Source of the DNA: a virus
DNA: 64,000 nucleotides
Reading direction: 5' to 3' (one strand)
IMG/VR virus record: IMGVR_UViG_3300042922_000152
Coordinates: 3,831-67,830 of that record
The number at the start of each line of letters is the position of its first letter. The stretch's first letter is position 1. This document shows positions 1-64,000 of the stretch, one piece after another. The position numbers and the translations under genes are program-made. The notes beneath the pieces were generated by a model, which saw only the letters and a program-made list of their open reading frames with translations, was not told the origin of the DNA and did no database searches.

Positions 1-401
1 GCCTTCTCCTTCAGCCTTTTGGTTTGAAAGAAACCAAACTCGTGTTCAAGAAGCCTGAAATCAGTGACTACGAGAGCCTGTATAAGATTCTCGACGTTAT
101 CAACAAAATCGGCGGCGTAGCGCCTAACGATGTTCGTGACCTCCTTGGTAAGCTGTTAGGCAAGCAGCTTGAGCCGTTCGATGGTGACGAATACAACCTG
201 CCAGCAGGTGCTATGAAGGCGAAGGCTGAAGTCGAGCAGATGCAGACAGCAACGAAGCTGTCAGTCTCAGACGCAGCGAAGCAAAACCAGAGCGTTCAGA
301 AAGCTACATCTGCGCGTGATGACCTGATAGACCTCCTGAAGGACTTAGGAGACATTCTTCAGGAGCAACACGCTCAGATTGAAGGACTGACTGCCTCATG
401 A
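1..401 (+). CDS. Portal protein, C-terminal part (truncated by window start)
   Basis: Open frame from window edge; GGVAPNDVRDLLGK resembles PBSX-family portal C-terminus; directly upstream of head morphogenesis gene. Confidence 0.7.
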   Translation, partial: LLLQPFGLKETKLVFKKPEISDYESLYKILDVINKIGGVAPNDVRDLLGKLLGKQLEPFDGDEYNLPAGAMKAKAEVEQMQTATKLSVSDAAKQNQSVQKATSARDDLIDLLKDLGDILQEQHAQIEGLTAS

Positions 402-1330
402 GCATGGACAAACGCCTTCAGCGCATATTCAAAGCCATTGAGCGAATCACGAAGATAGAGGACGAGGAGCTTGCAGACCTCATTAAAGAGTTTCCTGAAG
501 CTGACGCGCTTATACAGTATATTGCTGCCTACGAGAAAGACTTGGCAAAGCTGCTGAAGGAAGAGAAGAAGTTCTTCATTCAGGCTGTACAGCAGTACCT
601 TGCAGGCGCTCAGACAGGCAACATTCTTGTACAGGCTATGCTTGACCTCGTTGTCACTGACATGCTTGCTGATGATCCCTTTGACGCAAAGCTTGCGGCA
701 CAATCGAAGGCTTTTTTGACAAAGGCTTGTCAAGAACTCTGCACGAAGATCATGGACATTATCGACAAGGACGTACCTTTTCAAATACTCTCGCCGCGCA
801 CAACTCAATGGATTGAGTCATGGTCTGAAGACCTTGGCAAGCTCATGAAGCTGACGAGTCACGAGGCTGTAGAGAACGTCTTGAAGAAAGGCATTGCTGA
901 AGGCCTCGGCATAGACAAGATTGTGGATGAAATGAAAGACTTGCCAGAGTTTTCACGCAGGAGAGCAAGAGCGACTGCAATCACTGAAGTCTTGACAGCA
1001 TCCTCAGTATCACAGAATGAGGCCTACGCTCAATCGCCTGCTGTCGAAGGCAAGACCTGGTTGCACTCAGGCAGCAAGAAGAATAAGCCGCGAGAGCATC
1101 ATGTCAAGCTGCACGATGTTACCATAGGCAAAAATGAAAAGTTTCTCATAGAAGGCCCGAAAGGCAGCTTTCAGGCTTCATTCCCGCGAGATACTGCGCT
1201 TCCTGCTTCTGAACGAGTCTTTTGTCATTGTGCATTAGCTCCTTCAGTGAATGAAAGTATACTCGGCCTGAGCAAGCAGGAAAAAGAAAGCATCAGGGAG
1301 CAGGTGTTAAGGGAGCTGGGAAAGGTGTGA
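398..1330 (+). CDS. Minor head / head morphogenesis protein (Mu gpF / SPP1 gp7-like)
   Basis: RARATAITE, KTW, REHH, ERVFCHC motifs; position after portal. Confidence 0.85.
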   Translation: MSMDKRLQRIFKAIERITKIEDEELADLIKEFPEADALIQYIAAYEKDLAKLLKEEKKFFIQAVQQYLAGAQTGNILVQAMLDLVVTDMLADDPFDAKLAAQSKAFLTKACQELCTKIMDIIDKDVPFQILSPRTTQWIESWSEDLGKLMKLTSHEAVENVLKKGIAEGLGIDKIVDEMKDLPEFSRRRARATAITEVLTASSVSQNEAYAQSPAVEGKTWLHSGSKKNKPREHHVKLHDVTIGKNEKFLIEGPKGSFQASFPRDTALPASERVFCHCALAPSVNESILGLSKQEKESIREQVLRELGKV

Positions 1331-1334
1331 CACT

Positions 1335-1535
1335 ATGGAATGGGATACGGAGGGAAAAACGGTGGACTCTTGTGCTGCATGTGAGTGGGACCATGAAAAC
1401 GTTGCGTTTTTTAGCGCCAATCCTGGTCTTTACTTCAAATGTCCTCTTACGCTTGCGACTGTACGAATCGCACCTAATGGTTCGTATCGTGTCGTAAAAG
1501 CGAAAAACGTGGACATTCTCTTTGGAAGGGGGTGA
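1335..1535 (+). CDS. Small hypothetical protein (CxxC)
   Basis: 66-aa ORF with SD filling the gap between head genes. Confidence 0.5.
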   Translation: MEWDTEGKTVDSCAACEWDHENVAFFSANPGLYFKCPLTLATVRIAPNGSYRVVKAKNVDILFGRG

Positions 1536-1539
1536 GAAT

Positions 1540-2637
1540 ATGCCAAGAGAACTGAAAAACGCACAAATAACCCATGTATCCTACGTAGACAAGGCAGCCA
1601 ATAAACGTCAATTCTTCCTGATGAAGGCAGAAGGTGACAAGCAGCCGAACTTTACGCGGGACGTCAAGATTCTCACCAAGGCTGACGACGAGCAAATGTT
1701 GGTCTATGGTGTTGTATATGAGCCTGGTGTTGAAGATGCCCACGACGACTTCATGACTGCTGCTGAGATTGAGAAAGCTGCTCACGGCTTCATGAAGGAT
1801 GCTCAGAACATCGACACTCAGCACAACTTTAAGGATGGCGCAGGCGAAGTGGTTGAAAGCTACATTGCCCCGCAAGATTTCAAAGTTGGTGAGCAGGTCA
1901 TTACAAAAGGCTCGTGGGTACTCGTCACGAAGGCGACTCCTGAAATCTGGGACGCCATTCAGAAGGGCGAGTTCACAGGCTACAGTATGGCAGGCGTTGC
2001 AGAGGTAGAGCAGAAGGACAGCGTAGAGAAGAATTTCTTCAAGCTGGTCAAGGACTTCTTCACCAAAGGCGAAGTAACTGACAAGTTCAACTCCGGCAAA
2101 GCGCAGCGCGACTTTCGTGCCGCATTTTATTTGTTTGAAGACGTGTATTACCAGTGTGCGTACAACAGCGATTCAAACGTACCTGACTATCAGCGCTTAT
2201 CTGATGCAGCTAAGGACTTGGGCGAGCTTCTGCTTGCACTTGCTGCTGAAGGCTCAACCGTTTGGAAATCGCTTGAACCTATCGACAAGGAGAGTGACAT
2301 TGTAATGATGAAGAAAGAGGAACTGCAACAGCTTATGAAAGAAGCGCTTGAGCCTGTCGTAACGCGCTTGGACAGCCTTGAGAAGGCACAGCCTGAAGCA
2401 CCTGCTGCCGAGCCTGTAGCGAAGTCGGAAGAAGGCGAAGGCGCGAAGCCTGAAGGCGAGTCTGCTGAAGACATCAAGAAGGCCTTCGCTGACATCGTAA
2501 AGGAAGCCCTTGCTCCTATCAGCGCTCGTCTGGATGTCGTCGAAAAGAATCGCGGTATTAGCAAGGCCGCTGACGCTGACGACAAGAAGCCTGCCGAAAC
2601 TGAAGTTCAAAAATCCATCTGGGCAGGCCTGCTGTAA
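1540..2637 (+). CDS. xkdF: XkdF-like prohead protease / scaffold
   Basis: MPRELKNAQITHVSYVDKAANKRQF, VYGVVYEP, GEFTGYSMAG; acidic scaffold-like C-terminus; SD-supported ATG at 1540. Confidence 0.85.
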   Translation: MPRELKNAQITHVSYVDKAANKRQFFLMKAEGDKQPNFTRDVKILTKADDEQMLVYGVVYEPGVEDAHDDFMTAAEIEKAAHGFMKDAQNIDTQHNFKDGAGEVVESYIAPQDFKVGEQVITKGSWVLVTKATPEIWDAIQKGEFTGYSMAGVAEVEQKDSVEKNFFKLVKDFFTKGEVTDKFNSGKAQRDFRAAFYLFEDVYYQCAYNSDSNVPDYQRLSDAAKDLGELLLALAAEGSTVWKSLEPIDKESDIVMMKKEELQQLMKEALEPVVTRLDSLEKAQPEAPAAEPVAKSEEGEGAKPEGESAEDIKKAFADIVKEALAPISARLDVVEKNRGISKAADADDKKPAETEVQKSIWAGLL

Positions 2638-2679
2638 TATCAGCAGCTTTGCACCTATTAAAAGGAGGACTTACACATA

Positions 2680-3627
2680 ATGCCTACTAACCAGCAAATT
2701 ATCGAAAAAGCAGCAATGATGCTGTCTGACCTGTCCACCGGCGGTAAAATGAATGACACTCAGTTTAACACCTTTTACCGCAAGGTGATTGACAGCCCGA
2801 CTATCCTGCGGGATTGCCGTACTGTTGTAATGCCTATCGACAGCATGAAGATTGAGAAGATCGGCTTCGGTACTCGCATTCTGCGTCCCGGTGTTGAAGG
2901 CGTAGCGCTGCTGGACAATCAACTCAGCAAGCCTACTACTTCCACCATCACGCTGAACGCGAAGGAAGTTATCGCGGAAGTTAACATCACTTACGATACC
3001 CTGGAAAACAACATTGAGGGTGACCGTTTGTATGACACCATCATGAACATGATTGCAGAGCGCGTGTCTCTTGACCTGGAAGAGCTTATCCTGAACGGCG
3101 ATACCTCTCTTTCTGCGACTGACCCGTATCTGGCAATTCTGAACGGCCTGCGTAAGAAGGCTACTTCCCACGTGGTTGACTACGCCAACGCAGACCTGAC
3201 CAAGACCTTGTTCAAGAAGCTGTACAATGCTGTGCCGACGAAGTACATTCGTAACCCCGGCGACTGGCGTTTCTACGTGTCCTACAGCAATGAGCTGGAG
3301 TGGAAGGACACTATTGCTAATCGTCAAACAGCTTTGGGTGACCAAGGCGTTACCTCTGCTAACGTGCCTACTGCATATGGCGTACCTGTTCGCGGTATTG
3401 CTATGCTGCAACCGTACACGTCTAACAGCGTTGACGTGAATGATGGTTTCTTCACTCACCCGAAGAACATCCTGACAGGTATCAGCCGGAACATTCGGGT
3501 TGAGGTTGACAAGGACATCCGCGCCCGGAAGTTCATCATCGTTGTTACTGCCAAGATTGACACTCAATTTGAAGAAGAAGACGCTGTGGCTAAGGCCATC
3601 AAGATCAAGAACACAATTTCCGGCTAA
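2680..3627 (+). CDS. xkdG: Major capsid protein (XkdG-like)
   Basis: KIEKIGFGTRIL, LENNIEG, THPKNI motifs; follows protease; strong SD. Confidence 0.9.
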   Translation: MPTNQQIIEKAAMMLSDLSTGGKMNDTQFNTFYRKVIDSPTILRDCRTVVMPIDSMKIEKIGFGTRILRPGVEGVALLDNQLSKPTTSTITLNAKEVIAEVNITYDTLENNIEGDRLYDTIMNMIAERVSLDLEELILNGDTSLSATDPYLAILNGLRKKATSHVVDYANADLTKTLFKKLYNAVPTKYIRNPGDWRFYVSYSNELEWKDTIANRQTALGDQGVTSANVPTAYGVPVRGIAMLQPYTSNSVDVNDGFFTHPKNILTGISRNIRVEVDKDIRARKFIIVVTAKIDTQFEEEDAVAKAIKIKNTISG

Positions 3628-3711
3628 TAATTAGCCTGCGCTATTCAGCGCTCAAATATGCGAGGTAGGTACAAGCTGCCTACCTCTTCTATAATAAGGA
3701 GGAGAACTACA

Positions 3712-4041
3712 ATGGCAAAGTTTGCAAGCCTGATTGTTGGTCAGACTTATGACGTGATGGGCATTCGCTTTACTGCGAACAACCCGATTGAGGTAGACGA
3801 GGCGCTTGCTGACTACCTCGAAGATAACGAACAGTTCGAAATCACTTCCGGCAAAGCTCCTTCCAAGGAGAAAGCAAAGGGCAAAGGCAAGGACGCTGCA
3901 AAGGCTGAAGTGAAAGCTGATGCTGATGCAGACGAAGAACTTGCGCGCCTTCAGGCTATTGCTGCTACCTTGGAACTGGAAACCGAAGGCCTGAGCGTTG
4001 ACGAAATCAAAGCCCTGATTGAAAAGGCTGAGAACGAGTAA
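3712..4041 (+). CDS. YqbF-like head-associated protein
   Basis: GQTYDVMGIRF...LADYLEDNEQFEI N-terminal domain; position after capsid. Confidence 0.6.
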   Translation: MAKFASLIVGQTYDVMGIRFTANNPIEVDEALADYLEDNEQFEITSGKAPSKEKAKGKGKDAAKAEVKADADADEELARLQAIAATLELETEGLSVDEIKALIEKAENE

Positions 4042-4069
4042 TCCCATAAGGGAGAAAGGATGACGTACA

Positions 4070-4285
4070 ATGCCCAAAATTCCTCCGGAAATCGGTAAAG
4101 GCGGCGCGCACCTGAACGAAATCAGGACTCTGCTGTACAGCCTCGTAGATGACCTCACGAGCGTGAAAGCTGAACTGGCAGACCTGAAGACGAAGTACAA
4201 CGCGCACACGCATACTGCAAATGATACTGCGATTATCGCAGGTCAGCGCGGTACTGTCTCCTCTACCATTACCACTACGAAGTAG
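4070..4285 (+). CDS. Small head decoration/fibre-like protein
   Basis: Coiled coil followed by YNAHTH; position in head module. Confidence 0.5.
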   Translation: MPKIPPEIGKGGAHLNEIRTLLYSLVDDLTSVKAELADLKTKYNAHTHTANDTAIIAGQRGTVSSTITTTK

Positions 4286-4294
4286 GTGGCCTGA

Positions 4295-4684
4295 ATGTCC
4301 TTAATAGCTCCGTCTGACGTGAAGGAATACACAGCTTACGAGACTGTGAAGGCGCGCGCTGACGCACAGCTTGCTTTCGACATAATTCAGGCGGAGCAGG
4401 ACATTTTCTCTTACTGCGGTCATGATTTCACCGCAGACGAGTACACTCCGCTGCCTGTACCTGTCAAAATTGCGCTAATCAAGGTAACTGAATACTATTC
4501 GCTGATCAACTCTGATGAATCTGGCATCAAAGGTTACAAGTCAGAGAAGATTGGCGATTATCAGTATCAGGTAGGCGACTCTGCGGGGACGCCTATATTT
4601 GCGCGTTTTGCGCTCGCCTCGCTGCTCAAGCCTTTCATTTTACCCGGCAAAGGCGGACCTCGCTTCCGGTTGAGGGGGATATGA
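4295..4684 (+). CDS. Head-tail connector (YqbG-like)
   Basis: KSEKIGDYQY motif; synteny. Confidence 0.75.
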   Translation: MSLIAPSDVKEYTAYETVKARADAQLAFDIIQAEQDIFSYCGHDFTADEYTPLPVPVKIALIKVTEYYSLINSDESGIKGYKSEKIGDYQYQVGDSAGTPIFARFALASLLKPFILPGKGGPRFRLRGI

Positions 4685-4685
4685 T

Positions 4686-5063
4686 ATGTCGTATGCCTCT
4701 TTGCTGTCTGAGCGAGGCGACTTCTTCAGGCTGAAGGAAATCAAAGCGCCTCGTGCCTATGGCGCTCCTGAGAAGAAAACCTTCGGCTATGACGTAACGC
4801 CTGATCTTGCTGACGTGCCTTGTCAGTCTGTACGCTTCGTTGGTCAAGCAAAAATCACTCAGGAAGAACCCAATCGTGTAGTAGAAGCGCAGTTTCTTTT
4901 GCATGTAGGCATATCGCAAGATATACGCCTAAATGACAAGATCATCCTTTATCCTAAAGGTGATACTGCGAAAGCGCGTGGCGTTGCTTACAAGCTGCGT
5001 GAGCCTCGCAATATTCGAGGACATCATTGGGAAGTCGAAATCTATCGGGATGAAAGTCTATGA
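4686..5063 (+). CDS. Head closure protein (XkdH-like)
   Basis: PRNIRGHHWEV motif; synteny. Confidence 0.7.
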   Translation: MSYASLLSERGDFFRLKEIKAPRAYGAPEKKTFGYDVTPDLADVPCQSVRFVGQAKITQEEPNRVVEAQFLLHVGISQDIRLNDKIILYPKGDTAKARGVAYKLREPRNIRGHHWEVEIYRDESL

Positions 5064-5602
5064 CCGGAATCCAAGGACTTGACGACTTTCTGAATGACCT
5101 GACGAAGCTACAGAACATTAAGAATGAGATACCTTTATGGCTCGAAGCCCTATCCTTTCAGTTCCTCGAAGAGGTTCAACGTGAGATTATACGGTCCCAG
5201 ACAGTAGACACTCGCAGGCTATTGAACAGCTTCGACAAAGGAAATGAAGATGGCGTATTCGAGTACAGTAATGGTGGTCTTACACTTGAGGTTGGCACGA
5301 ACCTTGAATATGCGCGCTTTGCGAACGATGGTCACATGACTGTCAGGCCTGACACTCCCGGTGCGAAGCGCTTGAAAAACGGTCAACTTGCTCGCTGGGT
5401 TCCCGGCTACTGGCGAGGCGGTGAGTTCGTGTATGACAAAGGCGCGAAAACAGGAATGCTCTTAAAGGCAAAATGGGTGGAAGGTTCGCATTATTTTGAT
5501 ACGGCATTCAAAATTTGGGAGGCTATGTTCGGCAAGTCTCTTGAGAAAAAGTTTGCCATGTATCTCAATAATCCTACTATGTCTAAGAAAAGGGGGAAAT
5601 AG
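5060..5602 (+). CDS. HK97 gp10-like neck protein (XkdI-like)
   Basis: VDTRRLLNSF, VGTNLEYARFANDGH, WVEGSHYF. Confidence 0.8.
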   Translation: MTGIQGLDDFLNDLTKLQNIKNEIPLWLEALSFQFLEEVQREIIRSQTVDTRRLLNSFDKGNEDGVFEYSNGGLTLEVGTNLEYARFANDGHMTVRPDTPGAKRLKNGQLARWVPGYWRGGEFVYDKGAKTGMLLKAKWVEGSHYFDTAFKIWEAMFGKSLEKKFAMYLNNPTMSKKRGK

Positions 5603-5603
5603 T

Positions 5604-6068
5604 ATGCTTGAGCAGGAGCTTGGTTCGCTTATGAAGCATGTTCATGCTGCGTTTCCTGTCGATATCTGGACAACAAACGCCACGAAAGACCTTTTGCCTC
5701 CTACGCTATACTTCCCTCCCCCGATAATGACAAGTCGTGTCATCATGCCCGACGCCTTTCAGTATTCATACACGCTTAACGTCAAACTGTTTCACAAGAG
5801 TCAGGAAGAAGCATTTGCTCACGCTCATGCTATTTCCATATCTCTCTGCAAGTACAGAATGACGTTTAAGCTCATGGACGAGGCAGGCGAGGACACAGGC
5901 AAAGTGAAGAAGCTGAAGGCTGTCAGAGTGTCAATGTTGACGCAGCCTGACGAGGAAAATCACATTGCCGAAATCGCTATCGAATGGGATTCAATATACA
6001 GGTATGAGCAAGAAGCATATGAGAAGATGATGGAAGTCAACATCAAGAGATTATCAAAGGAGGAATAG
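5604..6068 (+). CDS. Tail terminator (XkdJ-like)
   Basis: PTLYFPPP, YTLNVKLF; precedes sheath. Confidence 0.7.
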   Translation: MLEQELGSLMKHVHAAFPVDIWTTNATKDLLPPTLYFPPPIMTSRVIMPDAFQYSYTLNVKLFHKSQEEAFAHAHAISISLCKYRMTFKLMDEAGEDTGKVKKLKAVRVSMLTQPDEENHIAEIAIEWDSIYRYEQEAYEKMMEVNIKRLSKEE

Positions 6069-6070
6069 AC

Positions 6071-7129
6071 ATGGCAGGAGGTTCTTGGGACCCGGCTTCT
6101 GCGAAGGTGCGCCCCGGTCTTTACATCAACTTCAAAAATGCCGCTATTGCCGCTATTCAAGGCGGCGCTCGCGGTACTGTCGCTGTTCCGCTTGTGACCT
6201 ATACAGGCGCAACAGCAAAGAAGCTGTATGAAGTGGCTAACGTTGCTGAAGCCTCTCAGCTTTTCGGCGCTGCAAACATCAAGCCCATTCAGCGTATTTT
6301 CAAAGGCGGTGCGAACAAGGTTATTGTGTACACCTTGCCCGCTTATGATGCGCAAACAGCCGCGCAGGATTACATTGACATGCGCGCTGCGTTCGATACT
6401 CGCATTTTCAATGTGTTCGTGTACGCAGGCGAAGTGACGAGCGCAGAGCAGGACAACGCGCTTGCGTGGATGCAAGGTAACAAAGCTGAGGGCAAACTGT
6501 TTCAGGTGGTATTCGGTGGCTCTGCTGCTGATGATCAAAACCCCGCAACAGGCAATGCGCGTACTACGCGCCTCGCAGACCCCTATGCTGTTAACCTGAT
6601 TGTCGGCACGATTGAAAGTGGCGTTGTTATCTCGTCCGCTGAGTTCGCTGCCGAAATCGCGGGCCTGATTGCAGGAACGCCTATCAACAAGTCCATTACT
6701 TACGCACAGGTGCGTGTCGATGATGTCAGCAAGCGCCTGACAAATGCGCAGATCATCACAGCACTTCAGGCTGGCTCGCTTGTCCTTGTGCATGACGGTG
6801 AGAAGGTGAAGGTTGAGCGCGGTCTTGCTACCGACAAGAGCAAAATTCGTAAGGTGCGCGCTGAAATCGCTATTCAAACTGACATCACGAAAACAGCCAA
6901 TGATAACTACATTGGCAAGATTGACAATAACACTGACGGTCAGAAGGCGCTCATTGCAGCTATCAAGGCATTCCTTGAAACGCTGGTAACTATGAACGTC
7001 CTCACCGAGGACTTGACTGTCGGTCTGAGTGCTGATTATCCTTCTGTAGGTGACAAGGTTTACATTGACATCAGCTTTACAGAGGTAGACAGCATGGAAG
7101 AAATCTATCTCACCATCACGGTCAACTAA
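6071..7129 (+). CDS. xkdK: Tail sheath protein (XkdK-like, compact 352 aa)
   Basis: MAGGSW..KVRPGLYINF, KIRKVR, YIGKIDN, VDSMEEIY. Confidence 0.9.
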   Translation: MAGGSWDPASAKVRPGLYINFKNAAIAAIQGGARGTVAVPLVTYTGATAKKLYEVANVAEASQLFGAANIKPIQRIFKGGANKVIVYTLPAYDAQTAAQDYIDMRAAFDTRIFNVFVYAGEVTSAEQDNALAWMQGNKAEGKLFQVVFGGSAADDQNPATGNARTTRLADPYAVNLIVGTIESGVVISSAEFAAEIAGLIAGTPINKSITYAQVRVDDVSKRLTNAQIITALQAGSLVLVHDGEKVKVERGLATDKSKIRKVRAEIAIQTDITKTANDNYIGKIDNNTDGQKALIAAIKAFLETLVTMNVLTEDLTVGLSADYPSVGDKVYIDISFTEVDSMEEIYLTITVN

Positions 7130-7149
7130 GAGAGGAGGTATAGCTTACT

Positions 7150-7587
7150 ATGGCACTTGACGAAAAGCGCATTATTAATGGTCAATATGGCGAGCTTTGG
7201 CACGAAGGTGTATGGCAAACCAACGTCATTAGCGTAGAGGCTTCCGTCGAAATCACGAAGGAAGAAGTAAATCGCGCAGGTACTCGCTGGGTAGGTCACA
7301 AAGCTACCTCGCTTAAAGGTACAGGCACGATGCGTGGTTACAAGGTGACTTCCGACTGGGTTGAGCGTATCGGCACTATCGCAAATGACCGCAATTCTGC
7401 CTATGTGACAGAGCTTATTATTGCTCTGAAAGACCCCGAAGCATGGGGGTCTTATCGTTTGCGTCTGAAAGGCGTTTCCTTCGACAAGATTGACCTCGTT
7501 AACTACGAGCTTGGTCAACTGGTTGAAGAAGAAATGGCCTTCACCTTCACAGGCTTTGACCTGCTGGACAAATACACAGCCGTTTAA
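7150..7587 (+). CDS. xkdM: Tail tube protein (XkdM-like)
   Basis: INGQYGELW, GTGTMRGYKVTS, LKDPEA, EEEMAFTF. Confidence 0.9.
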   Translation: MALDEKRIINGQYGELWHEGVWQTNVISVEASVEITKEEVNRAGTRWVGHKATSLKGTGTMRGYKVTSDWVERIGTIANDRNSAYVTELIIALKDPEAWGSYRLRLKGVSFDKIDLVNYELGQLVEEEMAFTFTGFDLLDKYTAV

Positions 7588-7596
7588 TATATTCAA

Positions 7597-7630
7597 AGAG
7601 GCGAAGAGGCAAAAGCCTTTTCGCCTTTAT
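7597..7630 (+). terminator. Stem-loop after tube gene (likely weak terminator)
   Basis: AGGCGAAGAGGC-AAAA-GCCTTTTCGCCT inverted repeat. Confidence 0.55.
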
Positions 7631-7650
7631 TCTAAGGAGGAGAACACGAA

Positions 7651-8076
7651 ATGAATGAAGAACTGGAGAAGAAAGAACAAACTGCCGAGGACGTACTGAA
7701 TGCGCTGCTTTCGACTGAACACGTTGTACAGAAGAAAATTCACATGAAGCGCTTTGGCGTAGATTTTACTATCTGCGCTGTTGACGGCAAGGTCATTGAC
7801 CGCATTAGCGAGCGCTGTACGCGCTATGTAGGCAAAGGCAGCAAGCGCACGAAGGAAATGGATGAACTGCTGTTCGGCGCGCTGCTGATCAAGCATGGCT
7901 GTGTTGAGCCGAAATGGGATGATCAACGCCTGTTGACTGCCTATCAGACGCATGACGCCGCTGACGTTATCAAGCTTCGCCTGCTCGCTGGCGAGATTAG
8001 CAAGCTGACCTCCGAAATCATGACTCTCAGCGGTTACGAAGATGACGAGGACAGCATTGACACGGTAAAAAACTAA
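7651..8076 (+). CDS. xkdN: Tail assembly chaperone (XkdN-like)
   Basis: LLAGEISKL..IMTLSGY; between tube and tape measure genes. Confidence 0.85.
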   Translation: MNEELEKKEQTAEDVLNALLSTEHVVQKKIHMKRFGVDFTICAVDGKVIDRISERCTRYVGKGSKRTKEMDELLFGALLIKHGCVEPKWDDQRLLTAYQTHDAADVIKLRLLAGEISKLTSEIMTLSGYEDDEDSIDTVKN

Positions 8077-8246
8077 TAAAGGAAGGTGGCGAAGCATTTT
8101 GCTTGCACCTTGTATATCAGCGCCACCACCTTCCTCCACATGAAGTATACAACCTTCCAAAGAAACAAAAGAATTTCATGTATGCCTCTGACCTGCTCGC
8201 ACTTGAGGAGGAAAAGGCCGAAGCTGATAGAATGAAACGAAAGTAG
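8067..8246 (+). CDS. -1 frameshift extension of tail assembly chaperone
   Basis: Slippery A AAA AAC before the stop; -1 frame reads LIKEGGEAFCLHL...FMYASDLLALEEE to TAG at 8246 with no own start. Confidence 0.75.
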   Translation, partial: KKLIKEGGEAFCLHLVYQRHHLPPHEVYNLPKKQKNFMYASDLLALEEEKAEADRMKRK

Positions 8247-8254
8247 GTGACGAA

Positions 8255-10879
8255 ATGGCGGGCAAACAATACAGGCTGACAGCGGTCTTGTCCTTGCGTA
8301 ATAAGCTTTCAGGTCAATTGTCCAAGGTTAAATCTGCTACCTCTAAGGTGGCGAAGACCGTGAGCAAAGACATGAGCGCTATATCCCGCGCTGTATCGAC
8401 AGGCGCGAAGCGAGTCAAGACTGTATCTGGTAGACTGTTTCAGCCTATCTCAGGCGCAGCGACTCAAGCGACTATTGCAGTCAAAGGCCTTGTGTCAGCC
8501 GTGAAGAAGGTTCGCGGCATTTCTGCTCCAACAACTCGTCCGGCTACAGCAGCGCCTCCACAATCTAATGCAGTTTACTCAGGAGGACGCTGGCGTAATC
8601 CTAATACAGGACGCTTCGTAGCTGGTGCAAACGCTGCGACAAACGCCGCGATTCGCGCGACGACAGCAACAGGAAAAACATCCACCTCCCTGAACAAGCT
8701 GACACAGAGCAACGCGCGCGCAGGTTCGAGCTTCATGTCTATGACAAAGGGTATCGTAGGCATGACTGCTGCCTTCGGCGTACTTACAGCAGCAGCGTCC
8801 CCCTTCCTGAAGGTGGTTCAAGGCATTAAAGATGCGTTCAAATTCGAAATGAACCAAGCGACGATAACAGCAATGTTCAAGGGCGACACGAAGCAAGCCG
8901 ACGCATACATGAACATGCTCAGTAAACGAGCGCTTGACTCACCACTGTTTCAAGAACAAGACTATTTTCAGTATTCGAAATCGTTCGTCGGTATGTCTAA
9001 GGACATAAACCAACTGAGCGCCATGTGGGGAATCGCTGAAAGACTTGCTGCGGCTGACCCTGTACAAGGTCTTGAAGGTGCGGTATTCGCTATGCGCGAA
9101 ATGTTCTCCGGTGACGCTGTTTCGATGGTTGAACGTTTTGAAATGCCGAGAGCAAAAATGAACGAAATCAAGAAACTCGACATCAATGGGCAGATTAACG
9201 CTCTTGACAAACAACTGTCAGAAATGGGTTTCGGTGCCGACTTCCTCGACAAGATTTCTGATACCGGAACAGCTTACAAGAATCAAATTCAAGAGAAATT
9301 CCAAAAGGCGTTCAAGAACATCGGTACAGGCGCGCTTGAGGAAATGAAACCTCGTATGAAGGCCTTCAACGAATCGCTTGATACAGGAGGCCTTGAGCAG
9401 TTTACGAAGATTGGCACGAAGGTCATGAAGACTTTCTTCAGCTACACGTTCAGAGGCTTTGACATGTTCGTGAACAAGGTAGCGAAGCCTTTCGTCAAGT
9501 GGTTCAAGGAAATGAGCGCTTGGACTTATCCTCTTGCGAAAGGAATTGGCGTTGCAATCGCAGCCTTTGCAGCTTTCAGCGCTGTGACGATGGTTATTCG
9601 CGCTGTAGGCGCTGCTATATCGTTCCTAACCTCTCCTATCGGTCTTGTCCTCGTAGCTATAGCGCTGCTGTATGCTGCGTGGGATGGAAACTGGTGGGGA
9701 TTCCGTGATACGGTAATTAAGGTGTGGAACTACATCTTCCCGTATCTGACGAAGGCGTGGAACTGGATTGTCAACCTGTTCAAGACGAGTGGGCCTAAAA
9801 TACAGTCAACAGTCATGTCTATGATGTCAAAGGTCAAGCAGATTTTCCTAACCTACTGGCCTATGGTAGTAAACATTGCCAAACAGGTTTGGGGAGTCCT
9901 TGTTAACATTTACAGGACGTTCGCGCCGATTATCGTGCAGGTTGTGCAGTATGCGTGGGGCTTGATTCAGCGGATCATTGCTTTTGTAATGCCCTTCATT
10001 GTCGGGCTAATTCAAAAATATGTACCGATGATTGTCAAAGCCTTTCAAACTGTCTACAACTATATTATGATGATCATGCCGAAGGTGCTTGAGGTCATAA
10101 CGCGCATTTGGAACACAATCTGGCCTATTGTCAAGTTTGCTGTTGACGTGATATGGGAAGTTGTTAAGGTGGCGTTTACGGCAATTTGGGGAATTATCGA
10201 ATGGGTAATGAACCTCATTGTAAACGTCATTCGCGTTGCTTGGGATGTCGTCTCTGGCGTGTTCAACTTCTGGGTATCGCTGCTTTCAGGTGACGTTGTA
10301 GGAGCCTTTACAGGCCTGTGGGATACCGTTCAAAAGGTGTTCGGCAAGAACGGCATTACCAAAATTTTCACAGACGCTATAGGCGGCGCTTGGGATGTTG
10401 GCAAGAACCTCGCAGGTGCGATTCGAGACGGATTCACAAACGTGTTTACGAGCTTCATTGATAATGTCAAGGGCTTGTGGGATGGGCTTACAGGCTGGTT
10501 TAAAAAGGGTGACAAGAAGATTTCTCCGCAGCTTGAAATTCCTTCTGAGGCAGAGCGCGCAGCATTTATTCCTGGAGGCTACAGCGCTGCAAGAGGCTCC
10601 TTTGGGCCTGCCCCGAAAACACCTGCCTCTATTCCTTACAAGTCGCATTCAGGTGGCCTTGATTATGTGCCTTACGATGGCTACAAGGCAAACCTGCATA
10701 AAGGCGAGCGCGTGTTAACCAAGGAAGAAAACAAAGAGCAGAGCAGCGCGCAGCGTCCTATCATCGTCAACATTCCCAAGCTTGCTGATACTATTAATGC
10801 AAGTGACCCGAAGGACGTTGATAAGATGATGGGTATATTCGCTCGCAAACTGAATGAGTTAGGAGGCGCGCCCGCATGA
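8255..10879 (+). CDS. Tail tape measure protein
   Basis: 874 aa, Trp-periodic amphipathic repeats, C-terminal [22 protein letters not shown]. Confidence 0.9.
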
Positions 10880-11526
10880 TGGAGTTTTGGTTGAGCTTCA
10901 ACAATGGTGCAGAGCGCATAAGACTTCCTGTCAATCCTGAAACGCTGCGAATCAAGTTTGGCATGAAATACGATGACATTCAGGTGAATAAGCTCGGCGA
11001 GTATACAGTGATAGGAGACCCGTTGGGGGTGGAGATTGACTTCGCCTCCTTTTTTCCTCTTCGCTTTGACCCGACTTACGTTAACTATCCTGAGCCTGGC
11101 AATCCTTGGAGTCTCGTAGGTCAGATTCGCAGGTGGCATACTTCAGGAAAACCCATGCGCCTGACAATCACAGGTACACCCATCAACTATGCTATGACAA
11201 TTCGGGACTTCGAAGTTTCCGAAACGTTTGGCTCTGTTGGTGACTTATATTATTCCCTATCGTTCAAGGAATACAAGTTCATTGACGTGAAGAAGGTAGA
11301 CCTGACAGACCCGATAGTGCAAGGTTCTGGCGAAAGGCCTCCTCCTGACACAGCTTCGGCTTCAGGTAGCTCGTACACTGTCGCGTCAGGTGATTCGCTC
11401 TGGAAGATTGCAGCGAAGCAGCTTGGTAGTGGTGATAGGTGGAATGAGCTTTACGAGAAGAACAAGGCGACAATTGGGGCGAATCCTAACCTTATTAAGC
11501 CCGGGCAGGTGTTGATCATACCATGA
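10876..11526 (+). CDS. xkdP: LysM-domain tail initiator (XkdP-like)
   Basis: RLPVNPE N-terminus; Lys[14 protein letters not shown]...[11 protein letters not shown]. Confidence 0.9.
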
Positions 11527-12530
11527 GCATCAGCGTTGTGTATGTCGAAGGAGGAACGCAGACAGTTCTTGACACAATTGTTATCAGTATCACTTGGTCA
11601 GGCGATACGCAACAGGCTATGCGCAAGCTTGAAGTCAGCCTTCAAAACGTGTCTAACTTCTATGACAACGGCGCGAAGCGTGTGGTAGACATTAAGCTCG
11701 GCAAGGAATTGCGTCTGCTGGAAGATTCGAAGGAACTTTTTCGTGGCGTTGTGTTCGCCACTGAAATTGACCTGAGAGGACACTTCACCTGTACTGCCTA
11801 TGACGAGGCTGTGTACCTGACGAAGAATAGCGATAGCAAGAAGTGGCTGAAAAAGAAAGCGTCCGACATCGTAAGCGAGCTTTGCAGCGAGTATGGCATT
11901 GCGACAGGCTCTATTGAGGATACAGGCTATGTCATTCCAAAAATGATCATTAAGAATAAATCTCTGTACGAGCATATCATAACCGCATTAACCGAAACTC
12001 GCAAGAACAATGGCAGAACGTTCAAGCTCATTCAGGCTGATGGCAAGCTGAACCTGTACGAGCGCAAGAAGCAAGTTAGTCAGCATGTGATAGAGAATGG
12101 TGTGAACCTCATAGAGGCCAGCTATTCTGTGAACATGGATGACATGCGCACGAAGGTTAAGGTCATCGGAGGCAAGGAAGACGCGCCTGTGGAAGTGGTA
12201 GAACAAAATTCTGCTTTGATAGCTGATTATGGCATCATGCAGCATGTCGAGGAAGTATCTGACGACGATGCCACGCAAGCGCAGATGCAGGCGAAGGCGA
12301 AGGAATTGCTTGAACAGCTTGGCACGTTTGACGACGAGGCAGAAATTGAATGCCTTGGTATAACTGAAGTCATTTCAGGAACAGCTATCTACGTCAAAGA
12401 GCCTATGACGAACATCATGGGTGGCTATTACGTTACCGCAGACACGCATTCCTTTGAAGGCACAAAGCACATTATGAGCCTGACGCTTTCAGCTACCGAC
12501 GATATTCCTACTATGAAGTACGAGGAGTGA
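11523..12530 (+). CDS. xkdQ: Baseplate hub protein (XkdQ-like)
   Basis: [27 protein letters not shown]. Confidence 0.85.
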
Positions 12531-12534
12531 TAAC

Positions 12535-12948
12535 ATGGACAGACTTGAAGGCGCAGGCGTTTCAAAGCTCGCTCAGGTTATTCGCAGCCTCGGGTATAAC
12601 AAAGACGTTGACATTATCTTTGGTACTATTAAGGCTGAACCCCCTGACATCAAGATAAGCCTTGATAACTTCGAGTTTGAGTTGGACAAAGATGACGTGT
12701 ACTTTGTCGAGTCTCTACTTCCTCGCAAGGTAAAGCTGAAAGCGCAGCTTCGTAGTGACTCGGTTTCAAGCTCTATGTCTACAGCAGGCTATACGCCTCA
12801 CACGCACGACATTTCAAAGATGGACATTGACGGCAAGCTCGAAGTAGAATACACGCAAGAAGACAATGGTCTAAAGGTAGGAGATAGGGTTATATTGATT
12901 GATTACGGACAGGCCTATCTTGTACTCGACAAGGTGGTGAAGTTATAA
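12535..12948 (+). CDS. Baseplate spike (XkdR / DUF2577-like)
   Basis: HTH metal motif, LKVGDRVIL, YLVLDKV. Confidence 0.75.
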   Translation: MDRLEGAGVSKLAQVIRSLGYNKDVDIIFGTIKAEPPDIKISLDNFEFELDKDDVYFVESLLPRKVKLKAQLRSDSVSSSMSTAGYTPHTHDISKMDIDGKLEVEYTQEDNGLKVGDRVILIDYGQAYLVLDKVVKL

Positions 12949-13370
12949 TGGCGCTATCTCCTTTGAATAGCAGCGCACCGCGAACGCAGGTCATAGAGAC
13001 AACCGTACTGCCTTCAAGGACTTATGAATTTGATTTCACTACAGGCGAGTTTACAGGAAGGATGATAGACGAAGAAACAGCTATTCGGCAATTCATCATG
13101 AAGGCTATATACACGCCACGCTTTCGACACATCATCTACACCTATCGTTATGGCTGCGAGGTAGATTCCTTGATAGCTGAGAGCTTGCCTTACGATATGG
13201 TTGTGATGGAAGTCGAGCGTATGATACGGGAGGCGCTGATCTACGACGAGCGCATTTCTACCGTTACGGACTTCAGCTTCTCGCAGAAGGCAGACAAGCT
13301 TTATGTGGCGTTTACAGTAACAACGAACACAGGAATTGCTTACAGAGAGGAGGCGAATTTTGATGTTTGA
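12948..13370 (+). CDS. Baseplate wedge protein (XkdS / DUF2634-like)
   Basis: TPRFRHIIY..YG.E, IREALIYDERI. Confidence 0.85.
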   Translation: MALSPLNSSAPRTQVIETTVLPSRTYEFDFTTGEFTGRMIDEETAIRQFIMKAIYTPRFRHIIYTYRYGCEVDSLIAESLPYDMVVMEVERMIREALIYDERISTVTDFSFSQKADKLYVAFTVTTNTGIAYREEANFDV

Positions 13371-14412
13371 GGAACAAACCTCGGCGACAATCTTCGCCCG
13401 AATGTTGCTGAAAATTCCTGACAACGTTGACAAGCGCGAGGGCAGTATTGCACATGACATGCTCATGCCCTCGGCTGTCGAACTCGCTCAGGCCTATATT
13501 GAGCTTAACAATGTGCTGAACTTCGGCTTTGGTGATACGACTTACGGCGAGTACCTTGATAGGCGTGTATCTGAAGTAGGCCTTACGCGCAAGCTTGCTG
13601 CAAAGGCTAACGGGTACGTCAACTTCTATGGAGGTACTGTAGGTACTTTCATTCCTTCAGGAACGCTCCTGCAAACAGCCGATGGCATTCAGTTTATAAC
13701 CACCGATAACGTGACGCTTGCGAGTGCAGGCAATGCGAATAACATCCCCATCATTGCTGTCCTCGAAGGCTCTACAGGTAATGTGCCTATTGGCGCTATC
13801 GTACAAACTCCTGGCTCTACAGGCTTCCTCGTCAATAACACCGCTCCGACCTCTGGAGGCGTTGACATAGAGAACGACGAAGACCTTCGCAAGCGCTACT
13901 TTCAGCGTGTGCGTACCTTCGGCGCAGCGGGAAGTATTGGCGATTACATTCGTCTTGCAATGGAAATTCCCGGTATTGCTGATGCTCGTGTATTCTCAGC
14001 ATGGGATGGACCTACTACGGTCAAGATTGTCCTGTTAGGCACAGACAGGCGAACTCCTTCAGCTACTCTCATTGCGCGCACAGCAGCGCACATCGAGACG
14101 AACAGGCCTCTTGGAGCGCAGGTGACTGTAGTAGGTGCTACAGAAATCGCAATCAACGTACACGCAAACCTGACTTTGAAAGCAGGTGGCGTTATGAGCA
14201 ACGCAATTGCGCAGATTACCGCGAATGTCGTAGAGTATCTGAAAACGCTGGCTTTTACAGACCAAATCATTCGCTATACAAAAATAGCTGACTGCGTTTT
14301 GAATGCAGCGGACGTTCTTGACTATGCGAATCTTACGGTCAATGGCTCAAATTCGAACGTACAGATTGCCGATGACCAAGTGGCTGTCATCGGTGCTGTC
14401 GTCAATACCTAA
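13363..14412 (+). CDS. xkdT: Baseplate J-like protein (XkdT-like)
   Basis: DKREGS, GEYLDRR, GGVDIENDEDLRKR, WDGPTTVK. Confidence 0.9.
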   Translation: MFEEQTSATIFARMLLKIPDNVDKREGSIAHDMLMPSAVELAQAYIELNNVLNFGFGDTTYGEYLDRRVSEVGLTRKLAAKANGYVNFYGGTVGTFIPSGTLLQTADGIQFITTDNVTLASAGNANNIPIIAVLEGSTGNVPIGAIVQTPGSTGFLVNNTAPTSGGVDIENDEDLRKRYFQRVRTFGAAGSIGDYIRLAMEIPGIADARVFSAWDGPTTVKIVLLGTDRRTPSATLIARTAAHIETNRPLGAQVTVVGATEIAINVHANLTLKAGGVMSNAIAQITANVVEYLKTLAFTDQIIRYTKIADCVLNAADVLDYANLTVNGSNSNVQIADDQVAVIGAVVNT

Positions 14413-14425
14413 AGGAGGATGAACT

Positions 14426-14812
14426 ATGTCTCAATTTTCTGATTACCTTGAAAATGCGCTTATCAATGCTACGCTGCGCGGTGTAAATTTCACAGCGCCT
14501 ACCGCTGTATACCTCGCGCTGTTCACCTTGAATCCCGGCGACACTGGCGCTGGTACTGAAGTCTCCGGTGGAGGCTATGCTCGTAGACCTATTACCTTTA
14601 CTGCTCCTTCGAACGGCGTAACGAGCAACAGCGCTGAGGTACTGTTCAATGCAGCCACAGCTAACTGGGGTACTATTACACACATCGGAATTTACGATGC
14701 TACTACAGGCGGAAACCTCCTGTATTACTCGCCTATCTCTAATGCGAAGACGATTAATGCGGATGATCAATTGAAGGTATCGACGGGGGATATTATCGTC
14801 TCGCTGGCATAA
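14426..14812 (+). CDS. Small tail fibre/baseplate-associated structural protein
   Basis: SDYLENALIN, YLALFT, EVSGGGYAR, WGTITHIGIYDA. Confidence 0.7.
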   Translation: MSQFSDYLENALINATLRGVNFTAPTAVYLALFTLNPGDTGAGTEVSGGGYARRPITFTAPSNGVTSNSAEVLFNAATANWGTITHIGIYDATTGGNLLYYSPISNAKTINADDQLKVSTGDIIVSLA

Positions 14813-14849
14813 AATCTTGACATAGGCCTGTCAAAAGTGAGGTGAAATC

Positions 14850-15806
14850 ATGCCAGAGGTAAACTTGGTTGATTCCCCGTTAACCATTACTGCTACGGCG
14901 GGCGTAACTGCTCGCCTTATTCGTCCTGTCGGCGGCCTCTATGTAGGAAATTTGCTTGGATGGGCGACTGTCACCGCAAATTTTTTTAAGAGGATACGTT
15001 ACGCAACCAGCGAGCTTGAAGCAACAGCATCATTTTCGGGCAAGCTTACGCGCATAACGCCCATGAGCAAGGCGTATATTCTTGGTACTGCTACTGTAGA
15101 ATGTGAGACGCTTCATCAGTATAAAAGTCTGGGGCAGGTTGGGATAACTGCCTTCGGTACTATGACCGTCAAACCTCCTAAGCGCTATAGGCTTGCAGCA
15201 GCATCCATTCAGGCTGAAGCTTCTATGGAGGCTTTTCGGTGGGACAGGTCAATCTATCAGGACATGTTGGATTACCTGCCCAAATACTATGAGGACTCGT
15301 TCACAGTCAGCAAAATCATGCAAGTTGTCGCCAACGAGTATGTGCGCCTCACAGTCAACGCCTATGACGTGCTGAATCAATTCACGCCTGAGACTGCTTC
15401 AGAGTGGGGACTTGCTCGCTGGGAAAAAATCTGCTTGATAAAGCCTCTTGAAAACGCGACGATAGCGCAGAGGCGCGCGAGCATCCTGAAGCGCCTGAGA
15501 GGAATCGGGACAGTCACTCTCAGCGTGTTCACGTCATTGATTGAGGAATACTACAGCGCGCGAATCGTGGTAGACGAAGAACTTGCACACGTCACTATAC
15601 AGTGGACAGGTATACGCGACACGCCACCTGAGTTTGCAGAAATTGAGTACCTGACTCGACAAGTATTGCCAGCTCATATGACGTTCGAATTTGAGTCTTC
15701 GTTCCTCACCTTTGAGGAGTTGGCGAAGCTGCGATTCAGTCAGCTTGCAGGCATGACATTTACTGACATCAAGAATTACATTCCACCGGGCTACGCGGGA
15801 CATTAA
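14850..15806 (+). CDS. XkdU/YmfQ-like baseplate protein with N-terminal beta-rich extension
   Basis: DYLPKYY, TASEWGLARWEK, LPAHM in the C-terminal half. Confidence 0.75.
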   Translation: MPEVNLVDSPLTITATAGVTARLIRPVGGLYVGNLLGWATVTANFFKRIRYATSELEATASFSGKLTRITPMSKAYILGTATVECETLHQYKSLGQVGITAFGTMTVKPPKRYRLAAASIQAEASMEAFRWDRSIYQDMLDYLPKYYEDSFTVSKIMQVVANEYVRLTVNAYDVLNQFTPETASEWGLARWEKICLIKPLENATIAQRRASILKRLRGIGTVTLSVFTSLIEEYYSARIVVDEELAHVTIQWTGIRDTPPEFAEIEYLTRQVLPAHMTFEFESSFLTFEELAKLRFSQLAGMTFTDIKNYIPPGYAGH

Positions 15807-15822
15807 AGGAGGTTGATAGAAC

Positions 15823-17079
15823 GTGCCCAATAAAACGCCCAACCTTGGCTTGAATCAATATCAACCTGAAGACTTTGCGCTTCGTGAGTATTTCAACGAA
15901 GACAATCAGGCGGTTGATAAGAAATTCGACGATAACACAGGTCACAGACACTCAGGCGATAACGGTGACGCGCCTCCTATCGACAGGGACGGAATAGCTA
16001 ATCAGGCTATCACTGACGAGAAGATTGTTGAGGTTCATGGCAATAAAATCATTCCCGGCACAATTCCTGCAAGCAGGCTGCGTACCTCGTCGAATGACGA
16101 AAAGATTCGCCTCATTAACTTGCACCCCGAAGTTATCTCGGCTATCACAGGTAATGCTCCTGTTGCAGGCGAGATTCCTGAAGGCAGCATTACAAAAGAA
16201 ATGCTTGCGGCTGAATCTGTAGACGGTGAAAAGCTCGAAAGCGGCACCGTAGATTATAAGCATTTCTCTTTGACGAATCGAGCCGCGCTATCAAGTCCTT
16301 TTCAGCGTTCGACAGGCACATTTTATCTCGCCAAGGACATTTTGACACTGGCGAACAAAGGACAGGCCTCTGGTGGCGCAACAGTGACGCGAGCGCTGCT
16401 GAAGGACTTGCCTGTCAAACCTAAGTGGAATTTGCACACAGCAGCACTTTCATTTCCCTCTGGCTCTGCTGGGCAGTTTAGGATTCCTCTTGACGTGTAC
16501 ACGCAGAGCGCAGGTTTCAACAATAATCAGTCCTTGCAATTCGGAATACTGACAAAGGGCATTATTCCGTATGACTACTTTGTGGGGATGAAGATCAATA
16601 TCAATGACACGCAGGTCATGAACTATCACGCCACGTTCTACGCAGCGCTTGGCAATGACTGGTATTTGAGGTTTGGCACCTACGATGTCACAAGTCAGAT
16701 GGTTAGTTCGCCACAATCTAAATTTGATTCTGTGATGATTAGCAAGCCAACTGAATCTCAGGCTGCTAACTTCACCGTGGCGCTTCCTATCGTCGCAGTA
16801 TGTCGCGGTTCATCCATCGTCAATCTGTTTGAACTTGCCTACAGTTATCTTGACTCTGTGATTACTGAAGGTCTGTTTGATACAGAGATGGTTTATGATA
16901 CTAATGGGCGTCTTCTTGAAATTGTCGATAAAGCAGATGATTCCGAGATTATGTCTACTACCATGAACTATACAGGAGGAATTTTGACTTCTGTAGTGGA
17001 AACCCTGTCTGACGGAAGCGTGGTAACAACAATATTTAATTATGTAGGTGGAAGGCTTGTAGGCGTTTCGAAATCCTAA
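15823..17079 (+). CDS. Tail fibre protein
   Basis: MPNKTPNLGL anchor, GHRHSG, short IT.EK repeats. Confidence 0.7.
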   Translation: MPNKTPNLGLNQYQPEDFALREYFNEDNQAVDKKFDDNTGHRHSGDNGDAPPIDRDGIANQAITDEKIVEVHGNKIIPGTIPASRLRTSSNDEKIRLINLHPEVISAITGNAPVAGEIPEGSITKEMLAAESVDGEKLESGTVDYKHFSLTNRAALSSPFQRSTGTFYLAKDILTLANKGQASGGATVTRALLKDLPVKPKWNLHTAALSFPSGSAGQFRIPLDVYTQSAGFNNNQSLQFGILTKGIIPYDYFVGMKININDTQVMNYHATFYAALGNDWYLRFGTYDVTSQMVSSPQSKFDSVMISKPTESQAANFTVALPIVAVCRGSSIVNLFELAYSYLDSVITEGLFDTEMVYDTNGRLLEIVDKADDSEIMSTTMNYTGGILTSVVETLSDGSVVTTIFNYVGGRLVGVSKS

Positions 17080-17092
17080 AGGAGGTTTGCAA

Positions 17093-19066
17093 ATGGCTGG
17101 TTTTAGTCCCGTATATGTCCTTAATGACAAGCTTCCTGTTAAGCTGCTGCAAGACAAGTTCACGCTGACCGAACTTGGTTATGAGCCTACATCGCAAACC
17201 ACACTCACTGTCAGCAATACTACAGCATCGTCCCAACTCACGCAGAACGAGTATGTGCGCGCGCTGATTACTGTCGAGAACTATCCTATCCGCGTATGGG
17301 TGACAGGCGAGCTTCCAACGAATGCCGCAGGTCATCTTATTGAGGCAGGGGATCAAATTGTTCTCAACTCTCCGACGCAGATCAAGAAATTTCGGGCAAT
17401 CGGTATCGGTGGTCCTGCCGTACTGCAAATTTCTTTCTATCGTCCTTATGACTCTGAAGCGCCTGAAGCTGTCACAGGCGTTGCAGCACAGCCGGGAGTG
17501 CGCCTTGTGTCGCTGACTTGGGACGCCTCGCCTGCTACTGATCTTGCCGGATACAATGTGTATCGAAACGGCTCCAAGGTCAATGACGCGCTGATTACCT
17601 CGACTTCCTACGTCATGCAGAACCTCACAGCAGGTCAGACATATATCTTCCAAGTAACAGCGCTTGACCTGTACAACAACGAATCGCTCAAGAGCGCTGC
17701 GATTGAGGTAGTACCTCTTGCGCCTGACCTTGTACCTCCTGGTGCGCCTACGAATGTCCTGATTGACCCGATTCATGCAGGCTTGCGCGTTTCGTGGGCA
17801 ATCAGTCCTGAGCTTGACCTTGCGGGCTATAACGTCTATGTCAACAATGCCCCTGTGAATCAAGGTCTGATTTTGATTCCGACATACGACATCGAAGGTC
17901 TGACTATTGGTCAATCGTACAGCGTACAGATCACCGCTGTTGATACATCCGACAATGAGTCTGCGAAATCCGCCGCTGTAAACGGCGTACCTGTTGACCT
18001 CACGCCGCCTGCAACACCTACGAACTTCAGCGCCACCGCTGCTGACCGTCAGGTTGTCCTCACTTGGTCTGCAAATACCGAACCTAATCTTGCAGGCTAC
18101 AACGTCTACAGAAACGGCGTCAAGGTTACTGCAACGCCTATCTCTGCGCTGACCTACACGAGCAGCGGCTTGACAAACGGCGTTGAGTATTCCTTCCAAG
18201 TAGCTGCTGTGAATACTCAAGGCATTGAGTCCACAAAGACTGCTGCTGTTCCCAGAACTCCTCGTGACGCTGTAGCGCCTGCAACGCCTGTGAGCCTTGC
18301 TATAACGCCTCAAGACAGCGGACTTGTCCTCACATGGTCTGCTAATACTGAAAGTGACCTTGCTGGTTACAATGTGTACCGCAATAACGTCAAGGTCAAT
18401 TCGACTCTTGTCACTAATGCGACTTACACAATGACAGGCCTCACGAACGGAACGCAGTATTCTTGCCAAGTGTCTGCTGTCGATACTTCAGGCAACGAGT
18501 CTGCAAGAACAGGCGCGATTACAGGCACGCCCAATGACCCGTCCTTGCTGCTGTACGACGATTTCAATCGTACAACCACAACTGACTTGGGTACTGCTGA
18601 TACAGGTCAGGCTTACACGTACTACGGCACAGGAGGTTCCTGGCGTTGTAACAATGGCTCTGCTGCTTATGTCGCTGTCGATGCGTTCGAAATCGGCTAT
18701 GCTGTTGTCAACTTCCCTGGACACAATCACGGCAGCATTGAGGCGCAATTCAACAGCGCGCCCAACGCTCACCTTGGCTTGGCCTTCCGTATGTCTGCTG
18801 ATGACGTTGGTCTGTCTGTACGTCCCGGAACAGGTGGTTATGCGCTTTACAAGGACGCGCAGACTGTTGTTACAACGTTCCCCTCGACGATTGCAGATGG
18901 CGACATTCTGAAGGTGACTTTCATCAATGACGACATCATTGTACACCTGAACGGTGTTGAAATCGGACGCACAAAGCTTTCCGTGTACATGACGAATACG
19001 CAGCATGGTCTTGTGTCGCGCTCTGCTCGTAGTGCTGCATATCTCAAGATTCGCAACAATTCCTAA
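17093..19066 (+). CDS. Fibronectin type III repeat protein (4 FN3 + C-terminal beta-sandwich)
   Basis: Four repeats of P..P...L.W....DLAGYNVY.N...Y..Q.TAVD...NES. Confidence 0.85.
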   Translation: MAGFSPVYVLNDKLPVKLLQDKFTLTELGYEPTSQTTLTVSNTTASSQLTQNEYVRALITVENYPIRVWVTGELPTNAAGHLIEAGDQIVLNSPTQIKKFRAIGIGGPAVLQISFYRPYDSEAPEAVTGVAAQPGVRLVSLTWDASPATDLAGYNVYRNGSKVNDALITSTSYVMQNLTAGQTYIFQVTALDLYNNESLKSAAIEVVPLAPDLVPPGAPTNVLIDPIHAGLRVSWAISPELDLAGYNVYVNNAPVNQGLILIPTYDIEGLTIGQSYSVQITAVDTSDNESAKSAAVNGVPVDLTPPATPTNFSATAADRQVVLTWSANTEPNLAGYNVYRNGVKVTATPISALTYTSSGLTNGVEYSFQVAAVNTQGIESTKTAAVPRTPRDAVAPATPVSLAITPQDSGLVLTWSANTESDLAGYNVYRNNVKVNSTLVTNATYTMTGLTNGTQYSCQVSAVDTSGNESARTGAITGTPNDPSLLLYDDFNRTTTTDLGTADTGQAYTYYGTGGSWRCNNGSAAYVAVDAFEIGYAVVNFPGHNHGSIEAQFNSAPNAHLGLAFRMSADDVGLSVRPGTGGYALYKDAQTVVTTFPSTIADGDILKVTFINDDIIVHLNGVEIGRTKLSVYMTNTQHGLVSRSARSAAYLKIRNNS

Positions 19067-19080
19067 GAGGAGGTACACGC

Positions 19081-20274
19081 ATGGAGATTATTCGCAAGAA
19101 GAAATCTTCAGGCGGACCCGTAGTTTCCGGTAATGCGTGGAAGTATCCTTTTGGGTATAACATCGAATCAGGCTTGGCGCGCTGGCCTCTCAGGCGCGCT
19201 GAGGCTGTGGACCGGATTGTGCGGGTTAACCTGACAGGTGACTCTATTACTCGCGGCGCTTACTCTTCTGACGATACGACAAAATCATATGGCGCACAGC
19301 TTCGCAATATCCTTGCACCTATCTATGGCGATAGCGGTTACGGATATATCAATGCTCGTGAAGGCTATAGCGGACTCGCTACACATCAAACAGCATCCGG
19401 CGTGTACGGCGCGCAGAAGCGCGTTCAATTCCTTGATGCTGCTGATGCTGAATATGTTCCTACTCTCGTAGGCGTAGGCGGTTTTGGTGGCGAGTACATG
19501 CGCATTTTCACCAACTGTAAATGCGTATTTAACAACGTTGTAGGCAACAAGTTCACGCTCCTGTACGTTGACCTTCCCGGCTCTGGTGAATGGGGAGGAG
19601 GCAAGGCGCGAATTGAGGTTGACGGTAACGTTGTCCTGAATAACATTGGTGACAACAGTGTCCTTGTTGAAACGCCTCGCGCTGTGACCTTCACTGTACC
19701 TGCTGGCACTCACACTATTCGCGTAGTAACTACCACGAATCGCTTCGCTGTCAGCGGCATCATCTGTCAGACTGCTGATAAAGGCATTCAGATTAATCGT
19801 GTAGGACGCGAAGCTTGGAAGACAGGCGACTGGGCGAATCGTGCTGACTCGCATCACCTTGCGTGGGAACTCACTCCTGCTGACCTGCATATCATTGCAC
19901 TCGGCACGAATGACCTGAATCCCGGCATTGTGTCGCAATCGAAAGCGAACATGTCCAAGATTATCAACGAGATTAAGGCCACGCAAGCTGACGTTTTGCT
20001 GTACCTGATGCATCAACCTGCGCAAGGATGGGCAAACTACACCGTTTGGCCTGAGTTTGTAAAAGGCTGGTACGAGCTTGCTGACGAGCATAACGTGGGC
20101 CTGCTTGATGGGCACAAAGCATGGTGGGGTAACTATCAGTACCCGAACGAAATGGGATTCTTCGCACCTTCTCCTAATGATTTCAGCGGTGGTCCCGGCA
20201 ATGATCAAGTTCACCCGAGTGACAAGGGCTACAGGTACATGGCCCTTACTATCGCTAACCTCTTGAAAGCATAA
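19081..20274 (+). CDS. SGNH/GDSL hydrolase-domain protein
   Basis: GDSIT, LGTND and DQVHP catalytic blocks. Confidence 0.85.
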   Translation: MEIIRKKKSSGGPVVSGNAWKYPFGYNIESGLARWPLRRAEAVDRIVRVNLTGDSITRGAYSSDDTTKSYGAQLRNILAPIYGDSGYGYINAREGYSGLATHQTASGVYGAQKRVQFLDAADAEYVPTLVGVGGFGGEYMRIFTNCKCVFNNVVGNKFTLLYVDLPGSGEWGGGKARIEVDGNVVLNNIGDNSVLVETPRAVTFTVPAGTHTIRVVTTTNRFAVSGIICQTADKGIQINRVGREAWKTGDWANRADSHHLAWELTPADLHIIALGTNDLNPGIVSQSKANMSKIINEIKATQADVLLYLMHQPAQGWANYTVWPEFVKGWYELADEHNVGLLDGHKAWWGNYQYPNEMGFFAPSPNDFSGGPGNDQVHPSDKGYRYMALTIANLLKA

Positions 20275-20285
20275 CACCCGCTTCC

Positions 20286-20330
20286 AGACGCCGCACGACT
20301 TTGACACTAAAGTTTGTGCGGCGTCTTTTT
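20286..20330 (+). terminator. Intrinsic terminator before lysis genes
   Basis: AGACGCCGCAC...GTGCGGCGTCT followed by T-run. Confidence 0.75.
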
Positions 20331-20361
20331 CTATAATCACCTATATAAGGGAGATGTCAAA

Positions 20362-20790
20362 ATGTTGCTTAAAACTGACAACATGTTTAGCGGCGCGCTT
20401 GCTGGGTTGTTGACTTCCGTAACTGCTTCGTTGGGGGGTTGGGACTTGGCGTTGAAGATTTTGCTCGCCTTTCAGGTCATCGACTACATTACGGGGCTGC
20501 TCGCTGCATGGAAGAGAAATGAACTTGACTCCGAAATTATGCTTTGGGGTGGCGTTCGCAAGGCTATGACGCTTATCGTCGTAGGCGTTGCGGTTATGTT
20601 TGATCATCTGGTTAACGGTGGCGAGCCGATGTTTCGCACACTCGCTGTATATTTCTATGTAGCGCGTGAAGGTCTGTCTGTTACTGAAAACCTTGGTCTG
20701 CTCGGCGTTCAGCTTCCTGATTTCATCAAGGATGCGCTGGTTCAATTGAATAAGCGCGCAGGGGTCAAGGAGGAAAAGAAGGAGGAATAA
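20362..20790 (+). CDS. Holin (phage_holin_4_1-like)
   Basis: LGGWD, IDYITG, EGLSVTENLG; transmembrane segments. Confidence 0.9.
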   Translation: MLLKTDNMFSGALAGLLTSVTASLGGWDLALKILLAFQVIDYITGLLAAWKRNELDSEIMLWGGVRKAMTLIVVGVAVMFDHLVNGGEPMFRTLAVYFYVAREGLSVTENLGLLGVQLPDFIKDALVQLNKRAGVKEEKKEE

Positions 20791-20791
20791 C

Positions 20792-21586
20792 ATGCTAATC
20801 GCTCTTGATAATGGTCACGGTGCAAACACTCCCGGCAAGCGCACTCCGAAATTCGAGGATGGAACCTTCATGCACGAATGGGAGTTTAACAGGCGCGTTG
20901 TGCAGATTCTCGCTGTCGAGCTTCAGCGCTGCGGCTTCAGCGTTCTTGAAGTGTCACCTACTGACGAGGACACTGACCTAATGGTTAGAACAGCGCGCGC
21001 GAATACTGCAAAGGCCGACTTGTTCCTTTCAGTTCATGCGAATGCACTCACAGGCTCATGGGGCAATGCGCGAGGCATTGAAACGCTGACAGCAGGTGTA
21101 GGCGAATCAGTTCGCGTTGGCGCAATCTTACAGCGTCACCTTGTAGCAGATACAGGCCTTTATGATAGAGGCTTGAAAGATGGCACATGGTTAGGCGTTG
21201 TGAAGTATACGAGAATGCCTGCTGTTCTTGTTGAGTGTGGATTCATGGATAACCTGAATGAGGCGCGCTTGCTCGTGACTGAGGAATACAGGCGCGTGTG
21301 CGCTGTCGCGTTGGCTAAAGGAGTATGCGAGGCCTACAGCGTTCAGTATATAGAGGAGGATGACGAAGAAATGAAGGAACAACTTGCGGCACTTGAAAAA
21401 CAGGTGCAAGAACTGACAGCTACTTGTCAAGAATTGAAGGCGAATGCCTCAATGAAGGCACCTTTGTGGTCTGCTGAAGCTGTCGCTGCTGCTGTGCGTA
21501 ATGGGCTTATTGATACGCCTGACGGTGGCAGCTATGACTTCTATCGCATTCTGACAGTAATGTATCGTCAAAAACTGTTCAAATAA
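20792..21586 (+). CDS. Endolysin, N-acetylmuramoyl-L-alanine amidase (Amidase_3)
   Basis: LDNGHG, E, SVHANA, PAVLVECGFMDN. Confidence 0.95.
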   Translation: MLIALDNGHGANTPGKRTPKFEDGTFMHEWEFNRRVVQILAVELQRCGFSVLEVSPTDEDTDLMVRTARANTAKADLFLSVHANALTGSWGNARGIETLTAGVGESVRVGAILQRHLVADTGLYDRGLKDGTWLGVVKYTRMPAVLVECGFMDNLNEARLLVTEEYRRVCAVALAKGVCEAYSVQYIEEDDEEMKEQLAALEKQVQELTATCQELKANASMKAPLWSAEAVAAAVRNGLIDTPDGGSYDFYRILTVMYRQKLFK

Positions 21587-21604
21587 AAAATTTTCGCTGG
21601 TTGT

Positions 21605-21634
21605 GCATAATGTACAAGCGCGTCCACATAGACT
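21605..21634 (+). promoter_or_regulatory. Putative sigmaE/sigmaG-type sporulation promoter
   Basis: GCATA-N17-CATAGACT. Confidence 0.5.
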
Positions 21635-21659
21635 ATTCATAGTCACATAGGCACACTCT

Positions 21660-21690
21660 GACCTCTGCTAACGCAGGGGTCTTTTTTATT
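21660..21690 (+). terminator. Intrinsic terminator after endolysin
   Basis: GACCTCTGC-TAAC-GCAGGGGTC + TTTTTT. Confidence 0.85.
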
Positions 21691-21707
21691 TTGTTCGAAA
21701 AATCTTC

Positions 21708-21737
21708 GAATATGACAAGCTTTTGCCATCATATTCT
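21708..21737 (+). promoter_or_regulatory. Putative sigmaE/sigmaG-type promoter of the parM operon
   Basis: GAATA-N17-CATATTCT; no good sigmaA promoter seen in this gap. Confidence 0.5.
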
Positions 21738-21803
21738 CAAGCAAAGGTACTTTTGAAGTAGCGACAACATGAAAAGTACCTAACATTTGAGGAGGTAGCG
21801 AGT

Positions 21804-22661
21804 ATGATTATAGGCGTAGATGCTGGTAACAACGCTGTGAAGCTGTATGGCGAGGCTGGACCCCTGATGTTTCCTTCCGCGATAGGTGAATATCGTGAAA
21901 GGAACGTTGAAGGACGCTTTTCTGCTGACGACATGATATATGAGTTCAAGGGTAAGAAAGGTTTTGCAGGTACGCTCGCGCTGAATGAGTCGGAGTTTTC
22001 AGGTTCTCGCATGGGTACGACGAAGGCGCATGAGGAATTGCTTCTGCGCGTCCTGTTAGGTCTTCACAGGTACGGGACTTCTCCTGAGTATCAGATTATT
22101 GTAGGTCAGCCCATCAAGCGTCATACAGTCACAGAAAAGGCGAAAATGCGCACGATGCTGCAAGGTCAGCACGAGTTCACATTGAATGGGGTGACGCGCT
22201 TAATCAACATCGTGGATGTAGGTATAGCGCCTGAAGGCAGCGCGTCTTTTTGGGCAGCGCCTTGCAATGGTAAAGTGCGCATTCTTGACTTCGGTTCAGG
22301 CACAGTGAACGGGGCAGCGCTCATAGATGGTGCCTATGTTGATAAGGATTCATTTACACTTGAGTATGGATTCAATACAACACTGTCAGAGGATAGGATT
22401 GAAATGGCGCGCGCTGTAGCAGTTCACGCGCTCAAGAAGTGGCGAAACGAGGATAAACTGCTGCTTGCTGGAGGAGGCGCAGAGGTCATGCTTCCTCACC
22501 TGAGTGAATACTTCGAAAACGTCAGCCTGCTTCGTCCTCGCATCGTTACGAAGTCTTCAGAAGGAGTGGTGACGAAGTACCTTCAGCCTGTGTATGCAAA
22601 CGCTGTTGCTTTCTACAATATCGGTGTGCAACAGTTCAAGGTAGGTGTAGAGAATGGCTAA
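21804..22661 (+). CDS. parM: ParM/StbA-family actin-like segregation ATPase
   Basis: IGVDAGNNAVK, VGQP, PEG, ILDFGSGTVN, LAGGGA, ANA actin-fold motifs. Confidence 0.9.
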   Translation: MIIGVDAGNNAVKLYGEAGPLMFPSAIGEYRERNVEGRFSADDMIYEFKGKKGFAGTLALNESEFSGSRMGTTKAHEELLLRVLLGLHRYGTSPEYQIIVGQPIKRHTVTEKAKMRTMLQGQHEFTLNGVTRLINIVDVGIAPEGSASFWAAPCNGKVRILDFGSGTVNGAALIDGAYVDKDSFTLEYGFNTTLSEDRIEMARAVAVHALKKWRNEDKLLLAGGGAEVMLPHLSEYFENVSLLRPRIVTKSSEGVVTKYLQPVYANAVAFYNIGVQQFKVGVENG

Positions 22662-22905
22662 GAACTCTGGCAAGAACTATGAAATTGTTTCCAAGGCTAC
22701 GTCATTCAACGTCAAAGACCCTGATCAATTGAAGATGCTTGAACATGCGAATAAGCGTAAAAACTTCTCTGCCTACATTAAGCGCCTGATTCAAAGAGAC
22801 ATGGAGGGGGCTATGCCTGTTTTCGTGCAAGCCCCTTCGCAAGCTCCTATACAGGAGGAATCTGAAATGGATTTCAATCCTGACCTGATGCTGAAAATGT
22901 TATAA
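22654..22905 (+). CDS. ParR-like ribbon-helix-helix adaptor
   Basis: TSFN...NFSAYIKRLIQRDM; overlaps the end of parM. Confidence 0.75.
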   Translation: MAKNSGKNYEIVSKATSFNVKDPDQLKMLEHANKRKNFSAYIKRLIQRDMEGAMPVFVQAPSQAPIQEESEMDFNPDLMLKML

Positions 22906-22965
22906 AGGCAGGCGGCTAAAAAGGATAAGAGCAGCACCGATGATGATTTTAATGATAGGCGACAT
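22900..22965 (-). CDS. 21-aa hydrophobic peptide MSPIIKIIIGAALILFSRLPL
   Basis: Strong SD AAGGGGG 7 nt before ATG; upstream sigmaG-type promoter. Confidence 0.6.
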   Translation of the reverse strand: MSPIIKIIIGAALILFSRLPL

Positions 22966-23001
22966 TTGTTTTCCCCCTTAATTCGTTTTGGCTTTCGTTC
23001 G

Positions 23002-23031
23002 TAGTATGTGCGCGGGCGCGCACTAATATTC
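23002..23031 (-). promoter_or_regulatory. Putative sigmaG (forespore) promoter
   Basis: Minus strand GAATA-N18-CATACTA. Confidence 0.65.
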
Positions 23032-23050
23032 ATGAGGAGGCTGTTACATT

Positions 23051-23530
23051 ATGACAACAGTCAACATTAGATGGAAGTCTGAGGTAGGCGTACAGCAGGA
23101 AAAGCGCCTCATTACCTCTCATAGCATTGAAAAGGATTTCGGCACATCTATCGACAAGGAAGGCCTCGAAAAAACCGTCAAGTCATTCTTCTATTCTCTG
23201 CTGTCGCTGACAGGCGCACACGGTTTTTACACTATGGTAAAGGAGGCCTATGTACAAACGCAGACCGAGGCTGTAGCTGTGTTCGCGCAGCAGCAGCTTG
23301 CAGCGCCTACAGGAACGTTCATGACCCGCCTTGCGCCTCTGCTTCACATGTTTCAGGAAATCGCATTGCCTGTCGGCATCATCGTCAGTACATGGGGACT
23401 TGTCGAAATTATCATGGGAAATGTCGATGTAGGCAAAACTAAATTAAAGTGGTCAATTGTTTGCTACATCGGGATTTTCCTGATTCCTGAATTGTTCTAT
23501 GCAATACATGACGCATTCTCCAAGGGGTGA
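23051..23530 (+). CDS. Membrane protein with TrbC/VirB2 pilin-like C-terminal hairpin
   Basis: FQEIALPVGIIVSTWGLVEIIMG-(GKTKLK)-WSIVCYIGIFLIP two-TM pattern. Confidence 0.65.
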   Translation: MTTVNIRWKSEVGVQQEKRLITSHSIEKDFGTSIDKEGLEKTVKSFFYSLLSLTGAHGFYTMVKEAYVQTQTEAVAVFAQQQLAAPTGTFMTRLAPLLHMFQEIALPVGIIVSTWGLVEIIMGNVDVGKTKLKWSIVCYIGIFLIPELFYAIHDAFSKG

Positions 23531-23534
23531 CAGC

Positions 23535-23879
23535 ATGATAAGTGCAACAGCAAAAGGCTTTCGTGTGCTGCTTGAGCCTGAAAAGGATTATGATGGGTTC
23601 TTCGGCTTCTTCAGAGAGGCGCGCGACGATTACGCAGAGATAGGCAGATTCCTTTCAGACATGCGACATGAAGGTATCTGGTATGCTATTACAGGTCAAT
23701 ACTTTACAGATTGGCTCATAGGCATAGGAAACACAATCCTTTATTACTCGGATGCGCTTGTTCTTGTCGCTATGGGTGCAACGCTGTTTTGCATCTTCGG
23801 AAGCAAGAAGGCGCGCAGCGTTCTTTACTGGACAATCGTCTCATATGGCTTCATCAAGTTTCTGGGGGTGCTATTTTGA
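23535..23879 (+). CDS. Small membrane protein (second pilin-like hairpin)
   Basis: Two C-terminal hydrophobic helices separated by GSKKAR. Confidence 0.6.
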   Translation: MISATAKGFRVLLEPEKDYDGFFGFFREARDDYAEIGRFLSDMRHEGIWYAITGQYFTDWLIGIGNTILYYSDALVLVAMGATLFCIFGSKKARSVLYWTIVSYGFIKFLGVLF

Positions 23880-26173
23880 ATTGGCTACTGAACAAGGAGT
23901 ATGTACGCCTGAAGCTGATTCCTGATAGCTCTGTCAGGAACTGGCGAGCAGAAGACCTTGCCAAGACGATTGCAGAACAGTTTAAGCTTCCTATAGAACG
24001 CATCGTGTCTGAAGGCTTGCGTATCAAAGGTTATAAAGTGCAGGAGCGCGCAGGCTTTGAAATCGCCTTTCAAGATGGTTCTGTAACATTTTATCTTACA
24101 GTTCCCAAGCACATAGCGCCTCTCGTTGTCAGGCGCTTGCAGTCTATTTGGGATAGAGCGACATTCGAGGAGACGACATTCGCAAAGCCTTTTGACAGCA
24201 ATATGTCAACAGTTTACGAGCTTGTGTACAAGAAACACGACATGTACTCACTACACACGGACGCAAAGAATAATCTTCCTCTTATCTCGCTGATTGAGTC
24301 AGGCAGGTTACTTGGTGAAGGCGAGCGCGCTTCTGTGTTCGCCTACCTTGAGCCTATCAATCAAATTAGTTGGAACTACAAAATGCAGCAAGCTTGGGAG
24401 ATATTGCGCAGCGGCAAGCTGCCTATGCGCGCACAGCTTACTGTGAGGGTTGTTATTTACATGATAGTATCGGGCCTTGCTTCAATCCTGCAAGAGATTA
24501 TGGCAGCAATGTCTGATGTCCTGTCTTCAGGACGTGGCAACAATATCTACCTCAATAAGCCTGCAATAGCTCCAGAGGCCTCGCAGTATGCTATTGATAG
24601 ACTGTCGGAGTCAACGAAGCGCAAGGCAGCAAAGGCAGGCATGAAGGCGTATGTCTGGACAATGGCGCAAAGTAAGAACGAATCACGCGCCGACCTCGTT
24701 GCGCGCTCACTTGCTGTGAGCTATTCAGACCTCGCAGAGGACAACGAGCTTGAACCTCGAAGGCTTGGCAAAAAGCAGCGCGCAGAGGTTTTGCGTGTCG
24801 TCGCCTCCTCACAACCTCCTAAGATTAACTTGCGGTATAACCTCATGAGCAGCGCAGAGGCGGGCAAGCTTCTTCAGCTTCCCGGCCTCGAATTGCAGGA
24901 GGCATTCAAGGAGATTGAGCGCGTAGAGCAGGCACAGCTTGAAGTGGCTAACAAACGTTTCCTTGATCCGACAGGTATCCTTATAGGTGACGTTACCTTT
25001 AAAGGCAAGACGCAAAAGGTCTATCAGCCTATACATGATGACGACGAGCTTTGCCTGCCTCATGTAGGCGTTGGAGGCATGGGTCAAGGTAAAACGAAAG
25101 GCCTCCTATCTAACTACGCTGTAGAGGCGACGAGAGCAGGCTTTGCAGCTTTGACGATAGACGCGGCAAAAGGCGAGATATTCGAACAGGTTTCTGCTGT
25201 GCTGCCTCCTGAGCAAGTCAATCACATAGACCTTGGCAAAACAGTGTTCGCGCTCGACTTCTGCGAGGCCATGCACGATGACAGGGCGCGCTCACGCCTT
25301 GCAAATATTGTGGTATACTTCTTCGATGTTGCAGAGGAGACAACAGGACAGACAGAACGCTTTCTGCGCGCTTGTGTACTTGCTATGCAGCACGGAAGGC
25401 TGTCAGAGGTCTTGAGCATCCTGAACATGAACAAAGACAACAAGGAGGCAGAGAAGCGCCTTGACGAGGCTATACAGCGCCTCATAGACCGAGACGATGA
25501 ATTTAACCTCGCCACGCTGAAAGAGTTCAAAAGCTATGATACAGGAATGAGGCGCAAGATACTGTCGCCTATCCTGAACAGGATGAACGACATACTTGGT
25601 GACGAGCATCTTGCCAAATGCATGAAAGCTGACAACTCACTTGATTTTGTTGAAATCATGAGCAAGCGAAATCTGTGTACGGTCATAGACGTGCGCGCGG
25701 ATGATCTTGACAAAGTAGCGGTGAACGTCATTGTCAGCCTGCTATCATTGAAGATTGATCTTGCCATGAGGATGCGTGAGAAGATCAAAGGCCCAGAGGC
25801 CTCGTTTCCTTACTTCGCGCTCATTGACGAACCACATCAATACATGAAGTCAACAAAGATATGGGAGGACGCTGTTGTGGAATCAAGGAAGTGGCGTGTG
25901 TGCTACTTCTGGACATTTCACTATTTTGACCAACTGCCTGCGAAGCTTCAAAAAGCAATCAAGAACGCGCTGCCTCATTATCACCTTTATCCTACATCAA
26001 CCGAAACCTTCAAAAGCCTCCTTCAGGAAATACGTCCTTTTGTTCTGGACGATGCGCTAAAACTAAAACGATGGCATGCAATCAACGTTATCAGGTCAGG
26101 AGGCGAAAACGCTACGCCGTTCATAGCGCACATGGCTGCACCCCCAAAAGACCGCTTAAAATCAGGAGCTTAA
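23876..26173 (+). CDS. FtsK/HerA-superfamily ATPase, VirD4/TraG coupling-protein-like
   Basis: Walker A GGMGQGKT, TIDAAKGE, Walker B ALIDEPHQ, ESRKWR; TTG start overlapping upstream stop. Confidence 0.8.
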   Translation: MNWLLNKEYVRLKLIPDSSVRNWRAEDLAKTIAEQFKLPIERIVSEGLRIKGYKVQERAGFEIAFQDGSVTFYLTVPKHIAPLVVRRLQSIWDRATFEETTFAKPFDSNMSTVYELVYKKHDMYSLHTDAKNNLPLISLIESGRLLGEGERASVFAYLEPINQISWNYKMQQAWEILRSGKLPMRAQLTVRVVIYMIVSGLASILQEIMAAMSDVLSSGRGNNIYLNKPAIAPEASQYAIDRLSESTKRKAAKAGMKAYVWTMAQSKNESRADLVARSLAVSYSDLAEDNELEPRRLGKKQRAEVLRVVASSQPPKINLRYNLMSSAEAGKLLQLPGLELQEAFKEIERVEQAQLEVANKRFLDPTGILIGDVTFKGKTQKVYQPIHDDDELCLPHVGVGGMGQGKTKGLLSNYAVEATRAGFAALTIDAAKGEIFEQVSAVLPPEQVNHIDLGKTVFALDFCEAMHDDRARSRLANIVVYFFDVAEETTGQTERFLRACVLAMQHGRLSEVLSILNMNKDNKEAEKRLDEAIQRLIDRDDEFNLATLKEFKSYDTGMRRKILSPILNRMNDILGDEHLAKCMKADNSLDFVEIMSKRNLCTVIDVRADDLDKVAVNVIVSLLSLKIDLAMRMREKIKGPEASFPYFALIDEPHQYMKSTKIWEDAVVESRKWRVCYFWTFHYFDQLPAKLQKAIKNALPHYHLYPTSTETFKSLLQEIRPFVLDDALKLKRWHAINVIRSGGENATPFIAHMAAPPKDRLKSGA

Positions 26174-26194
26174 AAAGTTCCTGATTTTTTTTTT
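26158..26194 (+). terminator. Intrinsic terminator
   Basis: AAAATCAGGAGC-TTAAAAA-GTTCCTGATTTT + long T-run. Confidence 0.8.
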
Positions 26195-26214
26195 GTTTTT
26201 ATGATTAAAATGGC

Positions 26215-26243
26215 TTGCCATAGAAAATGCTATGTAGTATATT
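26215..26243 (+). promoter_or_regulatory. sigmaA-type promoter
   Basis: TTGCCA-N17-TATATT. Confidence 0.65.
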
Positions 26244-26299
26244 AGAAACATGAAGTTCATCAAAACGCCCGGAGAGGCGAACATGGAGGAGAATTTAAA

Positions 26300-27505
26300 A
26301 TGAATAAACTGACTGTAGCTCAAATTAAGGAACTGGTTGAATTTAAGGCTGTAGCTGCCTCGTCCGGCAAGAAAGCGTCCTTTAAGGTCATCGACGACAC
26401 GAAAGCTGTAGCAGCTTTCGAAGATGGCACTTCGAAGGAAATCAAGCTCGAAACTATCAGCAAAATGTGGCGTCTCGAAGGCGAAGCAGGTGAAGCAGGT
26501 GAAGGCGCTCCTGCTGGCGAGGATGCTCCCAAGGTTGAGAAGACCGCCGAAGAAACCGCTGCTGAGAAGGCTGCCGCGAAAGCTGCTGACAAGGCGAAGA
26601 AGGACGCAGAGAAGGCAGAGGCGAAGGCAAAGCGCGAAGCTGACAAGGCCGCTGCAAAGGCGAAGGCTGAGGCTGACAAGAAGGCGAAGGAAGAAGAGAA
26701 CGCTGCAAAGCTGGCGAGCCTGAAGAAGCCCTTGACGCTGCCTGAAGAAAAGCTTGAGGCCCGCGTTACTGAGAAGGAAGCCACCATTTTCAACGTACTC
26801 GCAGGCCTCGTGCTGACGACTGCTGATGGCGTGTCCACCTTTGACCTCGTTGACATTGCACAACGTACAGACATGAAAGCTCGTGTCGTGAAGGGCATCC
26901 TCGGCAGCCTCGTGAAGAAGCGCTTCGTTGAATCCAAGGAAACGAAGGAAGGCGAGAACACGATTGACGTGTTCCACATCGTTCCTACCTACGCGAACAA
27001 GACTCTTGTTCCTTCTGCTGACGCACATGTTGGTACTACTGCTCAACGCCGCGAGACTCAAATTGACACTTCGCCTGCTGTGCCTGCCTGCGACGATTAC
27101 AACAAGTTCCTGCTGGCCTTCGTGAACAACGTCAAGGAAAAGCTGCCCGGCTACAGCACAGTGAAGCGCGTCGGCGCGAAGAATTACATCAGCTTCCCGA
27201 CAGGTCAATCCGAGGCCTCGCTGATTGTAACGCAAGTCAAGAAGGCGCTGCGCATTGAGGTTTACCTGATGGCTGACACAAGCAAGCTGAATGAACTGTA
27301 TGGCAAAATCGAAGCGAAGAAGGAAGAACTGACAGCAGCGCTGGGTGAGCTTGCATGGAGCAATCCTGAAAAGACTCGCAGCGCGACAATCTCCCAAACC
27401 TTTGCAGCAGATACCTTCGAGACTGAGGCGGCTGCTATCGAAAAGCTGACCGAGCGCCTGAAGGCCTTCAAGGAAGCCTTTGCTCCCATCGTAACTGCGA
27501 AGTAA
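26300..27505 (+). CDS. Multidomain protein: Ala/Lys/Glu-rich linker, winged-helix-like segment, DUF4268-like C-terminus
   Basis: AEKAAAKAADKAKK repeats; DLVDIAQRTDMKARVVKGILGSLVKKRFV; NYISFPTG...IEVYL...ELAW; own promoter and terminator. Confidence 0.7.
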   Translation: MNKLTVAQIKELVEFKAVAASSGKKASFKVIDDTKAVAAFEDGTSKEIKLETISKMWRLEGEAGEAGEGAPAGEDAPKVEKTAEETAAEKAAAKAADKAKKDAEKAEAKAKREADKAAAKAKAEADKKAKEEENAAKLASLKKPLTLPEEKLEARVTEKEATIFNVLAGLVLTTADGVSTFDLVDIAQRTDMKARVVKGILGSLVKKRFVESKETKEGENTIDVFHIVPTYANKTLVPSADAHVGTTAQRRETQIDTSPAVPACDDYNKFLLAFVNNVKEKLPGYSTVKRVGAKNYISFPTGQSEASLIVTQVKKALRIEVYLMADTSKLNELYGKIEAKKEELTAALGELAWSNPEKTRSATISQTFAADTFETEAAAIEKLTERLKAFKEAFAPIVTAK

Positions 27506-27523
27506 GGTATACCTCATAATTCG

Positions 27524-27560
27524 AAAAGAGGTCAGCGAAAAAAATCGTTGGCCTCTTTTG
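27524..27560 (+). terminator. Intrinsic terminator
   Basis: AAAAGAGGTCAGCGA-loop-TCGTTGGCCTCTTTT. Confidence 0.75.
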
Positions 27561-27570
27561 CATATAATGC

Positions 27571-27599
27571 TTGCAGGTGTACATATTATATAGTATACT
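27571..27599 (+). promoter_or_regulatory. sigmaA-type promoter
   Basis: TTGCAG-N17-TATACT. Confidence 0.7.
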
Positions 27600-27637
27600 A
27601 TATGTAAAGAAGGAGTTAGCGAAGGAGGCAGTAAGGA

Positions 27638-29440
27638 ATGGCGAACATCACTCTGGCAGTCAAGAAATCGCAGTTTATCAAAACGGCAAAGCAGTCACTT
27701 TTCGTCAGCTTCAGTTATGATATGAACCTGGTTGCAACAATCAAGACCTTGCCGACACGTTACTATGTAGGAGCTTCGCGCGAGTGGGAAGTACCGCTTG
27801 AGAGCGTGAATGATGTCATGAACCTTTTCAGTCAGCATAAGATCACGATTCAAGGCAAGGCGGTCACAGAGCTTGAGGCAGTAGAGCAAAACGCTCCCAA
27901 GACAATGCCTGGTACACTGTTCACCGCTGCTGAGAGCAAAGAATTTCAGTACAAGACGAAGCCCTTCTATCATCAGGAAGAAAGCTTCAAACACTCTTTG
28001 ACACATCCCAAATTTCTTCTTGGTGACGAGCAAGGCCTCGGCAAGACAAAGCAGGCCATTGACATTGCTGTGAATCGCAAGAAGGCGAATGGTTTCAAGC
28101 ATTGCCTCATTATCTGCGGCGTGAACACACTCAAGTCGAATTGGTACAGAGAAGTCATGATACACTCGAATGAACGTCCTCACATCATCGGTGCAAAGGT
28201 TGACTTCAAAGGAAACTCGCTTCGTATCAAAGAAGGCACCATGAAGGAGCGCCTTGCAGACATCAGCAGCGACATGAAGGAGTTCTTCCTGATAACCAAC
28301 ATTGAGTCGATGCGTGACCCGCGCGAATGGGATAAGCACCTGAAGAAGCACAAGCCACTGAACGCTACACAGCAGGTTCAATATGATTTCATTTGCAAAA
28401 TCAAAGAGCTTTGCGAAAACGGAACTATCGGCATGGTAATCCTCGACGAGGCGCACAAAGCCAAGAACTCTGAGAGCAAGCAAGGCAAGGCGCTTCACTT
28501 CGCAAACGCGCATTTCAAACTGCCCATGACAGGAACGCCCATCATGAACAATCCTATTGACGCATACAACGTCATGAAGTGGATAGGCGCAGAGCGCGGC
28601 ACACTGTATCAGTTCAAAAATCGTTATGTAGTGTACGGCTCATTCAATGACGTTGTAGGTTACAAGAACATGGACGAATTGCGCAAGCGCCTTGATGCCA
28701 TCATGCTTCGCAGACGCAAGGACGAAGTTCTTGACCTGCCGCCGAAAATCGAATCCACTGAATACGTGCAGATGTCGAAAGACCAAGCAGCGCTTTACAA
28801 GGAAGTGCTGAATGATATCAAGGCAAACCTTGCAAGCATTGAGTTGGACAGCAATCCTCTCGCCCGGCTCATTCGCCTTCGTCAGGTAACTTCGAATCCT
28901 CTGATTGTGTCTGATGTCATCGACGCCAACGCGAAGCTTGATCGGCTTGAAGAGATTGTGGAAGAGCTTATGGAATCAGGTCAAAAAGCTCTGATCTTTA
29001 GTAACTGGTCTGAAGTGACTGACGCTATCAGAGAGCGCCTGAAGAAGTACAATCCTGCTTACATCACTGGCGACACAAAGAATCGGGATGCAGAAGTACA
29101 AAAGTTTCAAAATGACAAGACTTGTGGTGTTGCGATTGGCACAATAGGCGCAATGGGAACAGGCCTGACGATGACAGCAGCAAGCACCGTTATCTTCTTT
29201 GACAGACCTTGGAACAAGGCTACTGTAGATCAAACAGCAGACAGAGCGCATAGAATTGGTACAACCGGAACTGTAAACGTCATAACGCTTGTGTGTGAGG
29301 ACACAATTGACGAGCGCATTGAAGAAATCATTTCAGACAAAGGACAAATTTCTGATGGCCTTGTAGATGGCGAAGCGTCACCCATTCTGAAGCTCGACAA
29401 GGATGCCAAGAAGAAATTGCTCAAGAAGCTGCTCGCGTAG
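27638..29440 (+). CDS. SNF2-family ATPase with N-terminal HARP-like domain
   Basis: DEQGLGKT, LDEAH, TGTPIMN, QTADRAHRIG. Confidence 0.9.
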   Translation: MANITLAVKKSQFIKTAKQSLFVSFSYDMNLVATIKTLPTRYYVGASREWEVPLESVNDVMNLFSQHKITIQGKAVTELEAVEQNAPKTMPGTLFTAAESKEFQYKTKPFYHQEESFKHSLTHPKFLLGDEQGLGKTKQAIDIAVNRKKANGFKHCLIICGVNTLKSNWYREVMIHSNERPHIIGAKVDFKGNSLRIKEGTMKERLADISSDMKEFFLITNIESMRDPREWDKHLKKHKPLNATQQVQYDFICKIKELCENGTIGMVILDEAHKAKNSESKQGKALHFANAHFKLPMTGTPIMNNPIDAYNVMKWIGAERGTLYQFKNRYVVYGSFNDVVGYKNMDELRKRLDAIMLRRRKDEVLDLPPKIESTEYVQMSKDQAALYKEVLNDIKANLASIELDSNPLARLIRLRQVTSNPLIVSDVIDANAKLDRLEEIVEELMESGQKALIFSNWSEVTDAIRERLKKYNPAYITGDTKNRDAEVQKFQNDKTCGVAIGTIGAMGTGLTMTAASTVIFFDRPWNKATVDQTADRAHRIGTTGTVNVITLVCEDTIDERIEEIISDKGQISDGLVDGEASPILKLDKDAKKKLLKKLLA

Positions 29441-29480
29441 CAGCTTCTTGTACACACTATTCACAGGGGGTTGTTGATAA

Positions 29481-29762
29481 GTGTATAATGTAACTATGAA
29501 GTCATATTGGGTGCTGATGACTCGCACCTATCCGTATAGGTATAGAGGACATCTGGGAACTGGGAACAGCTTTGACTATGCCACGCAATACAAAAGCCTC
29601 AACGCCGCGCAGAAGGCGCGTAAGGCTCACATAGTAGCGCTTGAACAGGACATACGCGCTCGACAACTTTATGAGCAGCCTACAGAGCTTCTGGAAGCCT
29701 GCTTGCGTGTAGCATATGACATGAAGCCTCGTGAAGTCAAAATAACCGTATCAATGCCATAA
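29481..29762 (+). CDS. Hypothetical protein
   Basis: ORF with SD, co-oriented. Confidence 0.5.
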   Translation: MYNVTMKSYWVLMTRTYPYRYRGHLGTGNSFDYATQYKSLNAAQKARKAHIVALEQDIRARQLYEQPTELLEACLRVAYDMKPREVKITVSMP

Positions 29763-29775
29763 GGAGGGCAACAGC

Positions 29776-30018
29776 ATGAAATTTCATAACGGCAAAAGGT
29801 ATTACACAATAGGCGAGGCTGCTGAAATGATTGGGCGCAGTCCTCAAACCATCAAAAATTGGTACAAACTTGCTGAAGGCAAGAAGGATTTTCCTGCTTT
29901 GCCGAAGATATTCTACCTTGACGAGAAGAAGACAAGATACTTTTCTGACGTTGACGTTCAGGTTCTTGAAATGTTCCGGGATGATGTTCGCTATGGATCA
30001 CTTACTGGCGACGCATGA
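29776..30018 (+). CDS. MerR-type HTH DNA-binding protein
   Basis: YTIGEAAEMIGRSPQTIKNWY...RYFS. Confidence 0.8.
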   Translation: MKFHNGKRYYTIGEAAEMIGRSPQTIKNWYKLAEGKKDFPALPKIFYLDEKKTRYFSDVDVQVLEMFRDDVRYGSLTGDA

Positions 30019-30080
30019 TTACCACACTATGCTTACTCATACTCATTGTCGTGCTAATTCACGCCGATGAACATAAATAA
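30015..30080 (+). CDS. Possible 21-aa hydrophobic peptide MITTLCLLILIVVLIHADEHK
   Basis: ATGA overlap with upstream stop; ends at terminator; weak SD. Confidence 0.3.
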   Translation: MITTLCLLILIVVLIHADEHK

Positions 30081-30118
30081 GGCGCTGCTTAAAAAGGCAG
30101 CGCCTTTTGCTATATAAC
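30079..30118 (+). promoter_or_regulatory. Terminator-promoter cassette 1
   Basis: Hairpin with TTAAAA loop, N16, TATATAAC. Confidence 0.75.
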
Positions 30119-30151
30119 GAGTGAACTGATAATTAAAAGGAGGAGAACAAA

Positions 30152-30568
30152 GTGGCAAAAGAAGAAAAAAGTATTGCCGAGGTTGTCAGCGAGTATCACA
30201 GCCTGAACAGTGAGAAGAAGGCGCTTGAAAAAGACCTTGAACCGCTGAACGCTCGCATTAAGGAACACCTTGGTGAAGAAGCGGGCGAGGAGACGTTTGA
30301 AACCGAACAAGGCAAAATTCAAGTCAAGCTCGCTATTCAGGACAGAAGTACGATGAACCCTGAAAAGCTCGTTCTGAAACTGAAGGAACTCGGATTTCAT
30401 CAGGCTATCAAAACTGTTGAAGTCCCGGATGCTCAGGCTGTTGAAATGCTCATGTTCGAAGGTAGGATTCCTGCGGCAGAGCTTGATTCCTGTCGAGAGC
30501 CGAAATTCGTCAGAGTGCTGACTACGAAGCTCGTACTCGAAAAACTGAAGAAGGGCGGTAAAAAATAA
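30152..30568 (+). CDS. Hypothetical coiled-coil protein
   Basis: GTG start with SD; helical N-terminus. Confidence 0.6.
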   Translation: MAKEEKSIAEVVSEYHSLNSEKKALEKDLEPLNARIKEHLGEEAGEETFETEQGKIQVKLAIQDRSTMNPEKLVLKLKELGFHQAIKTVEVPDAQAVEMLMFEGRIPAAELDSCREPKFVRVLTTKLVLEKLKKGGKK

Positions 30569-30811
30569 ATGAAACAACCTCGCGCTGTAACGATTCACGG
30601 TCAGAACGTCGATCTGTACGCCTCGGGTTACGGCAGTATTACCATTGACAGGCAAAACCTTGTAGATATTATTTACGGCGCATTTGGCGCCAAAGATGGT
30701 GTGGCTGTTTCCGGCAGATTTAACATTCAGGTTGTCATCACTGAAGTTGAGTCTTCCTTGTCTGTAGTTGGCGTAGTTCCGAAGGAGGACGAAGAGAATG
30801 GCGCAAGTTAA
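30569..30811 (+). CDS. Hypothetical protein
   Basis: Abutting ORF in operon. Confidence 0.55.
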   Translation: MKQPRAVTIHGQNVDLYASGYGSITIDRQNLVDIIYGAFGAKDGVAVSGRFNIQVVITEVESSLSVVGVVPKEDEENGAS

Positions 30812-30995
30812 AACTTTTCGCGCAGAATTTGGCTCGTCCGTAGAAATTCGTAAGGTGTGGTACAAGTTCACAGCAGCTATCGAACTCGAACTCACGCCAG
30901 ACGATGATCCGCCCGAAGTTATTGAGAAGGCATGGAACACCGTCATAAACGAAGTCGAAATCCAGCTTGAGCATGTTGCAAGGCAGAATCAATAA
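30798..30995 (+). CDS. Hypothetical protein
   Basis: Overlapping ORF with SD. Confidence 0.55.
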   Translation: MAQVKTFRAEFGSSVEIRKVWYKFTAAIELELTPDDDPPEVIEKAWNTVINEVEIQLEHVARQNQ

Positions 30996-31091
30996 AAGCA
31001 GGAGGAAGGAGAAGGCTGCTTGTATACCTTCTCCTTTTCCATGACGTTCTGAGAGTCAGAAATAGGCTTCTAAGAGAGGAGAGCGCAAAGG

Positions 31092-32198
31092 ATGATATTC
31101 AGGCTTTTGAAGTCAGGCGCAACGCTCACAGTGTATAAAGAGCTTGCGAGAGCTATCGGGTTAGAGGCTTCGCTGATGTACTCCGAACTGCTGAAAAGGT
31201 GGGAGCGCTTTGCAGAGCTTGACCAGCTAACTGAAGATGGTTATTTCTATAATACCATTGAGGACATGCAGCGCGAAACGTTCCTTTCAGCACATCAGCA
31301 GCGCGCAGCCATTAAGCTTTTGACAGAACTTAATCTTATCCAAACTACTGTTAAAGGCCTTCCTGCCAAAAGATTTTTCCTCGTAAATCCTGACAGCAGC
31401 GTCATTGAGTCCATACTGAAAAAAGAGTGTGAAGAACAGCCTGCGCAGCAAGTTCAGGAGTCGCAAAAACAAGTTGTTAAAAATTTAATAACTGATAGTG
31501 ACGCGGGTTCGCAGCCTCCTGAAGGTGCAAACCTTACATACTCGCGTCAGTTGTTAAAAATTCAACAACAAGAAGTTAAAATTTTAACTCAATATAAACA
31601 TAAAAACAAAGATCAAGAACCAAAAGAACAAAACCTAAAAGAAAGTTCAAAAGATACTTCTCCTTCGGAGAAGGCGCAAGCGCCAAGCATTCAAAAGCAA
31701 AAGCCTCTCTTCGCTTTACCTGAAGTACCTCTGTCAGTACCTCACTCTGGCAAAAACCTCACACAAGCGCAGCAGTCTGAAAACAAGATTTTTCAGGCAA
31801 GGCACACAGGCGACTGGGATAAAGTAACTAACCAAGACTTTGCGCATTACTACGTTCAGGCTCATAACAAGATCATGAGCAAGCCTGTGACCTTCGACAG
31901 ATATACCTCGACAACGATCATCAGGGACAACCTGATAGGCGCTTTTGACATCGACAAGTCAAAAGTCTGTGAGTACATTGACCAACTGCTGCTGACATAT
32001 AGCAAGTCGCCTGACAAATATGATTGGCTCAGCTTCAACATGATTCAGAAAGCAAGTCCCCTCATGAAAGACCTCATGAGACAAGTTTGCAGCTTGTTAG
32101 AGCCTGTGGAGCGAACGATTGCTTATAACGACTTCACAGATGTTGCCGACGAAGTAGAGAAGCTAAAGAAGCTGTCTACAGACGAACTCATTTTCTAA
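31092..32198 (+). CDS. Replication initiator (N-terminal wHTH)
   Basis: YKELARAIGL, DGYFYNTIED..ETFLS..QQR..IK.L; internal AT-rich repeats; upstream of loader and helicase. Confidence 0.8.
   Translation: MIFRLLKSGATLTVYKELARAIGLEASLMYSELLKRWERFAELDQLTEDGYFYNTIEDMQRETFLSAHQQRAAIKLLTELNLIQTTVKGLPAKRFFLVNPDSSVIESILKKECEEQPAQQVQESQKQVVKNLITDSDAGSQPPEGANLTYSRQLLKIQQQEVKILTQYKHKNKDQEPKEQNLKESSKDTSPSEKAQAPSIQKQKPLFALPEVPLSVPHSGKNLTQAQQSENKIFQARHTGDWDKVTNQDFAHYYVQAHNKIMSKPVTFDRYTSTTIIRDNLIGAFDIDKSKVCEYIDQLLLTYSKSPDKYDWLSFNMIQKASPLMKDLMRQVCSLLEPVERTIAYNDFTDVADEVEKLKKLSTDELIF
31472..31589. repeat. Iteron-like repeats, probable replication origin
   Basis: AGTTGTTAAAAATT twice plus AGTTAAAATTTTAACT inside initiator gene. 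Confidence 0.6.
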
Positions 32199-32204
32199 TT
32201 CGCC

Positions 32205-32236
32205 ACTTAAAAATCGTTCTGCTTTTGCTATATAAC
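32205..32236 (+). promoter_or_regulatory. TTAAAA-N16-TATATAAC promoter (no hairpin)
   Basis: Same boxes and spacing as the cassette family. Confidence 0.7.
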
Positions 32237-32255
32237 TGACAAAGGTGGTGAAAGC

Positions 32256-32987
32256 GTGAATAGATGTCATGCCGAAGGATACTGCAAGAAGTTCAATCCC
32301 CAAAAGAGTAATTGCCACGAATACTGCATCGGATACATTCAGCTTCAAAACATCTACGCAATGTCCAACATGCCTAAGCGCTATCAATTTGACAAGGCTT
32401 TGCACTTCAAGGGGCCTACTGATGCGATAGCAAAGCAGAACTATCAAGACCTTGAAGCATACGCAAAACTGAAAGCTTGGGAAGAGAACGTGCTTGAAAA
32501 CGTGCAAGAGGGCAAAGGCTTGTTCCTCGTCAGCAAAACGACAGGCAATGCCAAGACAACCTGGGCCTGCAAAATCATGAACAAGTATTTCCGACATGTT
32601 GCGCTGACCAATAATTTGCGCTGTCGAGGCCTGTTCGTGAATGTACCTGAGTTCTTCAGAGACTTGAAGGACTCCTTCGATAACCCGTCGGCCGATTTTC
32701 GAGAGTTCATGAGTAACATCAAAACTGCTGACATTGTAATTTGGGATGACATAGGAACTGAGTCACCTACCCGCTTTGTACGCGACACGCTCTATGTGTT
32801 CCTGAATCATAGAGAGGCGAACGGCCTCTCAAACATATATACTTCCAATGTGCTGCCTGACATCATGCAAGAGGAGTCCTATCTGGGTCCCCGCATCGTG
32901 AGCAGGCTGCAAGAGCAATGTAAAGTCATAGAGTTCTTCGGCACAGATAGGAGGGTAACTCTTGGTAGAACTTCAGATACTCAATAG
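32256..32987 (+). CDS. DnaC/IstB-like helicase loader ATPase
   Basis: N-terminal Cys cluster, variant Walker A TGNAKT, IWDDIG, YTSN, RIVSR, GTDRR. Confidence 0.85.
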   Translation: MNRCHAEGYCKKFNPQKSNCHEYCIGYIQLQNIYAMSNMPKRYQFDKALHFKGPTDAIAKQNYQDLEAYAKLKAWEENVLENVQEGKGLFLVSKTTGNAKTTWACKIMNKYFRHVALTNNLRCRGLFVNVPEFFRDLKDSFDNPSADFREFMSNIKTADIVIWDDIGTESPTRFVRDTLYVFLNHREANGLSNIYTSNVLPDIMQEESYLGPRIVSRLQEQCKVIEFFGTDRRVTLGRTSDTQ

Positions 32988-34290
32988 GGTGCTGCATGAA
33001 AAGTCTTTGCGCATCATTCGTCATAATGGTTTAACAGAGGGACATTTTGTTGTGTACAAGAAGGAATATCAATTCATCATGGCACATTATGAGAAGTATG
33101 ACATGGTTCCTGACCTTGTAACCTTCCTTGAGCATTTCAGGGACTTTGACGTGTTCCTTGTAACAGAGTCGGACAAATATCTCATAGATACGATTCAAGA
33201 AGAGTTCTCGTATAAGTACATGGTTCCCTTTATTCATGACGCTGCGGCTCTTCTGAAAGTCGATGCTCGTCAGGCTGTTGACTTTATCGTCACAAACATG
33301 GACAAGCTGCAAAAGCTCACAGCGCAATACAGGGCAGGTGTAGACATCGTTCAGGATTCTGACGCGCGGCGTGAGGAGTTTCGTGATAGGAACAGCATGA
33401 AAGGCCTGCTTGGAATACACACAGGCATTAAAGAGCTTGACGAGATAACGCATGGTTGGCTGAAAGAGGATTTTATTGTAATCCTTGGACGAACGAACGA
33501 AGGAAAATCGTGGGTGCTGCTATTCTTCCTCGTCGCTGCATGGGCAGCAGGAAAAAACGTGCTGCTGTATTCAGGCGAAATGGGTCATACTGTCGTAGGC
33601 TTTCGTTTCGACACTGTACACGCACATTTCAGCAATCGTGCGCTTATGGGTGGCAAGGACGAACTGCAAGGCGAAGCTGCTGAGGAAAAGAAAACACCCG
33701 ACGATTACTATACCTACCTGACAAACCTTTCTAAGACTGAGACAAAGTTCGTTGTCGTGACCCCCAAAGACCTTAACGGTAAGCGCCTTACTGTGCCTAT
33801 GCTGCAAGCACTCATTGAGCAGGTAGGCGCTGACATCGTAGGCATTGACCAAATCTCTTTGATGGAAGATGCTCGCAAAGAGAAAGGACAGCAGGGACGC
33901 ATGGATTACACACACATATCAGAGGATTTATACATAACCTCTGAAAAGTATGGCATACCTATTCTTGCACCTGCGCAGGCAAACAGAAACGGTTCCAAGA
34001 AAAAGAAGAAGGATGATGAAAGCGGCAGCGAGGAGCAAACACCCGAGCTTGAAGATACCGCGGAATCTGATGGCATTCCTCAAAATGCAACGCGCGTTCT
34101 CGCTATCAGGCAGCTTGGCGCTACTATGAAAATCACATTGCGCAAGAATCGCTATGGCGAGCGCAACAAGGACATGCTGCTCATATGGGATATAGACAAG
34201 GGTATTGTGAAACCGTTCTTGCTCGCTTCGACAGATGACAAAGGCGTGGCAGTAGCGACAACAAGCCTTTCAGGAGAGGAGCTTTTCTAA
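32962..34290 (+). CDS. dnaB: Replicative DNA helicase, DnaB-like
   Basis: TGIKELD, GRTNEGKS, YSGEM, GIDQ, AQANR, ESDGI, KNRYG. Confidence 0.9.
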   Translation: MVELQILNRVLHEKSLRIIRHNGLTEGHFVVYKKEYQFIMAHYEKYDMVPDLVTFLEHFRDFDVFLVTESDKYLIDTIQEEFSYKYMVPFIHDAAALLKVDARQAVDFIVTNMDKLQKLTAQYRAGVDIVQDSDARREEFRDRNSMKGLLGIHTGIKELDEITHGWLKEDFIVILGRTNEGKSWVLLFFLVAAWAAGKNVLLYSGEMGHTVVGFRFDTVHAHFSNRALMGGKDELQGEAAEEKKTPDDYYTYLTNLSKTETKFVVVTPKDLNGKRLTVPMLQALIEQVGADIVGIDQISLMEDARKEKGQQGRMDYTHISEDLYITSEKYGIPILAPAQANRNGSKKKKKDDESGSEEQTPELEDTAESDGIPQNATRVLAIRQLGATMKITLRKNRYGERNKDMLLIWDIDKGIVKPFLLASTDDKGVAVATTSLSGEELF

Positions 34291-35309
34291 TGCTGATGAT
34301 ATGGGAAACGCCTGTACTATCAACCGTGCCTGACATAATCGACGCTGTTCACGCAGAGCTTGCAGCACAAGGCGTTCACCTTCTGAAGAAGCGCAAAATC
34401 TCGGCAGGTAACTATATGGTTACCTGTCCTTTTCATGAGGGTAGCAATAAGATTATGGGTGATGAAAAGCATCCCTCTATGGGATTCCTTCTGAAGGATA
34501 TGGAACGCAAAACAGGCATTAAGCCTGCGGGTACTTGTAACTGCTTTAGATGTGGCTATGTCTCTGACATTTGTGAATTTGTGTCGAAGATATTTGGCAA
34601 GGAAGACGCAGGCATGTTTGGCTACAAGTGGATTACAGAGCGCTTCGTGAACCTGTCGATTGAGAAGCGCGAGGATATTGTACTTGACCTTGCACGAGGC
34701 AAAGAGGTTGTGGCTAATGCAAACTACATACCGGAATCTGTCCTCGAGCAGTACAGAACATATCATCCATACATGTATGAGCGTAAACTGACTGACAAGG
34801 TTATTGACTATTTTGACGTAGGGTATGACAAGAAGCATCATGCGTTGACGTTTCCTGTTCATGACCTTACTGGCAAAGTACCACTAATTCAAAGACGGTC
34901 TATCGGACGCAAACAGTTTATAAATGACGAAGGCGCTGACAGAGGCGAGTTCTTATATGGCCTCTATCAGGTCTACGTCAATAAGTTGTGGATTAAAGAA
35001 GTCATCATTTGCGAGTCACCTATTGACGCGCTGACATGCTGGAAGTATAGAAAGCCTGCTGTAGCGCTCATGGGTTCCGATGTTACCCCCACGCAGGTTG
35101 AGCTTCTGCGAAACATGCCTGCGAGGACTTTAATACTTGGCTTAGACAATCCTCTCATAGACAAAGCTGGTGCAAAGGGAATAAAAAAGCTGACTGAGCA
35201 GCTTCGTGAATACAAGCTACTCTATCAGCTTAGATATCCTCCTGGCGTGAAGGATATAAACGAGTTAACCGACGAGGAATTTGTTGAAATGAGGACAACT
35301 TTGCTGTGA
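34290..35309 (+). CDS. dnaG: DNA primase (CHC2 zinc finger + TOPRIM)
   Basis: CPFH...CFRC; ICESPIDAL; LGLDN..DKAG; KDINE. Confidence 0.9.
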   Translation: MLMIWETPVLSTVPDIIDAVHAELAAQGVHLLKKRKISAGNYMVTCPFHEGSNKIMGDEKHPSMGFLLKDMERKTGIKPAGTCNCFRCGYVSDICEFVSKIFGKEDAGMFGYKWITERFVNLSIEKREDIVLDLARGKEVVANANYIPESVLEQYRTYHPYMYERKLTDKVIDYFDVGYDKKHHALTFPVHDLTGKVPLIQRRSIGRKQFINDEGADRGEFLYGLYQVYVNKLWIKEVIICESPIDALTCWKYRKPAVALMGSDVTPTQVELLRNMPARTLILGLDNPLIDKAGAKGIKKLTEQLREYKLLYQLRYPPGVKDINELTDEEFVEMRTTLL

Positions 35310-35332
35310 CGTAGAAGTCACAAAAATGCCTA

Positions 35333-35361
35333 TTGCACGTTACATAGTAACGTGCTAATAT
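35333..35361 (+). promoter_or_regulatory. sigmaA-type promoter with palindromic operator in spacer
   Basis: TTGCAC-N17-TAATAT with TG; GCACGTTAC-ATA-GTAACGTGC. Confidence 0.6.
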
Positions 35362-35462
35362 GTTTGTACAAGCCATGATTGTCCTGAACTTATTATTTTA
35401 AACACATCTAACTTTGTCTAAACATGGCTCTTTGAAAAATTTTTCGAGGAGGACGAAAACAC

Positions 35463-36053
35463 ATGAACCATCTTTCAAATTTCTTGGAGCTTTCTGCGCT
35501 TTATCAGGGTCCCACAGACGAGACAAGCATGATTATTGAATATCAGGAAACAGAGGACCCAACTATACTTAGTATCTTCTATGTACGCCTTCACTCAGTA
35601 GCCTTTAAGCTCGCCAATCAGTTTTTCTATATTACTGAGGAAGACAAGCAGTCTTTTATTGTTGAGGAACTACATAAGACACTCCAAGCATTTGATACCT
35701 CTATGAACTGTAAACTTTCTACCGCGTTCTATTCCTTCCTGAAAAATCGCCTGCGCTCTGAAACAAAGCTGCTCGCCTACCAAAAACGCCGCGTTAATAA
35801 CGTTGCTTGTGAAATCCCTGAAGGCCTTTCGACTGATCAAGACTTTTCGAGAGTCGAGGTCATGCAGTCTATTGCCCAAGCTAACATACTGACAACCAAC
35901 GAACTTCGTTATTGCAGTATCATTCTCAGCGACAACTATGCCGTTATTGACTCTGACGTTGCAGCTATTCTTAATATCTCTCCCTCTGCTATTCATCAAC
36001 TGAAAAAGTCTATTTGCAGAAAGTTTATGAACGCTCGTCTTTTTGTATGCTAA
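35463..36053 (+). CDS. Divergent sigma-70-like factor
   Basis: EEDKQS..EELHKTLQAFD...KLST...LKNRLR region 2-like; C-terminal HTH VAAILNISPSAIHQ. Confidence 0.65.
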   Translation: MNHLSNFLELSALYQGPTDETSMIIEYQETEDPTILSIFYVRLHSVAFKLANQFFYITEEDKQSFIVEELHKTLQAFDTSMNCKLSTAFYSFLKNRLRSETKLLAYQKRRVNNVACEIPEGLSTDQDFSRVEVMQSIAQANILTTNELRYCSIILSDNYAVIDSDVAAILNISPSAIHQLKKSICRKFMNARLFVC

Positions 36054-36068
36054 CTTTTGTACAAGCTC

Positions 36069-36100
36069 ACTTAAAAATTTTCGGGGTTTTACTATATAAC
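36069..36100 (+). promoter_or_regulatory. TTAAAA-N16-TATATAAC promoter (no hairpin)
   Basis: Same boxes and spacing as the cassette family. Confidence 0.7.
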
Positions 36101-36143
36101 GCTATGACAACAAGAAACACAACAGCCAGAGGAGGGACTTATA

Positions 36144-36320
36144 ATGATGACACTTATTCGGAAGCTCAAAAAGGCCGCAAAGGTTTTCAAGTCGGACTGC
36201 GTTGTGCTTGTTGTGCAGGATGATACTTTGATTGTTGACGCTGGAAACAAGAGTGCTGAAGAGGTTAAAAGCCTCGCCAGTACCTTTTTCAAAACAGCCT
36301 ATAGGCTGAAAAATTCATAA
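36144..36320 (+). CDS. Small hypothetical protein (58 aa)
   Basis: SD GGAGG; reads MMTLIRKLKKAAKVF...; below ORF-track cutoff. Confidence 0.55.
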   Translation: MMTLIRKLKKAAKVFKSDCVVLVVQDDTLIVDAGNKSAEEVKSLASTFFKTAYRLKNS

Positions 36321-36360
36321 ACGTTCACACGTACAAACGAGAAAACGAGGAGGAACTAAC

Positions 36361-37173
36361 ATGACAGGTAGAAGACTTGAAGACGCTATGGATGATTATC
36401 GCTCGGAATCATTCGAGTGGTGGGCAGCACCGAAGGAAGACAAGGAAATTAAAGTCGCTCGTATTTTGCTTGGCAAAGAACTTGTCCATAATGTTGACTG
36501 GTTCATTGTTCACGAAGCGCAAATTAACGGCCGGAAGCGGTATATCGTATGCCCGGAAGATAGTTCCTGCCCTTGGTGCAGAAGCGGTGGCAAACCGTTT
36601 ATCAAGCTGTTCCTTGCAATGCAAGACCCCGACACTGAAGAAGTTGGCATTTGGGAGCGCGGTCAAAAATTCATCCCACAACTTCAGTCACTTCTTAAAA
36701 GCAAGAAGGAGCTTTGTGAAAGACTGTATGAGGTAGAGCGTCACGGTCAGCCCGGCGACAAACGCACCACCTACAAGCTGCTTCCTTTGCGCGTTGACAA
36801 CGTTCGTTATTCTGAAGTCGAGCCGCTGCGTCCTGAAGTTGTTAGCGACTCGCATAAGACTTGGGTAATGAACGTAGAGGCAGAAGTCATGGAAGCAATC
36901 CACGATGGTTCATATGCTGATCAATATATGACCGAAGAGGAGCGCAACGCGGGTCGGCAAGACAATGACGAACGCGGCTATGAGCGTAGCTATGAGCGCG
37001 AAGGACGCAGAAGCTATGGCGACAGCGAGGAACGCAGCTATGACAGAGGTAGCAGAGGAAGAGGCGCAGGTTATGGTGGTCCTTCTCGTGATTCCCGCAA
37101 TGACAATTCTCTGTCTGACTCTGCGCCTCCTGAGCGTTCAGGAAGGCAGCGCGGTGGCGACGAAATTTTCTAA
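36361..37173 (+). CDS. Single-stranded DNA-binding protein (gp32-like)
   Basis: VHE, CPEDSSCPWC, IWERG, RHG..DKRTTY; disordered tail ending DEIF; upstream of polymerase. Confidence 0.7.
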   Translation: MTGRRLEDAMDDYRSESFEWWAAPKEDKEIKVARILLGKELVHNVDWFIVHEAQINGRKRYIVCPEDSSCPWCRSGGKPFIKLFLAMQDPDTEEVGIWERGQKFIPQLQSLLKSKKELCERLYEVERHGQPGDKRTTYKLLPLRVDNVRYSEVEPLRPEVVSDSHKTWVMNVEAEVMEAIHDGSYADQYMTEEERNAGRQDNDERGYERSYEREGRRSYGDSEERSYDRGSRGRGAGYGGPSRDSRNDNSLSDSAPPERSGRQRGGDEIF

Positions 37174-37183
37174 GGCAATATTC

Positions 37184-37224
37184 AAAGACGCTGCTTAAAT
37201 GCAGCGTCTTTTTTACTATATAAC
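37184..37224 (+). promoter_or_regulatory. Terminator-promoter cassette
   Basis: AAAGACGCTGC/GCAGCGTCTTT hairpin, TTAAAT loop, N16, TATATAAC. Confidence 0.75.
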
Positions 37225-37248
37225 GAAGTAACGAAAGGAGAGTGTATA

Positions 37249-39630
37249 ATGGCTAAGAAGCAACAAAGTATATTTGGTGCAATGCAGCGCGACGACAAGA
37301 CCAAGGAACTCAACAAGGCTATACTCGAACGCGCGCAGCAATCGCAGAAGCAGGCACGAACAATGTCAGCGCGCGTTACTGTAGACCCCAAGGAAGGCAA
37401 GCGCGCTGCGCTCATTGCTAAGGTGCAGGCTGCTGTGGAAGTAGCGAAGCAGAAGCTTATACCTGATGACACCTATGAAATCATTAGAGACGAAGCGCGA
37501 CTTGTAGAATACGTGGATACTTTGATAGGTATCGTCACTGTCAATCCTGATGAAATTATTGGCATTGACTTCGAGGCGACGAGCCTTGATCCGATAACAG
37601 GAACGCTCGTAGGCACAGCACTTTACATTCAGGGCACGAAGGAAGTCTATATACCACATACTCACACAGACTACTTTGACAAGCTGTTGCCAAATCAGAT
37701 TTCCTTTGAAGTCATGGCGCGTGAGCTTATGCGTCTTATCGCTGCAAATGCCAAGTTCGTCTATCATAATGCTAAGTTTGATATGCGATATGCTAAGAAC
37801 GCTATGGGCGTTCTTATACCTGTGCATTGGGATACTTCGCTTGGCTCAAACTTCCTGAATGAGTATGAGCCTCACGGCCTCAAGCCTTTGTGGGACAAAT
37901 ATGTAAGCAAGGACAGCGAAAAGAAATCCGAGCAGTTTTCTGACCTGTTTGACGGCATACCTTTTAACTATGTTCCTATCGAACTTGGCGCAATCTATGC
38001 AGCGAAAGACCCGCGCAAGACTGTTGAACTATGTTACTTCCAAAAGCAGTACCTAACTGAGACTGCGGAGAAGTGCATAAAGGCTGACCTTGTTGACACA
38101 GCGCGTCTACATTGTAACTGGGAAACGCCACTAATTCCTGTTCTCAGAGACATGGAAGAACGAGGCGTTGGACTTGACAAAGACATGTCAAAAGAACTGT
38201 CCGTCAAGTATAATAGATTGAAGGTAGAGGCTGAAGCAAAATGTCAAGCGTACCTGAAGAAGCTTGATTATCGTAAGCTGAACGCAGAGCAGCGCGGCAA
38301 GCTCGGCAATCCTATAAATTTGAACAGTCCCATTCAGCTTCAGATTGTACTATATGACGTTATGGAGCTACCTTCTGTAGAAAGGAAGTCTCCAAGAGGT
38401 ACGGGTGAGAAGGTTCTTGAAAAGCTCAAGGAGCGCCTTCAGAATGAGAAGAATACAAAGGATGGCGATAAGAAAAAGCATGTTGAATTTTTTGACTTGC
38501 TTCTTGAATATCGCGGCATAGCGAAACTCGTTTCCACATACATTGACAACCTGCCTGACCTTGTTAAGGAGAAGACAGGCAAGATTCACACCCAATACAA
38601 TCAGTATGGCGCAAGAACAGGACGATTCTCTTCAGAAGCGCCCAACCTGCAAAATATACCGTCAAAGAATAAAGAGATTCGAAAGATGTTCATTCCTTCG
38701 ATTGGCTTTGTGTTCATCGGCGGCGACTTTTCACAGCAGGAGCCTCGCGCGCTTGCTCACCTGTGCTTTGTCCTCTTTCAGGACAGGAAAATGCTTGACG
38801 CATATCTTGCAGGCAAAGACTTGTATTCATGGATGGCTGCTGAAATTTACAAAGTTTCTTACGAGGAATGTAAAGAGTTCCGGCCTGATGGCAGCACCAA
38901 TGCTGAAGGCAAGAAGCGCAGAAACTCAGTTAAGAGCATTTTGCTTGGCCTGATGTACGGGCGCTCGACTGCATCCGTAGCAGAGCAAATGGAAGTAACT
39001 GAAGCTGAAGCGCAAAAAATTGTTGACATGCTGTTTAACGAGTTTCCCGGCATTCTTCGTGTCATTCATTACTATGAAGACATGGTTCGTGAGAAGGGTT
39101 ATGTTAAGACCATATACGGGCGCAAGTGTCGTATACCTGATTTCAATCTTCCTGATTATCAATGCGTGTATGACAGCGACAGGAAGACGCCAATACAAGA
39201 GCGTGAAATAAATGATTACTATGTACGCAAGATGCGCCTTGCTACGGGTTACAAGTCAAGGCGCGCAGTCATCGAAGAGGCTAATTCGAAAGGCATATGG
39301 ATTGAGGACAACACACTTCTAATCTCAGAAGCGCAACGTCAAATACTGAACAGCGTCATTCAGGGCACAGGCGCAGACATCACGAAAATTGCTATGGTGC
39401 TTGTAGGTACGGACGAGCAATTGAAGGAATGGGGTTTCCATTTGTTGCTAACTGTGCATGACGAACTTATTGGCGAAGCTCCTGAAGCGACTGCTCGTAA
39501 GTGCGCCGAGCGTATGCGTGAACTGATGCTGAAGGCTACTGAAGGCGTTCTTACAGTACCTATGTCTGTTGACTGTGAAATTACAAGGCGCTGGTTCGGT
39601 GAGGATATCACAAATGAATTAGCTGCATAA
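37249..39630 (+). CDS. polA: Family A DNA polymerase (3'-5' exonuclease + polymerase)
   Basis: DFEAT, HNAKFD, YAAKD, TGRFSS..PNLQNIP, DFSQQEPR, K..LLGLMYG, NSVIQGTGAD, VHDE. Confidence 0.95.
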   Translation: MAKKQQSIFGAMQRDDKTKELNKAILERAQQSQKQARTMSARVTVDPKEGKRAALIAKVQAAVEVAKQKLIPDDTYEIIRDEARLVEYVDTLIGIVTVNPDEIIGIDFEATSLDPITGTLVGTALYIQGTKEVYIPHTHTDYFDKLLPNQISFEVMARELMRLIAANAKFVYHNAKFDMRYAKNAMGVLIPVHWDTSLGSNFLNEYEPHGLKPLWDKYVSKDSEKKSEQFSDLFDGIPFNYVPIELGAIYAAKDPRKTVELCYFQKQYLTETAEKCIKADLVDTARLHCNWETPLIPVLRDMEERGVGLDKDMSKELSVKYNRLKVEAEAKCQAYLKKLDYRKLNAEQRGKLGNPINLNSPIQLQIVLYDVMELPSVERKSPRGTGEKVLEKLKERLQNEKNTKDGDKKKHVEFFDLLLEYRGIAKLVSTYIDNLPDLVKEKTGKIHTQYNQYGARTGRFSSEAPNLQNIPSKNKEIRKMFIPSIGFVFIGGDFSQQEPRALAHLCFVLFQDRKMLDAYLAGKDLYSWMAAEIYKVSYEECKEFRPDGSTNAEGKKRRNSVKSILLGLMYGRSTASVAEQMEVTEAEAQKIVDMLFNEFPGILRVIHYYEDMVREKGYVKTIYGRKCRIPDFNLPDYQCVYDSDRKTPIQEREINDYYVRKMRLATGYKSRRAVIEEANSKGIWIEDNTLLISEAQRQILNSVIQGTGADITKIAMVLVGTDEQLKEWGFHLLLTVHDELIGEAPEATARKCAERMRELMLKATEGVLTVPMSVDCEITRRWFGEDITNELAA

Positions 39631-39636
39631 TTTGGC

Positions 39637-39665
39637 TTGCCTCTGGACACGTTATATAGTATACT
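39637..39665 (+). promoter_or_regulatory. sigmaA-type promoter
   Basis: TTGCCT-N17-TATACT. Confidence 0.65.
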
Positions 39666-39693
39666 AAAAGAAAAACGTTTCGGAGGTTTGAAC

Positions 39694-39933
39694 ATGATCA
39701 CTACGAAAAAGCAAAAGGTCATTGACGCGCTGAAGGCTGGTAACGCTCTTGAGGCAACAAAGTTGGCGAAGGCCTTCAAGATTGAGCTTACAAAGGAGCA
39801 GCAAGCTATTGTGGCGCGCGCCTTCGAAATGTCTCACTCGCCCGCGTTCTACGAACAACTTGGCTTTAATGCTGCTGATCAACTTCAGAAAGCCGAAACA
39901 ATCCTGCGCGAGGTATACGCAGAACATTTGTAA
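39694..39933 (+). CDS. Small hypothetical protein in a single-gene cassette
   Basis: SD GGAGG; own promoter and terminator. Confidence 0.65.
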   Translation: MITTKKQKVIDALKAGNALEATKLAKAFKIELTKEQQAIVARAFEMSHSPAFYEQLGFNAADQLQKAETILREVYAEHL

Positions 39934-39946
39934 TAATTTCACACAT

Positions 39947-39988
39947 AAAAGACTCCACTTAAAAAGTGGGGTCTTTTTGTTATATAAC
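39947..39988 (+). promoter_or_regulatory. Terminator-promoter cassette
   Basis: AAAAGACTCCACT/AGTGGGGTCTTTT hairpin, TTAAAA, N16, TATATAAC. Confidence 0.75.
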
Positions 39989-40020
39989 GATTGAAAAACT
40001 AAAAGAGGAGTGACTGGACA

Positions 40021-41112
40021 ATGAAGTTCAAAATCAGCACAGCAAACCTTAATCGCATCTTGGCAATCGTCATCAAAGGGGCAGGCAACAAGCACACGCT
40101 GCCTATTACGAAATACTTCGCTCTGAGCCTGTCGAGTAACACATTGATTGTCACAGCTACGAACGGCGTTAACTTTATCTCGTACATTGAACCTGATGTA
40201 CATGGTGAGGATGGTTACGCTGTTGTCGCTGCTGATCAACTGGTGCAGCTTGTAAAGCGCACTACGAAGCCGGAAATTGCCTTTGCTTCTGTGAAAGGTC
40301 ATCTTGAAGTCAAAGGCAATGGCAAGTATTCGCTGCCTCTGTACACCTTCAGTGAAGGTGAGAGCTATCCGTCCTATGAGTTTGACGAAGATGCTGCACC
40401 GTTCGAAGTGAACGCGCAGATTCTCAAGAAGGCGCTGAAGGTCAACGAGTCGGCAATTGCAACAAACCTGATCATTCCTTATCTCGCAGGCTATAACATT
40501 GGTGGACAACTGATCACTACCGATGGCCTCAAGATGTGCGTTAACGAGAGCGTGTTTGTTGATCCGCCTATGCTCGTCTCTCAGCAGCTTGCAGACCTGT
40601 TGCAAATGCTTACCGCTGAAAAAGTCACTGTGCAAAAGGATGAAAACAAGCTGCTCTTTACTACTGACAATATCGTTATCTTTGGCGCAGAGCTTGATGG
40701 CCTGAAAGATTATCCCGACATTACAGGTGTACTCGGCTTCGAGTACGACAATGTAGTGACTGTATCCAAAGTTGAGTTCACGAATGCACTTGACCGCCTG
40801 AAGTTGTTCACAGACCCTAACGACAATAACAGCATTATCATGACATTCGCTAAGAAAGGCCTGCTCATTGAAGACAGCAAAAAGAGCAGTCAAGAAGTGG
40901 TAGCGATTCAAGAGGGACCGGAGTATGCAGAGTTCTCCGTGACTGTCAACATTGAACTCTTGACTGACCTTATTGACGTGCTTGTTCATCCTGTCGTCAA
41001 GATTGAGTTTGGCGAAAACCTGCCTCTCAAGATTACTGAGAACGATGTTACATTGACGCTCGGCGTTATCGGTGACGACGAGGAAGAAGAGGACGCTGGC
41101 GAGGAGGAGTAA
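40021..41112 (+). CDS. dnaN: Sliding clamp (DNA Pol III beta-like)
   Basis: 363 aa; LPI, LIVTATN, YP, TTDG, DYPDI, ALDRL. Confidence 0.85.
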   Translation: MKFKISTANLNRILAIVIKGAGNKHTLPITKYFALSLSSNTLIVTATNGVNFISYIEPDVHGEDGYAVVAADQLVQLVKRTTKPEIAFASVKGHLEVKGNGKYSLPLYTFSEGESYPSYEFDEDAAPFEVNAQILKKALKVNESAIATNLIIPYLAGYNIGGQLITTDGLKMCVNESVFVDPPMLVSQQLADLLQMLTAEKVTVQKDENKLLFTTDNIVIFGAELDGLKDYPDITGVLGFEYDNVVTVSKVEFTNALDRLKLFTDPNDNNSIIMTFAKKGLLIEDSKKSSQEVVAIQEGPEYAEFSVTVNIELLTDLIDVLVHPVVKIEFGENLPLKITENDVTLTLGVIGDDEEEEDAGEEE

Positions 41113-41114
41113 GC

Positions 41115-41906
41115 TTGACAAACAATCCCTACAAGAACCTCGCAAAGCTCATTCAGAACGCGCAGCAAAACCAGTCACCCGAGGATGCGTTCCTTCAGGC
41201 TCTTAACAGCGCTATATCTAAATATAGCAAGCTGAATGACAAGCCTCCCTCACAGTCCTACAAACCCAGTATGCTCGGCGGGTGCCTGCGTGAAATCTAT
41301 TTCACAGTGACAGGCGCTCCCGAGGATGACGTATTGCCTGACCCGAATCTTGTAGGTATGGGGGAATCGGGAACTGACAGGCATTTACGCCTTCAGACTG
41401 TTATCTCCGAAATGAAAAAGATGGGCTTCAAAGATGTCGAATGGATTGACGTTGAGGAATTTTTGAAGTTTCATCCTGTCGAAGGCACAGAGGTTGTAGA
41501 ACGCAAAGGCATGGAGGTAAAGCTGCGAAACACGATTTTTAATATGTCCTTCATGTGTGATGGCATTATTAAGTTTCGCGGCGTTTACTATGTCCTTGAA
41601 ATCAAGACGGAAACAAGTTTCAAGTGGCAGCCTCGAACAGGTCCCGAGCCTAAAGCTGTAGTACAGGCAAGCTCTTACAGCCTGTGTCTTGGCGTAAATA
41701 AGGTGATGTTTGTTTACGAGAATCGGGACGTGTGCAGCAAAAAGGTATACATTCATCAAGTATCTGAAATTGAAAAATATGATCTTGTGGTTCACAAGAT
41801 TGAAGAATGTAACACCTATGTTGAAACGGACACTGTGCCTCCCAAGAGCGACAACAAAAATGACTGTCGCTACTGCGACTACAAGCAGGAATGCAAAAAA
41901 TATTGA
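41115..41906 (+). CDS. Cas4-like PD-(D/E)XK exonuclease
   Basis: PS..GGC.R, GTDRH, CDGI, LEIKT, Q..SY, C-terminal CRYCDY..EC. Confidence 0.85.
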   Translation: MTNNPYKNLAKLIQNAQQNQSPEDAFLQALNSAISKYSKLNDKPPSQSYKPSMLGGCLREIYFTVTGAPEDDVLPDPNLVGMGESGTDRHLRLQTVISEMKKMGFKDVEWIDVEEFLKFHPVEGTEVVERKGMEVKLRNTIFNMSFMCDGIIKFRGVYYVLEIKTETSFKWQPRTGPEPKAVVQASSYSLCLGVNKVMFVYENRDVCSKKVYIHQVSEIEKYDLVVHKIEECNTYVETDTVPPKSDNKNDCRYCDYKQECKKY

Positions 41907-41922
41907 TAGGAGGCTGATTCGA

Positions 41923-42660
41923 TTGACTTTCGTAGCAAAGCGCATTAACGTTATGGAGGGCGGCTTTGAGCAGGAAGGAGGCTATGTCACGCTCAGGAAT
42001 ACAATGGGTGATGACAGGACGATTGTAGACGCTGCGCGCGTATCTTACAATAAACGTGCGGGCGAAGTCCTTTCAGCGAAGGACGTTCGACTCATTGACT
42101 TTCTGGCTGAGAACGGTCACACTTCTCCTTTTCGCCATGCTGTGCTTCAATTCGAGGTACACGCACCTTTGATGGTAGCGCGTCAATGGTGGAAGTATGT
42201 TGTCGGCTCTGTTCATGACACTATGGAAGCCTGGAATGAATCTTCTCGACGCTACATTACAGAGGAAGTGAATTTCTATACACCTAACTCGTCCATGTGG
42301 CGTTTGGCTCCTGAGAACTCGAAACAAGGTTCGGGCGCCAATATGCACTGGAAGGAAGGCGAAGAAGTCACTAAAATGCTCTATGAATTGCAGGAAAAAT
42401 GTCACGATTATTACAAAACCGCAATTGCAATGGGTATATGTGCAGAGCAGGCGCGCTTGTTCCTTCCTGCTTACGGTTTGTACGTTCGCTGGATGTGGAC
42501 TGCTTCGCTGCAAGGCGTAGCTCATTTCATTAACCAACGAACAGCAGAAGACGCTCAAGGCGAAATTCAGAAATTCGCTGAGGCTGTGAAGGAACTGGCG
42601 ATGTATCAGTTTCCTGCTGCGCTGTCTGCTCTGTTAGGTGAAAATAATGAGCGGGCGTAA
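41923..42660 (+). CDS. thyX: Flavin-dependent thymidylate synthase
   Basis: AARVSY, HTSPFRH, VARQWWK, WNESSRRY, EQARLFLP, AQGEI. Confidence 0.9.
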   Translation: MTFVAKRINVMEGGFEQEGGYVTLRNTMGDDRTIVDAARVSYNKRAGEVLSAKDVRLIDFLAENGHTSPFRHAVLQFEVHAPLMVARQWWKYVVGSVHDTMEAWNESSRRYITEEVNFYTPNSSMWRLAPENSKQGSGANMHWKEGEEVTKMLYELQEKCHDYYKTAIAMGICAEQARLFLPAYGLYVRWMWTASLQGVAHFINQRTAEDAQGEIQKFAEAVKELAMYQFPAALSALLGENNERA

Positions 42661-43150
42661 ATCGAAAAATAAAGGTTATCGTGGTGAAAAGGAGTTCGCT
42701 GACCTGACAGGAGGAAGGCGAGTTCCTCTGTCAGGTGCAGCAGCCCATGCAGGCGAGGAGTTCGGCAACGATGTCATACTACCGAACGGCATGAAGGTAG
42801 AGGTCAAGCGCAGAGCAGAGATGGAGAAGACGCTCTATGGCTGGCTGCTTGACGAGCGCGAGAAGCCTGACCTCGTAGCCTTTCGCGCAGATCACAAGCC
42901 TTGGATTATCAGCATGACGCTTGACCAGTTTGCGCGCCTCATGAATATTGAGATTGCTGCAAAAGACTTGCTTAATCAAATGTTTGAAGAGGACATGTCT
43001 GACGTTGGCGCCTCGCAGCTAATAAAGGCGGTGATGAAACTAAATGACGACGGAACAAGAACAGGCAGATTCTCAGGAGCAGGAACACACAGAAGCAGCG
43101 TCCCCAAAGCAGGACGAGGAGAAGTTGAGAACAATACGGCACAAGATTAA
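42647..43150 (+). CDS. Holliday junction resolvase-like nuclease
   Basis: SKNKGYRGEKE, RVPLSGA, DV, VEVKR. Confidence 0.75.
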   Translation: MSGRKSKNKGYRGEKEFADLTGGRRVPLSGAAAHAGEEFGNDVILPNGMKVEVKRRAEMEKTLYGWLLDEREKPDLVAFRADHKPWIISMTLDQFARLMNIEIAAKDLLNQMFEEDMSDVGASQLIKAVMKLNDDGTRTGRFSGAGTHRSSVPKAGRGEVENNTAQD

Positions 43151-43610
43151 AGCTGACTCAGATGTGGTAACTCGCCTCGTTGATCAACTGGTGAACGAGT
43201 ACAGCAGAGAAATTGACAGACTCGTGTCAGAAGTCAAGGACATGCTCGTCAAGAAGGATACGCTTGACGACGAAGAAATTGAGAAATGCGTCCTGCGTTT
43301 CCCGGTTTACATGTATAGCGCAGTTAATGGCGTTGAGAATGTAGGCATTCAGGCAGAGCTTGCAAAGGCGAACAAGATGGAAGTTCTCAATCAGGCATTT
43401 GAAGCCATTGAAGGTACGATACCTGACAAGACGAAGTATGCCGAGCTTGAGAGCTTCAATGAACACCTGATGACTGTAGTGTTTGAGAAAGCCTACAGGA
43501 AGCTGAAGGCAAAAATTGAACACGCCGACAAGGTTTACTCTGCGACGAAGAAGGTCATGGAAAAGCGCATTGCTGAAATGGGAGTTCTTAGGAGGGATAG
43601 AAATGGCTAA
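43044..43610 (+). CDS. Helical protein, possible recombination mediator (UvsY-like)
   Basis: Coiled coil with GTIPDK; near recA. Confidence 0.45.
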   Translation: MTTEQEQADSQEQEHTEAASPKQDEEKLRTIRHKIKADSDVVTRLVDQLVNEYSREIDRLVSEVKDMLVKKDTLDDEEIEKCVLRFPVYMYSAVNGVENVGIQAELAKANKMEVLNQAFEAIEGTIPDKTKYAELESFNEHLMTVVFEKAYRKLKAKIEHADKVYSATKKVMEKRIAEMGVLRRDRNG

Positions 43611-44061
43611 CGGAAAACGCAGATTTCAATACCTGCCCGAATATCAGCACCTTAACATGCCAATACCTCAACGCAAAACGCTGCGCTCGGCAGGCTACGA
43701 CATTGCAGCAGCCTTTGTGAATCCTTATGAAAGGCGCGTCATTAGTCCTGGCGGCATTGACCTCATACCTACAGGCCTTACAGTGTATGACATGGAAGAT
43801 GATGATGAATTGCAAATACGTTCACGCTCAGGCCTCGCATGGAAGAACGGCATTATTGTTGCCAACTCACCCGGCACAATAGATGCTGACTATGAAGGTC
43901 AGCACATTCAAGTTCTCTTGCATAACGTAAGTGACACTGACTTTGTTGTTACCTGCGGTATGCGTATCGCTCAAGGCGTTTTCAGTAAGGTTCATTTCAC
44001 ATTGCTGGACTGTCCTGATGAAGTAGTTCGCCGGGGCGGCTTCGGTCACACGGGGGTGTAA
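43603..44061 (+). CDS. dut: Trimeric dUTPase
   Basis: SAGYDI, RSRSGLA, GTIDADY, RIAQ, RGGFGHTG. Confidence 0.95.
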   Translation: MANGKRRFQYLPEYQHLNMPIPQRKTLRSAGYDIAAAFVNPYERRVISPGGIDLIPTGLTVYDMEDDDELQIRSRSGLAWKNGIIVANSPGTIDADYEGQHIQVLLHNVSDTDFVVTCGMRIAQGVFSKVHFTLLDCPDEVVRRGGFGHTGV

Positions 44062-44063
44062 CA

Positions 44064-45248
44064 TTGAACGCACTTGATAAAGCAATGGGCGAAATTAATA
44101 AGAAGTACGGTAAGCAGATGGTGCAAATGGGAACCTCTCGTATTTACGTAGACAAGATTCCCTTCTCGTCTCCTAAGCTTAACTGGATGACTTATGGTGG
44201 CGTTCCTATCGGCAAGGCTACTGAGCTTATCGGTCAAGAGTCTGGTGGCAAAACGACAAATGCGCTTGACATCGTAGCGAACGCACAGAAGAAAGCTGAA
44301 AGGGATTATCGCGCAATTCTCGCTGACACAGATAAAAAGATTGAAGCACTCGAAGACTCGGGCACAAAAACAGCGTTGAAGGAAGCTGACAAGCTGCGCG
44401 CCGCTCGTGCAAAGATCGTTGAAGATGGTCCTCGTCGTGTCGTCTACGTAGACCTTGAGAACACGCTTGACGAGGATTGGGCAGAACTCCTTGGCGTTGA
44501 CCTCGAAGCCTTGTACCTCGCTCGCTTCGACGACGAGACTGCCGAGCAAGTCCTTCAGGCCATTCTTGATCTGATAGCGACAGGTCAGGTAATCGCGCTC
44601 GTTGTCGATTCTATACCAATGCTCGTTCCTCAACAAATTGCTACAGAAGACCTAAGTAAAAAGAGCTATGGAGGTATAGCTGGCGCTGTTACTGAGTTCT
44701 GTCGCCGGGTATCCTCGCTTATCAGCACCAACAAAACTGCTCTTATCATTATCAATCAGGTGCGCGAGGACTTTGACAATCCCTACAATCAGTACAAAAC
44801 GCCGGGCGGACGTGCGCTGAAGCATCTGTACGCGCTGCGCCTCTTCTTCCGAAAAGGTACGTACTTTGACGCTGATTACAAGGAACTCAAGAACAAGAAC
44901 GCTGTAGAGCCTGCTGGTCATATCATTGACGTTGAAATTGTCAAAACGAAAGTATGTAAGCCGGACAGACGCCTTGGTCAAGAAACACTGACCTACGACA
45001 AGGGTATTGACATCACGGCTGACACACTTGACATGGCTATCAGGTACAAGCTTATCGAACTGTCAGGTGCGTGGCATTACATTATGGATAGCGCAGGCAC
45101 AGGAGAGGTACGCAAAGACGAAATGGATGAAGATATGAAATTCCAAGGACGTCCGCGCACTCTTGAATTTTTCCTCAATGAAGGTGCTGAGGTCTTCGAG
45201 GAGATATATGAAGAGGTTCACAGCCTCGTGACTGCGCTGCCTGAATGA
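44064..45248 (+). CDS. recA: RecA-like recombinase
   Basis: GGVPIG, GQESGGKTT, VDLE, VVDSI, INQVRE, TPGGRALKH. Confidence 0.95.
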   Translation: MNALDKAMGEINKKYGKQMVQMGTSRIYVDKIPFSSPKLNWMTYGGVPIGKATELIGQESGGKTTNALDIVANAQKKAERDYRAILADTDKKIEALEDSGTKTALKEADKLRAARAKIVEDGPRRVVYVDLENTLDEDWAELLGVDLEALYLARFDDETAEQVLQAILDLIATGQVIALVVDSIPMLVPQQIATEDLSKKSYGGIAGAVTEFCRRVSSLISTNKTALIIINQVREDFDNPYNQYKTPGGRALKHLYALRLFFRKGTYFDADYKELKNKNAVEPAGHIIDVEIVKTKVCKPDRRLGQETLTYDKGIDITADTLDMAIRYKLIELSGAWHYIMDSAGTGEVRKDEMDEDMKFQGRPRTLEFFLNEGAEVFEEIYEEVHSLVTALPE

Positions 45249-45336
45249 CAAGCATCCCAAAATAATCGTTCTAAGGTACTTCAAAGGTGTGTATGCTGTT
45301 AGTGTAAGCTACACTTCACACAAAGGAGACTGAGGA

Positions 45337-45489
45337 ATGATGGATCAAATTAAAGAGGTATTGTCTCAACTCATGGCAGCAGAGGAAAAAGGCGCGCACA
45401 TCTTTTTCACCAACGAAGGTTTGCGCTTCATTGCTACCTTGCCTGACAGCCTGCTCATTCACGAGGAGGACGAAGCTGCTGCTATGTAA
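45337..45489 (+). CDS. Small hypothetical protein (50 aa)
   Basis: SD present; MMDQIKEVLSQL...; ends before terminator. Confidence 0.5.
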   Translation: MMDQIKEVLSQLMAAEEKGAHIFFTNEGLRFIATLPDSLLIHEEDEAAAM

Positions 45490-45504
45490 AATTTTCCTTC
45501 TCGC

Positions 45505-45544
45505 AAGGCGCCACTTAAAAGGTGGCGCCTTTTTGCTATACAAT
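45505..45544 (+). promoter_or_regulatory. Terminator-promoter cassette
   Basis: AAGGCGCCAC/GTGGCGCCTT hairpin, TTAAAA, N16, TATACAAT. Confidence 0.75.
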
Positions 45545-45586
45545 GATTAAGCTCAAATTTTAATCATTGTATAGGAGGAATGAAGT

Positions 45587-46195
45587 ATGGGACGTGCATT
45601 ACTCGTGACAGAACTGCCCAAGCCTGTAGTTGGCGAGGAGGCGCTGATTGTAGAGCATACAGACCTGGTTCACTTCGTTTGTCAGCGTTTTCGGACTACT
45701 TCTCATTTTCTTAATGTTGACTATGAGGACTTATATCAGGAAGGCATGATTGGTCTGCTTTTGTCAATTCGCAAGTTTGACCCGACACGTGGTCTTAAAT
45801 TGTCTACCTACGCCGTACCTTCTATATACTTTGCTATTCGTAAATATTTACGCGACAAGTCGCGCTTGATTAGAACACCACGAAGTAAGGTTTCGAAGGC
45901 CTATATCGTCGATAGCTTAGAGCGTACTGCATATAATGGTGATAGTGAGCCTGTTACACTTGGCGACATGATAGGCGTAGATGACGACATGAACAGCTTT
46001 TATTCCGCTGACCTTTGCAACAGGATTATGGAAAGGCTTCCTACGTTACACCGCGAAGTTCTTAATTTAAGCATACAGGGTTACAATCAGCCCGAGATAA
46101 GCAAGAAAGTTGGCATATCGCAACCACATGTAAGCAGAATAATTCGAAGTTCGAAAGAAACCGCTCGCCAAGAATTGTCAGAACATCTTGCATAA
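45587..46195 (+). CDS. Sigma factor, SigF/SigG-like
   Basis: YEDLYQEGMIGL..IRKFD...KLSTYAVP.I...IRKYLRD; QPEISKKVGISQPHVSRI. Confidence 0.9.
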   Translation: MGRALLVTELPKPVVGEEALIVEHTDLVHFVCQRFRTTSHFLNVDYEDLYQEGMIGLLLSIRKFDPTRGLKLSTYAVPSIYFAIRKYLRDKSRLIRTPRSKVSKAYIVDSLERTAYNGDSEPVTLGDMIGVDDDMNSFYSADLCNRIMERLPTLHREVLNLSIQGYNQPEISKKVGISQPHVSRIIRSSKETARQELSEHLA

Positions 46196-46200
46196 TTCTG

Positions 46201-46229
46201 TTGCATCTGAACACACTACATAGTATACT
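46201..46229 (+). promoter_or_regulatory. sigmaA-type promoter
   Basis: TTGCAT-N17-TATACT. Confidence 0.7.
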
Positions 46230-46263
46230 ATATACAAAGATGCAATGAAGGAGCTGGTAACAA

Positions 46264-46911
46264 ATGTTGAACCTGTTGACCTATGAAAAGCCTCTGCTTG
46301 TAAATGGCAAGCTTTTCGAAAACGCTGCTGAAGCTTTTGCTGCTTTCAAGGACAGCGCGGATGACTTGAAGATTGAACTGCATCTGTCTGACGCTGAGAT
46401 AGCTGAAAAGCGTGTTTCTAACTCTCACATTATCGTGGACGTGCCTGCTGCCTCCTCTACACCTTCAGCGCGCAAGCTGACTGTCTACAAGTTGATTGTC
46501 AGACAGTACATGACAAAGCATTCATCACCTGGCTTCGACTTCATGAAGAAGTACAATGATGACAATCCCATGCCTATGCGCGTCATGTATGGCGTCATTC
46601 TTCAGGAAACACCTGGCATGTACAAGATGCAATTGCATTGCAGAGCGCATAAGGATTCGGTACACTGTTCACATTGTATGCGTGAATTGACGCATCCTAT
46701 AAGCAGAGTTTATGGCGTTGGGCCTATATGCGGCGAACATTATTGGCAGGCTGATGAATGGATTAAGTCGCTCGCAAATGACGAGGAGGCGCTTTTCAAG
46801 GAAGCTGACAAACGCCTGCGTCAAATAACTTGGGAAGGATGGATACCGAAGAAGGCGCTTGAATCGTTTACGCCTTTGCTTGAAAAAATGTCTGTGGAGG
46901 TGGCTTCGTAG
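46264..46911 (+). CDS. Zinc-finger protein (DUF6011-like)
   Basis: CSHCMRELTHPISRVYGVGPIC. Confidence 0.7.
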   Translation: MLNLLTYEKPLLVNGKLFENAAEAFAAFKDSADDLKIELHLSDAEIAEKRVSNSHIIVDVPAASSTPSARKLTVYKLIVRQYMTKHSSPGFDFMKKYNDDNPMPMRVMYGVILQETPGMYKMQLHCRAHKDSVHCSHCMRELTHPISRVYGVGPICGEHYWQADEWIKSLANDEEALFKEADKRLRQITWEGWIPKKALESFTPLLEKMSVEVAS

Positions 46912-46914
46912 CTC

Positions 46915-47166
46915 ATGAGTTTACGCGCAGCAATATTTGAAGCAATCAACGCAGAACGCGCAAGGCAGAACAAGAAGCATCCGGAGTTTCAAAAGGAACT
47001 CCGGATGGCTGTTCTTGCTGAAGAAGTAGGAGAGGTTGGAACAGCCTTACAGACTGGTGACCTTGAGAACCTGCGCGAGGAGTTAACGCAGGTAGCCGCA
47101 TTAGCAGTAAGATGGCTTGAATACATTGACAAGGAGGGTGACCCGGATGCTGCTTTCGAAAACTAA
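46915..47166 (+). CDS. MazG-like NTP pyrophosphohydrolase
   Basis: LAEEVGEV...EELTQVAA. Confidence 0.8.
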   Translation: MSLRAAIFEAINAERARQNKKHPEFQKELRMAVLAEEVGEVGTALQTGDLENLREELTQVAALAVRWLEYIDKEGDPDAAFEN

Positions 47167-47530
47167 TCTTGAGAAGGTCATTGAAAATATTATGCAGCTT
47201 GACAGCTTTGCGGATGTTGAGGAACTGACGTTTCCCATGAAGCGGCCTACAGCAGCGCGTCAGCAGGAATGGCTTGACGAATTTATGAACAGGTTCGAAA
47301 CACATATTCGCGGCGTTCTTGAGGAGTACACAGAAGTTCCAAAAAAGATTTTTGAGCCTACAGCAGATATTAACATCACGAAATTGCAGTTACGTGTTAA
47401 TATAGCTCGTGACTCGGAAACGGCAGTTAAAATGCGCGAACATGGTTACACGTTGATTGACAGGTATGGCTCTATGGAACGTGATTACCTCTTTCATGAG
47501 TATATATTGCCTGACAAGAGGGGCGAATAA
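47147..47530 (+). CDS. Hypothetical protein
   Basis: SD-supported ORF. Confidence 0.55.
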   Translation: MLLSKTNLEKVIENIMQLDSFADVEELTFPMKRPTAARQQEWLDEFMNRFETHIRGVLEEYTEVPKKIFEPTADINITKLQLRVNIARDSETAVKMREHGYTLIDRYGSMERDYLFHEYILPDKRGE

Positions 47531-47531
47531 C

Positions 47532-47660
47532 ATGTTCGGAGCTATCCTTTTCCTGATTGTCGCTTATCCTGTCGCGCTGTTCGTTTGCAATCTCGTTGTC
47601 AGGCTGTTCGTCGGTGACAAATACGAAGGAGTCTCAAAGGTTGGTGACGACGATGACTAA
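47532..47660 (+). CDS. Small membrane protein (42 aa)
   Basis: MFGAILFLIVAYPVALFV single TM. Confidence 0.5.
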   Translation: MFGAILFLIVAYPVALFVCNLVVRLFVGDKYEGVSKVGDDDD

Positions 47661-47964
47661 GAAGCAGCAGAGCCTTTTCAGTCTCAAGCCTCCTGCGCCT
47701 AAAGCAGCGTCGAAGCCTGCTGTACCTGTAGCTGTCGTCACTCGCACCTATCCTGCGTTTACGCCTCATGCAGGTGACTCCTGTCGCGTATGGACTGAGG
47801 ATAGGACAAAGCAGGAAAAGGCTGTCATTGAGTTTGTAGATTATCCGAACCTGTATCGTGACCACATGTATCCTGTACAGGTTCGCGTCAATGATGAATA
47901 TATGTTCCGCTGTGCGTTTTCCGATATCGAAAAGGAGGAGCAAAATGAAATTTCAGAGAAGTAG
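47653..47964 (+). CDS. Hypothetical protein with N-terminal QQSLF clamp-binding-like motif
   Basis: MTKKQQSLF, linker, small beta domain. Confidence 0.55.
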   Translation: MTKKQQSLFSLKPPAPKAASKPAVPVAVVTRTYPAFTPHAGDSCRVWTEDRTKQEKAVIEFVDYPNLYRDHMYPVQVRVNDEYMFRCAFSDIEKEEQNEISEK

Positions 47965-48343
47965 CAGAAGCGAGTACCTGAAGCTTAACTGGACTATTGC
48001 GACTGACTACCTGCGCGCCATCGAAGATCAACTTCAGCGCATGTCAGATAACGAAGGCCTTGCAGATGAAATTCCTTCACGAGAGCAGATTGAAATGGTG
48101 CTGCTCGCTGCTGAGGTTGTAGGCGAGCGCCTTGTTGATACACCTGACATTGAGGTGGTGAAGTCAAGCATCAGGACACTGATGGAGGAGGTCAGCAAGC
48201 TAACGGGCTGGCTCAAACACAACAAGGACGCACCCGACTTCGTTACTGCACCACTTATCATTCAAAAGCAGGCTATGCTTGACGCAGCCGACGCGCATTC
48301 TAAAACGCTTCGAAAGCTCGAAGGACTTCAACCAATTGAATAA
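47945..48343 (+). CDS. Hypothetical protein
   Basis: Strong SD. Confidence 0.55.
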   Translation: MKFQRSSRSEYLKLNWTIATDYLRAIEDQLQRMSDNEGLADEIPSREQIEMVLLAAEVVGERLVDTPDIEVVKSSIRTLMEEVSKLTGWLKHNKDAPDFVTAPLIIQKQAMLDAADAHSKTLRKLEGLQPIE

Positions 48344-48351
48344 ATCCAAAC

Positions 48352-48390
48352 AGGCCTCGCTTAAAAAAGCGGGGCCTTTTACTATATAAC
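48352..48390 (+). promoter_or_regulatory. Terminator-promoter cassette
   Basis: AGGCCTCGCT/AGCGGGGCCT hairpin, TTAAAA, N16, TATATAAC. Confidence 0.75.
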
Positions 48391-48415
48391 GTTCTGAAAG
48401 GAGGAAACACACTAT

Positions 48416-49054
48416 ATGCGAAGCGTGGTGAGGTTAAGCGCAGCAGCGCAGAAGCTCGTTGAAGACCATTATAATCTTGCTTGGAAATATGCGCGTAAAT
48501 ATCAGCGCATGGGTTGGGCAAACGGCTTGACTGTTGAAGACCTTGTATCTGCGGGTCATCTTGCTTTAGTCGATGTTGCGCGCTATTATAAACCAGAATC
48601 CGGCTTCGCTTTCGCTACTCCCGCAATAAAAGTTATCAAGCGGTACATCCGAGAAGAAGTTGACAAAAACAGACGCAGAAAAGGCGAAACGCGAGGCTAC
48701 TACGTAATAAGCTTGGACGCTCTTTTGAATAGCGAGCGCATGAAAACGCAAGAGCACCACAATACTAAGCTGACCTATGCCGACACATTCTCGTACCTTC
48801 AGGATTTAACCGACATTGATTACATTGACTTCGTAGAATCTCTTACACTTATGGATCAAACTATACTTAGCCTTCGAATGCAGGACTATTCCTTTCGTGA
48901 GATTGCTGACATGTATGGTCAAAAGAGTATAAACTTTGCGCAGCGTCGCATGATCAAGATAAGAGAAAAATTCATATCGGAGGGACTGCATGAAGCCTAC
49001 CCGTCATTACAGCAAAAGGCAGGAAGAAAGCGTATCTCGAAGCCTCGGTCTTAG
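48416..49054 (+). CDS. Sigma-70 family factor
   Basis: LVEDHYNLAWKYA, EDLVSAG.LAL, FAT.A...I; YSFREIA HTH. Confidence 0.85.
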   Translation: MRSVVRLSAAAQKLVEDHYNLAWKYARKYQRMGWANGLTVEDLVSAGHLALVDVARYYKPESGFAFATPAIKVIKRYIREEVDKNRRRKGETRGYYVISLDALLNSERMKTQEHHNTKLTYADTFSYLQDLTDIDYIDFVESLTLMDQTILSLRMQDYSFREIADMYGQKSINFAQRRMIKIREKFISEGLHEAYPSLQQKAGRKRISKPRS

Positions 49055-49337
49055 ACGCACAGCGAACAGTGGTGCCACACAGTTCGATAAAGGTGATGTC
49101 GTAGGTGAACACATCATGATTGAGTGCAAGACGCTGACTAAACCGCAAGCCTCTATCAGCATCAAGAAGGAATGGCTTGACAAGAATCAGGAAGAGGCCT
49201 TTGCAAGGGGCAAACAAATTGCAGCGCTCACCTTCGACTTCGGTGACAATGGTAACAGGTATTACATTGTCAGGGAGGACGACTTCCGGCAATTTTACAA
49301 TTTATTTCTGAAGGAGCTTGAAGAAGATGGAAGCTGA
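48990..49337 (+). CDS. Second resolvase-like PD-(D/E)XK nuclease
   Basis: SKRQE, NSGA..KGDV, IECK, SISIKKEW. Confidence 0.7.
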   Translation: MKPTRHYSKRQEESVSRSLGLRRTANSGATQFDKGDVVGEHIMIECKTLTKPQASISIKKEWLDKNQEEAFARGKQIAALTFDFGDNGNRYYIVREDDFRQFYNLFLKELEEDGS

Positions 49338-49545
49338 AAGCAGGGAACTTCAAAAGTTCTGCAAAGGCCGTAAGGTGACAGGCATTTGGCTTGACGGTGA
49401 TCAACTCATATGGGAGCTTGATAACGTGTTGATTGTTACCGCACAGGCAGGACACAGCCGCACACTTTTTACTGATGTGAAGAAGAAAACAGTATCGTAT
49501 GTTGAACCCACTGAGGAGGACTATTCCTATGAATCTCGCCAATAA
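49327..49545 (+). CDS. Hypothetical protein
   Basis: Overlapping ORF in operon. Confidence 0.5.
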   Translation: MEAESRELQKFCKGRKVTGIWLDGDQLIWELDNVLIVTAQAGHSRTLFTDVKKKTVSYVEPTEEDYSYESRQ

Positions 49546-50515
49546 GTACAGACCGCAAAGCTTCATCGACGTTGTAGGTCAGGAGCATGTGAAGAAGATT
49601 CTTGCGAATCAACTTCGCACCAAGGACATCAAGAACGCCTACCTTTTCACAGGGGGCGCAGGAACAGGCAAGACAACCAATGCTCGTATCTTCGCTAACT
49701 GCATTGACGCTGAAGTTATCGAAATTGATGGCGCAAGTAACAACGGCGTGGACAACGTTCGTGAATTGATTGAATCCTCTCGGTATCGTCCTATTAGCGC
49801 CGCGTACAAAGCTTACATCATTGACGAGGTTCACATGTTGTCTACAGGCGCGTTCAATGCGCTGCTGAAGACGCTGGAAGAGCCGCCTGCTCACGCTGTA
49901 TTCATTCTCGCTACGACTGACCCGCAAAAGATTCCGGCAACGATTATGAGTCGAGTTCAGCGCTTCGACTTTCACCGCCTCACTGTCGAGCAGATTGTTG
50001 CGAACCTGAGCAACATTGCGGAAGCAGAAGACCGCAGCGTTGCTGAGGATGCGCTCGAATACATTGCAAAGCTCGCTCAGGGTGGAATGCGTGACGCTAT
50101 CACGATTCTCGACACAAGCCTTGGTTATGTTTCTGAAGGCGAGACGCTGACCCTTGATACAGTGATTGACGTTGTAGGAACTACGCCACATAGCTTGTAC
50201 ATTGACCTGTGCAGGTATAAGGAAGCAGGCAACACGTTGGAAATTCTCAACCTGCTTGAGCAGGTTTACGCTTCAGGCGCCGACTTCAAGCGCTTCGTTG
50301 CAGGCCTGCTTGAGTTTGTAGTGGACGTTGAAAAGCTTGTGGTACTTGATGACATGCGCTATGTAGCTGCTCCTGCTATCTATGAGGTTGACATGAGGAG
50401 TCTTGCGGACATGAACCTCCTCAAGTGGTACAAGCCTCTGTCTGACCTGCTTGCTCAGATTAAGTACGAGCATTCACCTAAAACTTTGGTTACGGGGGCG
50501 ATACTGTGTCTGTAG
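49529..50515 (+). CDS. dnaX: Clamp loader gamma/tau subunit
   Basis: KYRPQSF.DVVGQ, GTGKTT, EIDGASN.GVD, IDEVHML, NALLKTLEEPP, GGMRDA. Confidence 0.95.
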   Translation: MNLANKYRPQSFIDVVGQEHVKKILANQLRTKDIKNAYLFTGGAGTGKTTNARIFANCIDAEVIEIDGASNNGVDNVRELIESSRYRPISAAYKAYIIDEVHMLSTGAFNALLKTLEEPPAHAVFILATTDPQKIPATIMSRVQRFDFHRLTVEQIVANLSNIAEAEDRSVAEDALEYIAKLAQGGMRDAITILDTSLGYVSEGETLTLDTVIDVVGTTPHSLYIDLCRYKEAGNTLEILNLLEQVYASGADFKRFVAGLLEFVVDVEKLVVLDDMRYVAAPAIYEVDMRSLADMNLLKWYKPLSDLLAQIKYEHSPKTLVTGAILCL

Positions 50516-51333
50516 AAAAGAACTTAGTATTCCTCGGACAGTCTCCTGTTTATACTCACCTTATGCACCTGATTTTTACAAAGCGCCTGCCTAACTTCAT
50601 CATCATTGCGGCGCCTCCGCGCTGGGGAAAAAAGACCTTCGCTCGCGCTATCGCTATGGCAGCAAACATGCCTCTTCTGGAGGCGACAGAGTTCAAAGTT
50701 GACGAAATGCGGGACTTCATCATTGACGCGCAGACTCTCAGGCAGCGCAAGGCCTACCTGATACCCGACATTGAAACAATGTCACTCGGCGCACAAAACG
50801 CGCTGCTGAAGTTCATGGAGGAGCCTCCGAAAAATGCGTACATCTTCGCAACAGTTTCGGCGCTTCATACTGTGCTGCCAACGATTCGCTCACGCGCTAA
50901 GACTTTCATCTTCAGGCCTTATGATGTTGAGGAGCTTCGACACTTCACAGACGACGAGGAACTTCTGAGCGCCTGCATGTCACCCGGACAGGTCAAGCGA
51001 TTCCTCGACATGGGGGAAGCGGGCTACAAGGCAATGCTGAAGCTCACGAAGAAGCTCGTGGATGACATTGCGAAGGCAAGCGCTGCGAACCTGTTCAAGA
51101 TTCCCGCGCAAGTTACCGCAGATGACTTGGACCTGTTCTTCATGCTCATTGAGCATTACCTGTTCATTAACTTGTGTGTTCCTTTTGGCAATAATAGCGT
51201 CGAGCTTTCACGTTTGCACCGTATGTCTATCGTTACAGCAGAGTTCAAACATCAAAGTCATAACAAGGGAATCAGCAAAGCAAACATGCTGGACATGTAC
51301 CTTGTCAGGCTGCGCGAGGAGGCTTTACAGTGA
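50506..51333 (+). CDS. holB: Clamp loader delta-prime-like subunit
   Basis: Degenerate Walker A WGKKT; AQNALLKFMEEPP; LPTIRSR. Confidence 0.8.
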   Translation: MSVEKNLVFLGQSPVYTHLMHLIFTKRLPNFIIIAAPPRWGKKTFARAIAMAANMPLLEATEFKVDEMRDFIIDAQTLRQRKAYLIPDIETMSLGAQNALLKFMEEPPKNAYIFATVSALHTVLPTIRSRAKTFIFRPYDVEELRHFTDDEELLSACMSPGQVKRFLDMGEAGYKAMLKLTKKLVDDIAKASAANLFKIPAQVTADDLDLFFMLIEHYLFINLCVPFGNNSVELSRLHRMSIVTAEFKHQSHNKGISKANMLDMYLVRLREEALQ

Positions 51334-51476
51334 TTGTTCGTATCAATGGTGAACGCATTGAAAACGTAGAGCGCTTGGAAATCGTGAATAACGAAGTTCC
51401 CACATCTGTAGCGCTTGCGTGGGTGGCTGTAGGCCTCGTAGTGCTGATTGCGTGGATTGAGAGGTTCGCGTCATGA
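51330..51476 (+). CDS. Small membrane protein (48 aa)
   Basis: GTG start overlapping stop, SD GGAGG; C-terminal TM. Confidence 0.5.
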   Translation: MIVRINGERIENVERLEIVNNEVPTSVALAWVAVGLVVLIAWIERFAS

Positions 51477-51495
51477 ACGAGAGGAGAAAAAGCCG

Positions 51496-52431
51496 ATGAA
51501 CTTCCAAACATTGAAGAAGGAACTTGATAACGGCGTCTACAGGAACCTGTATATCTTCTCAGGTGACGAGCGTGAAGTGATGCGCAAGTACATTAAGCGC
51601 ATAGCTGGTGATACTCCTATAACACGTCCCGACAGCATCAAGAGCATAGCAAAGGCGCTGCAAACGCGCTCCTTGTTTCCTTCTCGTCGCGTGTATCTGC
51701 TGGAAGATGATAAGGCAGTTCTTGACATGAATTTGTCAACTTTGCAGCACAAGGCCAACATGTGCAAGGATACCGTCATCATTATCACCTTCAGGAGTAT
51801 TGACAATCGCCTCAAGTTTTTCAAGGACGTGAAAGAGGAGCTTTGTAGCTTCGACAAGTACACGGAGCAGCAGCTTGTAGGCTTTATAGTCAAGCAGGTT
51901 CAAATGCCTGAAGAGGTAGCTTTGCAGCTTGCAAAACGTTGTGGAAATGACGTTGCGCGCATTGAGTCTGAATGTAACAAGCTGAAGCACTTCACGAGTG
52001 ATGTACCACCATTCATTGACGATGCGATTACCCTTGAAATGCTGCGCGATATTGTTGCACCTACGCTGGAAGATAGGATATTCGAAATGATTGACGCGGT
52101 GGCTACAAAGAAACTCTCAAAAGCCTTCAGCCTCTACAAGGAACTGCTGGACATGAAAGAAAGCCCCATCAAAATTGTGTCGCTTCTGTACACGAAGTTT
52201 CGTCAAATTTTCCTGCTGCAATATTACAGCGGCTTGAAAGGCGAAATCGGTCAGAACACAGGCATGAATCCTTGGCAAATTAAAATGACTCAACCGCTCG
52301 TAGGTCACTTTCAGACTGAGCGCCTGCTGAAGATCATGAAGCAGATTCAAAGCGCAGAGGTCAAAATGAAAACAGGTCAGATGGACATGTCAACTGGTAT
52401 GGATGTCCTGATGATAAACATTCTCGCATAG
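51496..52431 (+). CDS. holA: Clamp loader delta-like subunit
   Basis: LYIFSGDE, SLF, IESECNKL, IFEMIDA, KMKTG. Confidence 0.85.
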   Translation: MNFQTLKKELDNGVYRNLYIFSGDEREVMRKYIKRIAGDTPITRPDSIKSIAKALQTRSLFPSRRVYLLEDDKAVLDMNLSTLQHKANMCKDTVIIITFRSIDNRLKFFKDVKEELCSFDKYTEQQLVGFIVKQVQMPEEVALQLAKRCGNDVARIESECNKLKHFTSDVPPFIDDAITLEMLRDIVAPTLEDRIFEMIDAVATKKLSKAFSLYKELLDMKESPIKIVSLLYTKFRQIFLLQYYSGLKGEIGQNTGMNPWQIKMTQPLVGHFQTERLLKIMKQIQSAEVKMKTGQMDMSTGMDVLMINILA

Positions 52432-52443
52432 GAGGAATAACAC

Positions 52444-52620
52444 ATGCCGTATATTTTGCAAAGCGTTCACGCAGAGGAATATCTGGATGAACATGAAGAT
52501 TATGTAACTGATCCCGAAGAGGCGAAACACTTCGAGGACTATGACGATGCTGTGGCTTACAAGAACGATGACGAAATTGTTATGAATTATGTGGAAGGTA
52601 GAGTGGAACCTATTTCCTAA
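52444..52620 (+). CDS. Small highly acidic protein (58 aa)
   Basis: SD AGGAGG; 18 Asp/Glu vs 3 Lys/Arg. Confidence 0.6.
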   Translation: MPYILQSVHAEEYLDEHEDYVTDPEEAKHFEDYDDAVAYKNDDEIVMNYVEGRVEPIS

Positions 52621-52640
52621 AAATTCTTACAATATCTTGA

Positions 52641-52680
52641 AGGCCACCGCTTAAAAAACGGGGCCTTTTTACTATATATA
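52641..52680 (+). promoter_or_regulatory. Terminator-promoter cassette
   Basis: AGGCC..CG/CGGGGCCT imperfect hairpin, TTAAAA, N16, TATATATA. Confidence 0.7.
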
Positions 52681-52729
52681 GATATGTAAGACTAATTCTA
52701 AACTACTATTCTCTTGGAGGAGAACACAC

Positions 52730-53053
52730 ATGAATAATGAAGAGGTAACAACGAATGTCCCTATGTACGCAGACTTTGCATGTTGGTTGAAAGATTATCA
52801 CACTGGTGCAGAAAAGGCAATCTCTGCGAAGCATCTGCGCGCGTGGGGGCGTGGCGTAGAGATTCGCAAGATTGTAAACTCTCTGCGCAACAGTGGTGTG
52901 CCCATTTGTTCTGATCAAAATGGCTATTACTACGCTGCGAACCAGCGCGAACTTCAGCACACTATCAACAATCTGAGGAGTCGCGCTACCGAAATCACGA
53001 AGGCACAAGAAGGACTTTGCAAAGCTCTTGACGATGGCACTTTAACAACATGA
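52730..53053 (+). CDS. Winged-helix-like protein
   Basis: AISAKHL, EIRKIVNSLR..GVPICS..GYYYA. Confidence 0.65.
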   Translation: MNNEEVTTNVPMYADFACWLKDYHTGAEKAISAKHLRAWGRGVEIRKIVNSLRNSGVPICSDQNGYYYAANQRELQHTINNLRSRATEITKAQEGLCKALDDGTLTT

Positions 53054-53066
53054 CGGGGGTGACCTA

Positions 53067-53423
53067 ATGGGCGCTGTCGCTATTGAGACTTACAACGCAC
53101 AGCTAATGGCTATAGCAAACTACGAAAACGCTGGTCAATTGAAACACTTACTGCGAAACTATAACAACCTGTACGGACTTTCTCAGCGTGGCGATGGTGT
53201 AGCCCAGAGCATTTACATTGACCTGAAGACAGCGCTTGAAGCTAACGCGCTCACTGATCTTCAGGCGCTCTACATAAGGGAACATCTGATTGAGGGTATG
53301 TCCCTCGAATACCTGAGTAACTTTTACGGTGTTAAACGCGCATCAGTAGCAGATTCCGTTAAGCGAGGCCTGAGCAATCTTCAGAAGGTCTTGCAGGGAG
53401 GAAACCTGTATGCGCGCTCGTGA
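53067..53423 (+). CDS. Sigma region-4-type HTH regulator
   Basis: IDLKTALE..LTDLQ...EGMS..LS..YGVKRASV. Confidence 0.65.
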   Translation: MGAVAIETYNAQLMAIANYENAGQLKHLLRNYNNLYGLSQRGDGVAQSIYIDLKTALEANALTDLQALYIREHLIEGMSLEYLSNFYGVKRASVADSVKRGLSNLQKVLQGGNLYARS

Positions 53424-53631
53424 CCTTGACAAGGCTGCGGAAGACTTTCTTCGAGAACATGATCCGCTGTTTCACGCGAAGAACAAGAAAAAGCTTATGG
53501 AGTATCCCTACCTGTCACGCAGACAGTCACAGATACGCGCGTCCACTGAGATTCCGGGAAGCGCGTTATCAAAAGGTCAAAGGCGCGTGTGTGGTCAAAT
53601 GCTTGAATGTGTATACTACGACGAGGAGTGA
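53410..53631 (+). CDS. Hypothetical protein
   Basis: Overlapping ORF with SD. Confidence 0.5.
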   Translation: MRARDLDKAAEDFLREHDPLFHAKNKKKLMEYPYLSRRQSQIRASTEIPGSALSKGQRRVCGQMLECVYYDEE

Positions 53632-53702
53632 GGTGGCATGGACTTCTTGCGTTCCCTTTACAAGTATGTAAAATCGAAGATCACAAAGCCGCGTTAATTT
53701 CT

Positions 53703-53742
53703 AAGGAGCCACTTAAAAATGGCTCCTTTTTTGCTATATAAA
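53703..53742 (+). promoter_or_regulatory. Terminator-promoter cassette
   Basis: AAGGAGCCA/TGGCTCCTT hairpin, TTAAAA, N16, TATATAAA. Confidence 0.75.
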
Positions 53743-53761
53743 GAGTAAAGGAGGAATGAAC

Positions 53762-54484
53762 ATGACAATTTACAAAGCTAATAACTGGGAGTTTAACGAG
53801 GACGTAGCGAAGGTTTTCAAAGATCATGTCCGGCAATCTGTGCCCATGTACGATGCGTTTCACGACATGATTGCAGAATTATCACGCTGGTTCATCAGGA
53901 ACGACTCTATAGTGTTTGACCTCGGTTGCGCAACGGGTGAAGTCATCAGGCGTTTGTGCCTGGAACATGCTGACAAGAATGTTACTTATGTTGGTATTGA
54001 TAATTCGATTGCCATGATTCAAGAGTCCCATGAAATGGTAAACACCTATAAATTTCAGAATGTTTGTCTGCAACAAGACGACATAAGAAATCTTGAGGAT
54101 TATGTACCCGGCGAAGGTACTCTGGATTTCATTACGTCCGTACTCACGCTTCAATTCGTTCATCCGCGTTATCGTCCTGAGATTTTACGCGCTGTTCATG
54201 CTTCACTCGCTCCCGGCGGTGCGTTCATCCTTGTTGAGAAGACCGTAGGCGCGTTCGCGCAGCTTGATGAAATGTATGTCGAATGCTATCATGAAATGAA
54301 AATGCGCAAAGGTTTGACGGTGCAAGACGTTCACGACAAGCAAAAATCTCTGCGCAGCGTACTTATGCCTGCGTCTGTAGGTGAGAACATTCGCTGGTTG
54401 AAGGACGCTGGCTTTCGTACAATGGAGGCATTCTTCAAATGGCACAATTTTGTAGGCATTATTGCCATTAAGGACAATGTATGA
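53762..54484 (+). CDS. CmoA-like (carboxy-SAM synthase family) SAM-dependent enzyme
   Basis: WEF..DVAKVF..HVRQSVP.Y, DLGCATG, GIDNS..M, LTLQF, LVEK, NF...IA.K. Confidence 0.8.
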   Translation: MTIYKANNWEFNEDVAKVFKDHVRQSVPMYDAFHDMIAELSRWFIRNDSIVFDLGCATGEVIRRLCLEHADKNVTYVGIDNSIAMIQESHEMVNTYKFQNVCLQQDDIRNLEDYVPGEGTLDFITSVLTLQFVHPRYRPEILRAVHASLAPGGAFILVEKTVGAFAQLDEMYVECYHEMKMRKGLTVQDVHDKQKSLRSVLMPASVGENIRWLKDAGFRTMEAFFKWHNFVGIIAIKDNV

Positions 54485-55335
54485 CAAAGGCGCAGGAGTT
54501 TCGAACACTGTTGCTGCAAAAAGTCGAAGCTATTACGAAGGAGCATAAAGACCTGGCTTTGTTGTTCAGCGGGGGAACAGATTCGAGCCTGATTCTGTTC
54601 TGTCTCCTCGAACTTGGTATAAAGCCTGTATGCTACACCTTTGGCGTCGAAGGCTACAGGTCAAGAGACGTTATAGTCTCTCAGCAGCTTGCACAGCACT
54701 TTGGCGTTAAGCAGCAGCTTATCATGCTGAAGCCTGATGTCCAAACGCTTGAGCGAGACGTGCGGCAGATCATACGCTATGCAAAGACCTCACGCAAAAC
54801 TGTTGTGCAATGCCTTCACCCAATCAAGTATGTAATGCAGGTAGTGAAGGAGCCTGTATTGCTGAATGGTCTTAACGCTGACTCACTCTATGGAACAAGT
54901 CGGAAAATCTGCATTGAAGGCAAGGACGACAAGGAAGCCTTTGACAGGCTGCGGTACGCTGAAATGTATGACCCGGAACTGTCCGACTTTTATATCAAGC
55001 GATACGTGGAGAGTCATGGTATAGTGTCGATTGACCCGTATCGTGACAAGGAAATAGAGGACTTCTTTCTCCCATTCACATGGCGAGAAGTGAATGAGCC
55101 TAAAGAGAAGCAGATTGCTGTAGACGCCTTTCAGGATTACTTCGGCGCGTTCGACTTTTACAGGCGCTCCGCGTCCTACCAGATTGAAAGCAAGCTGCGT
55201 GAATATCATGACTTGCTGCTTGCACAGCCTCACTTGAACCTCAAAGGCTGGAAGATTGTTAAGCCCATTTATGACCTGATTTACTCGCAAGAAGTTCTTC
55301 AGGCAGGCAAACCCAAGCAGCGGCGATTATTTTAG
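54481..55335 (+). CDS. Asparagine-synthase-like ATP-dependent amide ligase (no glutaminase domain)
   Basis: PP-loop LFSGGTDS; NGLNADSLYG; C-terminal QRRLF. Confidence 0.8.
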   Translation: MTKAQEFRTLLLQKVEAITKEHKDLALLFSGGTDSSLILFCLLELGIKPVCYTFGVEGYRSRDVIVSQQLAQHFGVKQQLIMLKPDVQTLERDVRQIIRYAKTSRKTVVQCLHPIKYVMQVVKEPVLLNGLNADSLYGTSRKICIEGKDDKEAFDRLRYAEMYDPELSDFYIKRYVESHGIVSIDPYRDKEIEDFFLPFTWREVNEPKEKQIAVDAFQDYFGAFDFYRRSASYQIESKLREYHDLLLAQPHLNLKGWKIVKPIYDLIYSQEVLQAGKPKQRRLF

Positions 55336-55352
55336 AAAGGAGGCTTGCAGCT

Positions 55353-55787
55353 ATGGGAGATATGGCGGATTACTATCTTGATCTGGCGATGAACGCTTAC
55401 GGTCTTGACGTAAACGACGAATGGCAAGGACGCTCATACAGCAGAAAGCATAAGACAAGGACGCACTACACGCAGTATCGAAAGCCTGAAAAGAGTAATA
55501 AGCCCACGGTACAATTTCTCAAATTGCGGGATAATCCTAAGCTCTGGATAAACGCAGAAGGTGACATTATTCACATTTACGACATGGACAGCAAACACCT
55601 GTTCAACTGCGTGAGACTTATTGAACGGCGTGAGCAAGAGCAGAAAGGAAATCCTCCTCCTGTATATGCGGAAATGATTAAGGAGCTGGTGAAGCGCGGC
55701 GTCATCACAGAACGCTATCAGCAGCAATCCTACATGAGAAAAAGCTTGAATGTGGAGGTAAACCTAAATGCGATTTACAATGACTGA
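55353..55787 (+). CDS. Hypothetical phage protein
   Basis: MGDMADYY; W...G..I.I.DM...HL.N. Confidence 0.6.
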   Translation: MGDMADYYLDLAMNAYGLDVNDEWQGRSYSRKHKTRTHYTQYRKPEKSNKPTVQFLKLRDNPKLWINAEGDIIHIYDMDSKHLFNCVRLIERREQEQKGNPPPVYAEMIKELVKRGVITERYQQQSYMRKSLNVEVNLNAIYND

Positions 55788-56796
55788 TTTATTTTGTGGC
55801 TCTGGTATAGGTGCGATAGGTTTTCTCGCAGCAGGTTTTGATATTAACTATGCTCTTGATTTTAATGAATATGCGGTGAATACTTACAACCTGAATCACG
55901 CTGGTAAACACGCATTCAAGGCTGATGTGCGCGAGCTTGTATCAAGTGACCTGCCTGATAATGACATTATCTCGGGAGGTTTTCCTTGTACCCCCTTTTC
56001 ACTCGGAGGCAGCAACAGAGGCGAGAATGACGAGCGCCTTGGCAATCTTGGTTATCACTTCTTCAGGATGATACAGGTCAAGAAGCCTATGGCCTTCATC
56101 GTTGAGAATGTCGAAGGCCTGACGAATGGGCGACACGTAAGATTCTTTCACTCGCTCATTGGTTGGCTTGAAAGTGCTGGCTACAATGTCGCTTTTCGTG
56201 TCGTCGATTGTTGGGACTATGGCGTACCACAGACACGAAATCGTGTGTTTATCGTAGGTATTCGCAAAGACCTTGGCAAGCATTTTGTGTTCCCTGAAGT
56301 GCTGCCTATTCATGAACGTCCTACGATGCGTCAAGCGATATCTGACCTTCCTTTTCATCCTGAAGGCAGTAACATCCGCAATCATGTACGCTTTGTGCGT
56401 GGCTTCTCCTCGCGTTCTGCAATGATGAACAGGCAGCGCACATGGGACGAACCATCGTATACCATAGTCAGCAATCCTCGTCACCTTCCTTTGCATCCTG
56501 AGCCAGCAGGCTACGACTTCAGGCACAGAAGCATTGAGCAGATACATGAGGACGAGAAGAACCATATTATTCGCAGGCTTACAGTTAGAGAATGTCTGCG
56601 CCTTCAGTCTGTACCTGATTGGTACTACTTCCCCGATATACCTGGGCGCAAGCTGAACGGCATCCTTGAGAAGCAGCATGAACGCTGTTCCGGTATTCCT
56701 CCCATCGTTGCTGAAAAGCTTGGTAAGCGCCTGATTGACACACTGACAGGCGACTTTCAAGAACCGCCTCGACAGAAAAAACTTTTCTCCATTTAA
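55768..56796 (+). CDS. DNA C5-cytosine methyltransferase homologue with atypical motif X
   Basis: DLFCGSG, GGFPC, ENV, QTRNR, RRLTVREC.RLQ; motif X reads HERCSGIPP. Confidence 0.9.
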   Translation: MRFTMTDLFCGSGIGAIGFLAAGFDINYALDFNEYAVNTYNLNHAGKHAFKADVRELVSSDLPDNDIISGGFPCTPFSLGGSNRGENDERLGNLGYHFFRMIQVKKPMAFIVENVEGLTNGRHVRFFHSLIGWLESAGYNVAFRVVDCWDYGVPQTRNRVFIVGIRKDLGKHFVFPEVLPIHERPTMRQAISDLPFHPEGSNIRNHVRFVRGFSSRSAMMNRQRTWDEPSYTIVSNPRHLPLHPEPAGYDFRHRSIEQIHEDEKNHIIRRLTVRECLRLQSVPDWYYFPDIPGRKLNGILEKQHERCSGIPPIVAEKLGKRLIDTLTGDFQEPPRQKKLFSI

Positions 56797-56833
56797 GACT
56801 TGCTTAAAAAGCAAGTCTTTTTTCTTATATAAC
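56795..56833 (+). promoter_or_regulatory. Terminator-promoter cassette
   Basis: AAGACTTGCT/AGCAAGTCTT hairpin, TTAAAA, N16, TATATAAC. Confidence 0.75.
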
Positions 56834-56863
56834 GAGTATCAGACAAGAAAGGAAGTAGAAAGT

Positions 56864-57400
56864 ATGGACGTAAGATTTCAAGTAACTACTGTTGTTGGTG
56901 AAACTCGCAAGGAAATTGACTTTTCGCTGGATCGGGCAGATGAAGTGCAGAAGTGGGCGTTAATCTGCGGCATGTTCGAAGTTCTTGGCGTGAACGTGCC
57001 TGAAGTGTTTACGACGTATGAAAGGATTGGTAAGGCGTACAAGGACTTCTTTGACCAAGTTAGACCTGAAGAACCTAAAGTTATCACTGTTGAGGCAAGC
57101 GCCGTTACAAACGTGCCTATAATGACCTCGCCACCTGTCAAACACATGCATCACAGCATCAGTCAACATGATATAGACGCGCTCAAATATGCTATGCAAG
57201 GCGGCGAAGTGACATACAAGTGCCGCGTATTCTGTGACTGTGTATCTTACTCACAAGTTACATACATTGCACAACACACCAAGAGCGTTAACTGTCCTTC
57301 ATGTGGTAAAAAGCTTCGCGTCTATCAGACGATGGACAAGTTCCTTGAGCCTGACAAATTCGGCAATTATTTCAGGGCAAAGCCTGCAATTACTGATTAA
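56864..57400 (+). CDS. Hypothetical zinc-ribbon protein
   Basis: YKCRVFCDC...CPSC...DKFGNYF. Confidence 0.6.
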   Translation: MDVRFQVTTVVGETRKEIDFSLDRADEVQKWALICGMFEVLGVNVPEVFTTYERIGKAYKDFFDQVRPEEPKVITVEASAVTNVPIMTSPPVKHMHHSISQHDIDALKYAMQGGEVTYKCRVFCDCVSYSQVTYIAQHTKSVNCPSCGKKLRVYQTMDKFLEPDKFGNYFRAKPAITD

Positions 57401-57414
57401 AGGAGGAATGACAA

Positions 57415-57537
57415 ATGCGTTGGGTATTTCATCAGTCTCATGGACGTATTTACGCCGTATCTGTGTATGCGCGTAAGGACGCCTTGCCGGAGTACATGAC
57501 ACTCGAAGAGTTTCGCGCCTTCAAGCGCGGCTCCTGA
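57415..57537 (+). CDS. Small hypothetical protein (40 aa)
   Basis: SD AGGAGG; MRWVFHQSHGRIYAV. Confidence 0.4.
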   Translation: MRWVFHQSHGRIYAVSVYARKDALPEYMTLEEFRAFKRGS

Positions 57538-57554
57538 AAAGGTGGTGACAGATA

Positions 57555-57749
57555 ATGTTGGTATTATCGTGTGAAGTTTGTACATCCCCGCTCACTTTAG
57601 AACAAGGTACGGAGCGTGACCTGCTCAAAGCTGCCAACATCATCTGTCCTGTCTGTCAGCAGCGCTCGCCTATTCCGAACAGCCTGAAAGCCTTCATCAA
57701 GAAAAACTATCGTGTACCAAGAAAGGTGGAAAAAGATGGGTCCGAGTGA
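57555..57749 (+). CDS. Small zinc-ribbon protein
   Basis: CEVC...CPVC. Confidence 0.55.
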   Translation: MLVLSCEVCTSPLTLEQGTERDLLKAANIICPVCQQRSPIPNSLKAFIKKNYRVPRKVEKDGSE

Positions 57750-58149
57750 ACTTCCTGCAAGTCAGTTGTCTGACGCTGAACTCATTGCCGAGTTCGAACT
57801 CGCTTGTCGCGGTGGTGATCATGAATTTGCTCCCGAATATCGCGCTGAACTCTCTGAGCGCCTTTCTAAGCGCGCTTATGACGCTGACCTGTATCAGCAG
57901 CTTAAAGAGGCGCCCCTGTACGCAGCAGTCATTCAAAGGCTTGTAGCGCAGCAGGAAAAAGGTATCAAGAAGTACGGTGCGCTGCTCAGTGGGAAGACCT
58001 ATTCCGTAGACGAGTATATCGAACACGTACAGCAGGAACTCACTGACGCGCTCGTGTACTTCGAAGGCCTGAAGCAGCAGCTTGAACAGCTTAATAGCAG
58101 CAGACTTCCAGTGTATTTACAGTTTCCTAATTGGGTTCCGAATGATTGA
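57736..58149 (+). CDS. All-alpha NTP-pyrophosphatase-like phage protein
   Basis: QQEKGIKKYG...EHVQQELTDALVY. Confidence 0.55.
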   Translation: MGPSELPASQLSDAELIAEFELACRGGDHEFAPEYRAELSERLSKRAYDADLYQQLKEAPLYAAVIQRLVAQQEKGIKKYGALLSGKTYSVDEYIEHVQQELTDALVYFEGLKQQLEQLNSSRLPVYLQFPNWVPND

Positions 58150-58351
58150 CGAGGACAATCCTGCCCCGCGGTACAAGCTGAAGACCTTTCAACGTATACG
58201 CCACACAAAGAACTCACGCCTACCTCATGCCTGCGTGTACTGCCTTCAGGTCATTCCTTCAGGCTCGAACCTCATAGAAGTATCCGGCAAGAGCCTGAAG
58301 TTTTATTATTACTATGTATGTCGTGCATGTTGGGAGGAGGACGACATGTGA
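58142..58351 (+). CDS. Small zinc-finger protein
   Basis: HACVYC...CRAC. Confidence 0.5.
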   Translation: MIDEDNPAPRYKLKTFQRIRHTKNSRLPHACVYCLQVIPSGSNLIEVSGKSLKFYYYYVCRACWEEDDM

Positions 58352-58539
58352 GGTTTACACATCTGCATGGCCTGTCAGTAACCGAGTGCTTAGAGGTAGA
58401 GCAGCGCATTATAGAACTTATCCATAAGAAGCCGAAACGTAAGGTATTCTATTTTCAGCACAAGACGCACAAGCTCTGCTGCTTTTCCGTAGGTGTGCAG
58501 CTTTGGGAAGTCGTGAAAGACGTATGGGAAGACTACTAA
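58348..58539 (+). CDS. Hypothetical protein
   Basis: GTG start overlapping stop; SD. Confidence 0.45.
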   Translation: MRFTHLHGLSVTECLEVEQRIIELIHKKPKRKVFYFQHKTHKLCCFSVGVQLWEVVKDVWEDY

Positions 58540-58551
58540 GGAGGAATCAAC

Positions 58552-58845
58552 ATGGAAGAACAACAAGGTCAAACTGAAGTCAAGAAGGAAGTTGTCGCGC
58601 TGCGTCCTGAAGTCGCATGGTTCGCTGAACAGATGGAACTCACGCTGCGCAAGAATGACGCCAAAGGCGGTTGGGTGTTCACTGACAATCAGTATCTCAC
58701 GAACAAAATTCAGGAACACGCCGAGAAGATCGGCCTGACGCTTGAAGGAGGATTTCCTTCAGCAGTAATCCTTGAGTACGCTGTACACGCTGCGAATTAT
58801 GCAATGATGGTAGGCGACAACGTAGCCGGACCGTACACAAGATAA
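58552..58845 (+). CDS. Phage protein, possible all-alpha NTP-pyrophosphatase-like fold
   Basis: WFAEQME..LRKND.KGGW...ANYAMM. Confidence 0.55.
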   Translation: MEEQQGQTEVKKEVVALRPEVAWFAEQMELTLRKNDAKGGWVFTDNQYLTNKIQEHAEKIGLTLEGGFPSAVILEYAVHAANYAMMVGDNVAGPYTR

Positions 58846-58850
58846 TAATG

Positions 58851-58876
58851 AAGCGCCTCAAAAAAGAGGCGCTTTT
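58851..58876 (+). terminator. Intrinsic terminator
   Basis: AAGCGCCTC-AAAAAA-GAGGCGCTT + T. Confidence 0.8.
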
Positions 58877-58890
58877 CTTCAAGAATTTTC

Positions 58891-58920
58891 TTGACATGTA
58901 AGTGTCAAAAATGATATATT
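58891..58920 (+). promoter_or_regulatory. sigmaA promoter whose -35 is half of a TTGACA-N6-TGTCAA palindrome
   Basis: TTGACA-N18-TATATT with TG extension. Confidence 0.75.
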
Positions 58921-58958
58921 ATATACATAAGGAACACACAAACGGAGGCGATTCACAA

Positions 58959-59141
58959 ATGACAAAAGCTTTTGAAAATATAGATGGTTTATTCGCTACA
59001 GCAAAGCAGCTAACTAATGAAATTTACGATTATGCTGAAGCCAATAACACATTAGAGTATGTAAAAGAAGCGGAGTCTACAGAAGGAATTTTGTGTAACG
59101 TGTACGCTGTAAACGGCGAGTATTACTATTCATTAGCATAA
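58959..59141 (+). CDS. Small acidic protein (60 aa)
   Basis: SD GGAGG; first gene after promoter. Confidence 0.6.
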   Translation: MTKAFENIDGLFATAKQLTNEIYDYAEANNTLEYVKEAESTEGILCNVYAVNGEYYYSLA

Positions 59142-59160
59142 CAAAAGGAGCGGATAAACA

Positions 59161-59328
59161 ATGAACCTGTACTACATCACTTTCAAACTCGGAAGCCGGA
59201 GCATTAAAGTCACTCAACGGGCAATGAACAAGCAAGCAGCGATAGTGGCAGCAAAAGGCAAGTTGACTTGGAGAGAGCGTGACCGCATCACTGACATTGA
59301 GGTCATTGAAGACAAAAACAACATATAA
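59161..59328 (+). CDS. Small hypothetical protein (55 aa)
   Basis: SD AAGGAG; MNLYYITFKLG. Confidence 0.55.
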   Translation: MNLYYITFKLGSRSIKVTQRAMNKQAAIVAAKGKLTWRERDRITDIEVIEDKNNI

Positions 59329-59340
59329 GGCCTTCGGGCC

Positions 59341-59394
59341 TCAAGTAATGCAGCCTACGGCGGTTCCAAGCCCGCGCAAATGCAGAGGACTTGA
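59341..59394 (+). ncRNA. Twister self-cleaving ribozyme (P1 type)
   Basis: P1 UCAAG/CUUGA, UAA, P2 UGC/GCA, AGCC, P4 GCGG/CCGC, loop UUCCAAGC, GAGG. Confidence 0.85.
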
Positions 59395-59417
59395 AAATAC
59401 AAAGGAGGAATTAACAT

Positions 59418-60125
59418 ATGACAACAGAAGTGATGACCTCGGACCTGCAAGTGCAAGGAACCCCTGAAGAGCAGCGCGTTTTCAACTCCGACGTGACAAT
59501 TTCAGAACTGAACAGAGCTTACAGGCTGTTCAATGAACACATCTTCAATAACTACCTCGAAGACGCTTATATCATCGTCACAAGCACAGCGAAGCAGAAG
59601 GCAAATGGTTACTTCACTGTACAGAAGGTGTGGACAGACGTTGAGAATAAGATTGAACGTCACGAAATCGGTATCGGCGCTGAGTACATGAACAGACCTT
59701 TGCTCGAAATCATGAGAACACTGTTGCATGAAATGGTTCACCTGTACTGCGAGAGCAATGAAATTCAGGATACATCCAGGCAGAATCGTTATCATAACAA
59801 GAAGTTCAAGAAGGCCTGCGAGGAAAACGGTATGTTCTATCCTGAAGGCTTCGTACCTGACGACAAGTACGGATGGTCAGCAGCGCAGCTTACACCCGAG
59901 ACTGTTGAACTCGTTAAATCCTGGGAGATCAATGAGGAGGCGTTCAAGCTGTACCGCAAGCGCTTCGACACAGCGCCTAAAGGTGACGACGAGGAAGAGA
60001 AGAAGCCGCGCGTCCTGTTCAACATCAAGCACATGTGCCCCAAGTGCTTCGCAGAGTTCAAAGCGCCTGCGCCTCTCAACGTGACATGCAACGAGTGTGA
60101 AGAGGAATATCTGGTGATGGAATGA
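59418..60125 (+). CDS. SprT-like zinc metalloprotease
   Basis: LLHEMVHL, YHNKKFK, C-terminal CxxC pairs. Confidence 0.9.
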   Translation: MTTEVMTSDLQVQGTPEEQRVFNSDVTISELNRAYRLFNEHIFNNYLEDAYIIVTSTAKQKANGYFTVQKVWTDVENKIERHEIGIGAEYMNRPLLEIMRTLLHEMVHLYCESNEIQDTSRQNRYHNKKFKKACEENGMFYPEGFVPDDKYGWSAAQLTPETVELVKSWEINEEAFKLYRKRFDTAPKGDDEEEKKPRVLFNIKHMCPKCFAEFKAPAPLNVTCNECEEEYLVME

Positions 60126-60136
60126 CAACAAAAATA

Positions 60137-60161
60137 AGGCCTCCTTCTCAGGAGGCCTTTT
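60137..60161. terminator. Bidirectional terminator
   Basis: AAGGCCTCCT/AGGAGGCCTT between convergent genes. Confidence 0.75.
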
Positions 60162-60162
60162 C

Positions 60163-60369
60163 TTATGCTTTATAAGTCCATATGCGCTCAATAGGAACCT
60201 TTAATGCGGATGAAAGTATGAAGGCTGTTTCTAACGAAGGACTCTGTACCTTATTGTTGGCTAATCTGTTGATTGTCTCTCGTGACAGTCCGGACAATTT
60301 TGCAAGTTCAATCTGATCAACGTTAAGCTCAACCATGACGAGCTTCAGTTTGCATTCGAGCATTATCAT
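60163..60369 (-). CDS. Xre/Cro-family HTH regulator
   Basis: QIELAKLSGLSRETINRL..PSLETAF.L..AL; SD on minus strand. Confidence 0.9.
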   Translation of the reverse strand: MIMLECKLKLVMVELNVDQIELAKLSGLSRETINRLANNKVQSPSLETAFILSSALKVPIERIWTYKA

Positions 60370-60446
60370 TCACCCCCTTTGTTGGAGAGATACACACTGT
60401 CACGAGAGCGCTACAAAACGTCGCGGAATTTGTGTGACGTGGAATG

Positions 60447-60474
60447 CACATAAGTGATTTCCGATGCATATGAT
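60447..60474 (+). promoter_or_regulatory. Putative sigmaK-type promoter
   Basis: CACA-N16-CATATGAT. Confidence 0.55.
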
Positions 60475-60499
60475 GTATCAAGAGAGGAGACAAAGACAA

Positions 60500-60757
60500 A
60501 TGAGCAGCGACAGCAAGAGCAAGGAAGGTACAGAGGAGCAAAACGTTGGCGCGGCCTGCTCCTTCTGCAAATGTGACAGTTTTGAAAATTCTCTTTTACT
60601 TCATCGTATTGAAGACGGCTTGTATTTATGTCAACAATGTTCTGACAATTTAAAAAAAGGATGGGATGACGGATGCTTACTATTAACATACGACTTGCTG
60701 AAATTTGGGAATTACAACGGAAGCGTGACCTCACCGAAGCCGAGGAACTCGAACTGA
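60500..60757 (+). CDS. ClpX-type C4 zinc-finger protein
   Basis: CSFC...LYLCQQC. Confidence 0.55.
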   Translation: MSSDSKSKEGTEEQNVGAACSFCKCDSFENSLLLHRIEDGLYLCQQCSDNLKKGWDDGCLLLTYDLLKFGNYNGSVTSPKPRNSN

Positions 60758-60915
60758 AACAATGCCTTCAGGCTAATGCTTCATATGTGCGCAAGCGCTC
60801 TGAGTTCCTGAATTGGATGTATGTCGCCTCTCTTACAAAGGACATCGAAGAGGAAGCGAAGTATGCCGCTGAAATTATCAAGCTTGATATGAAGTATACA
60901 GCAAGTGTCGTCTGA
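60673..60915 (+). CDS. Small helical hypothetical protein
   Basis: RLAEIW..RDLTEAE..EL..CL.AN. Confidence 0.6.
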   Translation: MLTINIRLAEIWELQRKRDLTEAEELELKQCLQANASYVRKRSEFLNWMYVASLTKDIEEEAKYAAEIIKLDMKYTASVV

Positions 60916-60967
60916 GGTCATCAGGAAATAATTGACGCTCTTTTGTCAAAAAAGTTATTCCTCCCTG

Positions 60968-60996
60968 TTGCATTAAAACTTATCATGTAGTATACT
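60968..60996 (+). promoter_or_regulatory. sigmaA-type promoter
   Basis: TTGCAT-N17-TATACT. Confidence 0.7.
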
Positions 60997-61040
60997 ATAT
61001 ATAAAGAGGTTAAGCATAAACGACAGGGAGGAATTTTAAA

Positions 61041-61280
61041 ATGATCAACCTTCAAAAGAAGACTCTTATCGTCGGTGGTACTTACAAGGTCAACAAGGAC
61101 AGCAAGCTCAAAGTGCGCAACAGCAACGTGGCAGAACTCAAGGCAGGCGAAACCTTCAAGCTTCATTACTACGGCATTCCTGTTCTCGTGATGAACGGCG
61201 CAGACGAGGAGCGCTATTGTTCCTTGAACTGCCTGACAAAGCTGCACGAGGCGGGCGCAATCGAAGAAATCCTTCATTAA
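61041..61280 (+). CDS. Hypothetical protein
   Basis: Strong SD after promoter. Confidence 0.6.
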   Translation: MINLQKKTLIVGGTYKVNKDSKLKVRNSNVAELKAGETFKLHYYGIPVLVMNGADEERYCSLNCLTKLHEAGAIEEILH

Positions 61281-61333
61281 TCAAACTGGCTGCGCTTGAT
61301 CAATCAGGCGCAGCCTGAAAGGAGGCAGCGTAC

Positions 61334-61597
61334 TTGGCTAAAATATACCACTATCTGCGCATTATCAAGAAGCTCGACGACATCAGCTACAAAGGTCATA
61401 AGCTCACAGCCAATCAGCGCAGGCTCTATGCAAGGCTTGACAACTGGCGTGACAGAGATTATTGGCGCAAGCAGGAAGAGAAGGCGCGCAAATACAGCAA
61501 GCTCATTGACACATTCACGCTCGGCGAACCTTCACCTGTAGCACCGAAAGGCATTGTAAGTTCTGTTATGCTCAAGAATCATTCTTGTGACACATAG
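61334..61597 (+). CDS. Basic hypothetical protein
   Basis: TTG start with SD AGGAGG. Confidence 0.55.
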   Translation: MAKIYHYLRIIKKLDDISYKGHKLTANQRRLYARLDNWRDRDYWRKQEEKARKYSKLIDTFTLGEPSPVAPKGIVSSVMLKNHSCDT

Positions 61598-61639
61598 GTC
61601 ATATATTAGTAAAATCCTAAACGAAAGGCGGTGACACAC

Positions 61640-61720
61640 ATGAAATTCATCAAATGGATTAAGAGCTTCTTCCCGGCAATGACTGTTGAAAACGGCAATG
61701 TAGATTACTATAACCTGTAA
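61640..61720 (+). CDS. Possible 26-aa peptide MKFIKWIKSFFPAMTVENGNVDYYNL
   Basis: SD AGGCGGTG; fills gap before AbrB-like gene. Confidence 0.4.
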   Translation: MKFIKWIKSFFPAMTVENGNVDYYNL

Positions 61721-61739
61721 GAAGAGAGGAGCGGGCGGG

Positions 61740-62066
61740 ATGAACGTCATATCAACCGGAATTGTAAGGCGTATTGACGACTTGGGAAGGGTAGTTATTC
61801 CAAAAGACATTCGTAGGAAGATGGGGCTTCAACCCGGCGACTGCGTTGAAATGGGCCTTTCAGGTACAGCACTTATTGCTTGGAAATATGAAGCTGACGA
61901 CACAACGCCTGTGAACCTCGGTCAAACGGAAATTGGTGCAATCCTGTTTTGCCTCGCTGATTACAATGAACATGGTCCTGAAAAGGAGTGGAGCCTTGAT
62001 AAGGAGGCGCTGCTGCTCAAGCTCAAGGACGCTTTCACACGCCTGCAAGTTCCCAACTCTGATTGA
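61740..62066 (+). CDS. AbrB/SpoVT-family regulator
   Basis: TGIVRRIDDLGRVVIPKDIRR...GD.VE. Confidence 0.9.
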   Translation: MNVISTGIVRRIDDLGRVVIPKDIRRKMGLQPGDCVEMGLSGTALIAWKYEADDTTPVNLGQTEIGAILFCLADYNEHGPEKEWSLDKEALLLKLKDAFTRLQVPNSD

Positions 62067-62081
62067 AGGAGGACAGCACAC

Positions 62082-62480
62082 ATGCCGTACTGTGCTAATG
62101 CTGAATGTAAGGAGCCTTATGATAAGGTGCTGAATCGAATCTCAGGCTTAACGTACTTCGCTATTGATAACGGCGAGTGGTGCTGTGGCTATGAGTGCTA
62201 CAAAAAGGAAATGGCGAGACGCTTTCAGGTAACGCCCGCATTAGATATGAAGGTCACGCTTGATATTCTCTCTGAGAAGTTAGCGCCCATTGGTATCATG
62301 CCTCGCAAGCTCTGGCTTGAACAACGCTTTGAAGAAGTACGCAGCGCAATACAGCGCTACGAAATGTCTGCGTATCCTGTACCTGAAGAATGGATTTCAG
62401 AACTCTGCTCACTTGCAGAACAGCTTGTACATTTCAAAGAAGAGAGGATGTATGGAAATTGGAAGGCAAATGGCTCATAG
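62082..62480 (+). CDS. Hypothetical protein with Cys-rich N-terminus
   Basis: CANAEC...CCGYEC; LGIMPRKLW-type C-terminal domain. Confidence 0.6.
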   Translation: MPYCANAECKEPYDKVLNRISGLTYFAIDNGEWCCGYECYKKEMARRFQVTPALDMKVTLDILSEKLAPIGIMPRKLWLEQRFEEVRSAIQRYEMSAYPVPEEWISELCSLAEQLVHFKEERMYGNWKANGS

Positions 62481-62956
62481 GTGAAACTGAAATTCCTGCT
62501 TGGCTCATGACTGAAAAGTATGATACGCGAGAGGATGCTATTGCAGCAGGCCTCGAACGCTTCAAAGGCGACGAGTTCGATATCGGTCAGGTCATGACAT
62601 TACCTATTCGCGCTGTAGCAGACGTAGAGGCAGTTCTTGATCACATTCACGAGAATCATGTTGACGAACACGAACTTTACGCCGAGGAAGACGACATATT
62701 TAAACAGGTGACGCCTGAGCAATACAAAGACCTTGACACAAAGCTTCGTGCGGCTATCAGCGCATGGATCACCGAAAACAATATCAAGTCACCTGCCTTT
62801 CAGATCAACGGGGAGACTGTTGAAACAATTCACCCCGATAGCACCAGGTGTGTGCTGTGTAATGAGAATGAAATTGACAAAACGTTGTCAACTCCTTGGT
62901 GTACTCCTTGTTCAGACGATATAAACAAACCTTCATTCGGAAGGCACAAAACATAA
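62459..62956 (+). CDS. Hypothetical acidic protein with C-terminal zinc finger
   Basis: YDTREDAI; CVLC...CTPC; start uncertain. Confidence 0.55.
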   Translation: MEGKWLIGETEIPAWLMTEKYDTREDAIAAGLERFKGDEFDIGQVMTLPIRAVADVEAVLDHIHENHVDEHELYAEEDDIFKQVTPEQYKDLDTKLRAAISAWITENNIKSPAFQINGETVETIHPDSTRCVLCNENEIDKTLSTPWCTPCSDDINKPSFGRHKT

Positions 62957-62964
62957 TTGATTAC

Positions 62965-62992
62965 GCCTCGCAGAAGCGGGGCTTTTTTATTT
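62965..62992 (+). terminator. Intrinsic terminator ending early/middle region
   Basis: GCCTCGC-AGAA-GCGGGGC + T-run. Confidence 0.8.
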
Positions 62993-63109
62993 TTATTTCT
63001 CCCCCATACAAAGCCTGTACAGAACGTGCTATAAGGTGTGAGGTTCATTCGTGAAACACGAGCTACTTTGGAATGTATTAATTGACGGTTTGAAAGCGAG
63101 GCGCGCCAT

Positions 63110-63244
63110 ATGAGGTTCATCATACAAACTGAGTATGCAGAGGAGTGTTATGGCTTCTCATTCGTTGTAGGCAAAGACGATGACGAACGCTGGAAGCTGA
63201 TAATCCTGTTCCTATGCTTCACCATATCATTCTCAGTAAACTAA
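63110..63244 (+). CDS. Possible 44-aa protein
   Basis: MRFIIQTEY...; weak SD. Confidence 0.35.
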   Translation: MRFIIQTEYAEECYGFSFVVGKDDDERWKLIILFLCFTISFSVN

Positions 63245-63246
63245 GC

Positions 63247-63470
63247 CTTGTTACGCTGCTGAAAGGAAGCTCTGTTCCCCCTTCCTGTGTTCTCCTCCAA
63301 GACAATACAGATAAGGCTTGCGCGCAGAGGACACTTAAATGTGTCGTCCCCATCCTCATGGCGTTTATCCTACTGGGAGACGCGAAACGGACCGAGGTCA
63401 ATAATATGAATAGCCTCCGAGCGCTATAGCATACAAGCCTGACAGAGCTTCCTTTCATCAGCATAATAAG
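63247..63470 (+). ncRNA. Putative structured RNA / late leader
   Basis: Long closing inverted repeat with nested stems; no credible ORF. Confidence 0.5.
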
Positions 63471-63509
63471 ACGCATCACACACGACAGAAGAAAGGAGGG
63501 CGCATCACT

Positions 63510-64000
63510 ATGGATCAACTTCCTCAACGAGAAAAGTTCGGACGCAAACCTAAACTAACCATAGACGTAATAAAAGAGGTAGAAATACTCCTCAAGCAAG
63601 GACACTACACGTCAACAATAGCGCAGTACCTCAAGATCAACACAGCAACGTGGTACTTGTGGATAAAGAACGGCGAAGAAGTTCTATCAGCTATAAATGA
63701 GTTAGATGATACATTGACTGCTGAAGAAGTAGACAACGTATTGACCAACTTGAATCCGAATTGGACATTGTACCTGGATTTTATCGAAGCCGTCAATAGA
63801 GCGCAATCTGTAGCAGAAATGCGCAACCTCGAACTCATTACGAAAGCTGCAAAGAAAAGTTGGCAGGCTGCCGCATGGTTCCTTGAGCGTCGTCATCGTG
63901 ACAAATGGGGACAGAAGATTGACGTTGCCTCTAAGAATGTCGATGTCAGCGCACTTGATAGGTTCCTGAACGCTGTGGATACAATAGCAAACACAGATGC
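63510..64000 (+). CDS. Terminase small subunit (truncated by window end)
   Basis: GRKPKLT HTH N-terminus; WQAAAWFLERR..DKWG; strong SD. Confidence 0.8.
   Translation, partial: MDQLPQREKFGRKPKLTIDVIKEVEILLKQGHYTSTIAQYLKINTATWYLWIKNGEEVLSAINELDDTLTAEEVDNVLTNLNPNWTLYLDFIEAVNRAQSVAEMRNLELITKAAKKSWQAAAWFLERRHRDKWGQKIDVASKNVDVSALDRFLNAVDTIANTD

Follow-up and report, generated by a model that had tools for sequence, protein, structure and literature searches.

Introduction

Twister ribozymes, which a review presents as the class of Roth et al. 2014, are built on the stems P1, P2 and P4, all three essential, to which the optional stems P0, P3 and P5 can be added, and on two pseudoknots, T1 and T2 (PMC5408937). 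By class definition, T1 joins the loop L4 with the strand lying 3′ of P2, and T2 joins L1 with L4. The scissile bond separates a less conserved U beside P1 from a conserved A; 78% of annotated twisters carry P3, and the Oryza sativa construct is of the basic P1 type, lacking both P3 and P5, P1 itself being dispensable for cleavage (PMC5408937).

The role of twisters in bacteria and phages is still termed speculative in reviews (PMC5408937, PMC6765202). One suggestion is that they cut polycistronic mRNAs into parts that differ in stability (PMC6765202), and ribozymes flanking prophage genes may process long phage transcripts (PMC3088659). Regarding the downstream piece, one paper describes the twister 3′ fragment as having its 5′ end buried within the fold (PMC8782182). 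In Bacillus subtilis, RNase J1 degrades the 5′-hydroxyl RNA that glmS produces on cutting itself (PMC3328962), and in Escherichia coli a reporter placed 3′ of a hammerhead or glmS ribozyme was attenuated specifically upon RNase J1 induction (PMC7967978).

Here we analyze a 64,000-nt stretch of viral DNA, hereafter the window (positions 3,831 to 67,830 of IMG/VR record IMGVR_UViG_3300042922_000152), in which an earlier note had placed a twister just before the ribosome site of a sprT gene. Judged on its letters, this element is a twister ribozyme of the basic P1 type. We give a probability of about 75% to the reading that a constitutive P1-type twister without P3, located in the spacer between orfB and sprT, cuts a three-gene message into independently handled pieces.

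Results

The virus record comprises 67,830 bases with direct terminal repeats, and nearly all of its genes lie on the plus strand. Mapping against PHROG families located head, tail-sheath and tape-measure genes at 0.4–20 kb and helicase, primase, DnaB, DNA polymerase and clamp genes at 27–52 kb, followed by methyltransferases and small genes. The closest relatives of the major capsid protein, at 63–65% identity, belong to Bacillus thuringiensis phages; the best genomic relatives of the SprT-like protein occur in Bacillus and Neobacillus, and the one run containing the stretch is a DNA run from a soil metagenome, which may be its source. Taken together, these observations point to a Bacillus-like soil member of the Bacillota as the probable host of this uncultured 68-kb tailed soil phage. 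A blastn search of positions 58500–60500 against the phage collection returned no match, and no close relative of the phage was found.

The features described below lie on the plus strand unless stated otherwise. Upstream, the preceding unit ends at a predicted intrinsic terminator (58851–58874) consisting of a 9-pair stem followed by TTTCTTC. A predicted promoter of the sigma-70/sigma-A type follows (58891–58920), in which TTGACA and TATATT are separated by 18 nt and a TG precedes the −10 element, giving a consensus match of 11/12. It was the best promoter-like site found by the consensus scan in the interval 55000–61500, the total numbers of consensus promoters and terminators being no higher than in shuffled sequences. 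An inverted repeat, TTGACA-N6-TGTCAA (58891–58908), overlaps this promoter, and the −35 element forms one of its halves.

The first gene, orfA (58960–59141, 60 aa), starts with an ATG after a GGAGG ribosome site. The listed 79-aa frame at 58902–59141, whose GTG at 58902 falls within the promoter, matched no Pfam family above the cut-off (DUF5118 was sub-threshold, E 0.0089) and no PHROG family. The second gene, orfB (59161–59328, 55 aa, stop codon TAA at 59326–59328), had no Pfam or PHROG family either. The third encodes a SprT-like zinc metallopeptidase of 235 aa (59418–60125; PF10263, E 6.7e-8; phrog_6361, E 3.9e-24), the translation of which carries an HEMVH motif and a Cys-rich C-terminal segment. 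A predicted bidirectional intrinsic terminator (60136–60159), with a 10-pair stem and T tails on both strands, would serve sprT on the plus strand and, on the minus strand, a convergent HTH_3 gene assigned by Pfam (60163–60369).

As no promoter-like site was detected between orfB and sprT in the consensus scan (59328–59418), sprT should be transcribed through the ribozyme. The unit comprises three genes and one ribozyme in approximately 1.25 kb. The single operon with a palindrome-overlapped promoter proposed in the earlier note is supported by the preceding terminator, the 11/12 promoter with its inverted repeat and the lack of an internal promoter-like site, while the label "early" given to this operon is a guess.

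The letters at 59328–59410 are exactly those on which the twister was first proposed. The predicted ribozyme, of type P1 and without P3, occupies 54 nt (59341–59394) and matches the Rfam model RF03160 and a leave-one-out model, R1. P1 pairs UCAAG (59341–59345) with CUUGA (59390–59394), and its 5′ strand is followed by the junction UAA (59346–59348). P2 is formed by UGCA (59349–59352) and UGCA (59381–59384), after the first strand of which GCC (59353–59355) leads into a 4-nt linker (59356–59359) replacing P3. P4, made of GCGG (59360–59363) and CCGC (59372–59375), closes the loop UUCCAAGC (59364–59371), and its CCGC strand is followed by GCAAA; lastly, GAGGA (59385–59389) lies between the 3′ strands of P2 and P1. 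The essential stems P1, P2 and P4 are all present, and the RF03160 alignment flags no non-standard pair in them. Both pseudoknots are present as complementarity in the window sequence, T1 between UCC (59365–59367) and GGA (59387–59389), and T2 between GC (59353–59354) and GC (59370–59371).

At the level of sequence position, a U adjoining P1 is followed by the conserved A, placing the predicted scissile bond at U59346/A59347, according to both the position in the RF03160 alignment and the class definition (PMC5408937). This is the U-A step at which the earlier note had set the cut. Cleavage at this bond would be expected to leave a 2′,3′-cyclic phosphate on the upstream piece and a 5′-hydroxyl group on the downstream piece.

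In the alignment to RF03160, the UAA, GCC, CGGU-CCAAGCCCG, AAA and GAGG segments all agree with the consensus, and only three positions depart from its upper-case letters. The first two, a C to U change in the loop L4 and a G to A change in GAGGG, are the two sides of the same T1 pair and therefore compensate each other. The third is a U to C change before AAA, at a position that also varies in other phage copies. Among the approximately ten L1 and L4 nucleotides strongly conserved in the twister definition, the changes in the window are confined to one T1 pair.

Directly upstream lies a hairpin, AGGCC-UUCG-GGCCU (59328–59341), identified from the sequence and by plain folding, with five pairs and no U tract. 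It opens on the final A of the orfB TAA, and its last base, U59341, is common to the hairpin and P1. The stem-loop abuts the 5′ side of the ribozyme, as the earlier note had observed, overlapping P1 by 1 nt, and 5 nt would separate it from the 3′ terminus of the predicted upstream cleavage product. The ribozyme occupies an intercistronic position, the orfB stop codon ending 12 nt before P1 and the sprT ATG (59418) lying 23 nt past it. The Shine-Dalgarno sequence GGAGG of sprT (59404–59408) is located 10 nt past the end of P1 and 9 nt before the ATG; the spacing of about 7 nt noted previously corresponds to the start of the A-rich run into this ribosome site.

Plain folding of 83-nt and 211-nt contexts gave the hairpin together with P1, P2 and P4 as both the minimum-energy and the centroid structure, with 5–6 pairs in P1, four in P2 and four in P4 in the minimum-energy folds. 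The folding-energy z-scores (−0.69 and −0.70) were unremarkable, which is what one would expect when a fold relies on pseudoknots. The GGAGG sequence was unpaired in the 83-nt fold, and in longer contexts the minimum-energy folds paired part of it while the centroids did not. Masking of the ribosome site as a means of regulation was rejected, since the folds disagree between contexts and structures. We also rejected a refolding of the 5′ product, pairing part of 59297–59304 with 59337–59345, because 10 of 200 shuffled sequences fold as well, and an 8-pair match bracketing the module (59299–59306 with 59433–59440), for which about 0.3 occurrences are expected by chance according to our estimate.

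The RF03160 match extends over 59342–59393 and all model positions (1–68 of 68), with a score of 53.4 bits and an E-value of 2e-11 for the 321 bases searched or 4.1e-9 for the whole 64-kb window. The Rfam gathering score for this family is 67.2 bits; the window twister lies below it, and a default Rfam search of the window at gathering scores returned no match. The covariance-model check proposed in the earlier note was thus positive with E-value reporting (53.4 bits, E 4.1e-9) and negative at the gathering score. The alignment contains two 8-column deletions at P3 and no mismatched pair, and we attribute the shortfall to the absence of this stem, which is optional by class definition. Of the P3-less phage copies other than that of the window, none of 14 (from 13 loci) reached the gathering score, and three P3-bearing phage copies did so. 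We therefore treat the missed gathering score as a limit of the Rfam model rather than of the RNA. The earlier note had held that the lack of a covariance-model hit would argue against the twister, a test that misleads at the Rfam default threshold, since a true copy scores below the cut-off.

With R1, a covariance model derived from 24 other phage P3-less twisters with the window left out, the element scored 72 bits (rough E 9e-20) and was the only match in the window. These two scores, 53.4 bits over the whole RF03160 model and 72 bits with R1, uphold the twister identity first proposed from the letters. A search of the window with all Rfam families at E up to 1 gave, apart from the twister, just two weak matches, neither of them to a ribozyme, and in the complete 67,830-base record the window element was the only twister-P1 match.

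To place the element among other phage copies, IMG/VR was scanned with one exact core pattern, yielding at least 112 stretches. The 112 stretches fetched held 120 core matches, of which 100, among the matches listed, gave a full type-P1 parse; the remaining 20, among the same matches, gave none and include recurrent coding-sequence matches. With the window, 101 parsed cores were available, and 87 of those listed were kept for having at least three of four P2 pairs and at least two P1 pairs, corresponding to 81 unique contexts including the window. Because they derive from one exact pattern and from the matches listed only, these 81 contexts do not sample phage twisters at random.

Among the matches listed, the T1 pair that differs in the window was U-A in 53 contexts, C-G in 27, U-G in one and C-A in none. 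In the alignment A1, which gathers 25 distinct P3-less copies including the window among the matches listed, the outer P4 pair was A-U in 16 copies, C-G in seven, G-C in one (the window) and U-A in one, and was never unpaired. In the window, both the outer P4 pair and the T1 pair thus differ from the consensus by compensating changes. Over all 19 pairs of A1, 90.9% of the cells were paired, versus 76.6% in shuffles and 23–42% with slid partners, and the observed covariation score was reached by none of 500 shuffles. P2 and P4 were paired in 99–100% across the 25 copies. T2 is invariant in A1 and therefore uninformative for covariation, and part of the covariation count is biased, since copies were retained for their P2 and inner P1 pairing and the core was set by the search pattern; only the outer P4 pair and the T1 pair altered in the window escape this selection.

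The arrangement around the ribozyme was compared with 3830 random positions within the same loci. Among the matches listed, a stem-loop of at least five pairs ending −4 to +2 nt from P1 was found in 54 of the 81 contexts (control, 17.0%), both a ribosome site and the start of an ORF of 40 aa or more in the 40 nt downstream in 49 of 81 (control, 16.8%), and an upstream ORF stop within 40 nt in 56 of 81 (control, 24.2%). After clustering of related contexts (n = 51, among the matches listed), the hairpin was present in 34 clusters, the ribosome site and start in 32 and the upstream stop in 35. The 17 clusters without an abutting hairpin, among the matches listed, indicate that the layout is common and not universal; one of these, also among the matches listed, groups 10 members from large phage contigs that have no nearby start codon either. 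The succession of stop codon, hairpin, twister and ribosome site thus appears, on these counts, as a common and ordinary layout in phages.

As regards gene partners, the ORFs downstream of 46 phage twisters, among the matches listed, fell into 17 PHROG families, most of unknown function, with Mu Gam-like proteins found four times, DNA methyltransferases twice and an exonuclease once. These downstream genes, among the matches listed, showed no link to a particular function and included no capsid genes. Conversely, we collected loci encoding SprT relatives (36 viral, 80 from metagenomes and 80 from genomes, all at 47% identity or less), and a motif search found a twister core in none of these 196 loci, covering 674 kb. 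A search with RF03160 of 35 whole viral records containing SprT relatives returned nothing but one 13.4-bit fragment of 16 nt, taken as a chance match. Since the association with SprT is not conserved and the downstream families are mixed, the twister is better regarded as a general punctuation element than as a SprT regulator.

Discussion

Our analysis points to a twister that is very probably real and competent for cleavage and that, with the probability of roughly three in four given above, acts as an intercistronic processing site. The letters, the fold, the match to the family, the covariation, the place in the unit and the recurring layout are observed; that the RNA cuts itself in vivo is inferred, and so are all effects on stability or translation. 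Once the polymerase has passed position 59394, the RNA would fold and cut itself between U59346 and A59347 during transcription. The upstream orfA-orfB piece would then end with the GC hairpin, five nucleotides and a 2′,3′-cyclic phosphate, an end that should be a poor entry point for 3′ exonucleases. The downstream piece would begin with a 5′-hydroxyl adenosine tucked in the remaining ribozyme body (P2, P4, T1 and T2), followed by a 23-nt leader with a GGAGG that is unpaired in the 83-nt fold and in the longer centroid folds, sprT and the terminator. The two halves of the operon would thereby gain independent fates, and the 5′ end of the sprT message would be fixed irrespective of the promoter.

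Stabilization of the upstream piece by the hairpin is somewhat favored, and the enrichment of abutting hairpins among phage twisters is the best support at hand for a protective 3′ end on this piece. For the sprT message, a protective or insulating net effect has an even chance, a destabilizing effect is a less likely outcome and a negligible effect is the least likely of the three. The gain that the earlier note implied for sprT from its structured 5′-hydroxyl end is doubtful in a Bacillus-like host, the glmS 5′-hydroxyl product being a substrate of RNase J1 (PMC3328962). As the phage probably infects a Bacillus relative, in which RNase J1 attacks 5′-hydroxyl ends, the message may be destabilized rather than protected. 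On the whole, the interpretation given in that note is partly supported.

This consideration leads to the strongest alternative, in which the ribozyme and the cut are the same and their purpose is to turn down the downstream gene: in a Bacillota host, the 5′-hydroxyl end would recruit the 5′-to-3′ exonuclease RNase J1, so that the sprT message would be shorter-lived than the hairpin-capped orfA-orfB piece, limiting a potentially harmful protease. We regard it as a minority possibility. The capsid relatives in B. thuringiensis phages (63–65%) and the SprT relatives in Bacillus and Neobacillus argue for such a host, and the enzyme acts as required both on the glmS 5′-hydroxyl product in B. subtilis (PMC3328962) and in E. 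coli, where its induction attenuates a reporter preceded by a hammerhead or glmS ribozyme (PMC7967978). However, a ribosome site and a start codon immediately follow the twister in 32 of the 51 clusters, among the matches listed, and a decay mark on every such gene seems an unlikely purpose; one description has the 3′ fragment bury its 5′ end (PMC8782182), and the Bacillota host is one that we ourselves infer. An extension of the same idea, unlikely in our judgment, combines a portable punctuation module made of stop codon, hairpin, twister and ribosome site, which would work without proteins and be placed by phages between any pair of genes, with RNase J1 as a timer: the sprT message would be made together with orfA-orfB and removed faster, while the hairpin-capped part would persist. 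If this timer operates, the 1.25-kb unit with its single ribozyme would constitute a minimal natural system for measuring the effect of a phage twister.

It is much less probable that the element is a decayed or inactive twister-like relic, without a useful cleavage rate in vivo, and that the operon remains one message. Such a reading draws on the score below the Rfam gathering cut-off and on the many computationally predicted ribozymes that failed cleavage tests (PMC8782182). Against it, every strongly conserved position is retained, and the two T1 changes offset one another; the optional P3 accounts for the low score, the cut-off is likewise missed by all 14 other P3-less phage copies, and the P3-less model R1 gives 72 bits.

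Even less plausible is the proposal that the hairpin terminates or attenuates orfA-orfB transcription, with sprT transcribed separately and the twister merely trimming its 5′ leader. A GC-rich hairpin directly 3′ of the orfB stop codon would fit this role, but it has no U tract and is terminator-like only on the minus strand in the scan, no promoter-like site was found in 59328–59418, and the hairpin touches P1, with U59341 common to both. Finally, a ribozyme-bounded cassette carrying sprT, as part of a mobile or circular-RNA element, recalls other phage loci in which ribozymes are clustered or flank genes (seven type-II hammerheads in locus L135 and three twister-P5 copies in locus L067), but is very improbable here, given the single ribozyme (for twister-P1 in the whole record, and for all Rfam families at E up to 1 within the window), the lack of a repeat or second cut site bounding sprT, and the twister core found in 0 of 196 SprT-relative loci.

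The reading of the twister as a processing site between orfB and sprT adds no new principle; what the locus offers is a very simple case, three genes with a single promoter, a single ribozyme and a single terminator. The layout counts quantify how regular the arrangement of hairpin, twister and ribosome site is in phages. The scores also reveal an annotation gap: the RF03160 cut-off misses the window copy and 14 of 14 other P3-less phage copies, and P3-less copies make up 42 of the 81 phage contexts among the matches listed.

Relation to described ribozymes and processing systems

The window copy shares with the type-P1 twister family (RF03160) the stems P1, P2 and P4, the pseudoknots T1 and T2, the conserved L1 and L4 nucleotides and the U-A scissile step. 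Like the O. sativa crystallization construct, it has the basic form without P3 and P5. Counting from the first base of P1, its A at position 7 and its G at position 45 bear the same numbers as the acid/base residues of the O. sativa ribozyme (Table 1 of PMC5408937). The two differ in their setting, a plant for the O. sativa twister and a phage for that of the window. The T1 pair, C-G in the RF03160 consensus, is U-A in the window, as in 53 of the 81 phage contexts among the matches listed. If the optional stem P0 is, as reported, a hairpin on the 5′ side of P1, the abutting hairpin may already be described for the class.

Twisters in bacterial mRNAs were reportedly treated by Felletti et al. 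in 2017. Ribozymes of prophages and phage operons are intergenic, lie on the coding strand and accompany small genes of mixed or unknown function, and the same holds for the window twister. The role proposed for prophage ribozymes is also the one proposed here, namely the cutting of a long message into pieces of different stability. In place of an array, this three-gene unit has a single ribozyme, and three hammerhead arrays cleaved during in vitro transcription in the work of Perreault et al. 2011 (PMC3088659), whereas cleavage at the present locus is a prediction.

The glmS ribozyme (Collins et al. 2007, summarized in PMC3328962) resides in a leader and leaves a 5′-hydroxyl group on the coding part, as the window twister would do. 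Its host, B. subtilis, possesses RNase J1, as does the likely host lineage of the phage. It differs in being a feedback switch with a metabolite cofactor, whereas a twister works without a ligand and the element here has no visible sensor domain.

Cuts between genes are also made in the early message of phage T7, by host RNase III, and RiboJ is a synthetic ribozyme insulator. What the window element would share with these systems is an intercistronic cut, a stem at the new 3′ end and a defined leader for the next gene. In the window, the RNA would cut itself with no need of a host enzyme and would leave a cyclic phosphate together with a 5′-hydroxyl group, as opposed to a 3′-hydroxyl group and a 5′-phosphate. 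Set beside these systems, the locus adds one more copy to a known ribozyme class, in an ordinary phage context.

Specificity of the twister core pattern and of the Rfam threshold

The 20-letter core pattern, by which the IMG/VR viral stretches designated here by L numbers were collected, also matches two recurrent coding sequences of viral contigs in which the remaining parts of the ribozyme are absent (L051, L076, L093, L100, L104, L108, L113, L115, L125, L128, L131 and L137, as well as L077, L078 and L122). The core alone is therefore insufficient to call a twister. As for the Rfam gathering score of the twister-P1 family, it was reached, among the matches listed, by none of the 14 copies lacking the optional P3 stem in the 13 loci examined (L039, L040, L041, L057, L067, L085, L095, L096, L097, L127, L132, L141 and L144). 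Three P3-bearing copies exceeded it (L065, 73 bits; L101, 70.5 bits; L052, 68.1 bits), and the P3-bearing copies of L080, L096, L120 and L135 fell below it.

Other sequence features of the window

The inverted repeat TTGACA-N6-TGTCAA was found in 13 copies in the window with at most one mismatch, seven of them perfect, versus a mean of 0.32 copies and a maximum of 2 in shuffled controls. These copies, located at positions 716, 9204, 14817, 21413, 24192 and 31945 in the first half of the window and at 37676, 38174, 43213, 51722, 58891, 60932 and 62874 in the second, are mostly intragenic and frequently have a T immediately to their left and AA to their right. The −35 element of the operon promoter is part of the copy at 58891, the only one of the 13 with a good −10 element beside it. 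The repeat has the appearance of a dispersed site for binding or recognition by a dimeric protein.

Near the end of orfB, GAGGUCAU (59299-59306) can pair with AUGACCUC (59433-59440, sprT codons 6-8), forming a helix that, in a 211-nt fold, encloses the ribozyme with its abutting hairpin and the sprT start codon. By our estimate, chance alone would produce about 0.3 matches of 8 pairs in a sequence of 211 nt, so this helix was given no weight. Downstream, a bidirectional terminator hairpin (60136-60159) lies between sprT and a convergent HTH_3 gene. It accounts for a weak Rfam match to Phe_leader on the minus strand (60130-60236; 29.6 bits, E 0.74), whose identity as a leader was rejected.

Ribozymes in other twister-P1 phages

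A single ribozyme was detected in the phage of the window, by a twister-P1 search of the record and an all-Rfam search of the window with E up to 1. In other phage contigs carrying twister-P1, additional ribozymes were called at Rfam gathering scores: seven type-II hammerheads and one RAGATH-28 RNA in L135 (7063-12525, minus strand), three twister-P5 copies and one hammerhead in L067 (1842-4105), a hammerhead in L041 (4061-4131) and a twister-sister in L101 (5163-5234). Separately, L039 displays a FuFi-1 RNA match (2739-2945, minus strand; 76.8 bits versus a gathering score of 59.6), on the opposite strand and about 20 nt downstream of its P3-less twister (~2671-2724).

Ten near-identical P3-less twister contexts form one cluster, all from large viral contigs among the matches listed (L042, L048, L053, L060, L063, L070, L114, L130, L138 and L140; 77-148 kb for eight of the ten). 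These twisters have neither an abutting hairpin nor a start codon within 40 nt; an inverted repeat, CACGTGG...CCACGTT, is present instead about 15 nt upstream of P1. In this cluster the ribozyme is put to a different use.
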